Below, piece by piece: positions 1-64,000 of a stretch of DNA of 64,000 nt. The stretch is from Rebecca billardiae RCC1528. Its lineage: Eukaryota > Protista > Haptophyta. The stretch is from contig OZ251246.1 of NCBI GenBank assembly GCA_965240325.2, positions 310,001-374,000 on the forward strand, in the 5' to 3' direction. The position numbers and the translations under genes were made by a program. How positions within the stretch are numbered: the first letter of the stretch is position 1; each line of letters opens with the position of its first letter. The notes under the pieces were generated by a model. That model was not told the origin of the DNA and made no database searches. It worked only from the letters and a program-made list of their open reading frames with translations.

Positions 1-1480
1 GGTGCTGTCGGCGGCGGTGGCGCGGCGTGGCCGGGGGCGGAGACCAAGGGCGGCGGCGGCGTCCGCGGCCGTGCGTCCGAGGGCGCAACCTCGACGATGC
101 GCGTCGAGCCGGATGACGAGCGCGACCTGGGGATGGTGATCGACGGTCGGTCTGTTCCGGCGCTCCGGCGCGCGTTCCAAAACCCCCACATGTCCGGGCG
201 CGCGCGCTTCCGGGTGCTCGAGGACTCGATCGGGCTCTCGGTGAACATTTTTAAGATGATTGACGTGTTCGTGTTGCAGCGGCTGCTGCCGAGAGACTCG
301 ACGGACTCGCTGCCGTTCGCACTCAGCACCGTCGCCGTGCACTACGCGTGCACGCTCGTTGTCGTCGTGCTTCCATGGTTCACCGCGTGGCTCTCGAGCC
401 GCTCGACGATCGCCGCGCGCGCCGGCTGCGCATGGCCGGAGGAGCTGCGCGGCAGCTGTCCGCGCGCGCCCGAGTACGCACCCAGCGTACTGCCCACCGC
501 GCTGGCGCTGGGGTTCGTAGCCTTCATGGGCGTGTACGCCTCCCTCGAGTGTACGCGCGACGCGGCGCGCTCCGCCCCAACGCGAGCGCTCGCCGGCCGC
601 GCGGCCGCGCGGGGCGCCGCGCCGATTCACACGGCGCGCGCGCGCTCCGCCCGCGGCGCCCCGGCCTCTCGCAGACCTGTGCCGCCGGCTGGACGAGCTC
701 AGTGCCGGCGCGCTTGCCGAGGGCGAGGTGGCAATCAACCGCTTCCGTGCGCTCATCCTGCGCATCAAGTGCTCCGTCCTCTTCCGCCGCGTCTTCTACG
801 CCCAGCTGCTGCTCCTCACCGTGGGCGGGCTGTGGTGGACGCAGCACGCGCTCATGTACCTACTCCTACTGGCGTGCGTGATGCCGCAGCGCGTGGTGCC
901 TGTGGTGCTCGCGCTCGCCTCGATCGTCATCAACGCGCGGCTCACCTACGGCTCGCTCCTGCGCGCGCACAACGCGCTCAACAGGCGGCTCAAGGGCCTC
1001 CGGGACACGGCGGTCACGCGCTCGGACGAGATGGAGTCGGCGGTCGAGGCGGTGCTCATGCGGTTTGGGTTCGACAAGGTGCAGATCATGCTGATCATCG
1101 TCGTCTACTCGATCGCCTTCGCCGCGTGCGTCGCGTTCCTCTTCCTCAGCGTCTCGCTCTTTGTCGGTCCAGAAGGGTATATCTCGACGCTCGTCTCGTC
1201 AGCCATCGCCCTGTCCTCCGCCTTCCGCTCCCTGAGCTCGGCGACGGGGAGCGAGGTGTCGGCAGCCATGCTGGATAACCTGAAGACGGAGGCCGCGGTG
1301 CAGGGCGAGCTGGGCGAGCTGCTCGAGGCGTCCAACATGGCGCGCGAGCTGGGTATGGGGGTCGAGGACGCCGCCGGGGAGGAGGACGTGGCCGTCGCGG
1401 TGCAGCGCGCGACGTCGCTCGGCGCGCCGGTCAGAGCCCTGAGCGGCGAGATCAGCAGAGTGCTGGCGGCGGACCAGTAG
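1..1480 (+). CDS. Multi-pass membrane protein of unknown function; probably 5'-partial; intron 551-674
   Basis: Frame 1 is open from base 1 (first ATG at 97). A GTACGC...CTCGCAG intron at 551-674 joins it in frame (T|AC=Tyr, then LCRRLDEL) to the 728-1480 ORF. Several hydrophobic segments are present. Confidence 0.65.
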
Positions 1481-1831
1481 CCGTGATGACGACAGCAGGC
1501 TGGCCACAGGGTCTGACCGAGTCGGGGCTCGTCGCGGCAATGAGGCGCGGCTACGACTGCGGCCCGGCCGGACCGTGGGTGCTGCGCCGGCCGCGAAGGT
1601 CCGTCCACTCGTCCCGCGAGCCGCGACATGGGCATCATGGGGCATGGCACGGCATCGGATATATCATAATCGTCATTATCGCAGCGACGACGCGCAGTAG
1701 GTCGCAGCAGTCGTCGACGTCGAGTACGTCTACTTATGAGGATGACGATCGACTGCTAGTTACTCTCTCTCGCGTCTCTCTCTCTCTCGTAAAGCTCTCT
1801 CTCGCTGCTCTCTGAGTACAGCCTACTGTAG

Positions 1832-2941
1832 CAAGGGTGTCCAGGGTCCGCAACAGCCAGTGCGCAGCGCGGCAGAGGCTGTGACATCGCGAGGTCGCCG
1901 CTCGCCAGTGGGACTCGCCCGCCCGCCGCCGTGCACGGCGGCCGAGCCGCTCGCGCCGTGCGCTCCTGCGGCCGTCGGATCGGGCTGCGTAGGCGGCGCG
2001 CGGCTTGGGCCGTCGGAGAGCCACCCAGCGCCCCTCTCTGCGCCGCGCGCCTTCCTCGTCCTCGCCTCCTCCGCGCCTTGGAGCAGCACGCACACGCGCG
2101 GCGCCGCACAAAGGCAGCCCAGGCGCTCGCGTGCAAGCGTGCGCGCGCGCAGCGCGACGGGCTCGACTCGGGGCTCGCGCCGCTGCGGGGGCATGCAGCA
2201 CCATCACATGCGCGCGCGACGCCACCTCGAGCCTGCGCGTTTGACCGTCAGTGCACGCTGATGCACGTTACAAAATGGTCTGACTTGGCATCATCACACG
2301 TGCGACGGAAGCTTCCACAACGGGCCTTGAGTGCGTCGACGCGATCGATGCGGAGATGGTCATGCTTGCGTGCGCTTCTCTTGTGGTCTCCACGCTTGCT
2401 GAGAAGCGCCGCGTACGTAGCTGTCATCGTGTCTTGCCTAAGAAGTTGTCCTGACGCATGGCAAGTCCTGGTCAGATTGGGCCTACTTCAACACGATGAC
2501 GTGTGAGCATTTGGCGCGTGACGGTCACAGCGATGCGCAGGTTCGAGGTGGCGTCGCGCGCGCATGGGATGGTGCTGCATGCCCCCGCAGCGGCGCGAGC
2601 CCCGAGTCGAGCCCGTCGCGCTGCGCGCGCGCACGCTTGCACGCGAGCGCCTGGGCTGCCTTTGTGCGGCGCCGCGCGTGTGCGTGCTGCTCCAAGGCGC
2701 GGAGGAGGCGAGGACGAGGAAGGCGCGCGGCGCAGAGAGGGGCGCTGGGTGGCTCTCCGACGGCCCAAGCCGCGCGCCGCCTACGCAGCCCGATCCGACG
2801 GCCGCAGGAGCGCACGGCGCGAGCGGCTCGGCCGCCGTGCACGGCGGCGGGCGGGCGAGTCCCACTGGCGAGCGGCGACCTCGCGATGTCACAGCCTCTG
2901 CCGCGCTGCGCACTGGCTGTTGCGGACCCTGGACACCCTTG
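1832..2941. mobile_element. Non-autonomous foldback-type DNA transposon with ~420-bp TIRs (P-superfamily-like)
   Basis: 1832-~2250 is the near-perfect reverse complement of ~2519-2941. Termini are CAAGGG...CCCTTG. Flanks ACTGTAG (1825-1831) and CCTGTAG (2942-2948) form a 7-bp TSD with 1 mismatch. Confidence 0.85.
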
Positions 2942-2953
2942 CCTGTAGTGAGT

Positions 2954-4074
2954 CAAGGGGAGTCAGGGTACAGCACGTCCAGTTGGGCTGCAGCTGGAGC
3001 TTGGGTCCAAAAGCTTCCCGCCGCGCAGCGGCACTCGCCGCCGCCGCCGCCGTCGATGGGCGGTTGTGGCGCGCACGGCGTGAGCCGCTGCGGGCGCTGA
3101 GGTGCGCGCGACGGCGGCGCGCCCGGCGGCGCTGCTGTAGGAGACCACTGCCCTCCTCTCTGCCCCGCGCGCTTCGCTCGTCGTCGCCGTCTCCGCGCCT
3201 GCGACCAGCGCGCACGCGATCGCCGCACCGCCCGGCAGCCGGGGCAATCTCAGCCGTGACTGCGCATGTGCGTCGCGACCTGGTCGGCCCAGCGCGCGAG
3301 GCGCGTGCGGGCGAGGCAGGGCCAGTGTGGCCGCGCGCCATGCCGCCTCGACCTTGCGCCGGTGGGCATGTCGCCGGCCTTGCACCTCTGTCGACAACGT
3401 TGACAACCAATGCGGCACGCAAGCGCAGACGTCAGTGTGCACGATCGAGGCAGTAGGCGTACAGACGCGATAGTTGCAGAGCCTTTTGTGATCATGCGAG
3501 TCATGCATTGTCAGCGACTCTCGCCCAGGTCGTCTGCGCGCTGAACTGACGTTTTGACTGAGTGCCTCGAGATCGCCTCGACGATGGCCCGTGCATTGCT
3601 TGAACACTCACCACAGTCCAAGCGGGCAACCAGACACATGTGCTCAGTTCCCTGTTGTACGCTCTGATGGGCTTACTTGAGGCGGCATGGCGCGCGGCCA
3701 CACTGGCCCTGCCTCGCCCGCACGCGTCTCGCGCGCTGGGCCGACCAGGTCGCGACGCACATGCGCAGTCACGGCTGAGATTGCCCCGGCTGCCGGGCGG
3801 TGCGGCGATCGCGTGCGCGCTGGTCGCAGGCGCGGAGACGGCGACGACGAGCGAAGCGCGCGGGGCAGAGAGGAGGGCAGTGGTCTCCTACAGCAGCGCC
3901 GCCGGGCGCGCCGCCGTCGCGCGCACCTCAGCGCCCGCAGCGGCTCACGCCGTGCGCGCCACAACCGCCCATCGACGGCGGCGGCGGCGGCGAGTGCCGC
4001 TGCGCGGCGGGAAGCTTTTGGACCCAAGCTCCAGCTGCAGCCCAACTGGACGTGCTGTACCCTGACTCCCCTTG
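2954..4074. mobile_element. Second non-autonomous foldback-type DNA transposon with 396-bp TIRs (P-superfamily-like)
   Basis: 2954-3349 is the reverse complement of 3679-4074. Termini are CAAGGG...CCCTTG. Perfect 7-bp TSD AGTGAGT at 2947-2953 and 4075-4081. Confidence 0.9.
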
Positions 4075-4336
4075 AGTGAGTAGACTCTCTCAGACTCTCT
4101 CGCTTCGTCGGCGGATCATTATTGCGCTCCGAGTCCGAGCTGAGACCGTATGCCTGAATCGGCGGCCCGCCAACAAACCGTATAGTGCCAAAACGGCATG
4201 TTGCGCTTAGACCAGTGCGAGCGCGTCCGCCGACAGCCACCAGGCACCAGCTGCCATTATTGCGCAGCGCGGCGTGTGCGTCGCGCCCCAGCAAAAGAGC
4301 GCCGCGTTGCGCGCGCGCTCAAACCCGGCCCGCTCA

Positions 4337-5305
4337 CTAGCCGCACCGGGTCGTGCTGCGCTGGGCGGGCAGCAGCTGCGCCTCCGCTGCGACGGACTGG
4401 CGCCAGACCCCCTCCAGCGTCTCGTCGCCAGCGCAGGCCAGCGGCAGCTCGGCGCGCGCCCCCGTGGCGGGGCTGGCCTCGCCGGGGACGGGCGCCAGCC
4501 GCGCGCGCCCCCGCGTGAAGCGGCCGAGCACTGCATCGAGCGCTCGCGTGATGGGCAGGGTGCGCACCCGCGGCGGGACGAGCCCGCGCCGCGCGGCCTC
4601 GAAGAAAATGTCCGCCAAGTGGAAGCGCTCGACGGGCGCCGCTGCGAGCTCGCGCCCCTCGGCGGTGCGCGCGAGCCACGCGCACGCATGCGCCGCCTGC
4701 ACGTGCGCGCACACGAACTGCCGGAGCAACGAGTCGTCCGGCTCAACGGTGCGCGCACCGCCTGTGGCTGCGGGCTCGGCAGCGGGGTCTGACGATGATG
4801 ACGGCGACGGCGGTCCGGCTCCAAGATGCGCGCACCGCCTGTGGCTGCGGGCTCGGGGTCTGACGATGATGACGGCGACGGCAGCAGTTCGTGCATGTTG
4901 AGCACGGCGATGCCGCCCGTGGCCGCCGCAGCAGCTTGCAAGCGCGCGGCTCCACCGTGCATGGGCAGTCATGCCGTCCCGGCCCGCTATCCACATCCGC
5001 GACTGATTGCTGCCCAGCCAGGCGCCGAGAGTGCGATGATAGCTTGCTGCGCGCCCGACCTTAGCGGGCATGCGAGCGCGCGTCGTGTCTGTGCGGAAAG
5101 TCTGGCGGTACAACGAGACCGCCCAGCACTCGTAGAAGCTGAAGCGGCGGTACTACACGAGCACGACATCATGCACGCGGAACCCGCCCCCGCGCAGCGC
5201 GTCGAGGAGCACCTCGGGCGCCGGCGCGTGCCAGGACAAAGGCTCTTCGGAAATGAGTACTGGCGACCGAGCGCGTCTCGCGTTGGCGAGGTCGGCCTGG
5301 AACTC
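4337..5305 (-). pseudogene. Decayed sulfotransferase-fold (P-loop) like gene
   Basis: The frame of ORF 4337-5113 continues upstream as EFQADLANARRARSPVLISEEPLS...EVLLDALRGGGFRVHDVVLV*YRRFSFYECWAVSLYRQ. It has an in-frame TAG at 5155-5153, a TAA at 5308-5306 and an internal ~55-bp duplication (~4750-4810 and ~4828-4882). The family call rests on motif resemblance only. Confidence 0.45.
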
Positions 5306-5739
5306 TTAGTGTCTTACTCGGCCCAGTGGCGCACTGGCCGCCGGCGCCCGGTTCGTCTACGCTCGCGGGTCGTCGGCTTCGCAGTCAGCACCAAATCGGC
5401 GACGTCGTCGACAGTTGCGCCAGACCCACCAAAACCAACTGCGCAACACTGTAGTCAAATATCAGTCACTCTCACAGACACAGTCACAGCCCCGTGAACC
5501 GTGAACCGGGCGACCGCTGCCGCTGGCGCTGCGGCCGGCGCCACGGCACGGGGCCCCCGCAGCTGCTGCGCTTCTGAGTCTGCCGCGTCTGTGCGGCAGG
5601 CGCGGCCATCGGCATCGCTCGGCCGAGGCTGCCGGCCGCGCTGCCGCCGGGAGATTGTATCTCCCGTGGCCTTCGGCCGGGAGATTGTATCTCCCGTGCC
5701 CGCCAAGACGCGCCGGCTCTGACCGTTCGCGCGAGGGGC

Positions 5740-6728
5740 TCACGGGCCCGCCGCGCCCGCCGGCGTCGGCGCGGCGGCGTGCTCCGCGGCGGGCCCCAGC
5801 AGGTCCTCGTCGAGCTGCGCGTGGCTGGTGAGGAACCAGCGCGCGCAGTGCGCGCTCGTGCACACCTCTCTCGGCAGCGGGCGCGTGCGTGACCCACTTG
5901 GCTCCGACGGCGGCGGCACGGGGCTTGAGGCGCCGCCGCCGCCGTTCGCGCACGCCTCGGCGCCGGACGTGGCCGGGCCGGCCCCGCCACCGCCGCCGGC
6001 CGCGCCGCCCGCGTTGACCCCGGCCGGAGATGCAATCTCGGCCCCGCCACCGCCGCCGGCCGCGCCGCCCACCTCGACCCAGGCCGGAGATACAATCTCG
6101 ACGTCCACCTCTGTCGCCTCGTGCGGCTCCCCTGGCGCGAACGCCTGTCGCGCCGGGTGCGGCGGTGCCATACTGATGCAGCTGGCGAGCGGCTGCGACT
6201 CGTTGCCGAGCAGCCTCGCGGGCCAGCGCAGGCCGGCCGCGCTCGCGCCCGACGCCTCCGGCGCCGGCTCGGCCATGCACGGCCCGAGCACCCGGCCGGG
6301 TGAGCCGAGCGCGCCGCCGCCGCCGCCGCCCACACACGCCGCACTCGGCGGGCCGCCGCTTAGAGGCCACCACCCAATCATAAGTGTGAGGCGGCGGCGC
6401 GTGGGCACACCACCGTCCAGCTCTGACGAGGGCGCGCCCGCGGGCGGCGCCGCGGGCGGCAGGTCCGGGATCACGCCGTGCAGCAGCGAGCCGTCGAAGA
6501 GGCACAGCCGAGCGCACGGGTGCGCGACAGACGGCACCAGCCACGCGCGCTTCGCGGGCGCAGAGTCCCCAGGCCTCTGCTCAAGAACGACCGTTGGGCC
6601 ACCGACGGTGGGCGGCGCGTGCGCTGGCCGGCCGCCGTCGGGCGAGGCGGCGCCGCTCGGCAGCGCACCCGGCCCCGCGCCACGCTCCCCACGCTCGCCA
6701 CCCGCCGCGCCCGCGCGGCCCGCACCAC

Positions 6729-6785
<57 letters not shown>

Positions 6786-7974
6786 TGCCCCAGTTGTGCT
6801 CTGCCGACAGAAAAAGTACCGAGCTGACGGCGGGGCAGCGCACGCGCGGCGGCCCGCCGTCGTCGCCCGTCATCGCCACCTCGTCCGTGTCGTAGTGCAG
6901 CTGGTGCCCCGCGTCCGTCGCGCGCGAGTGCACCCACCACTCCGCCCAGCCCATGCGCAGCCCGCGCCACTTGGACGCGCCGGCGACGAGCGCGCGCGTG
7001 TCTTCGTTGGCGTGCGCGGTGCAGAGACCCGAGGCGGCGGTGGCCTCGACGAGCGGCTGGAGGTGGGCGATGAGCTCGGCGATCGGCCCGCCCGCGCGCA
7101 CCGCGCTCGGCGGCTCGGCCTCCGCGCCGCGCGCGCGCTTGCGCCGCGCGCCCGCCGCCTCGCGGCTCGCGCGCGCCTGCGCAGTCACCGCCTCGAGAGA
7201 CAGCGGGCGCAAGTACGAAAAGAAATTGCGAGTCGGATATTCGTGCTCCTTCCAGAAGGAGGCCTCCGGGCTGAGCGCGGCGCGCACCCGCGAGGCGAGC
7301 CCTGGGGGGAGCACGCCGTCGAGCACGCGCACCGGCGTGGTCTGCGTCGCGCCCACGCCCAGCGCCGCGTGGCTCGGCGGCGGCGGCAGCGGCGCGGCGG
7401 GCGGCGGCGCGGCGGGCGGCGGCGGCGGCGGCATCAGAATCTGCGGCGAGAGCTTGAGGCGGACGGCGAGCTTCTCGAGGTACACGTCGGCGGCGGCGTG
7501 CCGCCCCGTCTGCGTGAGCAGCAGCGCGAGCTCGTGCAGCGCGGACGCGCCCGCGCTCAGCTGCGCGACCAGCGCCGGGTCCTCCGCCCACTCCGCGCAC
7601 GCTTCATCATCCTCCTCGTCGCCGTACTCCTCCCACGCGTGCCAGACGGCCTCGAGCGCGCCGCGCCAGTCGGCCTCGGCGAGCGCGTGCGCGCCCATCG
7701 AGCGGTGCAGCGAGCCGCGCAGCAGCAGCGCCTCGGCCGACTCGGGGCACGACTCGAGCGCGCGCTGGCACAAGTGAATGGCGGCATCCGAGCTCTGGCC
7801 GCGCTCGGCGCGGCGCGCGCCCTCGATGCACACGTCCGCCTCGAGCATGCGCGCAGAGGGGCCATCGATGCGCGCGATCCGCGCGAGCAGCGCGCCCACG
7901 TCCGCCGTCGGCCGCTCGAGAAGCCGGCCGAACTCCTCGACGCAACGCTCGAGCTCGCTGTGCGAGGGCGGCAT
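5740..7974 (-). CDS. TPR-repeat plus 2OG-Fe(II) oxygenase-like protein
   Basis: 744-aa ORF. N-terminal TPR-like helices (AIHLCQRALESCPESAEALLLRG). Dioxygenase motifs AEWWVH, HQLHYD (HxD), SSVLFLS, GGPTVV, LFDGSLLHGVIP (distal His) and RRLTLMIGWW. Confidence 0.8.
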
Positions 7975-8206
7975 GGGGGCGGCGTGCTCCGCAAAGCACG
8001 AGCGCGTGGCCGAGCGCAGTGCTTCCGCCCCCGTGCGTCGTTCTCGACGTTCGGCAGCTTCTCACCTTTTAACCGTGCTACTTGTAGCCGGTACTCACCT
8101 TCACAATGTACGGGTCGGCGCGCGCGGCCACCCTTTATTTCTTTGGCCACGCCATCGTGCCGGCAAAGCCCGCGTCAAGGCCGCTGCTGGGTTGTTGACC
8201 ACACGG

Positions 8207-9799
8207 ATGGCGTGGCCCTGGCCCTGCGGCTGGCGGCGGCAGGCAGACGGGCCGCCGGCGCGGCGCGACGGGCCCATCAAGCCCCCCGCCGTCCAAGGCC
8301 GCCGCGTCAGCATCGTCGTCGACAGCCTCGACGATTCTCGCGCCGGGCGCGCGGCGGGCGAGCAGCTTGCGCGAAGCTTGGTCGGGCGTGCCGAGGGGGC
8401 GGCTGGGTCCTGCTGCTTCGCCCGCGCGTGCTGCGACTGCGAGCCGGTCGCCGCCCAGCTCCTCACGCACCAAGGCGAGCGCCTCCACCATCTCACCCGC
8501 CTCGTCTGCCAGCGCGCGCACGCGATGCTCTGGGTACACGACGCTCGAAGCTGGAGCGCAAGCGCGCACCCGCGAAGCGACGCGGCGGAGGAGCTGGCGC
8601 GGCTGCTCGAGGCGGCGCTGCAGCGGCCGTACCTGCGGCTGGCGTGCATGAGCGAGGTGCCCATCGCGCTCGTCATCATCACCGACGACCACCGCGCCGA
8701 TCAGGCCGGACCGGTGGCCGTGTTGCGCCGTGCGCCGGCCGCGCGCGCGGCGCACGGCGCAGGCGGCCGCGGCGGCGGCGCGCGCGGCGGCGCCGAGCCG
8801 AGCTCGTCGTGGCCGTTCATCGCGCAGACGGGCGTAGACGGCCGGTTGTACTGGCCGGGAGAGCCGGACGCGTCCGCCATGCCCGTGCCCGTCTTTGCGG
8901 CGCCGGCGCACGTCAACTCCCACAGCATGGCCGCCGCCGGCCGCAGTGTCAGCGCGCCTGCGGCCGATGGCATCGGGGGACATAGTCCGGTGGCGGACGC
9001 GCGCGCGGACGGGGGCTCGGGCGGTGGCTCGGCGCCGGCGGATGGGCTCGAGAGCGCCGTCCTCTGGGCCGTGGCGGAGGTGCTGCAGCGCAGGCGGCGC
9101 GCCGCGCACGCGCTGGAATCCGCGCTACTCGCATCCGCGAGCGCGCCGCCGCTCGCGATTCCGCCGACGTGGGCGGCGCCGCCGTCGGGACAGCACGGCC
9201 GCGCGCAGTCGCACTGGTGGCTGCCGTGGCGACCGTGGCGCGAGCGCGGCCTGCGACTGCTCCCGCCGCACCCGCCCGTGGCCCGGCTGCCGCTGCCGCC
9301 GTGCGCGTGCCGACATTTCCGCCAGTGTCCCTCCTGTCAGCTCACCAGGCAGGCGCGCGCCAACTGCGGCTGCGCGCAATCTCGAGTCGATCTCCCGTGG
9401 AGCACGCCGTGGCCGGTGCTGCGGCTGCTGCTGCTTGCGGCGGCGGCGGCGCCGGCGCGCGCGCACGGCGGCGACGACGCGGCCCGCTGCGCCGCGCAGG
9501 ACGCGGTGCAGCCGCGCGCCGGCGTGCAGCACGCGGCGCACAGCCTCGCGTGCGCGCTCGAGCCTACTGCACCAGCCTCCGGCGCACCGGCGCGCTGCGC
9601 CGAGCCAGCAGCAGCTGCTGCTGCGAGCACGCATTGCAGCCCCACGCCGGCGCCACCCGCCGGCAGCGCGGCCGCGTGCGGCGGCAGCCCGCTCGGCCGG
9701 CTCTCCTCCGATCTGATCGTGCTGATCGTGCGCCACCTCAACGCGCTCCACTGGTCGGAGTACGAGGCGCGCGTCGGGCACGTGCTCCGCCGAGTGTGA
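8207..9799 (+). CDS. Protein with degenerate Arf/Arl-like small-GTPase segment and C-terminal F-box/SOCS-like motif
   Basis: ATG at 8207 lies within ORF 7778-9799. AHAMLWVHDARS...AAEELARLL...VPIALVII resembles the Arf beta4-alpha3-beta5 region, but there is no P-loop. C-terminus LGRLSSDLIVLIVRHL. Confidence 0.5.
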   Translation: MAWPWPCGWRRQADGPPARRDGPIKPPAVQGRRVSIVVDSLDDSRAGRAAGEQLARSLVGRAEGAAGSCCFARACCDCEPVAAQLLTHQGERLHHLTRLVCQRAHAMLWVHDARSWSASAHPRSDAAEELARLLEAALQRPYLRLACMSEVPIALVIITDDHRADQAGPVAVLRRAPAARAAHGAGGRGGGARGGAEPSSSWPFIAQTGVDGRLYWPGEPDASAMPVPVFAAPAHVNSHSMAAAGRSVSAPAADGIGGHSPVADARADGGSGGGSAPADGLESAVLWAVAEVLQRRRRAAHALESALLASASAPPLAIPPTWAAPPSGQHGRAQSHWWLPWRPWRERGLRLLPPHPPVARLPLPPCACRHFRQCPSCQLTRQARANCGCAQSRVDLPWSTPWPVLRLLLLAAAAAPARAHGGDDAARCAAQDAVQPRAGVQHAAHSLACALEPTAPASGAPARCAEPAAAAAASTHCSPTPAPPAGSAAACGGSPLGRLSSDLIVLIVRHLNALHWSEYEARVGHVLRRV

Positions 9800-10697
9800 C
9801 GCTCGACTCGCTCGAGTTGTCGAGTCCTAGCCCTACGCGCTCTGCTACTGCTTATCTACTACGACAACCTCTCCGGGACGGAGTCGGAGTCAGCACTTAT
9901 AGAGTAGTACGACAGAGAATGACCGCGCCGACGTCCGGGGCACTCGGCCGCCCGCGCGCGGTCCGCAGCGCCATATTCCATCGGCCATAATAAAATGATA
10001 AATAACGACGCCGCAGTCCGCACGGGACTCGCGTGACGTGACGTACCCCGGTACCGGTACGGTCCGCGGCCGTGCTGGCGATCGGCACGCCGCACACGCG
10101 GTAGTAGTACTAGTACTCGTCATGGATAGTATACCGATCGTAGTCTTCGGACACTGTAATAAGTGAGTGCCATGACGCTTGATGAGTGTGACAGTGTCTT
10201 AGTATCTCACTGCCACGGCCGGGTGACCGGACTGGCTGCGGCACTGGCACTCGCTGGCTGACCGAGTAGTCGCCGCCGTATGAGTACGTACTGCTGATAT
10301 CGGCGGCCGGAGCATCGTCATCAATTATATCATCATCATCACTCAGGCTCAGCCGAGGGCGAGAAGATCGAGTCAGAATAATCGGCATCATCATCATCAA
10401 TCATCATCATTCATCAGCATCATCGGCATCGTCGTCATCAGTCGTCCGTCATGATGGCTGACGATGATGATATGATGCGCGCAGCGCGCGCACATGCGTA
10501 CGTCGTCTTACAAGTCAGAGACATCAGTTGATCATCACAGCGCAGTCCGAGTCACTGTCGAGACTGTCGACAAAATAGACATTCACGCGCGTGGGCTGGA
10601 GAGTGGAGTGCCCAGCAGAGCAGTCCGACGGTCCGACGAGCGCGTCCTGATGAACGATCTGGCCCCGCCGGGCGCCCGAGGACGTCTCGTCACGCCA

Positions 10698-11652
10698 TCA
10701 CTGGTCGGCCGCCGGCGCGCCGTCGGGCGCCCCGAGCAGCGCCAGCAGGCGCGCGTGCCCCGGGTGCAGCCGGCGGCAGATCTGCAGCGGCGTCTCATAT
10801 CGCAGCGACGTGGTGCGTGCCTGCTCCCGCTGCGAGAGGGCGGGCGGGGCGCTGGACGCGCGCGCCTCGAGCAGCAGCGCGAGCGCGTCGGCGTGGCCGT
10901 TCAGCACGGCCCAGTGCACCGGTGTGCGGTGCCACCGGTCGCGCCAGTCCAGTACGCCGCCCTTCCGCTCGCTGTACACACGCACCGCCCCGCCCGCGCC
11001 GCCGGCTGCCGCCGGCCGCGGGAGCCACGCGTCGAGCGCGACGCGGAGCGCGCCGAGCTGCCCCGCGCGCGCGGCGTGGTGCAGGATCGTCTGCTTGTTC
11101 GCGTCCTTCGCGGCGACGGGCGCGCCGGCGTCGAGCAGCAGCCGCAGCGCGTCGCCGCTCGAGCTCTGCGCCGCGGCGTGCGACGCCATGGCGCCGCGCA
11201 CCGACGGGCGGCGGACGTTTGCGCCCGCGTGGAGCAGCAGCCGGACCAGTCCGGCGTCGCCGCTCGCCGCGGCCGCGAAGAGCGGCGATGGCCGCACGCG
11301 CGAGCGTCGCAGCCGCGCGCTCGTGTGCGGCTGCGCCGGTGCAGCGCGCTGCGCGGGCACGGAGGCCGTCGCGGCCGCTCCCGCGAGCTCGCCGTCCCCG
11401 CCAGCCGCCACCACTGCCGCTGCCTCCTCCTCCTCCCCCCACCAGGCACCGAGGCCGCCACCGCTGCCGCCGCCGGCCAGGTCCGCATCCACGCCCCACC
11501 CGGCGCGCGCATCGTCGTCCGCGCCGCCGCGCGCCCCGCCGCCGTCTGGCGAGGCGCCGAGGCTGAGCAGCTCCGCAGCCGTCGCCCGCATCCGCGCGCT
11601 CACCGCCTGAAGCAGCGCCTCCTCCAGGTCCGGGCGCGCGCCGCCGCCCTCT

Positions 11653-11706
<54 letters not shown>

Positions 11707-14700
11707 TCCGTGCGCGTGAACTCGTCTTGCGCGCGCGCGTCGGCCGCGCCGTCCGGAGAAGCCCGGGCCGCGTGGCCACCCTCTTCTGCGGCAGTGCCGT
11801 CGCGCGCGGCCGCGGGCGCTGCCGCCTCCTCGCCCGCGAGCGCGCGCGCGCGCGTCGCGCCCAGTTCGATGCCACTCGCAGCGGACGCAGTCGTGTCCGC
11901 GCGCCCGCCCGCGGCGGCGGCTGTCGCGTCCGCGCGCCCGCCCGCGGCGGCGGCTGTCGCGTCCGCGCGCCCGCCCGCGGTGGCTCGGAGCAGGGCGTCG
12001 CCCACGCCCGCCGCGTCGAGGTGCGCCGCGTACCGCCGCACCGTCCGCTCGCGCACGAGGTGCTGCGCGGCGAGCGCTCCCTCGATCTGACCGTACTCGC
12101 CGCCTGCGAGCCGCGGCGCGCCGGCGTGCCCGCCCGATGTGCGCAGTAGCAGCGCGCGGCTTACTTGCAGGGCACCCAGCGAGTCCCCGCCGAGCGCGAA
12201 GAAGTCCGCGGCGGGCGGGAGCGACGGCTCGGCTTCGTCGGTTTCGTCGGTTTCGTCGGTTTCGTCCGTCGGCTTCGCGCGCGCGAAGCCGGCGGACGAA
12301 ACCGACGAAACCGACGAAGCCGAGGAGGCGGGCGCCCCCAGGTGGAGCACCTGCGCAAAGACCGCGCCGACCGCCCGCTCGGTCGGTGTGGCGCGCGCCC
12401 GCGCGCCCGCCGCGCCGCCGCCGTGCATGCGCGCGAGCGCGGCCGCGCACGCGTCCGCACCCGGCAGCCGCGCGCGCGCCACCTTGCCTGTCGGCGTGAG
12501 CGGGAGGGCGGCGACGAAGAAGACGGCCGTTGGCACAGCGTGTGCCGGCAGCGCGCGCCGGCAGCGCTCGAGCACGCACAGAGAGGAGAGCGCGTGGCAC
12601 ACCGGGGCTGCCGCCTCGGCCGCGGCGGCGGGCGCGGCCGCGGCGCCCGCGCGCGCGGATGCGGCCGAGGCGCGCGCCTGCGCCGCGCCCGCGCCCTGCG
12701 GCGGCGCAGCCAGCAGCTCGGCGCGCGCCTCGGCCGCAGGCACGCAGAAGGCACAGAGCTGGCCCGCGCGCAGCGCGACCGCGGCGGCGCTCACGAGCCC
12801 GGAGCCGGCGGTGAGCCCGGACTCGACCTCGACGCTGGAGACGCGATTCCCCCGGACTTTGAGCTGCGCGTCCGAGCGGCCGACGTACTCCAGAGCCCAG
12901 GTGCCCCCGGACTCCGGACTCCCCCGGGCTCCCGGACTCCCCCGGACTTTGCGCTGCGCGTCCGAGCGGCCCGCCGCCTCCGCGGGGGCGGCCTGGGGCG
13001 CGGCATCGAGCTCGACAGCGCCGGAGCTCGCGGCGCCCTCGCCGCCGCCGCCCGGCGCGGCGGGCGCGGCGTCGTCGTCGCCGCTGTCGCACGCGCCGCC
13101 GCTCGGCACGCGCACCCAGCGTACCAGGTCAGAGGTCCGGTACAGCCGGAGTCGATCTGCGTCGGCGCGTGGGCCGGCGCGCGCCACGCCCGAGCCATCG
13201 AACGGGCGCAGCGCTCGCAGCTCGTCCTCATCTCGCGCCTGCACGAACGGTGACGGCCCCGGCGGCGGCGGCGGCGGCGGCCGCGCCGCGGCGGCGGCGG
13301 CGGTGCCACGCTCAGCGGCAGCCCGCCCCGGCGGCACGGCCGCACTCGCCGCGGGCTGGGCGGTCTCGTCGTCGACCGCCGCCGCCTCCTCCTCGTCGGC
13401 TGGCAAGTAGCCCAGCCCGACCTGCACCCCGCCCAGCACCAGCTCGCCCTCGCCGCCACTGGCAGGCTGCACAGCCACCCCCAACTCCAACCCTACCCCT
13501 AACCCGAGTGAGGTGTCGCGCGCCGCGCGTGCGCCCTGGTGGAGCTCTGAGCGCTCTGCGTGCGCCTCCGCGTCCTCACTCTCCTCAGCCCCCTTCGGCC
13601 TTCTGAGCACGTACACATCGACGCCTGCCAGCGGCACGCCGAGCAGACGGCAGTCCGCCGCGCCGCGCACGCGGTGCGCGGTCTGGTAGACGGTGGCCTC
13701 GGTGACGCCGTACGTGTTGAGCAGGCGCACGCGCGGCGCCCACGCCTCGGCGAGCTGCTCCGACATCGGCTCGCCGCCCAGCGCCACCGTGCGCAGGCTC
13801 GGGAGCGGCGCGTGCGCGGGCACAGAAGCCCAGAGCGCAGGCGTGGTGCAAACGTGGGTAATATTCAGCGCGGCGAGGCAGCGCGGGAGCGCGTCGCGCA
13901 CGTCGTCGCGCGCCGCGCCCACGCACACCGTCGCGCCCGCCGCGAGCGCCGCGCTCCAGTCGCCGATCGACGGGTCGAAGGTGAGAGGGGAGGCGAGGAG
14001 AACGCGCGCGCTCGCGCGCACGCGGTGCGCATCATTCTTGGCGCGCGCGTAGCTGCGCAGCGAGCGCATGGCGACGACGCAGCCCTTGGGCTCGGCCGTG
14101 CTCCCCGACGTGAAGAAGACGTGCGAGAGCAGCCCGTCGGCCGCAGCCTCCTCCGCCACGGCGCCGCGCGCGTCCGCCGCGTCCGCGGCGGGGCCAGCTG
14201 GTGCGGCTGCCCGCGCCGCGGCCTCAGCCGAACCACTGTCCGCCTCCGCGGCCGCGCCTGCCGTGTGCGCGTGCGCGTGCGTGTCGGCGAGCGCGTCGAC
14301 GGCGATCACGACGGGCACGTACGCCGCCGCGCCCCGTCGCTCACCCGCCCGCGCGGCCGCCGCCTCAAGCCCCGCGCGCAGCCGCGGCGCGGCGCGCCGG
14401 TCCGCAAGCACCGCGGCGGCGCGCACGCGGCGCACGAGGCGCGCGTGGCGCGCGGGCGGGTCTCGCGGGTCGACGGGCACGACGACAGCGCCGGCGAACC
14501 ACACCGCCAGCTGCGCGACGACCATGGCCGCGCCCTCGTCCACGCTCACCACGACGGCCGGCTGCGCGCCGAACGCGCGCAGCGCGGCACACGGCGTGAG
14601 CGCCGCGCGCGCCGCGAGCTCATGGGCGAGGGCGCGTGCGCGCGCGGCGAGGGCCGAGCGCGAGAGCGTGCGGATCGCCGAGGTCTGCACGTCGAGCTCC

Positions 14701-14774
14701 TCGATGGCCGGCGCGTCCGCGCCGCCGCTGAGGCCGAGCCAGGCCAAGCCGGGCCGCTCGAGCTCAGCCGCCAT
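10698..14774 (-). CDS. NRPS-like enzyme: AASDH/ACSF4-type adenylation domain, peptidyl carrier (T) domain and C-terminal ankyrin repeats
   Basis: Single long ORF; ATG at 14774 (alternative 14840). A-domain motifs [70 protein letters not shown] and LPLTPTGKV. Carrier motif [10 protein letters not shown]. Ankyrin repeats SPLFAAA, TILHHAA and [11 protein letters not shown]. Confidence 0.9.
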
Positions 14775-14938
14775 CGTGGTGGCGCGGTTCGTCAATCCTG
14801 GATTCCTGGATCGATGTCCGATGTCAACGACGACAGCCATCGTTGAAGTCTGGACGCACAGCGCTGAGGCGGGCAAGAGTTCAGAGTGGCGGCAGCCAAC
14901 CGCAGGCCCTGGTCCCCTTGGCCGCAAGCGCTGCAAGC

Positions 14939-15595
14939 ATGTCGACCCCGGCGCGCCGCAGGCTGATGCGCGACTTCAAGCGGCTGCAGAGCGACCCGCC
15001 GCAAGGCGTGTCCGGCGCGCCAAAGGACAACGACATCATGAAGTGGAACGCAGTCATCTTCGGGTGCGCGGCGCGCGCCGACGGACGCGCTCGCGTCCCC
15101 GCGACGCGGCCTTTTACACGTGCGCGGCATGTGCGGCCTGCACCGCGCCAGGCCGGACGACACGCCATGGGAGGACGGGACGTTCCGGCTGCAGCTCGAG
15201 TTCACCGAGGACTACCCGAACAAGGCGCCCACCGTCAAGTTCGTGACGAAACTCTTCCACCCGAACGTGTACGCGGACGGCTCGATCTGCCTCGACATTC
15301 TGCAGAATCAGTGGTCGCCGATCTACGACATCTCGGCGATCCTCACGTCGATCCAGTCGCTGCTCTGCGACCCGAACCCGAATAGCCCGGCCAACTCCGA
15401 GGCAGCGCGGCTGTACCAGGTGCGATGGCCGCGCGGCACGCCGCCGCGCGACGCAACTGCCCGCCGGGCGCTCAACGCGGGTCATCGCGCCGGCGGCTGC
15501 GCACGTGCGTGCGCGCGCAGGAGAACCGACGTGAATACGAGCGCAAGGTGAAGGAGATCGTGGAGCAGAGCTGGGCAGCCGAGTCCGTCGAGTAG
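14939..15595 (+). CDS. RAD6: Ubiquitin-conjugating enzyme E2, Rad6/UBC2 family; exons 14939-15063, 15152-15419, 15521-15595
   Basis: [17 protein letters not shown]...WNAVIFG|[11 protein letters not shown]...[22 protein letters not shown]...ARLYQ|[18 protein letters not shown]. Both GT-AG introns restore the frame and the catalytic Cys is present. Confidence 0.97.
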
Positions 15596-16127
15596 CGCCC
15601 GCTCCGGGCTGCCGGTATCCCGGCAGCCCTGCGCGCAGCATGGGGCCGCGTGTGCGGGCGCGCGCTCCATGCGTCCGGGTGCGCCTTGCACCCGCCAATG
15701 GGCTGGCCTGCGGTGTGACCGCTCGTCGTTGCACTCGGCGCTCGCGCCAGCCGATGAAGGCGGTCGGGTGAGGACGACGGCCGACAAGACGGTGCTGACG
15801 GTGTGCCCACGCGCAGACGAAAGCGGTATTAATCGTCTGAGCTGCTGCCCACGCGCGGCGGGCCGCGGCGGCGCGGCATTGCGATTTGCGTGCCGGCGGG
15901 CGGCGTGCAGGTCGAACGTCGGACGCGCCAGCATGGCGCCTGGATGGCGCTGCAGCCCCAGCCGGATGCATCGTCATCTCATCATCAATGTTATTGCATA
16001 GCGGATATATGCTGCTGTACTGTGGTACTGTTGCAGTCACGCGGGCTGTGACAGTGTCACTGACACTCACTAGTCACTGAGACGACGACTCCGCCTGCAC
16101 TGAGTGCACACGCCCCGGCCGATCACG

Positions 16128-17159
16128 ATGGTTGACAACTCGGTGAGCCGCAAGTGTGATCACGCGGGCTGCACCACGCAACCGTCGTTCGGCATGCCGG
16201 GTGACGCGCGCGCCAGCCGGTGCGCTGCTCATAAGCTGGCCGGCATGGTCGACCTGATCAACCGCAGGTGTGATCACACCGGCTGCGCCACGCGGGTTTC
16301 GTTTGGCATGCCGGGCGACTCGCGCCCGAGCCGTTGCGCTACGCACAAGCTAGCCGGCATGGTCAACGTGATGAACCCCAAGTGCGATCACGCTGGCTGC
16401 ACCAAGCAGCCTTCACTCGGCATGCCGGGCGACGCGCGCGCCAGCCGGTGCGCCACGCACAAGCTGGCCGGCATGGTCAACGTGGTGAGCCGCAGGTGTG
16501 ATCACGCCGGCTGCACCACGCACCCTTCATTGGGCATGCCGGGCGCGCGCCCCAGCCGGTGCGCTGCGCACAAGCTGGCCGGCATGGTGAACGTGGCGAA
16601 GCGCACGACGTGTGATCACGCCGGCTGCACCAAGGTGCCTTCATTCGGTATGCCGGGCGACGCGCGCCCCAGCCGGTGCGCTACGCACAAGCCGGCCGGC
16701 ATGATCGATGTGAGGAGCCCCAAGTGTGATCACGCGGGCTGCACCAAGGGGCCTTCGTTCGGCATGCCGGGTGATGAGCGCGCCAGCCGGTGCGCCACGC
16801 ACAAGTTGGCCGGCATGGTGAACGTGAAGAGCAGCAAGTGTGATCACGCGGGCTGCACCAAGTGGCCTTCATTCGGCATGCCGGGCGATGCGCGCCCCAG
16901 CCGGTGCGCTACGCACAAGCTGGCCACCATGGAGCGCTTTCGGAGTGGTGTGCACAAGCGCGGGCTGGAGCAAGCCATGAGCACCAACGCATCGAGCGCC
17001 GCCAAGCGACAGAGGAAGCGCACCAGCAGCACAGCCACTGCTCCGGATGTCGCGGCGCGGCCACGATCGCCGCCGCTGCCGCCGCTGGTCACAGCCAGCA
17101 TCGTATCGGCGGCGCCGCCGAATGTTCCTGTGGTGATGGCCACTTGGCCAGGCGGGTGA
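16128..17159 (+). CDS. EsV-1-7 cysteine-rich repeat protein (7 repeats)
   Basis: Seven ~39-aa repeats CDHAGCTKxPSFGMPGDARxSRCATHKLAGMVNV match the EsV-1-7 C-x4-C...C-x2-H pattern. Basic C-terminal KRQRKR; intronless. Confidence 0.88.
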   Translation: MVDNSVSRKCDHAGCTTQPSFGMPGDARASRCAAHKLAGMVDLINRRCDHTGCATRVSFGMPGDSRPSRCATHKLAGMVNVMNPKCDHAGCTKQPSLGMPGDARASRCATHKLAGMVNVVSRRCDHAGCTTHPSLGMPGARPSRCAAHKLAGMVNVAKRTTCDHAGCTKVPSFGMPGDARPSRCATHKPAGMIDVRSPKCDHAGCTKGPSFGMPGDERASRCATHKLAGMVNVKSSKCDHAGCTKWPSFGMPGDARPSRCATHKLATMERFRSGVHKRGLEQAMSTNASSAAKRQRKRTSSTATAPDVAARPRSPPLPPLVTASIVSAAPPNVPVVMATWPGG

Positions 17160-17471
17160 CTCTGGCCTGAGCAGGCTGCAGGTCACAGTGCCATGAGCAT
17201 CATCATGCATTCTGTTCTCATATATATATATCGTCAGCCGATATATATGATGATTCATCGTCAATATATGATGATGATAGTCGCGACGGAATGACACGCT
17301 TCATCGGCATCCGATTCGGCATGTGACGGATGACACTCGGAGGCTGCGAGCTGTCTGTCATCAGCACCGTGCACGAGCCGGCGCCAGGCGACCGAGTACG
17401 GCCGATATATGAGCATATATCATATCATACTTCATAGTCGTATACTACGACTACGTCCAGCAGCAATAGTA

Positions 17472-17474
<3 letters not shown>

Positions 17475-17518
<44 letters not shown>

Positions 17519-17526
17519 TCACTGCG

Positions 17527-17586
<60 letters not shown>
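17475..17586. repeat. (TA)n microsatellite, two blocks
   Basis: Direct reading: ~17475-17516 and ~17528-17586. Confidence 0.95.
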
Positions 17587-17590
<4 letters not shown>

Positions 17591-17688
17591 TCTGAGCCTG
17601 ACGCTTGTTCGTTGCTGCCACGTCGTTAAATATATATAGCTTATATATATATATTACTACTGCTGTAGTCGAGTTATATTCATAATTT

Positions 17689-17760
17689 AATCTCGCCTGC
17701 CTGAGCAATGTGACTACCTCGGTGTCGGGTGTGCGTCTCTGATTCCGTTAGTAAACTGTA
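17689..17760 (+). repeat. Dispersed short element, copy 1 (AATCTCGCCTGCCTGAGC...GTGTGCGTCTCT...AGTAAACTGTA)
   Basis: Related sequences at 45738, 60728 and 62196. Confidence 0.65.
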
Positions 17761-17969
17761 TACAGTAGTCAAAGGAATCAAGGCTGTAGTAGTCTGCTGC
17801 TGAATAGATCGTCAGCTCGTCCGCGAGCGAACACGATCACCGATCGAATCCGCCGGAATCCGCCCCGATATTATGGATTTCGATTCTTTCGTCGATTATT
17901 TTCGATGAGGTCATCGTTGGTCAACCTTGACTGAATGAAGCATGGCGGCCGTGGATCGCCGATCCCATC

Positions 17970-19703
17970 ATGATCGCGCGCATCCTCCTCACGGTAGCGT
18001 CGTTGTCGATGCCGTTGCGGGTCGATGGTGGCACTAGGGCCCCACGACCGCCGCAGCTGCGCCCGACGCCGCAGCACTGGGCGGCGATCCGTCCGACGCT
18101 GCGCGCGCTCAACATCTCGGCTGACGATGTGCTGTGCGGCCGGCCGGCGGTGCGCGCGCGCGGCGCCGGCGACCTGCGCTGCCTCAACCTGCCGACGTAC
18201 TGGATCAACATGGACGCGTCCGACGAGAAGCGGCTCTGGATGCGCCGTCAGCTCCGCGCGCGACTGGCCGCGGGCGTGTGCGCGACCCGCGTGAGTGCGG
18301 TTCTTCTCTCGGAAGTCTCATCCGTCGTGTCCGGTGGCGGCGGCGCGCTGCATGAGCTGGCGAGTCGGCCCCGGCTCAGGCCGGGCGAGGCACCCCGCCC
18401 AGGCCTGATCGTCGACGACGCGATCGCGCTCTCCCACCTCAAGGCGATGCACGTCGCGCTCGCCACCGCGCCGCCGGGCGCGCCCGGCTATTTAATTCTG
18501 GAGGATGATATTGATTTTTCGCCGCTCGTGCACTTCCAGCCGGTGCTCGCGCTCGCGCAGCGCGGCGGCGCGTCGACGCCGCCGCGCGTGCACGCGCCGC
18601 GCGCGAGCTCGCTGCACGCGCTCGTCGCGCACGCGGGCGAGCGCTGGTCCACCATCCAGCTCGACCTCGCGCCGATGCGCGGCGGCGCGTGGCAGCGGCG
18701 CGGCTGGGCGGAACTGCAGCAGCTGTGGCGAAAACACGGCTCTCCGCCGCTGCTGGAGAAGCGGCTGCTCGAGGTGCGCTCGGCGGCGCTGGGCGGCGTG
18801 GCGTGCGGGCACGACCCGCCCATCTTCTCCGCCGCGGCGTACCTCGTCTCGCCCCGCGCGGCGCACCAGCTCGCGCGCCAGCTGTGGCCAGTGTCGGCCG
18901 CGCCCGAGCTGCGCGCGGGTGTGCGCGTGCGCGTGAAGCGCTTTTGCTTCCCGCCGCTGCTCAAGTGGCCGCTGTGCGAGCGGACGGTGACGGGGTGGAG
19001 CAAGCACGCGCTCCGGCTGTACCAGCAGCCCGCCTTCGTCTCCGACTTCTGCTTCACGAACAACGGGCTGTACGGACCGCCGCTCACGTTCCAGCAGTTT
19101 GCGGCGCACTACAACTCGAGCCGCGCCGCGCCGCAGCAGCAGGCGAGCGCGCGGCAGCACACCGCGCGCGCGGCGCGCTCGGCGTGGCGGGACCTGATTG
19201 CGACGCCGCCGTGGTTCTCGGAGTGCTCGGCGAGCGACGGGCGCGACTCGGGTGCGCACACGAGTGGCAAGCCGTGGCGCAACTGGCACTGCTACCGCAA
19301 GCGCGGCGCGTTCAGCTGGTACGAGCAGCTGTGCGACCCGACTCCTCCGACAATCACTCCGACGACTCCGAATTATAATAATGAGGATATGACGACGAGG
19401 ACTACGCGTGGGCGGCGTGGTTCCGGTGGTGCGTGGCGCGGGCCGGCATGCACGGCGACGCAGGCGCGGCTGCTCGCGCGGCGGACCGCGCTCCAGATCG
19501 ACGGCCTCGTGATGAAGGCGCCAGCAGACGGCGGCGGGCTCGCACCCATTCCGGCCGAGCTGCGTCGGGCGTGGGTTGAGGAGCGCCGCGCCAAGCTGCG
19601 CGCGAGCAGCGCCTGGCAGTTGGACGGAGGCTACGGCCTGCCGGACTGCCTGGCTGCGAACGCGACGATGGACGCGCTCCTGCAACCCATGTGCCGACGC
19701 TGA
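17970..19703 (+). CDS. Glycosyltransferase family 25-like protein with N-terminal signal/anchor
   Basis: Motifs TYWINMDASDEKR, ALSHLKAM, YLILEDD and AAAYLVSPRAA occur in GT25 order. Hydrophobic N-terminus. Confidence 0.75.
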   Translation: MIARILLTVASLSMPLRVDGGTRAPRPPQLRPTPQHWAAIRPTLRALNISADDVLCGRPAVRARGAGDLRCLNLPTYWINMDASDEKRLWMRRQLRARLAAGVCATRVSAVLLSEVSSVVSGGGGALHELASRPRLRPGEAPRPGLIVDDAIALSHLKAMHVALATAPPGAPGYLILEDDIDFSPLVHFQPVLALAQRGGASTPPRVHAPRASSLHALVAHAGERWSTIQLDLAPMRGGAWQRRGWAELQQLWRKHGSPPLLEKRLLEVRSAALGGVACGHDPPIFSAAAYLVSPRAAHQLARQLWPVSAAPELRAGVRVRVKRFCFPPLLKWPLCERTVTGWSKHALRLYQQPAFVSDFCFTNNGLYGPPLTFQQFAAHYNSSRAAPQQQASARQHTARAARSAWRDLIATPPWFSECSASDGRDSGAHTSGKPWRNWHCYRKRGAFSWYEQLCDPTPPTITPTTPNYNNEDMTTRTTRGRRGSGGAWRGPACTATQARLLARRTALQIDGLVMKAPADGGGLAPIPAELRRAWVEERRAKLRASSAWQLDGGYGLPDCLAANATMDALLQPMCRR

Positions 19704-19871
19704 GGCAAACGCTGAGACCTCCCCGGCTGCGCGGACGGGCATGGCGTTGTGTCGCTGTGTGCGCGTTGCTCGCGGCTGCTGTTGCAACGTCATCGGAATT
19801 CGGAAATCCCCGTCGCGGAATAAAAAATACGATACGGAGAAAATAGCGGCGGCGCGTGCCGGCGTGCGCCA

Positions 19872-20620
19872 CCAACCGGTCCAGACCTCAGGATTTGGGA
19901 AACTCGGAAAATGAGAGAAATTCAAAACCCGCCGCGTGCGCCCGCCACAGCCATCCGCCGCGAGGCGCCGCCCGCTGCCGCGCCGCCGCAGTCGTAGACG
20001 TGCACGCGGCGATGGCGCACGCGGTCGGGCAGAGGCATAGGGCCTTTCTGCGCCGCCCTGCGCCGGGCAACTCGCGTCTGACCATCTTCTCGGCGCCTTG
20101 AGCCCGCACGGGCGTGTGCGCCGCCTCTCGGCTTCAGCCGTGCTGTCGTCCCCGCAAAGTATGCGCGCGCTGAGCGCAACCCGAGGCGCGCATCCCAGGA
20201 CGGCGTGAGCCATGTGACAGTACGGTCGTGGGCGCGCGCCATGGTGCCCAGCGGCTTCACGTGCGTGCCTCTTTGCTGCCTCGGCAGGCAAGGCGCGGCA
20301 TGGCTCTGGCTGAATGTGGCGGCGGCGCACGCTCGCGCTCTCGCGGGCCTGCAGCTGACCGTCGAGGTGCGAGGGCGCGAAGCGCTGCGCCACGCGCAAG
20401 CGACAGTAGTTCACCGCTTCGCTACCACCCCGCTGCGTCCCATCGGAAGATCTGCTGGACTTCGCGCGGCCTCGCCCTGGCGGCGGAAGGCGAGAGCGAG
20501 GTGGCGGCGGGAGCGTCCGCCCCAGCGCGCGCCAACCTGACGAAACCCGAAATCTGCACGCCAGTGGGCCGCCCACTGGCGTGCAGATCTACCGATAATC
20601 CTGAGGTCTGGACCGGTTGG
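19872..20620. mobile_element. MITE-like element with 24-bp TIRs
   Basis: CCAACCGGTCCAGACCTCAGGATT (19872-19895) and its perfect reverse complement (20597-20620). Internal 19913-20052 recurs inverted at 56563-56713. No clear TSD. Confidence 0.7.
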
Positions 20621-20666
20621 GCGGCTTGGCGCGGGCGCTGGCCAACGGTCTTCGTCCGCCTGTGCC

Positions 20667-22190
20667 ATGACGACGCGCGCGCGTGGCGATGAGGCGCGGC
20701 CGAACGCGCTTATCCATCTGCCGCACGAGCTCATCGCGCGCATCATCGTGTACCTCGATGGCGCGTCGGACCTCGCAGCAGTGAACGCTGCCGCGCGCAT
20801 CTTCCGCGGGCCGCCGCTCGAACTCGCGATGCGTGAGCGCGCGCGCATGCGCGGGCATGACCGCACGCTGCCAGCGGCGCTGCCCGCCGGCGTGCGCACG
20901 TGGAATGAGGAGCTGCTTGTGCGCGAGCGCATTTCCGAGCTGGCTAAGGCGCCCGCGCGCGTCGCGGCCTCCTCGCGTTCATACTCAAGCTCGTCTGATG
21001 GCTTCAGCGCATTTGTCGACGTGGAGGGTGGTTTGCACATGTGCGGCAGACCTCTTGGCCAGGACCCGCTGTTCGAGACGGGAGAAGACGTGCTCGCGCC
21101 GAGGCGCGTGGCCTCGCTCTCGGCCGTACGCGTGTGCGCCGTGGCCGCTGGCTTGAACCACCTGCTTGTGCTCAGCGAGACCAGTGCCTTGTACGCGTGC
21201 GGGTGGAATGGCTGCGGCGAGCTGGGCGTAGGCGACACCTACCGGCGCTCCACATTTACCAAGCTCCAAGTGCTGGCCGATGAGATCGTCGTTGGCATCG
21301 CTGCGGGGAACTTCCAGAGCTTTGCATTCACGGCTACTGGTGGCGCGCACAGCTGGGGCTTCAATCACTACGGCCAGCTCGGCCACGGTGACACAGGAAA
21401 ACACCTGGAGCCGCACCGCATCGAGCCGCTGGACAGCGTGCATGTATGCGGTGTGGCCGTGGGCGCGTACCACACGCTACTGCTCTCCACGTGCGGGGCT
21501 GTGTACTCGTGTGGCACTGCCGGCAATGACGTCTTTCGCGGCACCAGGAACCCCCAGACCACGCCGCGGCGCATCGAGGCGCTCGCAGGTGTGCACATCG
21601 TCCAAGTGTCGAGCGAAGGCCATTACAACCTAGCGGTAGACACTGCTGGCGGTGTGCACACATTTGGTGCCGGCCTCCCGGACGAAGATGGCCTCCCGGA
21701 CGAAGATCTGCGCCGCTTCGGTTGCATGGATGCGCACATCGAGACATTGGCAGGTTTGCGCGCTGTGCGTGCCAGCTTGGGCGGGCACACAGGTGCTGTG
21801 GTGTGCGCGGACGGCGGCGCGTACACGTTCTGCTTAAGCAGATTTGGCTACCCTTTTGGACGGCACGAGGGGGCTAACCTTGGGCGCGCATCAGATAACC
21901 GCAATCGCGCGTGGCCCATGCAGGTAGGCGCGCTCTCGAACGCGCGCGTGCTCGAGTGCTCGCTTGCTGGCCGGCATTCGCTCTTCGTGACGGCAGGCGG
22001 CGGCGTGCACTCGTGCGGAGTGCGGTCTGGCGCGCTCGGCCTCAACGTGGTCCGTGACGGCACGGCGCAGCGGAAGCCACAGCGCGTGCGGCATGAAGCA
22101 CCTCCTCAGCGGCGTGACGGGCCTCGGGGCCGTCTCCGTTCTGCCAAGGTGAACGACGCAGCATTTTTCGTCGCTCGTGTCGCTCTTTGA
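20667..22190 (+). CDS. F-box-like plus RCC1-repeat beta-propeller protein
   Basis: N-terminal LIHLPHELIARIIVYL. RCC1 repeats AVAAGLNHLLVLS..LYACGWNGCGELGVG, SWGFNHYGQLGHG and VAVGAYHTLLL. Intronless. Confidence 0.85.
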   Translation: MTTRARGDEARPNALIHLPHELIARIIVYLDGASDLAAVNAAARIFRGPPLELAMRERARMRGHDRTLPAALPAGVRTWNEELLVRERISELAKAPARVAASSRSYSSSSDGFSAFVDVEGGLHMCGRPLGQDPLFETGEDVLAPRRVASLSAVRVCAVAAGLNHLLVLSETSALYACGWNGCGELGVGDTYRRSTFTKLQVLADEIVVGIAAGNFQSFAFTATGGAHSWGFNHYGQLGHGDTGKHLEPHRIEPLDSVHVCGVAVGAYHTLLLSTCGAVYSCGTAGNDVFRGTRNPQTTPRRIEALAGVHIVQVSSEGHYNLAVDTAGGVHTFGAGLPDEDGLPDEDLRRFGCMDAHIETLAGLRAVRASLGGHTGAVVCADGGAYTFCLSRFGYPFGRHEGANLGRASDNRNRAWPMQVGALSNARVLECSLAGRHSLFVTAGGGVHSCGVRSGALGLNVVRDGTAQRKPQRVRHEAPPQRRDGPRGRLRSAKVNDAAFFVARVAL

Positions 22191-23316
22191 TTGTAGCCGT
22201 CGTCGTCATCATTTCTCCGCCGCGCGGCTTCGCGTCATCGTCATCATCGCACTCAGTCTCACTCTCATGCATCAGCGATCAGGCATCAGCAGCGCGCAGT
22301 ATAATAATAAATAAGAGCATATGGGCGGTCGCCCATATCGTCATCTCGTCGTCAGATGTCATCATATATATCATCATCATCATCATCAGATATATACCGC
22401 CGCCAGATACTGATGATGCGCGCTAGCAGATAGCGCTAGATAACTAGTACGACTCACTACATATACTCTTAGTGACTCTACGGGGGGTCCCCAACAATTG
22501 TTCGGACACTGATTTTTGCTGACGTGCTACGGCTGCTGACGATGAGATGGGCCAGAGGCTCTCATTAGCGCCATGGACCTTACTCCTCGGATGACGACAG
22601 GAAGTGGTTGCAGCGAGCGGCGCGCTCTGCGTGTGGCCAGGGCTGGCTTGGATGTACAGCTCAACCAACTAGCGGTTGGCTCTGAGCAGGTCCACGGAGC
22701 CCCCGTGAGTGGCATGCATGCTGAAATTCGTATCTGGCGCACCGTGGTTGCATTTGACGGCGGGCGGGTTGGTGTGCGCACTGGTGGGCCTCCGGCTCCA
22801 GCGTTCGCTGCGGGTAGTGGCGCCGAGTGTAGCCCTTGCCTGCACGGCCAGAGCCGATCGACTGGCTGTGCAGCAGCTGTGCAAGAGAGGTGTGCAACTG
22901 GTAGGCTGGACCGATCGGGCCGTATATGCTCCTGGTGTAGCGCTACGCCCGGGCTCGCCCAGGGCTGTCGAGCGCATGTCGCATAGTCACCGCGACCATG
23001 CCACGTTATAATATCTGGGCGGCCTTGAGCGGGCTTGCTGGCTATAGACATACGCAGAATCCACACGGCTGCTTCACGGCCCTCACGACCAGCCTTGTGC
23101 CGACTGTCCGCATGACCCAGAGGGGTGCTCAACGCGGGCTGCCCCGGCTATGCGCGGTCGCAGATAGACCCAATGGGGTGCACACGAGCCGAGCTGGCCG
23201 CTCCTGCCCCCGCGCGAGGCAGCCACAGCCACAGGCCGTACGCTGAGCTGCTGCCCAATAAAGTGTCCAGCAGTTTAATAATGTTATATATATATTAAAT
23301 ATTGGAGACCCTACTG

Positions 23317-23439
23317 TTGCGTCTGAGGTCATGGGTTCAAACCCGAGTTTCCAGGTCTCTCTTCGGAGAGCGTGCGATGAAGGATGGCGCGGCAACCTGC
23401 CACCTTGAGCCTTACGCACGTTAAAACGCAAATAAACTG
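23317..23439 (+). mobile_element. 5'-truncated tRNA-derived SINE copy
   Basis: Matches the reverse complement of 29524-29645. Retains the B-box GGTTCAAACCC and the AAATAAACTG 3' end. Confidence 0.75.
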
Positions 23440-23592
23440 CTGCTCGATCTGTATAGACGTCTGCTGACGTGTAGCAGTGACTGACTAGCTGAGTCAGCAG
23501 CAGACGAGTGCTGCCATCCATCATCAGATCGACAGGCGTGAGACGAGCAGACTGCGCGCTGTGCTTATCAGCTTATTATAATAATGAATTAT

Positions 23593-25714
23593 GGCCCGCG
23601 GTGCAGGGCGGAGCGCGTAGCGTGGAGCCCCGCCGGGGGCCCTCACTACGTTGTCAAAAAGCAGATCTTTTGATCAAAGAAAAGGGGACGGGGGACGATT
23701 TTGAGGGCTGTTGGAGGGTGAGTTTTCGCTTTTTCGAGGGGTACATTCGCCCATTGCTCTGCATTAGCAAGACGCGATTGACGAAATAGCCGCGCCCGGG
23801 CCATTTCGCATATGTCGATGGACGGACGTGCATTTGTCAGTATATCTGGGTGAACGAATCTGCGATTTGTTGTAAATCTTCATAGCATATTGCCAAATAG
23901 GACGAGGACCCAGCGCGTGCGCTGGAGGTCCTGGGCTCCTGGCAAAAAGTCTTCGTCAAGTACTCAACTTTACTAACGACGAACCTTTATTGCGCGGTGC
24001 CAAATTACTCAACTTTACACCTGAATGACCCCAGTGGGCGGAAATGGCCATATCTCCCGGAGATCGGGAGTACTCACACGTGTGAGTCATGTTTCGTCCT
24101 TTTTCCCGAGACGTTGATTGGTCAAACGCTCAGCATTCTATGTCCACAATTCCATATCGACACAACACAACTCCTACCAACCTGTGTACTAAAAACCTTG
24201 GGTTAGCTGCACAACGACCAATCAGCGCGCAGCGAGCGGAGAGACTCGAAAACCGAGAATCACTCACGCATTTACTATGATGTTTGCTCTTCGCCCATGC
24301 CAACTTTGCTATTGACAAAAACGCAGCGGCTTGGTTACGACCCATAGAAAGACGACCACCAATCAGCACACAGCAAACGAGACAACCTTCACTTTCGAGC
24401 GGGCGAAAGGAGCTTTGGCCTTCAACCCGCAGGCATATGCGTTCTGGCGCTGGCCTTCGTTCGGCGCCCGAGCATCATCGGTAGACGTGTGGCGTGCCGG
24501 CCCACGGTCCGCCGCCCTCGCCCTGCTCATCTTCATCGTCTCCTCATCCTCCTCGTCGTCCGCGCCGCCGCCGTGCGCCAGCGCCTCCGCCAGCGCGGCG
24601 CCGCGCAGGTGCTCGCGGAACAGCGCGACGGCGCCAGAGCGCGCCGGCCGGCGTGGCGCCGGCGGGCGGGCGCGCGGCGCTCAGCGCGGTGCCGAGCAGC
24701 CCGCCGAGCGCGCGCAGCTGCGCACCCGCCGGCAGCTCGAGCAGCGCCGCGTGGCACGCGCCCGCGCCGGCGGCGCCGAGCTCCGCGCACAGCACGGACA
24801 GCCCTCGTGCCCACGCCGCCGCGCGCCCGCCCGCGCCCGCGGCGTGCAGCGCGCCGAGCGCGGCGCCGAGCGCGGCGCGCGCTGCGGACGTGTCGGCGGC
24901 GCACAGCGCACCCGCCACCGCGCCCAGTGCACACGCGGCACACGCGAGCAGCTTGAGCACGCTCGCGCATGCCAACTGCGAGTGCGGAGGCGCTGGGCGC
25001 CGAGCTGGCGAAGCGCGGCGCCGAGCTCGACGCGCTGCGCGACGCGGAGACGGACGCGCTGGGCGCGCGTGGCGCCCTCGTCGCGACGCCCCGTGCAGCA
25101 GCTCGAGCAGCCAGCTGTGGAGTAGACGGCCGTCGAGGCGATCGGCGCCGGGCGCCAGCGCGCACGGGCTCAGCCCGTGCCGCTGGCTCGGGCCGCCGCA
25201 GCCGTCTTCGAGGCCGACGCGGCGGAGGAGGCGGCGGGCGAGCACGGCGGCGCGGTGGAGCAGGCGCGCACGCGCGGCGGCAGGCGCGACGCGCCGCTCG
25301 CCTCGTTCCACCCCGAGCTCCGCTCGGTCTCGGTGCGCGGCTGCCGGCAGCGCAGGCCGGGGCAGCACTGCGCGGCGCGCGCTCTCGCTCCGTCTGCCGG
25401 CACGAGGTGCGCCGGCTGAGTGAGCGACCAGCGGCCCGTCGTCGAGCGCATGGCGCCGCGCGAGCACGTCAAGCAGACTGTGCGCCCGCACGCGCGCACG
25501 CGCTGGCCCGCGCCGCGCGGCGCCTATCGCCCTGCCTGCGCGCGCGCGCCGCCCCGCGGCGGCCGCTTCCCCGCGCGGCGGCCCGCCGGCGACAGTCCTC
25601 GGCCCGCCGGCCCGGTGGGCGGTAACTGAGTTGTGGCGGTGGCAGCTCCGAGGCAAACGAACTGTTACACATGTCCGACTGAGACAGCAGCCGACGGAGG
25701 GTGCACCGCGGGCC
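23593..25714. mobile_element. Possible Harbinger-like non-autonomous element carrying scrambled gene fragments
   Basis: 13-bp inverted termini GGCCCGCGGTGCA (23593) and TGCACCGCGGGCC (25702-25714), next to TTA and CTAA. The interior is a low-GC non-coding block plus frameshifted coding-like pieces on both strands. Confidence 0.35.
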
Positions 25715-26035
25715 CCTAACTGCGTTGGTTCTACGGAAGGACCGCGGAACGCGGTCATTATATTATATTTGTCCGAGTCGTCGCGTCGTCATCATCATAC
25801 ATCATATCGCGCGTTGATCGATCATCGCGTCGCGCCGCCAGCATCAGCTCATGGCATGATGACTCGAGACATAATCAGCAGACGACACGTCCGTGGCACA
25901 GCAAGTGATGATGACGTCGCCGGGCGCCGCACAGCATCACTCAAGTCAGGCGGCACGCGGCAGCGGCGGCGTGGACTTTCGGCAGGGCCTCGGCCTCGCC
26001 GCGGGATCGGCCCGCCCTCCTCGCGTCCGCCCCAG

Positions 26036-27568
26036 CTACCCAAAGCTGCGATTCGGCGGGCAGCGCAGCCCGCTCCCGTCCACGTGCATGTCCGCCGGCG
26101 CGGCCGCGACGGCGGCGCTGTCGTACTCGGACGCGTCGTCGTGCTGATAATGGCCGTCGGCGGGCTCGACGCCAGCGAGGAGGTCCTCGACCGACGAGGC
26201 GCGGAGCATCGAGACGATGGACACGCGGCTCGTCGGCCGCGACATGAGCGGCGACGCGGCGATCTCGACGGGCTCGGCGTGGTCGACCGCGAACGAGCAG
26301 CCGACCGCCGCGGCCAGCGCGGACGTGAGAACCGCCATGCCGAGCATGACGACGGCCATGATCCACGCAGGCGCGGGCTCCGCGGTCGTCCCGGACGCGG
26401 CGACGCGCGTGTACGCGCAGCCCACCGCCGAGAGCACCGCGCTGGCCACCACGCCGCGCAGCGCGAGGACGAGGCCGGCCGCGCCACCCGCGTGCGTCGG
26501 GTGCCGCTCGGCGGCGATGGTCAGACACTGCACCGTGATCAGCCCCCGGCCGAACGCGTAGCCAAAGGCCGGAAGCACGAGGGAGAGCCAGGGGCTGATG
26601 CGGCGCGCGGCGGCGGGCCAGCTGAGCCCGAGCATCAGCGCCGACGAGCCGAGCGCCGCCAGCGCGCCCGCGCGCAGCGTCGCCGAGTGCGAGCACGCCC
26701 GGCACAGCCACCCCGTGGACAGGAGCGGCGACATCAGCGAGCCGGCGACATAGAAAGCCGCATTTGCCGCGTACGCGAGCGAGTACACGCGCGGAGCGAG
26801 ACGGTACGTCTCCTGCAGCACGGAGGAGCTGCTGACGAGGAAGGTCATGTGCCCGCTGTAGCTGAGCGCCTCCGCGGCCACCACGCCGACGAAGACGAGA
26901 TCGGACAGGAGGGCGTGCACCTCGTGCTTCAAATCGAGCAGCACGCGGCGCGCGCTCGCGCTCGCGCGCGGGGCTGGCAGCCGGAGCGCGCAGCAGACGC
27001 ATGCGCACGCGCACGCGGCGAGCGCGACGTTCGTCGAGAACGTCGCGCGCCAGCCGAGCCACATGCCCAGCTGCGCCCCCGCCACCGGGCCGATCACAGC
27101 CGAGAGCGCGCGCGTGGCGCTCAGCACGCCGGTCACCCGCTCGCGCGCCGGCTTTGAGAGCCAGAGCTCAGGGACGACCGCCTGCGCGATCACGACAGGC
27201 GGCCCCGCGGCGAGGCCGTGCACCAGCCGGAGCGCCTGCAGCACGGCGACGCTCGGCGCGAGCGCGAGCGCGCTCGCGGTGAGCATGTGCGCGCACAGCG
27301 CGCCAACAAGCACCGGCCGCCTGCCGACGGCGTCAGACAGCGCGCCAAAGACGAACTCTCCGAGGCCGTAGCCCGCGAGAAAGAAGGAGACGGTGAGGTG
27401 CATGCTGCCGAGGTCGGCGCCGAAGTGCGCCGCCATCTGCGGCAGGACGGGCACGTTCAGGTCCACGGAGAGCGGGCCCTGCAGCGTGATCAGGTTCAGG
27501 GCGAGCAGCGCGATGGCGCCGTTGCGCGGGCGCAGGAGCGGCTCGTTGGAACACGAATCGGCATGCAT
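26036..27568 (-). CDS. MFS transporter, DHA1 Bcr/CflA-like drug:H+ antiporter
   Basis: ATG at 27568. LSVDLNVPVLPQMAAHFG, MFS motif A GALSDAVGRRPVL, VIGPVAG, about 12 TM segments; intronless. Confidence 0.88.
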   Translation of the reverse strand: MHADSCSNEPLLRPRNGAIALLALNLITLQGPLSVDLNVPVLPQMAAHFGADLGSMHLTVSFFLAGYGLGEFVFGALSDAVGRRPVLVGALCAHMLTASALALAPSVAVLQALRLVHGLAAGPPVVIAQAVVPELWLSKPARERVTGVLSATRALSAVIGPVAGAQLGMWLGWRATFSTNVALAACACACVCCALRLPAPRASASARRVLLDLKHEVHALLSDLVFVGVVAAEALSYSGHMTFLVSSSSVLQETYRLAPRVYSLAYAANAAFYVAGSLMSPLLSTGWLCRACSHSATLRAGALAALGSSALMLGLSWPAAARRISPWLSLVLPAFGYAFGRGLITVQCLTIAAERHPTHAGGAAGLVLALRGVVASAVLSAVGCAYTRVAASGTTAEPAPAWIMAVVMLGMAVLTSALAAAVGCSFAVDHAEPVEIAASPLMSRPTSRVSIVSMLRASSVEDLLAGVEPADGHYQHDDASEYDSAAVAAAPADMHVDGSGLRCPPNRSFG

Positions 27569-28207
27569 GGCGGGCGTGGCGTGAACGGCGAGGCCGGGTC
27601 CGGCGTCGAGCGATCGTGTCGCGGCCGCGTTTGGCGGCGGAGGAGGCACGCGCCGTCCCGGCTGGGTGCGCGCCCGCCAGCTCACGGCCACCCTCAGGTG
27701 CGAGCGCGCGCGTAGTCCCGCCGCGTCGGTCCAGGGCCGCGAGCGCGAGGACCGCGTGGCTGCCCACCCGCGTACGGCCGGCCGGTCAACGACTGCCCCA
27801 ACCGGAAAAGATGGGGCGCAAACGCAATGCTAAAAAGAATACTGTGCCCAGTTTCGTCATCGCCAAAACCTGCTCACCAGCGTCGCCGTCTACCGTAGTC
27901 CGTACGACGACGTGCGTCCAATGATACGTATGTCTTAGTCGTCTATATATACAGAGAGAAGGCACGATAGGCACGTACTAGGGTGTCATCACCATCATCA
28001 TCTAGCTAATAAGCTATATAGTTCATCATCCGATGCGATGAGTGATCAGACCGATTCTGCTGCTGGCATATATCGTCGGGGGCGACCGCGGTCCGGTCGG
28101 CTCCGCCGTCCGCGCGACGACGCGGCCCGGGCGCGAGCAGGGAGTGACCCTGCTGCACTGCAGCAGTCGAGCATTGGCATGGCAGCCGTGGCCGTGATGG
28201 CGGCAGA

Positions 28208-29386
28208 CTACTGCACAGCAGGCTCGGCGGCGGCAGACGCTTGACCTGTTGCCTGTTCCGCGCACCAACTGTGGCAGTGAGGCTTGTGCACCTTCCACGA
28301 GCTGCGCAGGTGCTCACGCGAGCAGAAGACCGCCACGTGGCACCGCTCGCACTTCTTCAGACCACGGCCTGTGTGTGCGCAGGCAATGCAGCACTGGGAG
28401 ACCACCTCTGGGTCTCCAGCGACCATAGCCAGTGCATTGCACGCTTGACCTCTGAGGTTGGGATCGAGCACTTGGGCACGGCGCAGCAGCCGCGCGCCCT
28501 CCTCCACATCACGCTCCACTCCATCACCCATCAGCGTCAGCCGTCCCAGCAAGATGTATGCAGGTGCGCACCCGCCATCAGCAGCCAAGCGAAACAAGCG
28601 CGCCGCCTCGCCCAAGTCCTGCTGCACGCCCTCGCCTCGCACGTAGCACACACCCAGACCGTTCTGCGCATTCTCGTGGCCCTGCTCGGCGGCGAGCCGG
28701 TACAAGCGCCCTGCCTCGCCCTCATCCCGCTGCACACCATTGCCATGCCCGTAGCAACAGCCCAAATTGCTCTGCGCTCGAGCATAGCCCTGCTCGGCCG
28801 CCAGCCGGTACCAGCGCTCTGCCTCGCGCTCATTCTGCTGCACACCCTCGCCTCGCAAATGGCACGCGCCCAGCTTGCTCTGCGCTGGGGCAAAGCCCTG
28901 CTCGGCGGCCAGCCGGTACCAGCGCGCTGCCTGGCCCGAATTCTGCTGCACACCCTCGCCTATCTCGTAGCACGCGCCCAGGTTGTACTGCGCGCCAGCA
29001 TGGCCCTGCTCGGCCGCCAGCCGGAACCAGCGCACTGCCTCGCCCAGATCCTGCTGCACACCCTCGGCATGCCAGTAGCAACAGCCCGGCCTAAACTGCG
29101 CCTGATCATAGCCCTGGTCGGCCCCCAGCCGGCACCAGCGCGCGGCTGCCTCGAGGTCCACGGGCTGACCAAGCTCGCCTTTCGCGCAGATGCGGCCCAT
29201 CCTCGCCTGCGCCTCGGCAAAGCCGCGCTCGGCGGCGAGGGTGTACAGGCGAAAGGCTTCGCGCTCGTCCTGCGCGATGCCGTCACCCTCCTCAGCCCGC
29301 CGCGCCAGAAGGAACGTCGCACGCGCGTCGCCGCGCCCCGACTTGCGCCGGAGCATCCCGACCGCCGCGGAAGCGTCCGCCGCCAT
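28208..29386 (-). CDS. Sel1-like repeat protein with C-terminal MYND zinc finger
   Basis: About 8 Sel1 repeats (AQYNLGACYEIGEGVQQ..AARWYRLAAEQG). MYND finger CIAC...KKCERCHVAVFCSREHLRSSWKVHKPHC. Confidence 0.92.
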   Translation of the reverse strand: MAADASAAVGMLRRKSGRGDARATFLLARRAEEGDGIAQDEREAFRLYTLAAERGFAEAQARMGRICAKGELGQPVDLEAAARWCRLGADQGYDQAQFRPGCCYWHAEGVQQDLGEAVRWFRLAAEQGHAGAQYNLGACYEIGEGVQQNSGQAARWYRLAAEQGFAPAQSKLGACHLRGEGVQQNEREAERWYRLAAEQGYARAQSNLGCCYGHGNGVQRDEGEAGRLYRLAAEQGHENAQNGLGVCYVRGEGVQQDLGEAARLFRLAADGGCAPAYILLGRLTLMGDGVERDVEEGARLLRRAQVLDPNLRGQACNALAMVAGDPEVVSQCCIACAHTGRGLKKCERCHVAVFCSREHLRSSWKVHKPHCHSWCAEQATGQASAAAEPAVQ

Positions 29387-29523
29387 GACCGCCTCCTCTC
29401 TGTCCCGCTGTAGTGCTGTGCTGACACTGGCACAGTGCTGACACCGACTTTACAAGTACTGCTGTAGTACTTGTACAGTAGTACTGTAGAACCATCAGCC
29501 GAACAGTACTACTGTATCATGTA

Positions 29524-29682
29524 CAGTTTATTTGTTTTAACGTGCGTCGTAAGGCTCACGGTGGCAGGTTGCCGCGCCATCCTTCATCGCACGCTCTCCG
29601 AAGAGAGAACTGGAAACTGGTTTTGAACCCATGCCCTCAGACGCAAGAGCACGCCAGTACTCCCACTCGGCCACAGACCGGC
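29524..29682 (-). mobile_element. Full-length tRNA-derived SINE (~160 bp)
   Basis: Minus-strand A-box TGGCCGAGTGG (29673-29663) and B-box GGTTCAAAACC (29629-29619) are 33 nt apart. 3' end AAATAAACTGTAC is followed by simple ACTGT/AGTAC repeats. Three copies in the window; no tRNA acceptor stem. Confidence 0.8.
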
Positions 29683-29735
29683 GTACAGTTTATTTGTTGT
29701 TGTAACGTGCGGAACGCAGGCTCACGGTGGCAGGT
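29683..29735 (-). mobile_element. 3' fragment of the same SINE in tandem
   Basis: GTACAGTTTATTTGTT...GGCTCACGGTGGCAGGT repeats 29521-29570. Confidence 0.65.
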
Positions 29736-29775
29736 CGCAGGCTGCCGGCCCCGTGAGCCGACAGCATGTCGGTCG

Positions 29776-30705
29776 TCAGCACAGCGTGAGCGCGAGATGC
29801 TCGAGCACGAGGCTGTACACGCCGAAGAACACCGCGCCCGACGCCGCGAACAGCACCGCGCGCGGCCGCCAGCCGCGGAAGAGCGCGGCGAGGCTGCCCT
29901 CGCGAGATACAATCTCGCGCGCGCTCGCGAGCACACTTCGCACCGGCGCCGGCGTGCTCGGCGTGCTCGCAGCGCCTGCCGCGGGCAGTCCGCGTGGCGT
30001 CGCAACCTGCCGCCGCGTGTTGAGCATGTCGAGCGGCTGCGTGAGTAGCGCGACCAACGCCCCCGTCAGCGCGCCACACGGCGGCCCGACGAGCCGCGCG
30101 CGCGCGGGCGACACGAGCGCGCGCGCACAGCGCAGCAGAATTCCATACAGCGTGAAATGGAGGGCGTTGTACGGGACATTGCGGTACAGCGTCGTGGCGT
30201 AGCCCGCGAAGTGCGCCAAGGGCGCGCGTCGCGCGGAGGCCAGCGCCGCGGGCAGGCTCTCGTACCCGGCCAGCCGCAGCTGCGAGCGGTGCTTGAGACA
30301 CTCAGCGGGGACGCCTACGACTGTTGCTGCGATCGAGGCGGCCGAAGCGGCGAGCGCGGTCGCGGCGTCGGCGGCGCGCGGCGCGAGGAGGCGGTCGAGC
30401 GGGCGCACGGTCAGCGTGCTCGTCGTGTGGAACGCCATCGCGTACGGTAGCGCGCAGAGCAGAGACACGCCGAGGCCGCAGTACAGCCGGCGGAGTGGCG
30501 GCGCACCCACTGCAGCACCGTCGGCGGCGCCGGCCTCGCCGTCCGCTCGCCGCTCGTCGACCTCGGCGAGCGTCGTGAGCGTGTCCAGCGGGAAGAAGAG
30601 GACGGTCTTCGCCACCCCGCCCGCGAAGCCCGCGGCCACATCGGCGAGCAGCGGTGGGCGCGCCACGGATGCTGCCAGCAGCACGCACACGACCGCCGCC
30701 GCCAT
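29776..30705 (-). CDS. Mitochondrial carrier family (SLC25) protein, SAM-carrier-like, with N-terminal signal-like peptide
   Basis: Three carrier signatures PLDTLTT, PAECLKHR and PLDMLNTR, plus YRNVPYNALHF and LFRGWRPR. N-terminus MAAAVVCVLLAASVA. Confidence 0.85.
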   Translation of the reverse strand: MAAAVVCVLLAASVARPPLLADVAAGFAGGVAKTVLFFPLDTLTTLAEVDERRADGEAGAADGAAVGAPPLRRLYCGLGVSLLCALPYAMAFHTTSTLTVRPLDRLLAPRAADAATALAASAASIAATVVGVPAECLKHRSQLRLAGYESLPAALASARRAPLAHFAGYATTLYRNVPYNALHFTLYGILLRCARALVSPARARLVGPPCGALTGALVALLTQPLDMLNTRRQVATPRGLPAAGAASTPSTPAPVRSVLASAREIVSREGSLAALFRGWRPRAVLFAASGAVFFGVYSLVLEHLALTLC

Positions 30706-30792
30706 CGCCGCAATCAGGCCATGAGTGATTGGAGTGATGAACAGTGGCCGTCCGGCCGTCCGGCACTTCTGAAGCCGTCCCATGCGCAATCC

Positions 30793-32789
30793 ATGATGGC
30801 GGCGAACCACCCGCCGAAGCGCCAGCGGACGTCGGCCGCGGCGCCCGCGGCCGCGGCGGCGAGCGAGGGCGCGGCGGAGGCGGAGGAGGACGACGAGGCG
30901 ATCGCGAGCGTGCTCACGCTGCTCGAGCTCTGCGCCCGCGACCTCGCCGCGCGCCTAGACGAGCTGCCGCCGGCGCGCGTGCGCTCGCTGCCCGAGCGCG
31001 CGCGCGCGCGCGTGCTCGCGCACGCGGTGCGCGCGCGCTCGCTGCGCGAGGCGCACCTGCCGCTCTTCCTGCCGGCGTCCGAGCTCGTCCTCGCCGGCGC
31101 CGACGTGCACGACGCCGGCGTGCTCACCGTCGCCAGGGCGTGCGGCGTCTCGCTCACGGCCCTCGACGTGACCAGCTGCGTACGCGTGCACGACCGCGCG
31201 GTCTCTGAATTAGCGCGGCGGTGCCCGCGGCTGCGCTCGCTCGCGGCGGCGCAGTGCCGGCTCACCGACGCCACGCCGCTCGCCCTCGCCGCCTGCTGCC
31301 CCGCGCTCGACGCGCTCGACCTCAGCTGGAACGGTACTGGCATTACTGACGTGGGTATCCTCGCGCTCGCGCGCGGCTGCGGACGGCTGCGCACGGTCGG
31401 CCTCGCGGCGTCGCGCGTGAGCGACGCGGGGCTCGACGCGCTCGCGACGGCGTGCGCCGGCCTCGTCGAGCTCGACGTGCGCCAGTGCGCCGCGCTCACC
31501 GAGGCGGGCCTCTGCCGCGCGCTCAGCCGGTGCGCGCACCTCGCGCGCGCGCCGCTCAGCGCGTTTAGTCAACTGAGTGACCTGAGCGTGGCGAGTCTCG
31601 TGGCGGGCTGCCCGCGGCTGCGCGAGGTGGACGCGTCGATGTGCGCGTCGCTGAGCGACGTCGCGCTCGCGCTGCTCGCCGCGGGGCTCCCGGCCCTCCA
31701 GCGCCTCGACGCCTTCGGCGCGCCCAAGCTGCAGAGCCCTCATATTGCTTCGCCGTCGCTCCGATATTTGAACCTGTCCGGGTGCCGCGCGCTGAGCGCG
31801 CCCCGGATCTTGTGCCCCGCGCTGGCGGACGCGCGCTTTCGGAACTGCCGCGAGCTCGGCGTGCCCACCCTCGCCGAGCTCTGCGCGACCTGCGCCGCGC
31901 TGCGCGCCCTCGACGCCTCCGGCTGCCAGCGCGTGGGTCAACTGTCGCTCGCATCCGCAGGCCTGCAGGTGAGCACGCGGCACGCGGCGGCGCGCGTTGC
32001 GCGCGGTGACGCGCGCGGGGATGGGCGGGCGCGCGGCGCGGTGGGGAGGCGGGCCGGGCGGGGTCTCTGCGCGCGCGGCGGCGCGCCCCGACGTGGCTGC
32101 GGCTCGGCGCGCGACGCGCGCTGCGAGCCTCGTGCTCAGGCGCGCCGCCTGCGCGCCGCGGGCTGCGGACCCGCCACCGCCCCGCCGCCCGCCCGCCCGC
32201 CCGCCCGCCACCGCCGCGATCGCCGCCGCCCGCCGCGCAGGTGCTGTCGCTGAGCGGCTGCGCCAAGCTGTCCTCGCTCAGCCTGCGCTGCCCGCGGCTG
32301 CGCACGCTGCGCCTGATTGGCTGCTCGGCGCTCTCAGACGCGGAGCTCAGCACCGGACTTTCCGGCTGCCCGGACTTGACGAAACTGGACGTGTCGGGCT
32401 GCGGGCTCCTCAGCGCGCCGCGCGTGCCGACGCGCGCGCTGCGCGAGCTGCGCATCCGGACGGACTCGGCGACGGGGCCGGCGGCGGTGCCGCCGGAGGC
32501 GTGGGCTGGCTGCTGGGACGGCGGCACGGCCGCCGGCGCACCGCGCGGCGCCGAGCCGGTGGCGCTGCGCGCACTCGTGTGCGCGGCCGGCCCAGCAAAT
32601 GGCTCGCTCGGGACGAGTGTGCTGGGGTTGGCTAGGGCGTTGCCGGGGCTGCGCCGGCTGGATCTCGTGCGGCAGGTGGTCGTGGGCTCGGCGGCGGGCG
32701 GCGGCCCCGGCTCGAGCAGGCTGAGTGGCAGCAGCGGTGGCGGCGGCAGCGGCGGCGGCCCGAGCGCTAGCGGCGGGCGAAGGAGCGGC

Positions 32790-32844
<55 letters not shown>

Positions 32845-35631
32845 TGAGCGGCGGCGGCGGCGGTGACGACGATCGGAGCGGCGCGGGCGGCGCGGGTGGC
32901 GGCGCCAGCCGTGCAGCCGCCGCCGCCCATTCGAGCCACCACCACAGCGCGGCAGCCGCGGCGTGCGGCGCAAAGACGCACCTGGCGAGCTCGGCTCCGA
33001 CCGACGTTGCGAGGCCGGTGGCTGCGGCCGAGCTTGACGCGCGCTCGGCGGCTGCGGCCGAGGCCGGCGTGTCGGCGTCGGCTCTCCCCGACGGCTCGTC
33101 GAGCACGGCGCAGCAGCCGCGGGTGCTCAGCCGAGCGCGGGCCGCGGCGGCGAGCGGCGCAGCAGCGAACGGCGTGTGCGCGAGCGCGAGCGCGCGCGCG
33201 CGCGCGGCCGCGCCCGTCGGCAATGCATCAGCCGGAGTCACCGCTGCTGATTCAGCGGGTGGCGCCGACGGCTCGCCGCCGGCGCCGGAGGCGAGCGCAG
33301 CGCCTGCGGCCGAGCCGGCGCGGGCGGGGCTGGTGCAGCCGACGGGGCAGCCGTGTGCGCCGGCGCCGAGCTCCATCCTCTCCGTGCTCCTCGACTCGGC
33401 CGCGCCGGCCGGCGACTCGGCCGCGCCGCCGGCCGGCCAGCCGGCCGCGCCGGCCGCGCGGCGCGCACCCATCTTAGCGCCCGCGGCGGCGGACGAGCGC
33501 GGCGGCGCGGCGGCGCGGGCTGTGGACGGCGGCGCCGCCGAGCGCGCGGCGCAGCACGGCGCTCGCCTCCCGCCGCCGCTTCCGCGCGCCGTGCCCCAAC
33601 TCTCGCGCCTCGCGCTCGGCTGCTGCCGAGCTCTCACCGAGTCGTGTGTTGACTCGCTCGCCGGTGCGCTGAGCGCGCTGCCGCGCCTCACGTCGCTCGA
33701 CCTCTCGCGGATCTCGGTGGTGCGAGATCGTCATCTCCCGGCGATCTCGGCGGCGTGCCCCGCGCTGCTCGACCTCGACCTCTCGCACACGCCGCTCGAG
33801 CGGCCGGCCGTGGCCTCGCGCTCGCTGCGGCAGCTGCGGCTGCTCGGCTGCGAGCGGCTAAGCGCGCCAACTGTTAACTGCCCACGGCTCGAAACTGCAT
33901 GCCTGGACGCGTGCGAGCGAATACAGGCGCTGGAGCTCGAGAGCGGCGCGCTGCGCGCGCTGCGGCTGGCAGAGTGCCACGCGCTCTCGAGCTTGCGGCT
34001 GGCGTGTGCGCGCGTGCGCGAGCTCGCCCTCTACCGATGCGACTGTATGCGCGAGCGCGCGCCGCAGCGCGCGCACCGACGCGCGACCGCGCGCGCCACC
34101 GCGCGCGACACAGCGCGCGACACAGCGCGACAAGATCGCAACAGCCGGAAAGCGCGTGGCAGCCTGACAGCGCGCGGCAGCGCGCCCATGATCGGAACCC
34201 CACGTGCTCTGCCCGCTGGGGCCGCGCGCGGCGCCCGCCAAGCATGCCCGCCCTTGCGCGCGCGCGCGCGCGCGGCGCGCTCACAGCGCGCGGCGCGTGC
34301 CAAGCGCTCACCGCTGTGCGACCGGCCTGGGCCCCGCCGCCCCGCGCGCGCGGCGCGCGCGGCGCGCAGTGCCCGCGCCGGCGCTGGCCGAGGTCGTGGC
34401 CACGCTCCCCGCCCTGACCAGCCTCGACGCCACCGGCGCCAATTCCCTCCGCGCGCTCAGTCTCGCGAGCTCATCGCTCCGCACGCTCGAGCTCAGCTGG
34501 TGCGCCGCACTCACGAAGCTTGAGCTGCGCTGCGGCGCGCTCGCGCGCGTGCGCGCGTACGGCTGCAAGCAGCTCGGCGCGGTCGGCGGCGAGTGCGCGG
34601 CGCTCGAGGCGCTGGAGGTGCGCGCGGCACGCGCCTCGGCGCCGGCGGGGCATCACCTGCTCAACGTGCCGCACTGCGCGGCTGCGGCTGGCTGCGCTTA
34701 GCACGAGTGCGGACCACACCCGCTGTCATCTCGCCGTCATCTCGGCTGCTCCTAGGCGGCGCGCGCGCGCGCGCGCGCGCGCGCGGCGTGCGTGCGTGGA
34801 CGCGCGCGCCTGCGCCTGCCCTCAAGCAGCGCAAGGGCAGAGCGGGGCCCAGCGGCCATGCCGTCCCCCCCCGGGGGCCGCGGGCGTGGGCGTGGGGGGG
34901 CCGATGCCGTGGGCGCGCGCGCGCGCGCGCGCCGGCTGACACGTGCCTCTGCTGCCCCCGGCCCTGCCCTCTCGCGCGCCTGCGCACGCGCGCGCCTCTG
35001 TTTGCGGGGCGCTCCGCTGCGTCTGCGGTTCCGCGGGCCACGCGCACCCCTCGGCGGCATGCCTGGTGCCGCCGCGCCGCCTCCGGCGCTGCGTCGCGCG
35101 CGCACCGCGGCGCACTGCGCGCATCGGCGCAACCAACAGCTGCAGAAGTGCGTGTCGCTGGGCGACGAGGGCCTGCGCGCGCTGCTGCGCGCGATGCCGT
35201 CGGTGCGTGTGCTCAACCTGTCGGCGTGCACCGCGCTGCGCGAGCCGCGCGTCGACGCGCCCGCCGCCGAGGCACTTCATCTCTACAACTGCACCGGGCT
35301 GCGCGGCCTGGAGCTAGCGTGCCCGCGGCTGCGCACGCTCAACCTCACGTACTGCGCGCAGCTCGCGGAGGTGCGGCTGGGCGCGGAACCGCCCGCCCAG
35401 CTCGAGTCGGCGCTGCTCGTCGGCTGCGCCCGCCTGCCCGACGCGCCAGTGCACGCCCTAGTAAAGGCCGCGGCTGCGGGCGCGGACGCGCTCGCCGTCG
35501 TCGACCTGCGCGGCTGCGCGGCGCTCGGCGCGCCGACGCTCGAGGCAGTGACGGCGCACTGCCAGCGCGTGCTCGCGGCGGCGACGGCCGCCGCCGCCGC
35601 GGCGGTGGCGGCGTCCGAGTGGAGTCAGTAG
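30793..35631 (+). CDS. Large cysteine-containing LRR protein (FBXL/AMN1-like); exons 30793-31968, 32241-34044, 34370-34617, 35140-35631
   Basis: Many LxxLDLSxCxxLTDxG repeats. Three GT-AG introns each restore the frame (GLQ|VLS, CD-T|TG-PAP, LE|LQKC). Confidence 0.85.
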
Positions 35632-36185
35632 GGACTCCGGAGGCGGTCCCAATCGCGGGTAAACAACTAATTATAAAAAAAGATGATGCCCGTTCATCCG
35701 TTGGCACGTGAAACAGACAAATTGCCGGTCGGGAGGTCGTACGGGTAGGTGGTGTTTGAGAACAAACTGCTCCGTCAAGTTGATAGGTAACGGTGATTAA
35801 ACAGCCAATACTCATCGGCTCCATAACCGCATCACATCAGTACAGCAGTAGTACAAGCGAGTCCTAGACACCACAATCTGGGTAAAACCATCGCTATCTC
35901 CGGCTGAGCTTGACGACTCGAGTACATAGTATTCATCAATCGCCAACCGAAACGGGGTACGGGATTGCGAGTAAGCGGTTGCACTGATGCCCCGATATCT
36001 GGAGATTCGCATCGAGCCCGCAGCCGCGCAAACGCCGTATCTCGCGTCAGGGTCACGAGTCTCCCTTGGCGCCAATCCCGCGCCCCCCCCCCCCCGGCCC
36101 GGAGTACCAACAGGCTTCGACGCACCCCGAGCCGCGGTGCCCCGGGTCGCCCACGTGAGCACAGCCGCTCGGTCGCGCGGGCAGC

Positions 36186-37559
36186 ATGGCGCAGCAGCCG
36201 CAGCCGGTGCGCGTCATCTTCCTCGACATCGACGGCGTCATCTGCTGCAACGCCTACGGCCGCCTCGAGGACTCGAAGCTCGAGATCCTCCGCTCGGTCG
36301 CGCAGAAGACCGGCGCGAAGATTGTGCTCTCGACCGATTGGCGCCGCGTGCCGCAGCTCAAGCAGCAGGTGATCCAGACGCTGAAGAACTACGGGATGAC
36401 GACGATCGGCGCGACCCCGTGCCGCCCCAACTGGCTCGCCGTCCGCCCCGAGGAGATCACCTCCTGGCTCAAGAGCTATCACTCGGCGCCGAATGCTCAC
36501 GAGAAGGGACCGATCCACCACTGGGTCGCGATCGACGACAGGCCGCTGCTGCAGGAGCAGGGCGGCGACGAGCTGCGCGGGCACTTTGTGCGCACGAAGC
36601 TCGCCGTCGGCATCACCGACCGCGTCGCGCAGCGCATGATCGAGATCCTCACCGGCCAGGACGCCGGCGACTCCTCCCCTGGCGGCACTGTGCGCGCACG
36701 GCGCGCGCGAGCGCGCGCGCGCACGCGACCGACCGACGGACCCGAAAGCGGAGCGGCGCGCGCGCGGCGTGCTTCGTGCGTGCGCGCGCGTGTGTCGCGG
36801 GCCTCCCTCCGCCCCGATCGGCCCTCTCTCGCGTGCGCGCGCGTGCTCATTCCTGACCGCCGCCGCGCCGCGCCGCCCGCGCCGTGCGCGCGCCGCCTGC
36901 TCCGCCCTTAGCTGCTTGGCCGAACCAACTTCAACACGACCGATCCGGCCCCCTCGCTGCACACGCCGCCGGCCGCGCGGCTGACGAGCACGATCGGCGC
37001 GACGCCCTCCCCGCCGATGGGCGGCGCGCGCTCGGCGTACAGCTCGACGATGGGCGGTTACTCGACGCCGCCGCCGCCGGACATGCTGAGTGGGGCCGGC
37101 GCCGGCGCCGGCGCCGGCGCCGGCCCCGGCGAGAGCGTCGGGCACCTCGGCTCGTACAAGCCGGCCGGCGTGGGCGCGACGCGATCGTACGCACTCGGCC
37201 GCACGCCGCCCGCGGCCTTCAGCTCGACGCCCGCCGGCGCGGCGAGCGTCAACGCGAAGCGGCCCGGCGTGGTGGGTACGCCGCAAGCCGGCCGCCCCGG
37301 CGCCGCGGGCTCGCCCTCGTCTGGGCGCGGCGTCGGCACCCCGCCCGGCGGCCGCTCGGCTTCGGTCGGTCGGTCGCCGGCGCACGTGAGCTCGGCGGTG
37401 CACGGGCAGTGGTACAACACGCACCGCAACGCCGCCAGCCCGCTTGGCGCGGGTGGCGGCGCCGGCGCGTACGGCGCGCGCGGCGGCACGCTCGCTTCAT
37501 CCTATGCTGGGGGGGGCGGCGGCATGGCGGCGGGCTCGCGCCCGCGCTATGCGCACTGA
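36186..37559 (+). CDS. HAD-superfamily phosphatase (HAD_SAK_2-type) with low-complexity tail; intron 36690-36911
   Basis: VIFLDIDGV (motif I), KIVLSTDWR and WVAIDD. A phase-0 GT...TTAG intron joins it to the 37017-37559 frame. Confidence 0.85.
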
Positions 37560-38553
37560 GCTGAGGTGCTGCATCAGCCAGCATGCACATTCGCGCGCTG
37601 CCGCCGTGAGGCGCGCAGCGCGCGCGCGCGGGCGCGCGCGCCGGCCGCACGCCTTGCGCCCGGCGCGGCGCCGGCGCGTGGCGGGGCGCGCAGGTTGGCG
37701 GTGTGTGCGCGCGCCGGCTTGCGGCTGGCGCGCCGCGCGCCCGACCTCGTGCCCACGCGACAGCATGCCGCGCGCACGCGCGGAACCGGCAGGCCCCCGC
37801 CACCCCAGCGGCGCGCGCGGGCGCGCGCGGCGGACGCGGTGACGCGTCCGCCGGCGCGCTCGGCGGCGGGCGGGGCCGGCCGACTCGTCGCGCCGTGCAC
37901 TCGAGCGGGCGCGCGCGAGAGCGCGCGCTCGGCCCGAGGGTGCCGCGGCTGCCTCGGTTGCAGTCGCCGGCAGCCGGGCGCCCGGCCCCGGTCGGCGCGC
38001 ACGACGGCGATGAGCGATCACACCATCAGGCAGCACCGTTGCTGCCGTGCTGCTGGGACGGCGCTGCAGGCCGCCGCGCGGCTTCGCGCGCCGCCAGCGT
38101 CGACGGTGGCACACCACCACGCGTGAGCGAATGGGTGCCACCGAGCCGCGACTGTCTGAAACCGCAACTGTCCGAAGTGACTGAGCACTCCGAGCGGACC
38201 CGCGGCGCGACGCGGCGAGGCCGTCCCGTCCCCGTGACGGCCTTCCCGGCGGCCTTCCGCAACATGAGTCAGTCACCACCGTCCGTCATCAGTGGCACTG
38301 GCGAGTCAATCGGACACGATTCAGCGGGTACGACGTGTAGGGCCGATCAAGTCGTCGTAATCCCGGTGATGATGAGCTTTTTAGTACTTTTTAGCATCAG
38401 TGAGCTTTGACTCAGCTTTCCAGACTCAACGGCGGGAGTCGTCATGATTGTAACAGCAGATTCGTCAGCGGTTCCATCGCGTCAAACATTTGTTTTCGCC
38501 TGCTTCTTGCCTTTCTTCCGTCAAAATTGCATGGACTCGTTCGGAAAAGAAGT

Positions 38554-39144
38554 ATGGAGCGCTCGTTGGAACTTATTGAGCCCGGTTTGGCGCCCACGCG
38601 GCGAGGGCGACGACGGGCGTACACGGGGCCCGCGGCGGCGGGAAGCGCACGGGCGTGGCCGAGAACGGCACGGCCCGGACGCCTCTTGCCAGCTGCGGAC
38701 GCGCACCGCGCCTCCTCCTCGCACCCTAATTCAAGTTCCATGGCTGTGTCAAGGTTCGGCTTGCGACATCACCGCTGGTGCTTGCAAGAAGGTACACGAG
38801 TTGGTCGAACTCCCGCGCGCCCGCTCTGCGCTTGTCGACGCCCTCTGAAGGCGACTCGGGGGGCATGCGGGGCAGTGGAATGCAGTGGGTCGGCACTTTG
38901 ACCCTCAGTCGTCCAGCGCGCAGGGCACGTGCACGGCTCGGCGAGTAGCGCGGATGAGTGGTGCCGCCGGCATGGCCCGGTAATGCGGTCGCGACATGTC
39001 TGCCTGGTCTACCCAAGGCCTGCCGCACCACGAAGCGAGCGCTCAGGAGCGTGTGCCGAGCGTGCCAGCCCTGCCGATGGGGCACTTCGCCGGGAAATGC
39101 GGGGTCAAGTTCCACCGCGGCTCAAGTTCCAACGAGCGCTCCAT
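38554..39144. mobile_element. MITE-like element with 21-bp TIRs
   Basis: ATGGAGCGCTCGTTGGAACTT (38554-38574) and AAGTTCCAACGAGCGCTCCAT (39124-39144). Internal TCAAGTTCCA copies at ~38731 and ~39105. TSD ambiguous (possibly AT). Confidence 0.7.
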
Positions 39145-39587
39145 TCTGCGCGCTTCTGGCTCGATCTGCAATTGGCCATAATTGAAATTGCCGACCGCTG
39201 GGCGCTGGCGCTGGGTGTGACAGCGTGGCCTCGCGGTCGCCTGGGTGTGAGCCAGTGGCTCAAAGGCTCACCGCATCGGACGACACGGTCCCGACTGGCT
39301 GAGCGACGGCAGAGACCCTGCGCCAAGCAGCGGCTCTTCCGCGCAGCATCCTTCCCCGCATGCTGCCCACCTTCTCCCCTTGGCCGCGCACCCCTCGCCG
39401 GAGACCGTCATTGACTGAACTGTTGACTGCCAGCGTGACACAAATCACAATCTCCGCCCTCCGCCCGGGCGCGGGGCGGGCGCGCGCGAGACAGGCCGGC
39501 GCAGCGGCCATCGGCCGAGGCGTCAGCCCGAGTGAGTGAGACAAGGGTGTCGAGAGACACCAGAGTGTTTTTCTTGGGTGACGGTGT

Positions 39588-40221
<634 letters not shown>

Positions 40222-41147
40222 TCACCTCGTTGGGAGTGAAGGCTGTGAGGTGAGCCGCCGCGCCTGCGCACGGCTTTTCAGCTTCGGCGGCCCACCCGTC
40301 GTCACCTGTCATCACCGAGCGGGAGGGCGAGGCGCCCAGTCATTCAAAGTTGTCCGGGAAGGAAACGTGTCCGGTCCTTTCACCCGCTGGCGCGACGCCG
40401 AATGGGCGGCCGCCCGTTGGCCAGGGCGACGGGAGAGCTGGCCAGCTGCGTCCGATCAGCCGCGCGGCGGCCGGGACCGCGCTGCGCGTGGCCGGGCAAG
40501 CTCGCGCGCGTTCACTGCCACCTCGCGGCCACAAAACGCTCGTGCACTTGTCGGCAGCAGCTGCTGCGCTGCTCTGCTATGCTGTGGCTCGGACCTGCAA
40601 AGCTGCGAGCTCGAGCGCCGTCCTTGTGTGCCTTCCGCAGCTCGCACGTCGCTTGGGTGCATCGACCAAGTACCCACATGCCATGTCTCTGCCAGCCACC
40701 CGCATATGCGTCAACTGCGCGCGCAGGGCCGTTGAGGCCACGCGTTCCGGCTTGCTCTCCCTGACTCGCGTGGACAGCATGTAAGCCCCGACTGCGTGTG
40801 CCTCCGCCCTGATGCGCGAGTGGCTTCAGGCCGGGCTCATGCCTTGGCGCGCCGACGGGTCACGAGCCCCGAACTGTCCAACTGTCCAAAGGCCCTGCGT
40901 TTTAGGCCTCTCCACGCATGCGCATGCCGGCGCGCGTTGAACTAAGCGGTCCTACGTACACACGGTACGACGCGTGCGGCAGCCATTGTGCGCGCGCGCA
41001 AATCACTCGCGTCAGTTTTCCGCCGCCGGCCAACGCCCAGCTGCCGCGTGGGCGAGCTGCATCGGCCGCGGCGTCCACGCCGCGGCGCGCCGGCGCGGGC
41101 GCCCCCCGCGGAGCGGCTGGCTGCGCCCGGCCCTACCCGAGCCGCCC

Positions 41148-43577
41148 ATGCCGCCGCGCAAGACGCCCTCGTTCTCCCTGCCCGGCGCCGGCGCGGACGA
41201 CGCGGCGGCTGCGGACGGCGCGCACGAGCGCGCCGAGTTTGCCTCGCTGCCGAGCTCGGTGAGCGGCGAGCGCGAGGCGCGCGCCGACGGCGCGGCGGAG
41301 CTGTCCGCCGCGTTCGGCACCAGCGGCGAGTTCGACGCGCGCGAGATGCTCGACGCGGTCACCGCGCTCCGCGAGAGGCTTGAGAATTCTCGGCGGAAGC
41401 TGACCAAGGCTCGCGACGTGAACGCGAGCCTGATCAAGGAGAACGCGAAGCTCGAGTCGGAGCTGGAGGAGCAGATGACGCTGGTCGCGCGCCTCGAGCG
41501 CCGCCCCATCCGCGGCGGCGCCTCCGGCGGCGGCCCCGCCGTGCCGAGCGCGCCGCCGGGCGTACAGCTGCTCGCGAACGACGACGACGTCGCGCTCGCC
41601 GACTTTGACGACGAGCTCGACATCGTTGACGAAACCGGCGGCGGCGGGCGCGAGCGCGGGTGGCTGGGCGCGCTGCGCAGCCTCGCCAAGCGCGCGCGGC
41701 GCGGCGCGCGCAAGCTCGAGGCGCGCCTCGTGCGCGCGCTGCCGATCACGCGCGACGTGCAATTACTGACGACGCGCTATGGCGCGAGCATGTCCGTTTA
41801 TTTTTCTTTTTGTGCGTGGCTCGAGCTGACGCAGCTGGCGCAGCTGCTCGTGATGTGCCCGCTGCTGCTCAAGCACGTCGTCGACGCGGCGGCGGGCTCG
41901 CTGCCCGCCTCCGCGCAGTACGCCGGCCTCGGCTTCACCTGGCCCGTCCATTACTCATCATTTACCCGCGCGGATGGCGCGCTCTATTCGGCCGCGCTCG
42001 CAGGCAGCGTCGTGCTCGTCGTCGTCTCGTCGGCGCGCAAGTACGTCGCGGAGCGGCGCGCGGCGCAGTACATCGAGGTGTACGGGCTCGGCGCGGACCG
42101 GATGAAGTTCGCGCGCACCGTCATGTCCGGCTGGGACCTCGGCGTCGACTCGGACATCGCCCAGTGGGAGCATCAGGCGGATTTTGCCGACCGGCTGCGG
42201 CTTCTGGTGGCGGAGTCGGAGCGAGCGGAGCGCATCGCCGCGCGCTCGGCGGGCGAGCGGAACATGCTCCGCGCGCGGCGGCTCGTGGGCATCCTGCTCT
42301 CCGCGGCGTTCACCGGCGCCTCCTGGGCCGCGATCATCTCGCTCCAGCTCAACGGCCGCGCGATCAGCGCCGGACTCGAGGGCCTCGGCACCGGACTTTC
42401 GGTGCTCGCCGACTTCGCCGTGCCGGTCGCCGTCTCCGCCGTCAACGTGTCGCTGCCGCCGTTCGCGATGCTCGTGACGCGCTTCGAGCGGTGCGTCGGG
42501 CGCGGCGCACCGCGAACACGCTCGCATGTCGCCGCCGTGCCACGCGCTGCGTGCTGTGCGCCGCCGGCGACGCGCCAAGCGCTGCGCAGCGCGCGCCGCG
42601 CGCCAACGCCGTGCGCTCATGCGCGCGTCCGGTGTCGCGCGCCCGCGCCGCGGCCTCGCAGCTGGGACAACCCGGCGACGGCGCTGCGGCTGCAGGTCTT
42701 CCGGCTGTACGCGGGCAAGGTGCTCAACCTGCTGATCAACGTCGCCGGCTACGGGATCCTGGTGGCGAGCCAGGCGGCGCAGACGCCCGGCTCGCTCACG
42801 CTCGGCGGCGGTCTGGAGGTGAGTTTAGTCGAGCCGAGTACTGAGCGGTACGGCTGTGTGGAGAACCAGGTGGGCGCGTCGCTGCTCTTCTTCGTCGGCG
42901 TCGAGTTCGTCGTGGACAAGGCCGTGTCGATCGGCAAGGCGCTCGCGCGCCGGTACGCGCTCCCCCGGATCACCGGCGCGCCGTGGTCGCGCGAGCCTTT
43001 TCCGATCGCGCAGAAAGTCATCAATTTGATTTATTTCCAGGCGCTGCTGTGGCTCTGCCTGCCATACTTTCCGTTCGTCGCACTCGTCGGGCCGCTCGCG
43101 CTGCACGCGACGTTCAAGTTCGACGCGGAGCTGCTCCGCCGCGCGATGGCGAAGCCTTCGGAGGCGTGGTCGGCCGACGCCGTCGGCGCGTTTTTCTTCC
43201 GGCTCTATTTTCTGACGCTCGGCGTGGCGCTCGCGTGGGTGGGCTTCTTTCTTCGCGCAAGCCTCGCGCACACGTGCGGCCCTCACGTAGGGCTCGCGGA
43301 CGCGTGGAGCGCGATCGAGGCGTACCTGAACGCCATCCCGCTGCTCTCGGACATCTACGCGCTGCTCATCAACGCGCTGCTGCTCTGGGTCGTGATCGCG
43401 ATCTTCTGGGTGCGCGGCTCCACACGGGAGTCGCTCACCGAGACGCTGCAGGAGTATGCGGACGTGCGCGTGTCGCAGCTGACGCAGCAGTACCGCATGC
43501 TCGACGCGCGCGCGCGGCAGCAGGAGCGGCAGCTCGCGCTGTACAAGCGGCAGGCGCTCGGCACGAAGCGAAGATAG
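41148..43577 (+). CDS. Transmembrane channel-like (TMC) protein; intron 42491-42661
   Basis: YGASMSVYFSF, FARTVMSGWD, VTRFER|WD, TMC signature CVENQVG, FPIAQKVINLIYFQALLW and CGPH. N-terminal coiled coil. Confidence 0.88.
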   Translation: MPPRKTPSFSLPGAGADDAAAADGAHERAEFASLPSSVSGEREARADGAAELSAAFGTSGEFDAREMLDAVTALRERLENSRRKLTKARDVNASLIKENAKLESELEEQMTLVARLERRPIRGGASGGGPAVPSAPPGVQLLANDDDVALADFDDELDIVDETGGGGRERGWLGALRSLAKRARRGARKLEARLVRALPITRDVQLLTTRYGASMSVYFSFCAWLELTQLAQLLVMCPLLLKHVVDAAAGSLPASAQYAGLGFTWPVHYSSFTRADGALYSAALAGSVVLVVVSSARKYVAERRAAQYIEVYGLGADRMKFARTVMSGWDLGVDSDIAQWEHQADFADRLRLLVAESERAERIAARSAGERNMLRARRLVGILLSAAFTGASWAAIISLQLNGRAISAGLEGLGTGLSVLADFAVPVAVSAVNVSLPPFAMLVTRFERCVGRGAPRTRSHVAAVPRAACCAPPATRQALRSARRAPTPCAHARVRCRAPAPRPRSWDNPATALRLQVFRLYAGKVLNLLINVAGYGILVASQAAQTPGSLTLGGGLEVSLVEPSTERYGCVENQVGASLLFFVGVEFVVDKAVSIGKALARRYALPRITGAPWSREPFPIAQKVINLIYFQALLWLCLPYFPFVALVGPLALHATFKFDAELLRRAMAKPSEAWSADAVGAFFFRLYFLTLGVALAWVGFFLRASLAHTCGPHVGLADAWSAIEAYLNAIPLLSDIYALLINALLLWVVIAIFWVRGSTRESLTETLQEYADVRVSQLTQQYRMLDARARQQERQLALYKRQALGTKRR

Positions 43578-43658
43578 CACGGACCGGCGCGCGACAATGG
43601 CTGCCGTGTCCGTGAGCTCAGCACTCCGCCCGCCTCCGCGCTGCCCATCAGGCATCAC

Positions 43659-44928
43659 GGCTCCGGCTTCGGTTGACCCCTGCCAGTCCGGTCATAGAAA
43701 CCGGGCGTACCGAAAATGAAAACGACCTTCGCGAGGTCGCACGGAGGCGGAGCTGCGCCCTCGTGCCTGTGTCTTTAAATCATAGAATTGGTCGAAGGCT
43801 TGCTGGACTCGGGCTGGCGTGCTGAGCGCGAATCCGCACCGTTTGCCGCGATCGCTTGTTTTTACACGGCGTCAGAGCCCGAATTTCACCATTTCTACTG
43901 GGAGTCCGGGTACTTTTGCCCACTGCCATGGTGGTGCGGGCGCGACGTGCGCAGCGTGTTCGACGCCGACGTCTCGGACGAACAGCTGCGAGCTACTCTT
44001 GGCGAACGCGATGCCGAGCACCTCCTGGCGGTCGCGCGTGACCTCGCGATCGTGCACACGGTGGACACCACCACCGACCGCCGCCTGCGCAGCGGCGCCG
44101 CCACAGCTGCAGCCAATCTGCTCGACTCGCTCGTGCCGGAGTTGTGGATCGCCATCGAGGTGAAGCCGCAGCGTCGGTTCGGGAGGCGGCGCGCGGGCGA
44201 CGTCGAGGACCAGTGGCTCCGCCAGGGCTACTGGATCGCGCGCACCGTGGACGCAGGCGACGGCTCGTGCATTGTCAAGAAGTTCCAGGTGGCCGGCTCC
44301 CTTGACAACGTGTCGTTTGCAGCCAACGAGGCCGCGGTGGCCATCAAGTGGTGGGACCGCATCCCGGACGACGCGAGCGGGCTCTCGTTTGCCGAATGGG
44401 ACGCAGTTGCCGCTGGGAACGACGGCGACACGCGCTTCATCGTCAACTCCAGCAACATCCGCGGCGTTGTCGAGCTCACGCCCGTGCAACCGATCACGCC
44501 GGCTTTCAGCGGCGCCCCAGCACGCGGCACGAGGCGGAGGCACGCGGCAGCGGCGGCGGAGCGGCCGCGCCCAGCGGTGTACCAGCTGAGCGAGGAGCGG
44601 CACAATGCTCTCCGCGCGCAGCTGACCAACCAGAGCGCGCTCGCGAGTGCGGGGCGGTGAGCTGTGACATCACTGTCTGAATACAAGTTCCGTCAGAGAT
44701 ACCCATGTTAATATACAGTTACCCATGTTTCGGATTTCGGTCGCATTTTTGTATGTGTCACTTATAAAAATGAGTCTGAATCCTATTGGGAGGTGGGTGT
44801 ATGCTCAATGTCGCTTGGAAGTCATCAATCGGGGGTCGGGAGGGACCCGGCTATATGGTCCGCTCGAGTGACTTCGACTCGGTTCTCAGAATGCCCGCCA
44901 CTGGCAGGGGTCAACCGAATCCGGAGCC
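43659..44928. mobile_element. Internally deleted DNA transposon, 29-bp TIRs, 4-bp TSD
   Basis: GGCTCCGGCTTCGGTTGACCCCTGCCAGT (43659-43687) versus ACTGGCAGGGGTCAACCGAATCCGGAGCC (44900-44928), 1 mismatch. TCAC duplicated at 43655-43658 and 44929-44932. Confidence 0.9.
43788..44660 (+). pseudogene. 5'-truncated ORF inside the TIR element; probable transposase C-terminal remnant
   Basis: 290 codons, no ATG start, protein-like composition (FHHFYW, WIAIEV, YWIARTV, VAIKWWDR). Lies wholly within the TIRs. Confidence 0.55.
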
Positions 44929-45737
44929 TCACATCGAGCTCGGCCCGGTCACCGACACCGGCTGAGACTCGCGAAGACTTCGCACAGCGGCATCGGTCCC
45001 TGCTGTGCTGCCACATCCGCCCTCGGAGAGCGCTAGATCGGAGCGGGCTCGGCCATAGTATCAAGTATGTAGGGTCTCGCCCGAGCACGTTGAGCCATCA
45101 AAGCCATGTTGCCTGTCGGCCGGGCGGCGGCAGCCATTGCTCGACGCTCGTCACCGTGAGTCCCATTCCCCACCGCCTGCTGACGAAGTCCTAGAGTAGT
45201 ACAGCCTGCCCGGGAGAAGCCAGCCGGGGGCTGACCTTGGGCAGCAGCCATACATGCAGGCCAGCATGAGCGGCGGGGTGGCATCAGAGCCGGCCCCGGC
45301 CCGCAAACGCAAACAGCCGGACGCCCCGGCCCACACAGCTGATGCGCCAGCAAACCCTGCTCCGGGCCACAGAACCCTGCCGCCGGCTTTGAGGCCGACA
45401 CGCCACACTGGGGCACATATCACCTGAGGGCCGGGCCTTCTGTGTGATAAGCTACCCCAGTCATGCCGCTTGATACACACCTTCCCCAACTGACAGTGGG
45501 GCTCTACATTCCCTACTACATCCTCATCCTGTCGGCGCGCTGTCGCATCGGCGCCCAGTCGGCGAGTTCGGACGACGACGTTTTGTGGACGACGGTGGGG
45601 CGAGGACGACGGGCGCTGGCGCGCCGCGAGGCGGCCGCAGCCCTCATCCAGGCCTCGCAGGCGGACGGCTGAACGAATTTTTCCGGCGGCGCTACCATCG
45701 GCGACGGCTTCATGGGCGGTGACAGTTGGCGGGCGTC

Positions 45738-45786
45738 AATCTCACCTGCCTGAGCTGTGTGCGTCTCTTATTCTTAGTAAACTGTA
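45738..45786 (+). repeat. Dispersed short element, copy 2
   Basis: AATCTCACCTGCCTGAGCTGTGTGCGTCTCTTATTCTTAGTAAACTGTA; aligns with 17689-17760. Confidence 0.65.
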
Positions 45787-45991
45787 GAGTCGTCCTGACC
45801 ACCGGCTGAAAGCGGAAGCCGGAAAGCACTCGCAGTTTAGGGAAGAGCGCCCAAATCTGCCTCAAAGGCTTTTCGCCTGGTCCCTGCTGGTGCGGCTGGG
45901 CCGCTGGGGAGGAAGTGAGGAACGGGCGCGGTCTGGCGGACGTCACGTCGTGGATTCCCGCACGACGCGCTCGTCCTCCGGCCTCGAGGCG

Positions 45992-47698
45992 ATGGGTGGG
46001 GACGTGAGCGACGACGAGCGCTTCACGCCGCGTGCGGCGTCGGTGCTGTACTTCTTCCTCTTCCTCAACTTCGCGGCGCAGGGGCGCTTCTCCTCCCTGT
46101 TCTTCTCCGAGCTTGGTCTGTCCAACGCGCAGGTCGGGCTCGTGCTGGCGGCGGGCTCGACGGTCGACCTGCCGGCGCGCGCGGCGGTCGCGAGCCTCTT
46201 CGACCGGTTCGACTCACCGCTGGTCGCCGCGCGGACGGTGCTCGTCGCCAGCGCGGTGGGCTCGTCCCTCTGCGTGCTCGCGTACGGCGCCGGCCGCGTC
46301 CAGCCGATCCCGTTTTGGTGGGCGTTGTGCGTTCGCTGCTTTTTCTGCGCCTGCCAGGCGCCCGCGTACTCGTGCACGTCGGCGCTCGCGATGCGCTGCC
46401 TGCCGGACAAGCGCGAGTGGGGGCGCACGCGGCTGTGGGGCGCGGTCTCCTGGGGGCTCTTCAGCGCGGCGGCGCTCGGGCCGTCAATTGACCGCTGGGG
46501 TGCGGCGCGCGCGCTCACGGTCGCCAGCTGTGGCAGCGGTGCCGCGCTCGTCGCCGCCGCGCTGCTGACGCTGCGCGCGCCACGGCGACGGCGGGCCCGC
46601 GCCGGGCCGGATGGCGGCGGGGAGGCGGGGCTGCACCCGGCCAAGGAGCACGGCGGCGAGCGGCGCGCGGCGCGCTGCGCCGCGCCGCGCGCGGCGCGGC
46701 GCGCGCTCGCGCGCCTCCTGCGCGCGCCGCCGCCCGCTGCTGCCGCCGCCCCGGACGGCGCCGCCGGCGCCGAGCCGGCGCGGCCGCGCGGCTCGTGCGC
46801 GCCGACCGCCCGCCTGCTCTCCGCCGACGGCGCCGCGTCGCGCTCCTTCTTCAGCCTCGCGTGCATCTTCGGCGCATGCACGTCCTTGGTGGAGGGTCTC
46901 GTCTTTTTGTACTGGGCGCAGGAGCTGGGCGCGAGCAGCACGCTGTGCGGCATCTCGGTGCTGGTGACGGTGTCGTTCGAGGTGCCGCTCTTCGTCGCCT
47001 CGCGCTGGCTGGTCTCCACCTTCTCGCCGCGCGCGCTGCTCGGCGGCGCGTGCGTCGCGTACACAACTCGAGTCCTGTGGTACGCCGCAGCGGGCGAGGG
47101 CAAGGGCTGGACGGTGCTACTGGTGGAGCCGTTACACGGCGTAACGTACTCGCTGGGCGCGCTGGGCAGCGTGCACTACGCCGCGAGCCTCGCGCGCGAC
47201 GGCGAGCACGCGCGCGCGCAGGCGCTCACCGACAACCTGCGCGCGCTCGGCGGCATTGGCGCGACGCTCGGCGGCGGGTTCGTCATGCAGACGGCCGGAC
47301 CGCGCGCGCTCTACTCGTCGAGCGCGCTGCTGATGGCGTGCGCGCTCGGCGCGTACCTGTGCGCGACGTCGGCGCGGGACTCGCGCGCGCGGCGCGTGTG
47401 CGAGGCGCCGCCCGCGCCCGTCGCGCCCGACGCCGACCAGCCCGCGCCGCCAGTGGACGCTGCGGAGGAGCCCGCGTGCGACCGGGCTGCGGACGCGGAG
47501 GGCGCGAAGACCGCGCTTCGGTCGGCCGACGCCGCCGCGGAGGCGCACGCGCGGCAGCGGCTCGGCGGCGCTGCCGACGAGGCGGGCGCGGCGGAGGGCC
47601 TCTCCGAGCTCGAGCTCGCGACGCACCACAACGGCGGCGCGCACGGGGCAGCCGGCGCGCTCGCCGCCGACGGCTCGGCCGACGAGGCCACCGCGTGA
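45992..47698 (+). CDS. MFS transporter, MFSD6-like
   Basis: ATG at 45992. LGLSNAQVGLV, WGRTRLWGAVSWG, ELGASSTLCG..VSFEVPLF and VEPLHGVTYSL; about 12 TM segments. Confidence 0.85.
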   Translation: MGGDVSDDERFTPRAASVLYFFLFLNFAAQGRFSSLFFSELGLSNAQVGLVLAAGSTVDLPARAAVASLFDRFDSPLVAARTVLVASAVGSSLCVLAYGAGRVQPIPFWWALCVRCFFCACQAPAYSCTSALAMRCLPDKREWGRTRLWGAVSWGLFSAAALGPSIDRWGAARALTVASCGSGAALVAAALLTLRAPRRRRARAGPDGGGEAGLHPAKEHGGERRAARCAAPRAARRALARLLRAPPPAAAAAPDGAAGAEPARPRGSCAPTARLLSADGAASRSFFSLACIFGACTSLVEGLVFLYWAQELGASSTLCGISVLVTVSFEVPLFVASRWLVSTFSPRALLGGACVAYTTRVLWYAAAGEGKGWTVLLVEPLHGVTYSLGALGSVHYAASLARDGEHARAQALTDNLRALGGIGATLGGGFVMQTAGPRALYSSSALLMACALGAYLCATSARDSRARRVCEAPPAPVAPDADQPAPPVDAAEEPACDRAADAEGAKTALRSADAAAEAHARQRLGGAADEAGAAEGLSELELATHHNGGAHGAAGALAADGSADEATA

Positions 47699-48047
47699 GC
47701 CGTGGCCGACGCCGACGACGGGGGCGTAGCGGCGGCGCCGATCACCGATGCGGCGCGTCGCAGCCGCTCGAGAGCGGCTGCACCGCCGCGTACGTGCCAG
47801 CTGCACCGCCGCGTGCGTGCCACAAGGGCGCGGCCTGCGTGCATGCCTAGTCCTGCCCACCCTTTGTTTGGCTTTGTGCAGGTGTGAGCGGGCAGCCATC
47901 GTGCGGGCGGCCCGTACTGTATTCATCAGGCTCCCGTGTCCACCGGTCCGGTAGATCGGACTTTTCAAGGCGGCACCATTCAGCGGGTAGGCTACCTCCC
48001 ACGCCGCGCGCGTCGAGCGCCGTAGGCCGCCATCGCCTCGCCCTGCG

Positions 48048-51000
48048 ATGGCGACGTCGGCCGAGGGCCGCGAGTTCCTGCACGCCGTGCGGAACGATGA
48101 TGTCGATGCCGCCAAGCTCATCCTGCGCCTGCACGGCGAGCAGCTGCTCCACCCTGCCGGCAGCGGCGGCGCGGCGCTTCGTGCGGCCGCCAAGCGCGGC
48201 TCCACCCTCATGGTCGCCTTCCTGCTGTCCGCGGGCATCCCGGCCGACGTGGAGGACACGGACGGGCGCAGCGCGGCCGAAATAGCACGCGCCGCCGGCC
48301 ACGCCCAGGTCGCCGACATCCTCGACGCCTGCCGGCCCAGCCCCGGTGACGCGCGCAACGGCGCTGGGCGCGCGGAGCGCTCGCGTTCGCTCGCGGCTGA
48401 CGGGGTACACGACGAGTTTGTGGGCCGCTCGCCTGCGGCGTACACGCGCTCGCTACCCACCGAGCGCTCGTACGCGCGCACGCCGCCCCCTTCGACGCGC
48501 CCGTTCCACGTCGCCGCGTCGCCGGCCAGGCAAGTCGCGCTGAGCGCGCGCAGCGCTTCGCGCGGCGGCGGCGCCAGCGCGCGCGGGCTGACGCCAATCG
48601 ACGCGTACCGCTCGCAGCAGCGCCATCGGCAGGTGTGTGTGCACGCCTCGTCGCACGCGCGCGAGCCCGCGAGCGCCTCGTCGTCGCGCCGGCCCGGGCG
48701 GTTTGGGCACGGCCTGCATGGCGCCTGCGCCTCCGTCGCCGCCACCGCCACCAGCACTCGCTCGCGCTGGCCGGCGCGTGCCTGGACGGCGCGCGCGTGC
48801 CTCGGGCGGCGCGCTCACCCCGGCGCGCGCGCGCGCGCGCGCGCCCCGCCGCGCCGCGCGCGCAGGTGCAGCGGGAGCGCCTCGTCGCGCACACGCAGCG
48901 CGCGATGGAATCTGAGCTCACGAGATTGCGCGAGGCGACCGCCGAGTTTCGGCGCTTGAGAGAAGCGGTGGGCGGCACGTCCGGCGGTGGCGGCTCGCGG
49001 CCGCGGCCGCGGCTCTCGAGCACGCCGTCCTCCGCGCGCCGCGAGCGCGCGCAGACGTACACGCCGCCGGGCTCGGCCAGCGCGAGCTACGCGGAGCCGC
49101 GCGCCGGAGACTTCTCGGAAACTTCCGCGGACGCCGCGGCGGTGCGCCGCGGACGCTCGAGCTCGACGAACGTTGCGGAGGAGGTGCGCGCGCTGCGCGC
49201 GCAGTCCGAGCGGCTGCTGCACGAGAGGCGAAAGCTCGCGGACGGCGGGCTGAGCACGGCGTACGCGCCGCCGCCGCCGCCGAGCGAGGGCGAGACCGCT
49301 CGGCGAGCCGAGGTGCCGCCCGGGGCGCGCGCCGGAGACTTCTCGGAAACTTCCGGTGAGGCCACGCTCCCGGCTGGCTCGCACCCGCCGGCCGGGCTGC
49401 CGGCGCCGCGTCCGGCGCCGGGCGCGGCGCGCGCCGGGGCAGGCGGGGGCATGCAGATCTCCCTCGAGCTCGCCGCGTCCGCGGCGGCAGCCTCGGCATC
49501 CGCAGCCATGGCGGCGGCGGCGGTTCGGGGCGAGCAGCCGTCAGCGGCCGCGCTCGCGCCGCCGCCGCCGCCGCCGCCGCGGCCGGACTCGCAGGGCGGT
49601 GCGCCCGCATCCGCCGCCACGCAGTCTGGCGGCGCGGCGCAGCCGCCGGCGAAGCGCGAGCGGCCGTACTCGGCTCGGCCGCAGTCCCGCGCCGCACGCC
49701 TCGCCGCCGCGCTCGCCGCCAGCGACGCAGCCGGCACCCCGCCGCAGCAGCACGGCGGCGCGGGCGCCGACGGCGGCGCTCGCGGGCAAGCGGCGGCGGC
49801 GGAGGCGCTCGCCGCCGCGAGCGAAGCTCGCACCGCCGCGGCGCAGGCAGGCGTCCTGCCCAGCATGTCCGGGCGGCCTGCCGCGGCGGCGGACGCGCCA
49901 ATGGTCGTGCCAGCCGCGGCGCTCGAGCCGTGGCACTCACCCGTGGACAGGCGTCCGAGCGCTGACGCGCGCGCCGCCGCGCAGGCCACCGAGCCGCACG
50001 CGCCGCACGCCCAGCTGTCGGCAGCGGCGGTGGCGGGTGCGCGCGCCGCCGGCGTCGACGGCGCCGCGGACGGCGACGCCCCGCAAGTGGACGACGAGGA
50101 CTTGGCCGCGGGCGGCGGCGCGGCGGCCGCGGACGACGAGTACCAGGCGCTCTTCGACTCGACCGCCGACGAGGACGAGCTCCTCGACTCGCACGACGAT
50201 TCGACGTCGATCTCGCTCTCGGCCGAATCTGCTTCGTACGATGGCGGCGGCGGCGGCGGCGGCGCGGCCGCCGTCGCGGCCGGTGGCGGCCGGGGCGCCG
50301 CGACGCAGTCGCCGCCGCCGCCGCCGCCGCGAGCCGACGCGCCGGATGCGGGCCTCGGCGTCACCACGGCCACGACGCGGCCGGCGTCCATCAGCCGAGC
50401 CACGGCCGCCTCCGGAAGCCTCCGAGAAGCCTCCGCCTCCGCCTCCGCCGCGGCCGCGTCCGCGCGGCACGCGCTGCGCGCCGGCGGCGGCAACGGCGGC
50501 AACGGCGTCTCCGCTGACTTGCCCACCAAGCTCGGTGGCGGCGGCGGTGCGTATGCCGAGGGTGCGGAAGAGGGCGACGGGTTCGAGGAGGAGGAGGAGG
50601 AGGAGGAGGAGGAGGGCGACGGCGCCGCCGCTCTTGACGCTGTGATGCGCCAGCGACAGACGCGCGCCGCCGCCGACGGTGCCGCCGCCGCACCCACCAA
50701 CGGTGTGTTGAGTCTCGGCGCACACCGGGCGCGAGAGTACGCCGCGGGCGTGGGCGCGGGCGGCGCGGCCGCGGCGTACGGGCTTGCCGACGCCGGCGAG
50801 CACGGCGCCGCCGCCGACGCGGACGCGGACGCGGAGGACGGCCTGGCAGAGGCGAGTGACGGCGCGCTGACGCTCGGCTTGCCGCAGCTGCTCTCCGCGG
50901 TGGGCGGCGGCGCGCGCGCGGGCGCGGCGCAGCCCTCAGGCGCGGAGCCGGCGGGCGGGCGGCAGGGCGCGCGCAAGCGCCGAGCGGAGGGCAGCGAGAT

Positions 51001-51138
51001 GCAATCTCGCGCCGAGCTCACGGACTCGGCCGCGTCGGTCGCGCGCACCGGCTGCGGCATGGTGCCGCCGGCGGCGGCGGCGGCGGGCGCGGGCGGCGCG
51101 CAGTCGGACGTTGCTATGCGCGACACACAGCGCGACGA

Positions 51139-51175
<37 letters not shown>

Positions 51176-54100
51176 GCGGCTCCGGACGAGGAGGAGGAGG
51201 ACGAGTCGGCCGCGTCGGAGTCGGCCGCCGCCGCGCCGCCGCCGCCGGCCGACCCTCTCGCCTCGCTCGAGCTCAAGCCAGCGCAGCGCGTGCTGCTCGA
51301 GAGCTGCCGGGTGCTCGAAGGGTCCGCCGAGCCGATCGTGAGCGTGTGCTTTGCGCCCGAGCGCGGCAGCCTGCGCGAGATCGCATCTCCCGCCGAGATC
51401 GAATCTGGGCAGCTGTACCCGCGCACGCTGTGCCTGCGAGCGGACTGGCCGAGGCCGGCGACGGCCGCGGCGGGCGCGGTCGCCGCCGTCGCCGGCGCGG
51501 CGCCCGCGCCCACGCCGCCGCAGCTCATGCTGGTACACGGCGCGAACGCCGACGGCGCCGACGGCGGCGCGGTGCGAATCGGCCGCGGCGCCGACTGCGC
51601 GCTGCGGCTCGCAGACGAGCGCGTGTCTTCGACCCACTTCGCCGTCGTCCCGCGGCGCGCCGCGGCGGTCGGCGGCGGCGCGGGCGCGGACGGCTCGCTC
51701 TGCCGCTGGGCGATCCGCGACGAGGGGAGCTCCAACGGTGCGCGCGAGATTGCATCTCGGCGCCCTCCGCGCGGCGCGAGATTGCATCTCGGCGCCCTCC
51801 GCGCGGCGCGAGATTGCATCTCGGCGCCGGCCCTCTGCGCTGCTGCTGGCGCCGTGTGGGCGCGCCGCGCCGCCCGGCGCGAGGCCTGGCACACGACCCT
51901 AACCCTCACCCTGACACGCGACGCGCCACCACCGCACACGCCGCGCGCCGCCGCCGCCGCCGCGCCCCCGCGCCGCCGCCGCCGCCGCGCCCCCGCGCCG
52001 CCGCCGCCGCCGCGCCCCCGCGCCACGCCCGCGCGCAGGCTCTGTGCTGTGCCTTCAAGGCGCGGAGGCGCCGGCCGCGCCGCTGTGCGCTGGCGACCAG
52101 CTCATCCTGGGCTCCTCGCGGCTGATGGTCTCGTTCATCATGCAAGCTGACGAGGCGGGCGAGGGCGGCGGCGAGGAGGGCGGCGGCGGCCTCGACGCCG
52201 CCGGCAGCCTGGGCTCTCGGCTGCTCGTTCTGTCCCTCCTCCCAACCGACGAGTGGAGCGCAATGCAATGGCGGCTTGACGCGGCTCGGACGCCGGTCGT
52301 GACCGTCGGCCGCGCGGCGCACAACTCCGTCGTGCTGCCGGACCGCTCCGTTTCGTCGGAGCACGCGCTGCTCGTCTTTGACTCCGCCAACCCTAACCCT
52401 AACCCTAACCCCAACCACCCTAACCCTAACGCCGCCAACGCCGCTGCCAGCGCCGCCAGCGCCGCCAACGCCGCCGCGCGCGGCTCGGCGGCCTGGCCGC
52501 GCCGCGCGCTCGGCTGGTGGGCGCGCGACCGCGGCTCATCCAACGGCACGTACCTGAGGCTCTCGGTGCCCAAGAGCGCCTCGCGCCCGTTCGCGCTCAC
52601 GCCCGGCCACCGGCTGTGCGCGGGGAGCTGCACAATCTCGGTGTCGAGATTCGCGTGCGGCGTCGCCTCCGCGTGCGGACGCCGGCCGACGATGGAGGTG
52701 CGCGCGCGCGCGTGCGCGTGCGCGCGGCCCCGTGCGCGCGTGCGCGCGGCCCCGTGCGCGCGTGCGCGCTGCCGCGCGTGCGCTGCTGCCGCGCGTGCGC
52801 TGCTGCCGCGTGCACCCGGGCCACCCACCAGTCTTCGCAGCAATAATACGTGCTTTGATTTTCCGTGCGCTTTTCCCGGCCGCTTTGTGTGTCTGCCTAA
52901 CCCTAATCCCCTAACCCTAACCCCTAACCCTACCCCCCTGACCCCGCCCGCAGGACGCGCACTGCATTGTCGACAATCTGCCGCTCTCAGCGCTCGACGG
53001 CGCGGCGGGCGGCGCGCCCGACGCGCCCCCCGCCGCCGGCGTCTTGAACGGGCCGCCGGCCGCCGCCGGCGCCGCGGGCGTGAGCACCGTCGTCGACGAC
53101 GGGTGGCGGGCTTCGCTGTTCGGCGTGTATGATGGGCACTCGGGCTCCAAGGCGGCGCACTTCCTCCGCGCGCGGCTCGCGGCGGCGGTGAGCGCGCAGC
53201 TGCGCGCGCGCGCCGCCGCACCCGCACAAGCCGCCGCCGGCGCCTCCGCGCCGCTCGTCGCGAGCCTCGACCTGAGCTCCGCGCGCGCCGCGCTCGAGCG
53301 CGCGTTTGCGATGACCGACGACGAGCTGCTCAGCCGCGGCGCGGAGGGCGACGCCGGCTCGTGCGCGGCGGTGGCGCTGGTGAGCGAGGGGCACGTGCTC
53401 ACGGCGCACGTCGGCGACTGCCGTGTCGTGCTCTGGCGCCACGGCGTCGCTGTGCCCCTGACCTCCGACCACCGCGCCGGCGCGCCTGTCGAGCGCGCGC
53501 GCGTCGAGCGCGCCGGCGGCTTTGTCGCTTACGGTCGCGTGCTGGGGCAGCTGGCTGTCTCGCGCTCGTTCGGCGACCGCGCGTTCAAGGACCTCGACGT
53601 GAGCGGCGGCGTCGGCGGGACGCCGCGGATGTCGCGGCTCGTCTCCGCCGAGCCGGACGTCTCGTGCGTGCGCTGGCAGAAGGGAGACTACCTGCTGCTC
53701 GCGTGCGACGGCGTATGGGACGTCATGACGGACCAGGAGGTGCGTCCAACTCACGCCTCGCGTCTCCACGCGCCAACGTCTTTGCGTGCTGCGTGTTGTT
53801 GCGTGTCGATGTTGCGTGGTGTTGGGGTGCTGCGCCGCACACCGCCGCCGCGCGACCGCTGTCTGTTGCACACCGTCTGCGCACAGCGCCATCACACCGC
53901 GCGCGCGCGCGCGAGCGGCTGGTGGTGCGCACGAAGCCGGGAAGGGAGGAGAGAGCTCGCGACGGCACGCGCACGCACGCACACGCACACACACGCGCAC
54001 ACACGCGCACACACGCGCACACGCACACACACGCGCGCGCACACACACACGCACAAACACGCACACACACGCGCACACACACGCGCACACACGCCGAAGA

Positions 54101-54394
54101 TGGCGCCGGCGGCTCTTCGGTGCCGGCACTGCAGGCTGGGCCGACCCGCCGGGCAGCTGCGCCCGCTGCGTGCCCGCCCGCGCACGCGGCCGGCCGCCCC
54201 CCCCTGACCTGGCCCGCGCCCGCGGCCTCGCTGCTCGTGCGCCCTTGCGCACGCAGGCGACGGACGCGCTGGTCGAAGCGCACATGGCGACGGGCAACAT
54301 GCAGCTGGCCGTCGAGCAGCTCGTGCACTCGGTGGAGCACGACCGAAAGTCGAACGACAACATCACGGCCATCGGCGTGCGGCTGGACGACTGA
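48048..54394 (+). CDS. Ankyrin - low complexity - FHA - FHA - PP2C protein phosphatase; exons 48048-48632, 48866-51737, 52039-52697, 52954-53739, 54257-54394
   Basis: N-terminal ankyrin repeats. FHA motifs IGR..DERVSSTH..DEGSSNG and VGR..DRSVSSEH..DRGSSNGT. PP2C motifs GRRPTME|DAH, FGVYDGHSG, AHVGDCR, LAVSRSFGD, LACDGVWD and DNIT. Four GT-AG introns restore the frame. Confidence 0.88.
52389..52430. repeat. Interstitial telomere-like (CCCTAA)n in an exon, read as poly-NP
   Basis: Direct reading; a second array lies at 52896-52932 in the intron. Confidence 0.8.
53965..54092. repeat. (CA/CG)n purine-pyrimidine microsatellite in intron
   Basis: Direct reading. Confidence 0.9.
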
Positions 54395-54768
54395 GAGAGC
54401 CGCGCTGGCGCCTGGGTTGCGCCGACGATGATGTCGTCATACTCGTCGTTGTAGTTATTTCAATCGCGACTAGTCGACGTTGACGGTTGAAGGCTCAGAA
54501 GCAAAGGAACTGCATATATCGTCTGAACACCGTTGACGAATCATGATGACAATGTCGATGATGATTGTGGCGATCTGCGTACTTCCGTGCTTGTAACAAG
54601 TTCCTCTCGCTGCTGAAAGAACTCATCATCATCCGGACGCCTCATATGTGTTCGCCCGGACCGCGCTCACAACGGGTGGCAAACGAGCAGCCTGCAGCCG
54701 AACACGGCGCCGACTTCAGTCGGCAGTCGTCCAGCCGCCGCCCCCGCGTGTCGTCCGCGGGCAGCAGC

Positions 54769-56127
54769 ATGCTCTTCGCGGACAAGCAGGCGCTGGAGCG
54801 CCAGCTGGAGGTGGACCTGCTCAACATCCGGCAGCGCGAGCTCGACCACTACGTCCACTGCTGCCTGACCCTCTCCGCGCCCGCGGCGCTGATCGCGGGC
54901 TTCGCTTACACCGGCCTCTCCTCGGAGATCCCCGAGGCTGATGCGAACCTTCCGCACTTTTGGATCGCCGAGGGGCTGTACTACGTGTCCGCGCTCGCGG
55001 CGATGGTGTTCGAGGTGGCCGCGGTGGTCAAGGCGACGCTCATCGCCCTGCTCGGCCCGCACCTCGCGCTGCGCGGGCCGCCCGGCTCGGTGGCGCGCGC
55101 GGTCGAGCAGATGGAACCGGCGTATATGCGAGCGCTCAAGTACTTCTGGTGCGGCCTCTTCTGCTTCCACATCTCGGCGGCGCTGACGGTGTGGCTGCGT
55201 GCGGAGCTCACGCTTGCGTTCACCATGGCCCTGCTCATCCTCGCCACCACCACCGTCATCGGCGCGGACATCCGGCTCACGCTGAGCGCCTTTCACCTGC
55301 CCAGCGGCCAGGCGGTCACCGGTGGGTTCGACTTCACGCCGGACCGGTCCGGGCGCAAGCTGGGCGTGCTTCGGCAGCCGTCGACGCTCACCTCGCGCTC
55401 GCTCATCGCGCGCATGCAGTCGCCGAGCCGTGCACGCACCATCAATGCCGCCGCCAAGGCGCGCGCGCGCTCGCCCCCAGGAAGCGAGCGCTCGCGACGA
55501 GCGCGCAAGGCGACGGCTGCGCCCAGCGGGTTCAGCGCGCCCTTCTTCATGCGCGGGGCGACGGGGTACCCGCGCGGGGGGCTCGTGCCGCGCCCAGCTG
55601 CCGGCGGCGGCAGCGAGCGCCCCGCCGCCGCACCGTGGGCCGTACCCGGGGACGGGCGCAGCGCGCAGCAGCCTGCAGCCGCACGGGCGCGCGCCGCTGC
55701 CGCCAGCTGCGAGTACGACCTGGCCACCGCCGCCGGCAGGCCGCAGGCTGGGCCCGCAGGGTCCAGCGGCCACGCCGCGCCGCCCGGCGCATCGCGCATT
55801 GGCAAGGCTCTGCCTGACGCCGCACCCGACGCCACGGCTGCCGCTGCGCTTGGCTGCCCTGCCTGCGCTGTGCACGCCTCGTGCTCATCGTCATTCTCGG
55901 CTGTGGCCGCCAAGCCGCCTCCGCGCGGCCTGATGACGCGCACCGTGCACACGGCAGCTGCAGGAGTGGAGCGCGAGCCGCGGCCTCTGCACGCTGTCCC
56001 CACGCCAGGCTTGCCGCCCGCGACAAGATGGGATTGCGAAACGGCGAGGCCGTCGGCCTGCTCTCAGCCTCAGCAGATGACATCGGCGGATGCCGCCGGC
56101 ATCAGCAGCAGGCGCGGACGGGTCTGA
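54769..56127 (+). CDS. Orai-like four-TM membrane protein with long disordered C-tail
   Basis: ATG at 54769. TM1 LSAPAALIAGFAYTGLSSE resembles Orai SALLSGFAMVAMVE. LALRGPPGSVARAV loop; four hydrophobic segments. Confidence 0.6.
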   Translation: MLFADKQALERQLEVDLLNIRQRELDHYVHCCLTLSAPAALIAGFAYTGLSSEIPEADANLPHFWIAEGLYYVSALAAMVFEVAAVVKATLIALLGPHLALRGPPGSVARAVEQMEPAYMRALKYFWCGLFCFHISAALTVWLRAELTLAFTMALLILATTTVIGADIRLTLSAFHLPSGQAVTGGFDFTPDRSGRKLGVLRQPSTLTSRSLIARMQSPSRARTINAAAKARARSPPGSERSRRARKATAAPSGFSAPFFMRGATGYPRGGLVPRPAAGGGSERPAAAPWAVPGDGRSAQQPAAARARAAAASCEYDLATAAGRPQAGPAGSSGHAAPPGASRIGKALPDAAPDATAAAALGCPACAVHASCSSSFSAVAAKPPPRGLMTRTVHTAAAGVEREPRPLHAVPTPGLPPATRWDCETARPSACSQPQQMTSADAAGISSRRGRV

Positions 56128-56562
56128 ACTCTGGGATAGTACGCTGATGACCACTGCTGCTGAACTCTGGATGACCACTGCTGAACTATAACTCTGGGAT
56201 GGTACTACTCTGATGATGACGACCAGCAGCAACTCGCTATATAGTCGTATATACTACTGAGTTGTCGTCGAATATTGTGTTTCATGAGCGGTCTGTCTGA
56301 TAGTGATACCCGATCATGATCAGTCATCATCGATCGCGCGGGCGCAATTCTAATAATAAAAATATTAAATATAATATAAGCATCAGCAATATAGTTAATC
56401 AAGTTATTATCAAGTGGGCGCGTACTAATGATGCGTATATTAATGCGTGCGTTTACTGATGGTATGTAAATAGTGTATGGTCTATCAGCGCCTACTGACA
56501 CTGGTACTCAGTGACCGTACTCTCGGACAGGCCGCGGTCGTAGACGTGTGTAGTCAATGTCG

Positions 56563-56713
56563 GGCGCAGAGGCTCTATGCCTCTGCCCGACCGCGTGCGC
56601 CATCGCCGTGTGCACTTCGACGACAGAGGCGGCGCGGCAGCGGGCGGCGCCTCGCGGCGGATGGCTGTCGCGGCGCACGCGGCGCACTACGCGGCAGGCT
56701 TTGAATTTCTCTC
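56563..56713 (-). repeat. Inverted diverged copy of 19913-20052 (MITE fragment)
   Basis: Shared CTATGCCTCTGCCCGACCGCGTGCGCCATCGCCG...GCCTCGCGGCGGATGGCTGT...TTGAATTTCTCTC. Confidence 0.8.
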
Positions 56714-56937
56714 GATCATCATTTTCCGGTGTAGGCCCGGGTTCGATCGACCGCCCGCGGATCAGGGCACCTTGATTCGTCCGGGAATCCGGGATACGGT
56801 ATGCCCGGATACGCATCTGCTTCTCCAACCAGCCCTGCCGCCTCCCCCGCGCGAGATCCGGATGGCAGCCGTGAGCGCATCTCAGTGAAGGTCGTGCATC
56901 TGCTGCTCCCTGCCGCCGCCCCCGTGCGAACAGCAGC

Positions 56938-57339
56938 ATGACGTCGTATTCGATGGACGCACCGGTTACATTCACGCTCACCATCGACAGCGGCGAGCCA
57001 GCCATCAAGGCTTGGCCCGTGGGAACTGCAATCAAGGTGAAAGCGCCACCGACGGCGACGGTGAAGGAGGTCGCCGACAAGGTCGCCGAGGCTGCCGGAG
57101 AGATGCGTTCAACGGACGGTATGCAGACGAGTGTGGGTGGCGGGATGAAAGCCACCATCAAAACCACGACCACGTGCATCGCACAGTCTCTCACACACGA
57201 GGGTGACAAGATCCCGCTCAGCGATGACAAGCCGCTCAGCTCACTTTTCCCGAACAAGACCGAGGTCTCCGACCTGACGCTCGTGACGAAGATGCAGGTA
57301 CAATCGGGTACCACCGGCTGTTTCTGCCAGGTGCAGTAG
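56938..57339 (+). CDS. Small ubiquitin-fold-like protein with C-terminal CxCaaX (MUB-like)
   Basis: 133 aa. TATVKEVADKV helix and LTHEGDKIPLSDDKPLSSL resemble the beta-grasp pattern. Ends GCFCQVQ; no di-Gly. Confidence 0.6.
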   Translation: MTSYSMDAPVTFTLTIDSGEPAIKAWPVGTAIKVKAPPTATVKEVADKVAEAAGEMRSTDGMQTSVGGGMKATIKTTTTCIAQSLTHEGDKIPLSDDKPLSSLFPNKTEVSDLTLVTKMQVQSGTTGCFCQVQ

Positions 57340-57665
57340 CGGAGCCGATGCAGTTTGCTCGATGAGAATGAACGACCCGCAGCGGGAGCCTCAGCACGTG
57401 CAACCAACGGGCGGCGGTGCACCGCGCTGATCGGACTCCACGTAGGCGCCCGGGCGTCTGCACCGCCGCTCGGATCGGCGGACCACGCGCGGACGGGTCA
57501 GCGCGGACCGCGTCTTCGGTCCTGCGGGGCGGCGGGCCCAGAAGGCCGGCGGTACTTGCACTAGCTGCTACATTAGCAGTCCTCCCCCCTCGACTGACTG
57601 TGACGGCGCCGACACGGTACGCTGAACCCGCGGTCGGGGGGCGGCTGCCCAGCATAAACGGACTG

Positions 57666-60625
57666 CTGGCCGCAGCACACTGGCACAGAGCCTCGATGGA
57701 GGCCGTTTTGAACGCGCTCGCGCGCGGCGAGCGTGAGCCGTGCAGGGTCTTTCGGCGCTGTGGGCGCCTCGAGGGCGTCAAGGTAGACCGCGCCCAAGCG
57801 GCTGTCGCCCCCTGGATCGGCCTCTCCGCGCCGTGCAGGCCGAACGAAGGTCCGAGTGGTCAGCCCCCAGTGCGTTTGGCGCCAGCGGCGCAAGCCAGCC
57901 TGACGGGCGGCCGGCGGCGCCGCGTTTCCGCAATAAATGCGCGACGAAAGTATTTATATTTAAATTTTTGCGTCGATTTCACGGTAGGCGACCACTCGGA
58001 CCTGGCGCAGTCAGGAACAACTGCTATGAGAGAGCCGCCGAAGCGGCCAGTGACAGTCTTTATGCGGGCCGCGCCAGCGCCGACCCTCACCCTGACTTCT
58101 CGACCATGCATATATATATATGTCTAGCCGTCCTCCTGAACGCCGACGCCAACTGCTGGCCGAAGGTGGGCACGCCGCCTGGCATGTCGATGCCGAGGCG
58201 GCTGCGTGTGTTCCTACTCAGTGGGATTTACGTGTCCTCATGCCTTGGCGAGCGGCAGCAGATGCGGTGGGCATGCCGCTCGCCGTCGACGAGACGCGGT
58301 GCGTGAGTGATCCCGCGCGGACGTCCGCTGACGGAAGGCTGAGCGCCTGCGGACTCGTCGACTGAACCTCCACCTGACCGCCCGGGAGCAGCACTGCTGG
58401 GGACCTAACCTGAAAAACCCAATCGTGTTGGGAGGCAGGGGGTCACATGAGCCCTAAGTGCAGCGCCGCAAGACCGGGCGGTCGGACGGCGGGTGTTGTG
58501 ATCCCGCCGCCCGAGCACCAGACCAACGGGCCCTGGGTGGGCGGGTTGCCGAAAGATGTTGGTCGGTGCACGCGACGCGCCACCCGCGTGCGAGCCGCCG
58601 CCGCCGGCGACGCAGGACGAGCTTGGCTGGAGCCATCTCGCACGCCGCGCCTGGCGAAGCAGGCGGCAGAGGCCGGCGCCGGAAATCGATCTCCTGGGCG
58701 GCAGAACAACCCGGACAGACTGTTTGTCCGGGAGCAGCGCCCTTTGAGGCGATGGTCTGGTAGAGGGCGATGTGGCTGATGAGCGGCGCTGGCGCCCGGC
58801 GTTCTTGTCGTCCTCTTAGACAATCAGTTATTGTACCAATAACCCCACGTCTAGCCGTCCTCCTGAACGCCGACGCCAACTGCTGGCCGAAGGTGGGCAC
58901 GCCGCCTGGCATGTCGATGCCGAGGCGGCTGCGTGTGTTCCTACTCAGTGGGATTTACGTGTCCTCATGCCTTGGCGAGCGGCAGCAGATGCGGTGGGCA
59001 TGCCGCTCGCCGTCGACGAGACGCGGTGCGTGAGTGATCCCGTTTCATGGTGTGTTGGGGAGCACCGCGTGGAGGAGAATCCCATTGAGCGATGGGAAGG
59101 AAAGGGGCAAGGCACGTGTGAGTCGCGCACGCACGAGGGCCGGCCAGCGGGGGCTGGGCAGGTGGGGCAGTGCGAGTGAGACGGAACCCGAATAGGAGAG
59201 ATAGCAGGCAGCCGGCCCCGCGGGCGCGGCGCTGCGGAAGCAGGAGAAGGCTAGACGGCCTTTGCGGATGCTGTGAATGGCCCGCGGGTGCGCACGGGGC
59301 CCGGCGCGCGGTGTGCCGCCAGCGGTCCTTGTGTAGGAGCCGGCTGGCGTTGGCACCGGGGCGATCCCGAGGCAGGGCGGGAGAGATGGAGCAGCGATCC
59401 GCGTGGGGGCGCACCCACGGAGGAGGAGGCATGTGGCGAAGAGGGAACGGTGCGATCGGGGCGGTTGCGGAAGAGCCACAGGGTGCGCACGCACACAGAG
59501 AGAGAAGAGGCGGTGGCCCGAAGCGCGAGGGGGCGCGATGCGGAGCGTTGCTTACCGCCGAGTTGCCGAAAGATGTTGGTCGGTGCACGCGACGCGCCAC
59601 CCGCGTGCGAGCCGCCGCCGCCGGCGACGCAGGACGAGCTTGGCTGGAGCCATCTCGCACGCCGCGCCTGGCGAAGCAGGCGGCAGAGGCCGGCGCCGGA
59701 AATCGATCTCCTGGGCGGCAGAACAACCCGGACAGACTGTTTGTCCGGGAGCAGCGCCCTTTGAGGCGATGGTCTGGTAGAGGGCGATGTGGCTGATGAG
59801 CGGCGCTGGCGCCCGGCGTTCTTGTCGTCCTCTTAGACAATCAGTTATTGTACCAATAACCCCACATATATGCGGCGCGAGCTGGGCATGCGCTGCCTGC
59901 GTGGCCAGGCCAAGATGCTCATCGCCCGCGCGCGCATGGCGCACGTGCGCCCGGGGGCACGCGCCCGCGGGGGCGCTGCATACGACGACTACTTCGAGAC
60001 GACGGCTGACGACGCGTGGCACTGCGACCACCGCGGTGGCGCGCGCCGCCGCGCGCGCGTCGACGCCAGACGGTACGTCGAGCTTCCGCTCGGCGATGGA
60101 GTGATGGGCGACTACGAGGGGAGAGGGGGGGGGGGGGACGGCGAGGAGCGCTGATCCTGGTGTTTGTCTCTGCTGCTCGATCTGCTGCTACAGCTTGCTG
60201 ACTCTGACGCCTGCCCGTTGCATACCACGTCGTTAATATATATATAAAGACTGGCCGGTGTTGGCCGCAAAACTACACGAAAAATATATATATATACATT
60301 TATTTGCCGCGTTTGCGGAAATGGTGGGGCTATCCCTGCCGCTCTGCCGCCGACTTCGCCCGCTGGCAGGCGCAGTGGGAGCCGACCACTCGTACCGCGT
60401 CGGCCGTCAGACAGCATTCATTCAGTTAGCGGGTGGCCGGTCGTGTACCGCCCGCGCCGCGGCCTCGCACGGCGCGGAGGGGCCGCTCCAGGGAGCGACC
60501 GCCGCCTGGGCGCGGTCCATCTTGACGCGCTTGAAGGGCCCACAGCGCCGAACGCCCCTGCACGCTTCACCTCGCCGCGCGCGAGCGCGTTCAACCTCCA
60601 TCCTGAGGTCCTGAACCGCGGCCAG
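57666..60625. mobile_element. Old element with long diverged inverted ends hosting the split-direct-repeat insertion
   Basis: 57707-57842 aligns inverted with ~60459-60594. Both ends begin CTGGCCGC. The right end shares ATCCTGAGGTC with the TIR of the 19872 element. Confidence 0.5.
58122..59865. mobile_element. Non-autonomous split-direct-repeat element (A1-B1A2-B2), PAT/Ngaro/TOC1-like
   Basis: A1 58122-58315 = A2 58849-59042 (194 bp). B1 58545-58848 = B2 59562-59865 (304 bp). B1 abuts A2. Both flanks are (AT)n. Confidence 0.85.
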
Positions 60626-60727
60626 TCTTTATCGTCGGACACTCTTCTGCTTTCTGTCTTCAGACCGTCAGACTTCCGAGCTCCTGGCAGAGTTCAGCGT
60701 TCAGATGAATCCGCAGACCGCATATAT

Positions 60728-60829
60728 AATCTCGCCTGCCTGCAGAGCTGTGTCACTGTGTGCGCCCCTTATTAATTAAACTGCATACCCGACGGCTGAG
60801 GAGACGGTCGTCGACGACGTCAGGTCACG
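60728..60829 (+). repeat. Dispersed short element, copy 3; also similar to ~62175-62250
   Basis: AATCTCGCCTGCCTGCAGAGCTG...GTCGACGACGTCAGGTCACG is shared with 62196-62250. Confidence 0.65.
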
Positions 60830-61068
60830 CCGATTACTACGACATCATCGTCACGATACATGTAGCAGCCGTCATCGTAATAAGCAATAATAAGTCCGAT
60901 ATCTTCGTCATCGATCGATATCGACTACGGTATATTCCGGAATAATAATCAGCAGTACCTGTGTATTTAAATCATACAATTAGTAAGCGCGGCGCCGCCG
61001 GCTTATCAGTCAGTTATTGATTCATCGGCTTTATGCGCGCGCGGCTACTATACATATACTAATCAGCA

Positions 61069-61574
61069 TCACTTATTATTACCACAGTAGTCGTGCGCTA
61101 GACGCCGCGATCCGGTAGAGCCGGGCGAATGCGTCGCACTCCACGGTCTCGTTGCGCGCGCACGGCTCGGTGCTGTACGTGAAGTGAGATGCGCGACGCG
61201 CTGCCCGTTGCGCTGTAGCCGGCGCCACCACGGCCCGCCGGCAGCCCGCGCGAGCCGCGTCGCCCACGCGCCTGACGTCGTGTCCTCGGCGCGCCGCGCG
61301 TCGAGCACGACTGCGAACAGCGTGTAGTCGAGCATCTCCGGCACGAGATTGGCCACCTCCGCCACGCTCTGCTCAGCCTTGTCACTGCGAGCACGACGGG
61401 AACGCCGTACGCGAGGCGAGGCGGCGCAATGAAGCGCGCCCCGATGGCAGAGAGCTCACCAACATGATCGAAGAGCCCGCCCGCACCCTCAGGCGTGGCC
61501 GCGGGGCGCGCGTCCGGGACCGCCTCAGGCCCCTGAGATTCGCCCCGGCCGCTCTGCGAGCATGGGTTCCCCAT
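61069..61574 (-). pseudogene. Frameshifted small gene with MGNxCS acylation-type N-terminus
   Basis: MGNPCSQ...VLAVTRLSRAW switches frame near 61362 to EVANLVPEMLDYTLFAVVLD. A MITE sits 11 bp upstream of the ATG. Confidence 0.4.
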
Positions 61575-61585
61575 GCGCAGAGCGG

Positions 61586-62128
61586 CAGGGCATGATAGGT
61601 AGTTGGGGCTAAGTAGTGATGCTACTTTGGTTTACTTAACTAAGTAGCGTCAACTACTTAGCTACCTCGGTCGGCTCCCGGGCAAAGTAGTCGCAACTAC
61701 CGTTAGCTACCTAGCTTTCCGAGACCAGCTGAGTAGTCGTGGCTACGTACTTCACTACGTAGTACTACGTAATCGACTAGGTAGCTGAGCCGTGAGCGAG
61801 CACGGACCACCGCGTCCGCGCGGGCGCGAATCAGCGAGTCGCGGACTGCCGCCGCCAGTGTCACCTTTGCGCGCGCGCCGACTGCTATGTCGCCGCCGCG
61901 CCGCCGCTGCACGCCGCCGCCCCCGGCCCGGCCAGCTATCACGGCGACTACGTAGGTGTACGTAGTGGCTACGTAGTCCAACTACTTAGCTACCTCGGTC
62001 GGCACCCCGGGCAAAGTAGTCAGCACTACGTAGCTACCTAGTCCTGGAACCGAGTGAAGTAGTGATGGCTACTTACGCAACTACTAGCTTAGTAAGTAAA
62101 GTAGGTTTATGATACCTACCATGCCCTG
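61586..62128. mobile_element. hAT-family MITE (543 bp)
   Basis: TIRs CAGGGCATGATAGGTA and TACCTACCATGCCCTG (1 mismatch). Perfect 8-bp TSD CAGAGCGG at 61578-61585 and 62129-62136. Dense ACTAC/GTAGT subterminal motifs. Internal ~50-bp direct repeat at 61651 and 61979. Confidence 0.93.
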
Positions 62129-62250
62129 CAGAGCGGTAAGGGTGTGTATCGGCCAGGGTTAGATGCACCTGGGAAGAATCCGATCCGCATACAGTATCTC
62201 GCCTGCCTTCAGACCCTTGCTTCAGAGCTGGTCGACGACGTCAGGTCACG

Positions 62251-63552
62251 ATGTCGGCGTGCGCCCTACTTGGCGTGATCGCGATGGTCGGTCCTCGTGA
62301 GCCCCCAGCCGTGAGCGGCGGCATGAAGCGCGTGCTGGCGAGCACGCACCTGCGCATGCGCGAGGAGCTGGTCGCGCTGCGGACGCGTGGCCACAGCGCG
62401 CGCCGCCGGCCGGCAGTCGGGCTGATCGTGAGCGGCCTCGCTCGCAACTGCAACCTCCCTGAGGCAGCGGCGAACCTGATGGAGGATTGTAATGCGGGCG
62501 TGGCCAGCCTCGCCGTGCTGCTGCAGCACTACGAGCCCGGCCGCTTCCCCCTGGACGAGCGCTGGGTCGCGCCAAGCCGCCACAAAAACGAGAGCCTGCC
62601 GTTTGCGTGGGGGGCGTGCGCGGCCACGCTGCTGCGCGCCGCCAACGAGTCGTCGTGCGAGCTGGTGCTCGGGCGGCAGTGGTTCGAGGCGGACGAGCGG
62701 GCGCAGGCGCTATGTGACGGGCGCGCGCGTAACGTCGGGCGCGCGGTGATGCAGGCGCTTGCCGCCGGCCGCGCGTACGAGTGGCACGGCCACTTCCTCG
62801 GACGGCCCAGTCCGGGCGCGCCGCCGCACGCGTATGTGCGCGGCCGCCTCGACGGGGTGCTGTGCGCGCCGCACACGCCGGCGGCGACGCTCGCCGCGCT
62901 GCGCGGCGTGCTCGTCAGCTCGAGCGTGCAGGACGACGCGCTCACCGGCGCGCAGTTCATCGGCGACATTTACGGCATGATGAGCGCAGACGTGGCGCCC
63001 GCCTACTTTGGCGCGTGGCGCTCGTGGCTGCCGCTCAACTGCTCGAGCGTGTGCTACGCGGGGCAGGGCTCGAGCGCGGTGGACGTGATCAAGCCGGTGC
63101 TGTCGAGGTCGTGCACGGGCGAGATCCCACTCTCGCGCTACCTGATCGGCAGCGGCGTGCGCGCCAGCCACCGCGCCAAGTACCGCCAGCAGCCCGTCTT
63201 CTACTTCAGCAGGAGGCCTGGCGACGAGACCGCTGCGGGTGTGCCCAAGCTCGCGGCCGCGTACCGCGCCTTCCGCGCGCAGATGTGCGCGCCGTGCTGG
63301 CCGGAGTGCCAGCTGCCGGCGCTGCGGGGGGAGAGCGTGCCGCGCTACGCGTGTGGCCGCCGCCGCCGCGTCGACCGATGCGCCAAATACGAGAGCATGC
63401 GGCCCAAGCTGCGGTGCAGCAGCGCGTGGTCGTACCCCCCGGCGTACTGCATGATGCAGAACGCAGAGCGCACAGCTCTGCCGCCCGGCATGAACTGGAG
63501 CGCGCCCGGGCGCATGCCGCTGCTCCGGCCACCATCACCGCCCCATCGATGA
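62251..63552 (+). CDS. Secreted/type II membrane protein, possible glycosyltransferase-like
   Basis: 433 aa with a hydrophobic N-terminus. GLIVSGLAR...AYVRGRLD...FIGDIYG resembles the SGxxR/RxRxD pattern seen in uncharacterised algal/viral glycan-modifying proteins. Confidence 0.6.
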   Translation: MSACALLGVIAMVGPREPPAVSGGMKRVLASTHLRMREELVALRTRGHSARRRPAVGLIVSGLARNCNLPEAAANLMEDCNAGVASLAVLLQHYEPGRFPLDERWVAPSRHKNESLPFAWGACAATLLRAANESSCELVLGRQWFEADERAQALCDGRARNVGRAVMQALAAGRAYEWHGHFLGRPSPGAPPHAYVRGRLDGVLCAPHTPAATLAALRGVLVSSSVQDDALTGAQFIGDIYGMMSADVAPAYFGAWRSWLPLNCSSVCYAGQGSSAVDVIKPVLSRSCTGEIPLSRYLIGSGVRASHRAKYRQQPVFYFSRRPGDETAAGVPKLAAAYRAFRAQMCAPCWPECQLPALRGESVPRYACGRRRRVDRCAKYESMRPKLRCSSAWSYPPAYCMMQNAERTALPPGMNWSAPGRMPLLRPPSPPHR

Positions 63553-64000
63553 ACGCGTCGCCGTTCTTGTCCCTGGTCAGCCTTTGGCAGCGCACGCAGC
63601 GCAGACGATCGAATCGAAGAAGCATTGATCAGAAGTTATTATTTGTATGTCGTATATATATATATATATATATTGAAAAAATAATGATGATGACGACGAC
63701 GAAGTCGATCTAAGATTCATCATCGAATCGCGATATATTCGAATTCATCTGGAAACCCAACTGCACAAAGCGGAGCGACTGCCGTCTGGGGACCCGCAGC
63801 CGCCTTCGCACGGCCCTTTATTGAGGTCTGATTGAGGATGATAATGATGATGATATGACTGATCTGATGAGGCCCGATGAGGGACATCAAGAAAATATCG
63901 TGCGTGGATACATATACGGGCCGCCCATGGCAATAAATAATGCCTACGACCCGCCGACATGCGAAAGTCGCTCGCTGATCGAAGAGATGATCGACCGCAT

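What the first reader, a model, noticed from the sequence alone, without database searches (positions are those of the whole stretch)
10698..14774. AASDH-type adenylation-carrier enzyme ending in ankyrin repeats (A-T-ANK): candidate protein-modifying system
Seen: a complete A domain, a carrier domain with the GGDSL phosphopantetheine Ser, then ankyrin repeats, with no condensation, thioesterase or reductase domain. Known: the ASPLTFDPS and ALGGE motifs resemble AASDH/ACSF4, the beta-alanine-activating enzyme, which ends in a PQQ-like propeller; ankyrins bind proteins. Inference: the activated amino acid is delivered to a protein partner or substrate recruited by the ankyrins, i.e. a possible non-ribosomal aminoacylation PTM or a trans-acting release system. 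Motif A7 reads YRTSDL instead of YRTGDL.
Basis: partly seen in the sequence, partly recalled or inferred. Interest (0 to 1): 0.8.

Follow-up and report, generated by a model that had tools for sequence, protein, structure and literature searches.

The report
Algal adenylation-carrier-ankyrin enzyme, unstudied family
This alga carries an intact gene for a one-module, NRPS-like enzyme that should load an amino acid onto its own carrier arm and ends in six ankyrin repeats. It belongs to a widespread but unstudied family of eukaryotic enzymes, so its substrate and its target are still unknown.

Summary
Window 10698-14774 (minus strand) is one 1358-codon ORF encoding a full adenylation (A) domain, a carrier (T) domain with the GGDS serine, and six ankyrin repeats. 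There is no condensation, thioesterase, reductase or PQQ domain.

It is not a one-off. 101 of the 120 best database hits have the same A-T-Ank layout. They come from chytrids, a choanoflagellate, green picoalgae (Bathycoccus), haptophytes, dinoflagellates, Chromera, a diatom and diplonemids, and some are transcript-derived.

The family is monophyletic against its nearest bacterial NRPS relatives. Its substrate-pocket code is almost invariant (D-P-G-x-A-G-T-V-Y-K), and the window protein has it exactly. The carrier serine is invariant.

"AASDH-type" is not supported: the nearest outside relatives retrieved are bacterial NRPS modules. No AASDH sequence could be fetched, so a direct tree was not possible. 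The protein-modification idea is untested.

The window copy is a divergent member of a minority subtype. 27% of it is in-frame low-complexity insert, and it has rare substitutions in core motifs A3, A7 and A8.

I found no functional study; one paper mentions such fusions in Symbiodiniaceae. No RNA run was listed.

The parts
10698..14774 (-). Whole coding sequence: 1358 codons plus the stop at 10698-10700. Apparently a single exon.
   Evidence: ORF list. GC3 profile and start choice. All conserved blocks lie in one frame.
12465..14717 (-). Adenylation domain, about aa 20-770, with core motifs A1-A10 and several low-complexity inserts.
   Evidence: Pfam AMP-binding E 7e-43 and TIGR01733 E 7e-56. 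Motif alignment with 103 relatives. Best solved match is the linear gramicidin synthetase A-T region.
14094..14096 (-). A3 motif deviation: Ala227 in [10 protein letters not shown], where 98 of 103 relatives have Gly.
13974..13976 (-). Asp267 of the FDPS motif. It corresponds to PheA Asp235, the residue that binds the substrate amino group. Invariant in 103 of 103 relatives.
   Evidence: The register was set by hand against the A4/A5 motifs.
13131..13133 (-). A7 motif deviation: Ser548 in YRTSDL, where 101 of 103 relatives have Gly.
12939..12971 (-). Partial in-frame duplicate of the A8 motif ([11 protein letters not shown], aa 602-612), lying inside the 60-aa insert between A7 and A8.
   Evidence: Read from the translation. 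An 18-bp tandem repeat lies beside it.
12822..12881 (-). True A8 motif, [20 protein letters not shown] (aa 632-651). Ser646 stands where 95 of 103 relatives have Glu.
12483..12485 (-). A10 catalytic Lys764 (GKVAR). Invariant in the family.
11997..12398 (-). Carrier (T/PCP) domain, aa 793-926. It is split by two loop inserts. The phosphopantetheine serine is Ser865, at 12180-12182.
   Evidence: Pfam PP-binding 17.8 bits, below the cut-off. Gly and Ser of GGDS are invariant in 89 of 89 sequences. Four-helix AF2 model. Foldseek top hits are almost all PCP/ACP carrier domains.
11640..11996 (-). Low-complexity linker, aa 927-1045: a 33-bp repeat (x2.9) encoding [11 protein letters not shown], and a poly-Gly run.
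   Evidence: Tandem Repeats Finder. No Pfam hit. The linker varies in length among relatives.
10725..11639 (-). Ankyrin domain, aa 1046-1350: six repeats plus a cap. A disordered insert of about 80 aa (11295-11531) follows repeat 1.
   Evidence: Pfam Ank families. AF2 pLDDT above 90 in the repeats. Foldseek matches DARPins and ankyrin-1.

Best explanation
The locus is an intact, probably intronless gene for a stand-alone NRPS-like enzyme with the layout A-T-(ankyrin)6. It belongs to a widespread, uncharacterised eukaryotic family.

Shown here:
- The three domains are present and lie in one frame.
- The family is monophyletic against its nearest bacterial relatives.
- The ten pocket positions are nearly fixed across the family (D-P-G-x-A-G-T-V-Y-K), and the window protein carries the second commonest version exactly.
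- The Asp that binds a substrate amino group, the A10 lysine and the carrier serine are invariant.

Inferred mechanism:
- The A domain adenylates one particular small amino-type acid, the same one across the family.
- It thioesterifies that acid onto the phosphopantetheine arm of its own T domain.
- Because there is no condensation, thioesterase or reductase domain in cis, the ankyrin solenoid docks a partner that takes the acyl group. The partner could be a trans-acting enzyme or an acceptor protein.

The window copy belongs to a minority subtype. That subtype lacks the Cys-containing C-terminal tail found in about three quarters of the family.
For: - Domains.
- Same architecture in 101 of the 120 best hits. 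The taxa include chytrids, Salpingoeca, Bathycoccus, Tetraselmis, Mesostigma, Prasinoderma, Cymbomonas, Pavlovales, Diacronema, Symbiodiniaceae, Polykrikos, Gymnodinium, Chromera, Pseudo-nitzschia and two diplonemids. Two ESM Atlas clusters of 66 and 60 members share it.
- Monophyly against the nearest bacterial NRPS A-T regions has SH-aLRT 100.
- Pocket code: D235, P236, G301 and K517 in 103 of 103, Y331 in 102 of 103. The window reads DPGCAGTVYK, shared with 16 other members (17 of 103).
- The GGDS serine is invariant in 89 of 89 sequences.
- All 12 inserts (364 aa) are in frame. They have tandem-repeat periods of 3, 9, 18 and 33 bp and the same synonymous-codon bias as the conserved blocks.
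- The Diacronema orthologue is a single exon.
- By its ankyrin region the window groups with diatom and dinoflagellate tail-less members (SH-aLRT 88; motif count).
Against: - No biochemical data exist for any member, so the substrate, the acceptor and the role of the ankyrins are all inferred.
- The window protein alone combines three rare substitutions at catalytic-motif positions conserved in at least 92% of the family (A3 G227A, A7 G548S, A8 E646S). It sits on a long branch of 1.13 against a median of 0.56.
- No RNA run was listed, so expression and the absence of in-frame introns are unproven.
- In this 73% GC DNA, long stop-free frames occur by chance.
- PP-binding scores below Pfam's cut-off in this copy.
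- No conserved gene neighbour points to a partner.
Confidence: 0.6

Rival explanations
1. The window copy is a catalytically weakened or dead paralogue: a scaffold, a pseudoenzyme or a gene under relaxed selection.
For: Three rare substitutions in core motifs A3, A7 and A8, and no other of the 103 relatives combines them. Six mismatches at 90 highly conserved columns, against a family median of 2. 27% low-complexity inserts, including about 60 aa at the hinge before A8. A long branch outside the 30-row core clade. A second copy elsewhere in the genome (unchecked note).
Against: The pocket code is exactly canonical, and Asp235, the A5 Thr-Glu, the A7 Asp, the A8 Gly-Arg and Asp, the A10 Lys and the carrier Ser are all kept. 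There is no frameshift or stop over 4 kb. 25 other members have as many or more mismatches. Another member (P0241) also carries an insert at the A7-A8 site. From general knowledge, the A3 Gly is replaced in active fatty-acyl-AMP ligases.
Confidence: 0.22
2. It is the protist counterpart of AASDH/ACSF4-U26: the same beta-alanine-activating A-T core, with the PQQ-like propeller swapped for ankyrin repeats.
For: The overall logic is the same (A-T plus a C-terminal repeat domain, with no release domain). AASDH is described as a beta-alanine activator possibly involved in post-translational modification (PMC10531068). No animal protein appeared among the family hits retrieved here.
Against: No protein named as AASDH or beta-alanine-activating enzyme was among the 120 best of 227 hits to the pocket region, although such proteins fall in the length range searched. 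Bacterial NRPS modules scored better. The Atlas neighbours of the A-T part are all bacterial. There is no PQQ domain. No AASDH sequence could be obtained, so this was never tested head to head.
Confidence: 0.1
3. The gene model is wrong: some low-complexity stretches are in-frame introns, or the A-T and Ank parts are separate genes read through by chance in GC-rich DNA.
For: Stop-free frames of 200-765 codons occur in other frames of the same DNA. The genome has short GT-AG introns (88 nt in the neighbouring E2 gene). Two inserts have lower GC3, 0.70 and 0.77. No RNA data are available.
Against: Twelve inserts are all multiples of three. If they were introns of random length, the chance of that is about (1/3)^12. 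Repeat periods are multiples of 3 and codon bias matches the conserved parts. The fusion is conserved in more than 100 proteins, including transcripts. There is no start-codon context or domain gap between T and Ank other than a repeat linker.
Confidence: 0.08

Closest known systems
Uncharacterised eukaryotic A-T-Ank proteins, for example Diacronema lutheri KFE25_007697, Pavlovales sp. CCMP2436 T492DRAFT_910689, Salpingoeca rosetta PTSG_07767, Chromera velia Cvel_22784, Bathycoccus prasinos CAL6421113, and the ESM Atlas cluster 'Ligase/ankyrin repeat fused protein'
   Same: Same domain order, same pocket code, invariant carrier serine, six ankyrin repeats, and the W-x-R-T-x-x-H-W-A signature in the fifth repeat.
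   Different: The window protein is only 37-53% identical to them. It carries 364 aa of low-complexity inserts and has rare A3, A7 and A8 substitutions. It lacks the Cys-containing tail (ERRAxCxAxERP...LLGGSGxTK) present in 77 of 103 members.
AASDH / ACSF4-U26, the vertebrate beta-alanine-activating enzyme (A-T-PQQ-like propeller)
   Same: A stand-alone eukaryotic A-T enzyme with a C-terminal repeat domain and no release domain. A protein-modifying role has been proposed for it but is not proven (PMC10531068).
   Different: The C-terminal domain here is ankyrin, not a PQQ-like propeller. Sequence searches did not bring AASDH up as a near relative. The substrate of the A-T-Ank family is unknown.
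Ebony (insect A-T plus amine-selecting domain) and fungal or animal A-T-R enzymes (Lys2, carboxylic acid reductases, glycine betaine reductase ATRR)
   Same: Monomodular NRPS-like enzymes that load one acid on their own carrier.
   Different: Those enzymes carry a catalytic off-loading domain in cis (a transferase or reductase). This family has only a protein-binding solenoid.
Bacterial NRPS modules; the closest solved structure is LgrA of linear gramicidin synthetase (6mfz, 9be3)
   Same: Canonical amino-acid A domain followed by a PCP. The better-matching LgrA stretch is its second A domain, which activates glycine (that assignment is from general knowledge). E 3e-80 for the Gymnodinium relative.
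   Different: There is no condensation domain or multimodular context. The pocket has P236, G239, A299 and G301, which are smaller side chains than in the LgrA glycine pocket as read from the alignment. It is of eukaryotic nuclear origin.
Monofunctional NRPS/PKS domains fused to ankyrin, HEAT or PPR repeats in Symbiodiniaceae (Beedessee et al. 2019, PMC6361889)
   Same: The only published mention I found of such fusions. The Symbiodiniaceae members of this family (Durusdinium, Symbiodinium) may be among the proteins that paper refers to; I did not check this.
   Different: The paper notes the fusions in passing as probable trans-acting units of secondary metabolism. It does not define the eukaryote-wide family, its fixed pocket code, or any function.

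Membership tests
NRPS-type amino-acid adenylation domain (ANL superfamily) | Significant match to AMP-binding / TIGR01733 profiles | tested here: met
   PF00501 E 7e-43 (147 bits, cut-off 29.9). TIGR01733 E 7e-56, but 189.8 bits is below its 317.4 cut-off, probably because inserts split the match.
NRPS-type amino-acid adenylation domain (ANL superfamily) | Core motifs A3-A10 with catalytic residues (A5 TE, A7 D, A8 GRxD, A10 K) and the amino-group-binding Asp235 | tested here: met
   All are present. Three neighbouring conserved residues deviate: A3 G to A, A7 G to S, A8 E to S.
NRPS-type amino-acid adenylation domain (ANL superfamily) | ATP-dependent activation of an amino acid | not testable with these tools
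   Needs ATP-PPi exchange or a hydroxamate assay.
Peptidyl carrier (T/PCP) domain | Pfam PP-binding above the gathering score | tested here: not met
   17.8 bits against 20.8 in the window protein. Relatives P0001, P0233 and P0234 pass.
Peptidyl carrier (T/PCP) domain | GGxS serine at the start of helix 2 of a four-helix bundle | tested here: met
   Ser865 in ALGGDSL. The Gly and Ser are invariant in 89 of 89 sequences. The AF2 model has four helices with the serine at the start of helix 2. Nearly all of the top 50 Foldseek hits are PCP/ACP, with target TM-scores of 0.7-0.8 for the isolated carrier domains among them but E of 0.07 or higher.
Peptidyl carrier (T/PCP) domain | Phosphopantetheinylation | not testable with these tools
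   Needs mass spectrometry of the expressed protein.
Ankyrin repeat domain | Repeated helix-turn-helix units matching Ank profiles and forming a solenoid | tested here: met
   PF12796 E 2e-14, PF00023 E 1e-9. Six repeats with pLDDT above 90. Foldseek E 1e-8 to DARPins and ankyrin-1.
Eukaryotic A-T-Ank family (unnamed) | A-T region falls inside the clade, separate from bacterial NRPS | tested here: met
   SH-aLRT 100 for the 39-row eukaryotic clade that includes the window. The window lies outside the 30-row core on a long branch.
Eukaryotic A-T-Ank family (unnamed) | Pocket code D-P-G-x-A-G-T-V-Y-K | tested here: met
   The window reads DPGCAGTVYK, the code of 17 of 103 members. The register was set by hand.
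Eukaryotic A-T-Ank family (unnamed) | C-terminal tail ERRAxCxAxERP...LLGGSGxTK (majority subtype) | tested here: not met
   The window ends ...[27 protein letters not shown], with no Cys segment. It groups with the tail-less diatom and dinoflagellate members.
AASDH / ACSF4-U26 | C-terminal PQQ-like beta-propeller | tested here: not met
   No PQQ or propeller family matched in Pfam at E up to 0.1. The C-terminus is ankyrin.
AASDH / ACSF4-U26 | A domain orthologous to the AASDH A domain | tested here: inconclusive
   No AASDH-named protein was among the 120 best hits or the Atlas neighbours. However, the search scores only the 8000 candidates that share most words, and no AASDH sequence could be obtained for a tree.
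AASDH / ACSF4-U26 | Activates beta-alanine | not testable with these tools
   Needs an enzyme assay.
Ebony / Lys2 / carboxylic acid reductase type A-T-X enzymes | Catalytic off-loading domain in cis (amine-selecting transferase or NAD(P)H reductase) | tested here: not met
   No such Pfam family matched. The T-to-Ank linker is low-complexity repeat.

The most novel reading that the evidence does not exclude
The A-T-Ank family is an old, eukaryote-wide non-ribosomal aminoacyl-transfer system. The enzyme loads one fixed small amino-type acid on its own arm, and the ankyrin solenoid recruits a specific protein that receives it. That would be a post-translational aminoacylation made without ribosome or tRNA. 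It would have two ancient subtypes, with and without the Cys tail, serving different acceptors.
Probability: 0.12. Interest if true: 0.85.

Novelty: new variant of a known kind. Interest (0 to 1): 0.55.

Why it matters
Stand-alone A-T-X enzymes are the few NRPS relatives that have entered core eukaryotic biology: Lys2, Ebony, AASDH and glycine betaine reductase. This work shows that a further variant, A-T-ankyrin, is conserved from chytrids and choanoflagellates to diplonemids and the abundant ocean picoalga Bathycoccus. It has a nearly frozen substrate pocket and an invariant carrier serine, yet no substrate, product or partner is known.

A fixed pocket across such distant lineages suggests one conserved metabolite or modification rather than lineage-specific secondary metabolism. 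Compact orthologues in tractable organisms (Salpingoeca rosetta, Spizellomyces, Bathycoccus, diatoms) make the question directly testable.

The window gene itself is a divergent, insert-laden paralogue. It is useful mainly as a natural variant of the A3, A7 and A8 motifs.

Tried and rejected
1. The exhaustive representative search with the full-length family profile was swamped by giant multimodular NRPSs, whose summed scores fill the top 150.
2. RNA evidence: no run was listed for 10300-15300, so read laying could not be used.
3. The metagenome contig scan for close relatives found only two distant (26-27% identity) NRPS loci, so no dN/dS or indel comparison with near orthologues was possible.
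4. Synteny: the neighbours of the Diacronema, Pavlovales and Spizellomyces genes share nothing with each other or with the window's E2 neighbour. I therefore rejected the idea that the adjacent ubiquitin-conjugating enzyme is a functional partner.
5. AASDH, Ebony and Lys2 sequences could not be obtained from any tool, and the Drozak 2014 paper is not held. The requested tree is therefore missing.
6. Substrate prediction: the pocket region's best solved matches are a mix of NRPS A domains. From memory, several of them activate glycine (LgrA module 2, DhbF). No code match was found in the literature. I give no substrate call beyond 'small amino-type acid'.
7. Rfam: no RNA family in the window.
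8. The bacterial promoter/terminator scan is irrelevant for this eukaryote.
Full report
**What is there**

The window is very GC-rich (0.57-0.80 in 2-kb steps), so stop-free frames of several hundred codons occur in all six frames. The frame on the minus strand from 14936 to 10698 is nevertheless a real gene.

From Met55 of that ORF (14774) the product is 1358 aa. Pfam finds:
- AMP-binding at aa 57-394 (E 7e-43)
- a weak AMP-binding_C at 734-764
- a sub-threshold PP-binding at 846-875 (17.8 bits against a 20.8 cut-off)
- ankyrin families at 1165-1306

NCBIfam's best match is the amino-acid adenylation domain TIGR01733 (E 7e-56). No condensation, thioesterase, reductase, PQQ or other domain matched.

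The start at 14774 is supported in three ways. GC3 rises from about 0.7 to 0.85-1.0 exactly there. Relatives start at the equivalent position. A RAD6-like E2 gene starts at 14939 on the other strand, leaving 164 bp between the two start codons.

**Is it one gene?**

No RNA run was listed, so the evidence is comparative.

- Compared with its two first-found relatives, the protein has 12 extra stretches of 8-60 aa. Together they make 364 aa, or 27% of the protein. All are in frame. They are built largely of tandem repeats with periods of 3, 9, 18 and 33 bp.
- The inserts use the same synonymous codons as the conserved blocks (GCG over GCC, GGC, CGC, CCG). GC3 is 0.87 in the inserts against 0.91 in the conserved blocks.
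- Introns of random length would not all be multiples of three. The neighbouring E2 gene shows what a local intron looks like: 88 nt, GT-AG.
- The same A-T-Ank chain is found as complete ORFs in transcriptome assemblies of Gymnodinium smaydae and Polykrikos kofoidii. It is also a single-exon gene in Diacronema lutheri.

I therefore take the fusion as real. One or two in-frame introns cannot be excluded.

**The domains**

Adenylation domain. Motifs A3 to A10 align with 103 relatives.

Carrier domain. It scores poorly only because two loops are expanded:
- Helix 1 ([12 protein letters not shown]) is followed by a Ser/Thr/Asp/Glu-rich insert.
- Helix 2 starts at Ser865 of ALGGDSL.
- A second loop then precedes helices 3 and 4 ([20 protein letters not shown]).
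- With an 89-sequence family alignment, AlphaFold2 gives this four-helix arrangement (pLDDT above 90 in the helices).
- The top 50 Foldseek hits are almost all peptidyl or acyl carrier proteins, though with weak E-values.
- The Gly and Ser of GGDS are invariant in all 89 sequences.

Ankyrin region. It folds as six repeats plus a cap (pLDDT above 90, pTM 0.75). A disordered Gly/Ala/Asp-rich loop of about 80 residues follows the first repeat. The fold matches ordinary ankyrin solenoids. Conservation in this region is mostly at structural ankyrin positions, so nothing there looks catalytic.

**The family**

A first search with the whole protein found only two relatives with the same layout, probably because low-complexity words crowded the candidate list. 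Searching with the ankyrin half of the Gymnodinium protein, and with the clean pocket region of the window protein (aa 205-400), opened the family up.

- 101 of the 120 best hits to the pocket region are AMP-binding plus Ank proteins of 765-1552 aa.
- Named sources are:
  - about a dozen chytrid genera
  - the choanoflagellate Salpingoeca rosetta
  - the green algae Bathycoccus (a 693-member cluster, much of it from ocean metagenomes), Tetraselmis, Mesostigma, Prasinoderma and Cymbomonas
  - the haptophytes Diacronema and Pavlovales sp.
  - the dinoflagellates Durusdinium, Symbiodinium, Polykrikos and Gymnodinium
  - Chromera velia
  - the diatom Pseudo-nitzschia
  - the diplonemids Lacrimia and Artemidia
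- The ESM Atlas holds two such clusters.
- All are annotated as hypothetical or by generic domain names.
- In a tree of the A-T region, the eukaryotic proteins form one clade against the nearest bacterial NRPS modules (SH-aLRT 100). Chytrids, haptophytes and dinoflagellates each form their own clades. This pattern looks mostly vertical, but the backbone is unresolved, so age versus transfer is open.

**What is conserved**

Using the usual ten pocket positions (register set by hand on the A4/A5 motifs; the register reproduces I299-G301-G322 for the valine domain of LgrA in the alignment), the family is almost fixed:
- D235, P236, G301 and K517 in 103 of 103
- Y331 in 102
- A299 in 94
- G239 in 89
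- V330 in 85
- T322 in 69
- position 278 varies (L, C, T or Q)

The window reads DPGCAGTVYK, the second commonest version. A retained Asp235 implies a substrate with an amino group. I can say no more about the substrate. I found no published match to this code.

**How this copy differs**

- At the 90 columns conserved in at least 88% of the family, the window has six mismatches. The median is 2, and the window ranks 26th of 103.
- Three of the mismatches are in catalytic motifs: A3 [10 protein letters not shown] (G to A, 98 of 103 have G), A7 YRTSDL (G to S, 101 of 103 have G) and A8 RVSSVEVE (E to S, 95 of 103 have E). No other member combines them.
- The catalytic residues themselves are kept.
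- The 60-aa insert between A7 and A8 contains a partial duplicate of the A8 motif. A metagenomic relative also has an insert at that site.
- 77 of 103 members end in a conserved tail, ERRAxCxAxERP...GDIAxLLGGSGxTK. The window, the Gymnodinium, Polykrikos and P0233 proteins and the diatom protein lack the Cys part and share a different last repeat, K-x-T-S-L-R-x-E-x-P-L.
- In a tree of the ankyrin region the window groups with these tail-less members (SH-aLRT 88).
- Polykrikos has both subtypes.
- An earlier, unchecked note of this scan reports a second A-T-ankyrin gene on another piece of this genome. Other agents' notes call the organism a haptophyte. I did not verify either point.

**Mechanism**

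Shown: the domains, their order, the conserved pocket, the conserved serine, and the absence of a release domain.

Inferred: adenylation of one amino-type acid, thioester loading on Ser865-Ppant, and off-loading to a partner docked by the ankyrins.

The main rival is that this particular copy is catalytically weakened. The canonical pocket argues against full decay.

**Comparison with known systems**

There is no PQQ domain. The next-best hits after the family are bacterial C-A-T NRPS modules at 31-41% identity over the pocket region. The Atlas neighbours of the A-T part are bacterial stand-alone A-T proteins.
- I could not obtain an AASDH, Ebony or Lys2 sequence from any tool, and Drozak et al. 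2014 is not held. A sister relationship to AASDH is therefore neither shown nor excluded.
- Literature searches for the architecture, for locus tags and for the pocket code found no functional study.
- Beedessee et al. 2019 (PMC6361889) remark that monofunctional NRPS/PKS domains of Symbiodiniaceae are often fused to ankyrin, HEAT or PPR repeats.
- Reviews of eukaryotic monomodular NRPS-like enzymes list Ebony, ACSF4-U26, glycine betaine reductase and carboxylic acid reductases, but not this layout.

**Verdict**

The interesting object is the family rather than this copy: a broadly conserved, unstudied A-T-ankyrin enzyme with a frozen pocket. The protein-modification reading is possible but has no support yet.

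Noticed in passing
window 14939-15419 (+): A RAD6/UBC2-like ubiquitin-conjugating enzyme gene is transcribed divergently from the A-T-Ank gene, with 164 bp between the two start codons. Exon 1 is 14939-15063, followed by an 88-nt GT-AG intron (15064-15151). Exon 2 runs to about 15419; later exons were not mapped. This pairing is not seen next to the Diacronema, Pavlovales or Spizellomyces orthologues.
   Followed up: partly
window 16104-17159 (+): A 351-aa ORF made of seven to eight EsV-1-7 cysteine-rich repeats (CDHAGCTxxPSFGMPGDxRxSRCAxHKLAGMVNV; PF19114, E 1.5e-96). It lies in a stretch of lower GC (0.57).
   Followed up: partly
relatives P0002, P0255, P0260, P0308, P0330, P0334 and others (C-termini): About three quarters of the family (77 of 103) end in a conserved tail, AERRAxCxAxERPxGxRASVFGDIAxLLGGSGxTK, with a near-invariant cysteine. 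No Pfam family matched the tail in the tail-bearing relative that was scanned (P0002). It could be part of the off-loading chemistry. The window protein lacks the Cys segment.
   Followed up: partly
P0344 (Effrenium voratum, 1137 aa); P0329 (1404 aa): Domain-swap variants inside the same A-T clade. P0344 has a metallophosphoesterase (PF00149) in place of the ankyrins and sits next to the tail-less dinoflagellate members in the tree. P0329 adds an OST-HTH/LOTUS domain.
   Followed up: no
window 12939-12971 (-) versus 12852-12881 (-): The A8 core GRSDAQ(R/L)KVRG occurs twice, 30 residues apart. The upstream copy lies in the insert and lacks the preceding hydrophobic strand, so it looks like a recent partial in-frame duplication.
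   Followed up: partly
It may be the canonical, Cys-tail paralogue of this alga.
   Followed up: no
window 7778-9799 and other frames around 8000-16000: Very long stop-free frames (up to 765 codons) overlap the gene and its flanks in several frames, simply because of the GC content. ORF length alone is no evidence of a gene in this genome.
   Followed up: no
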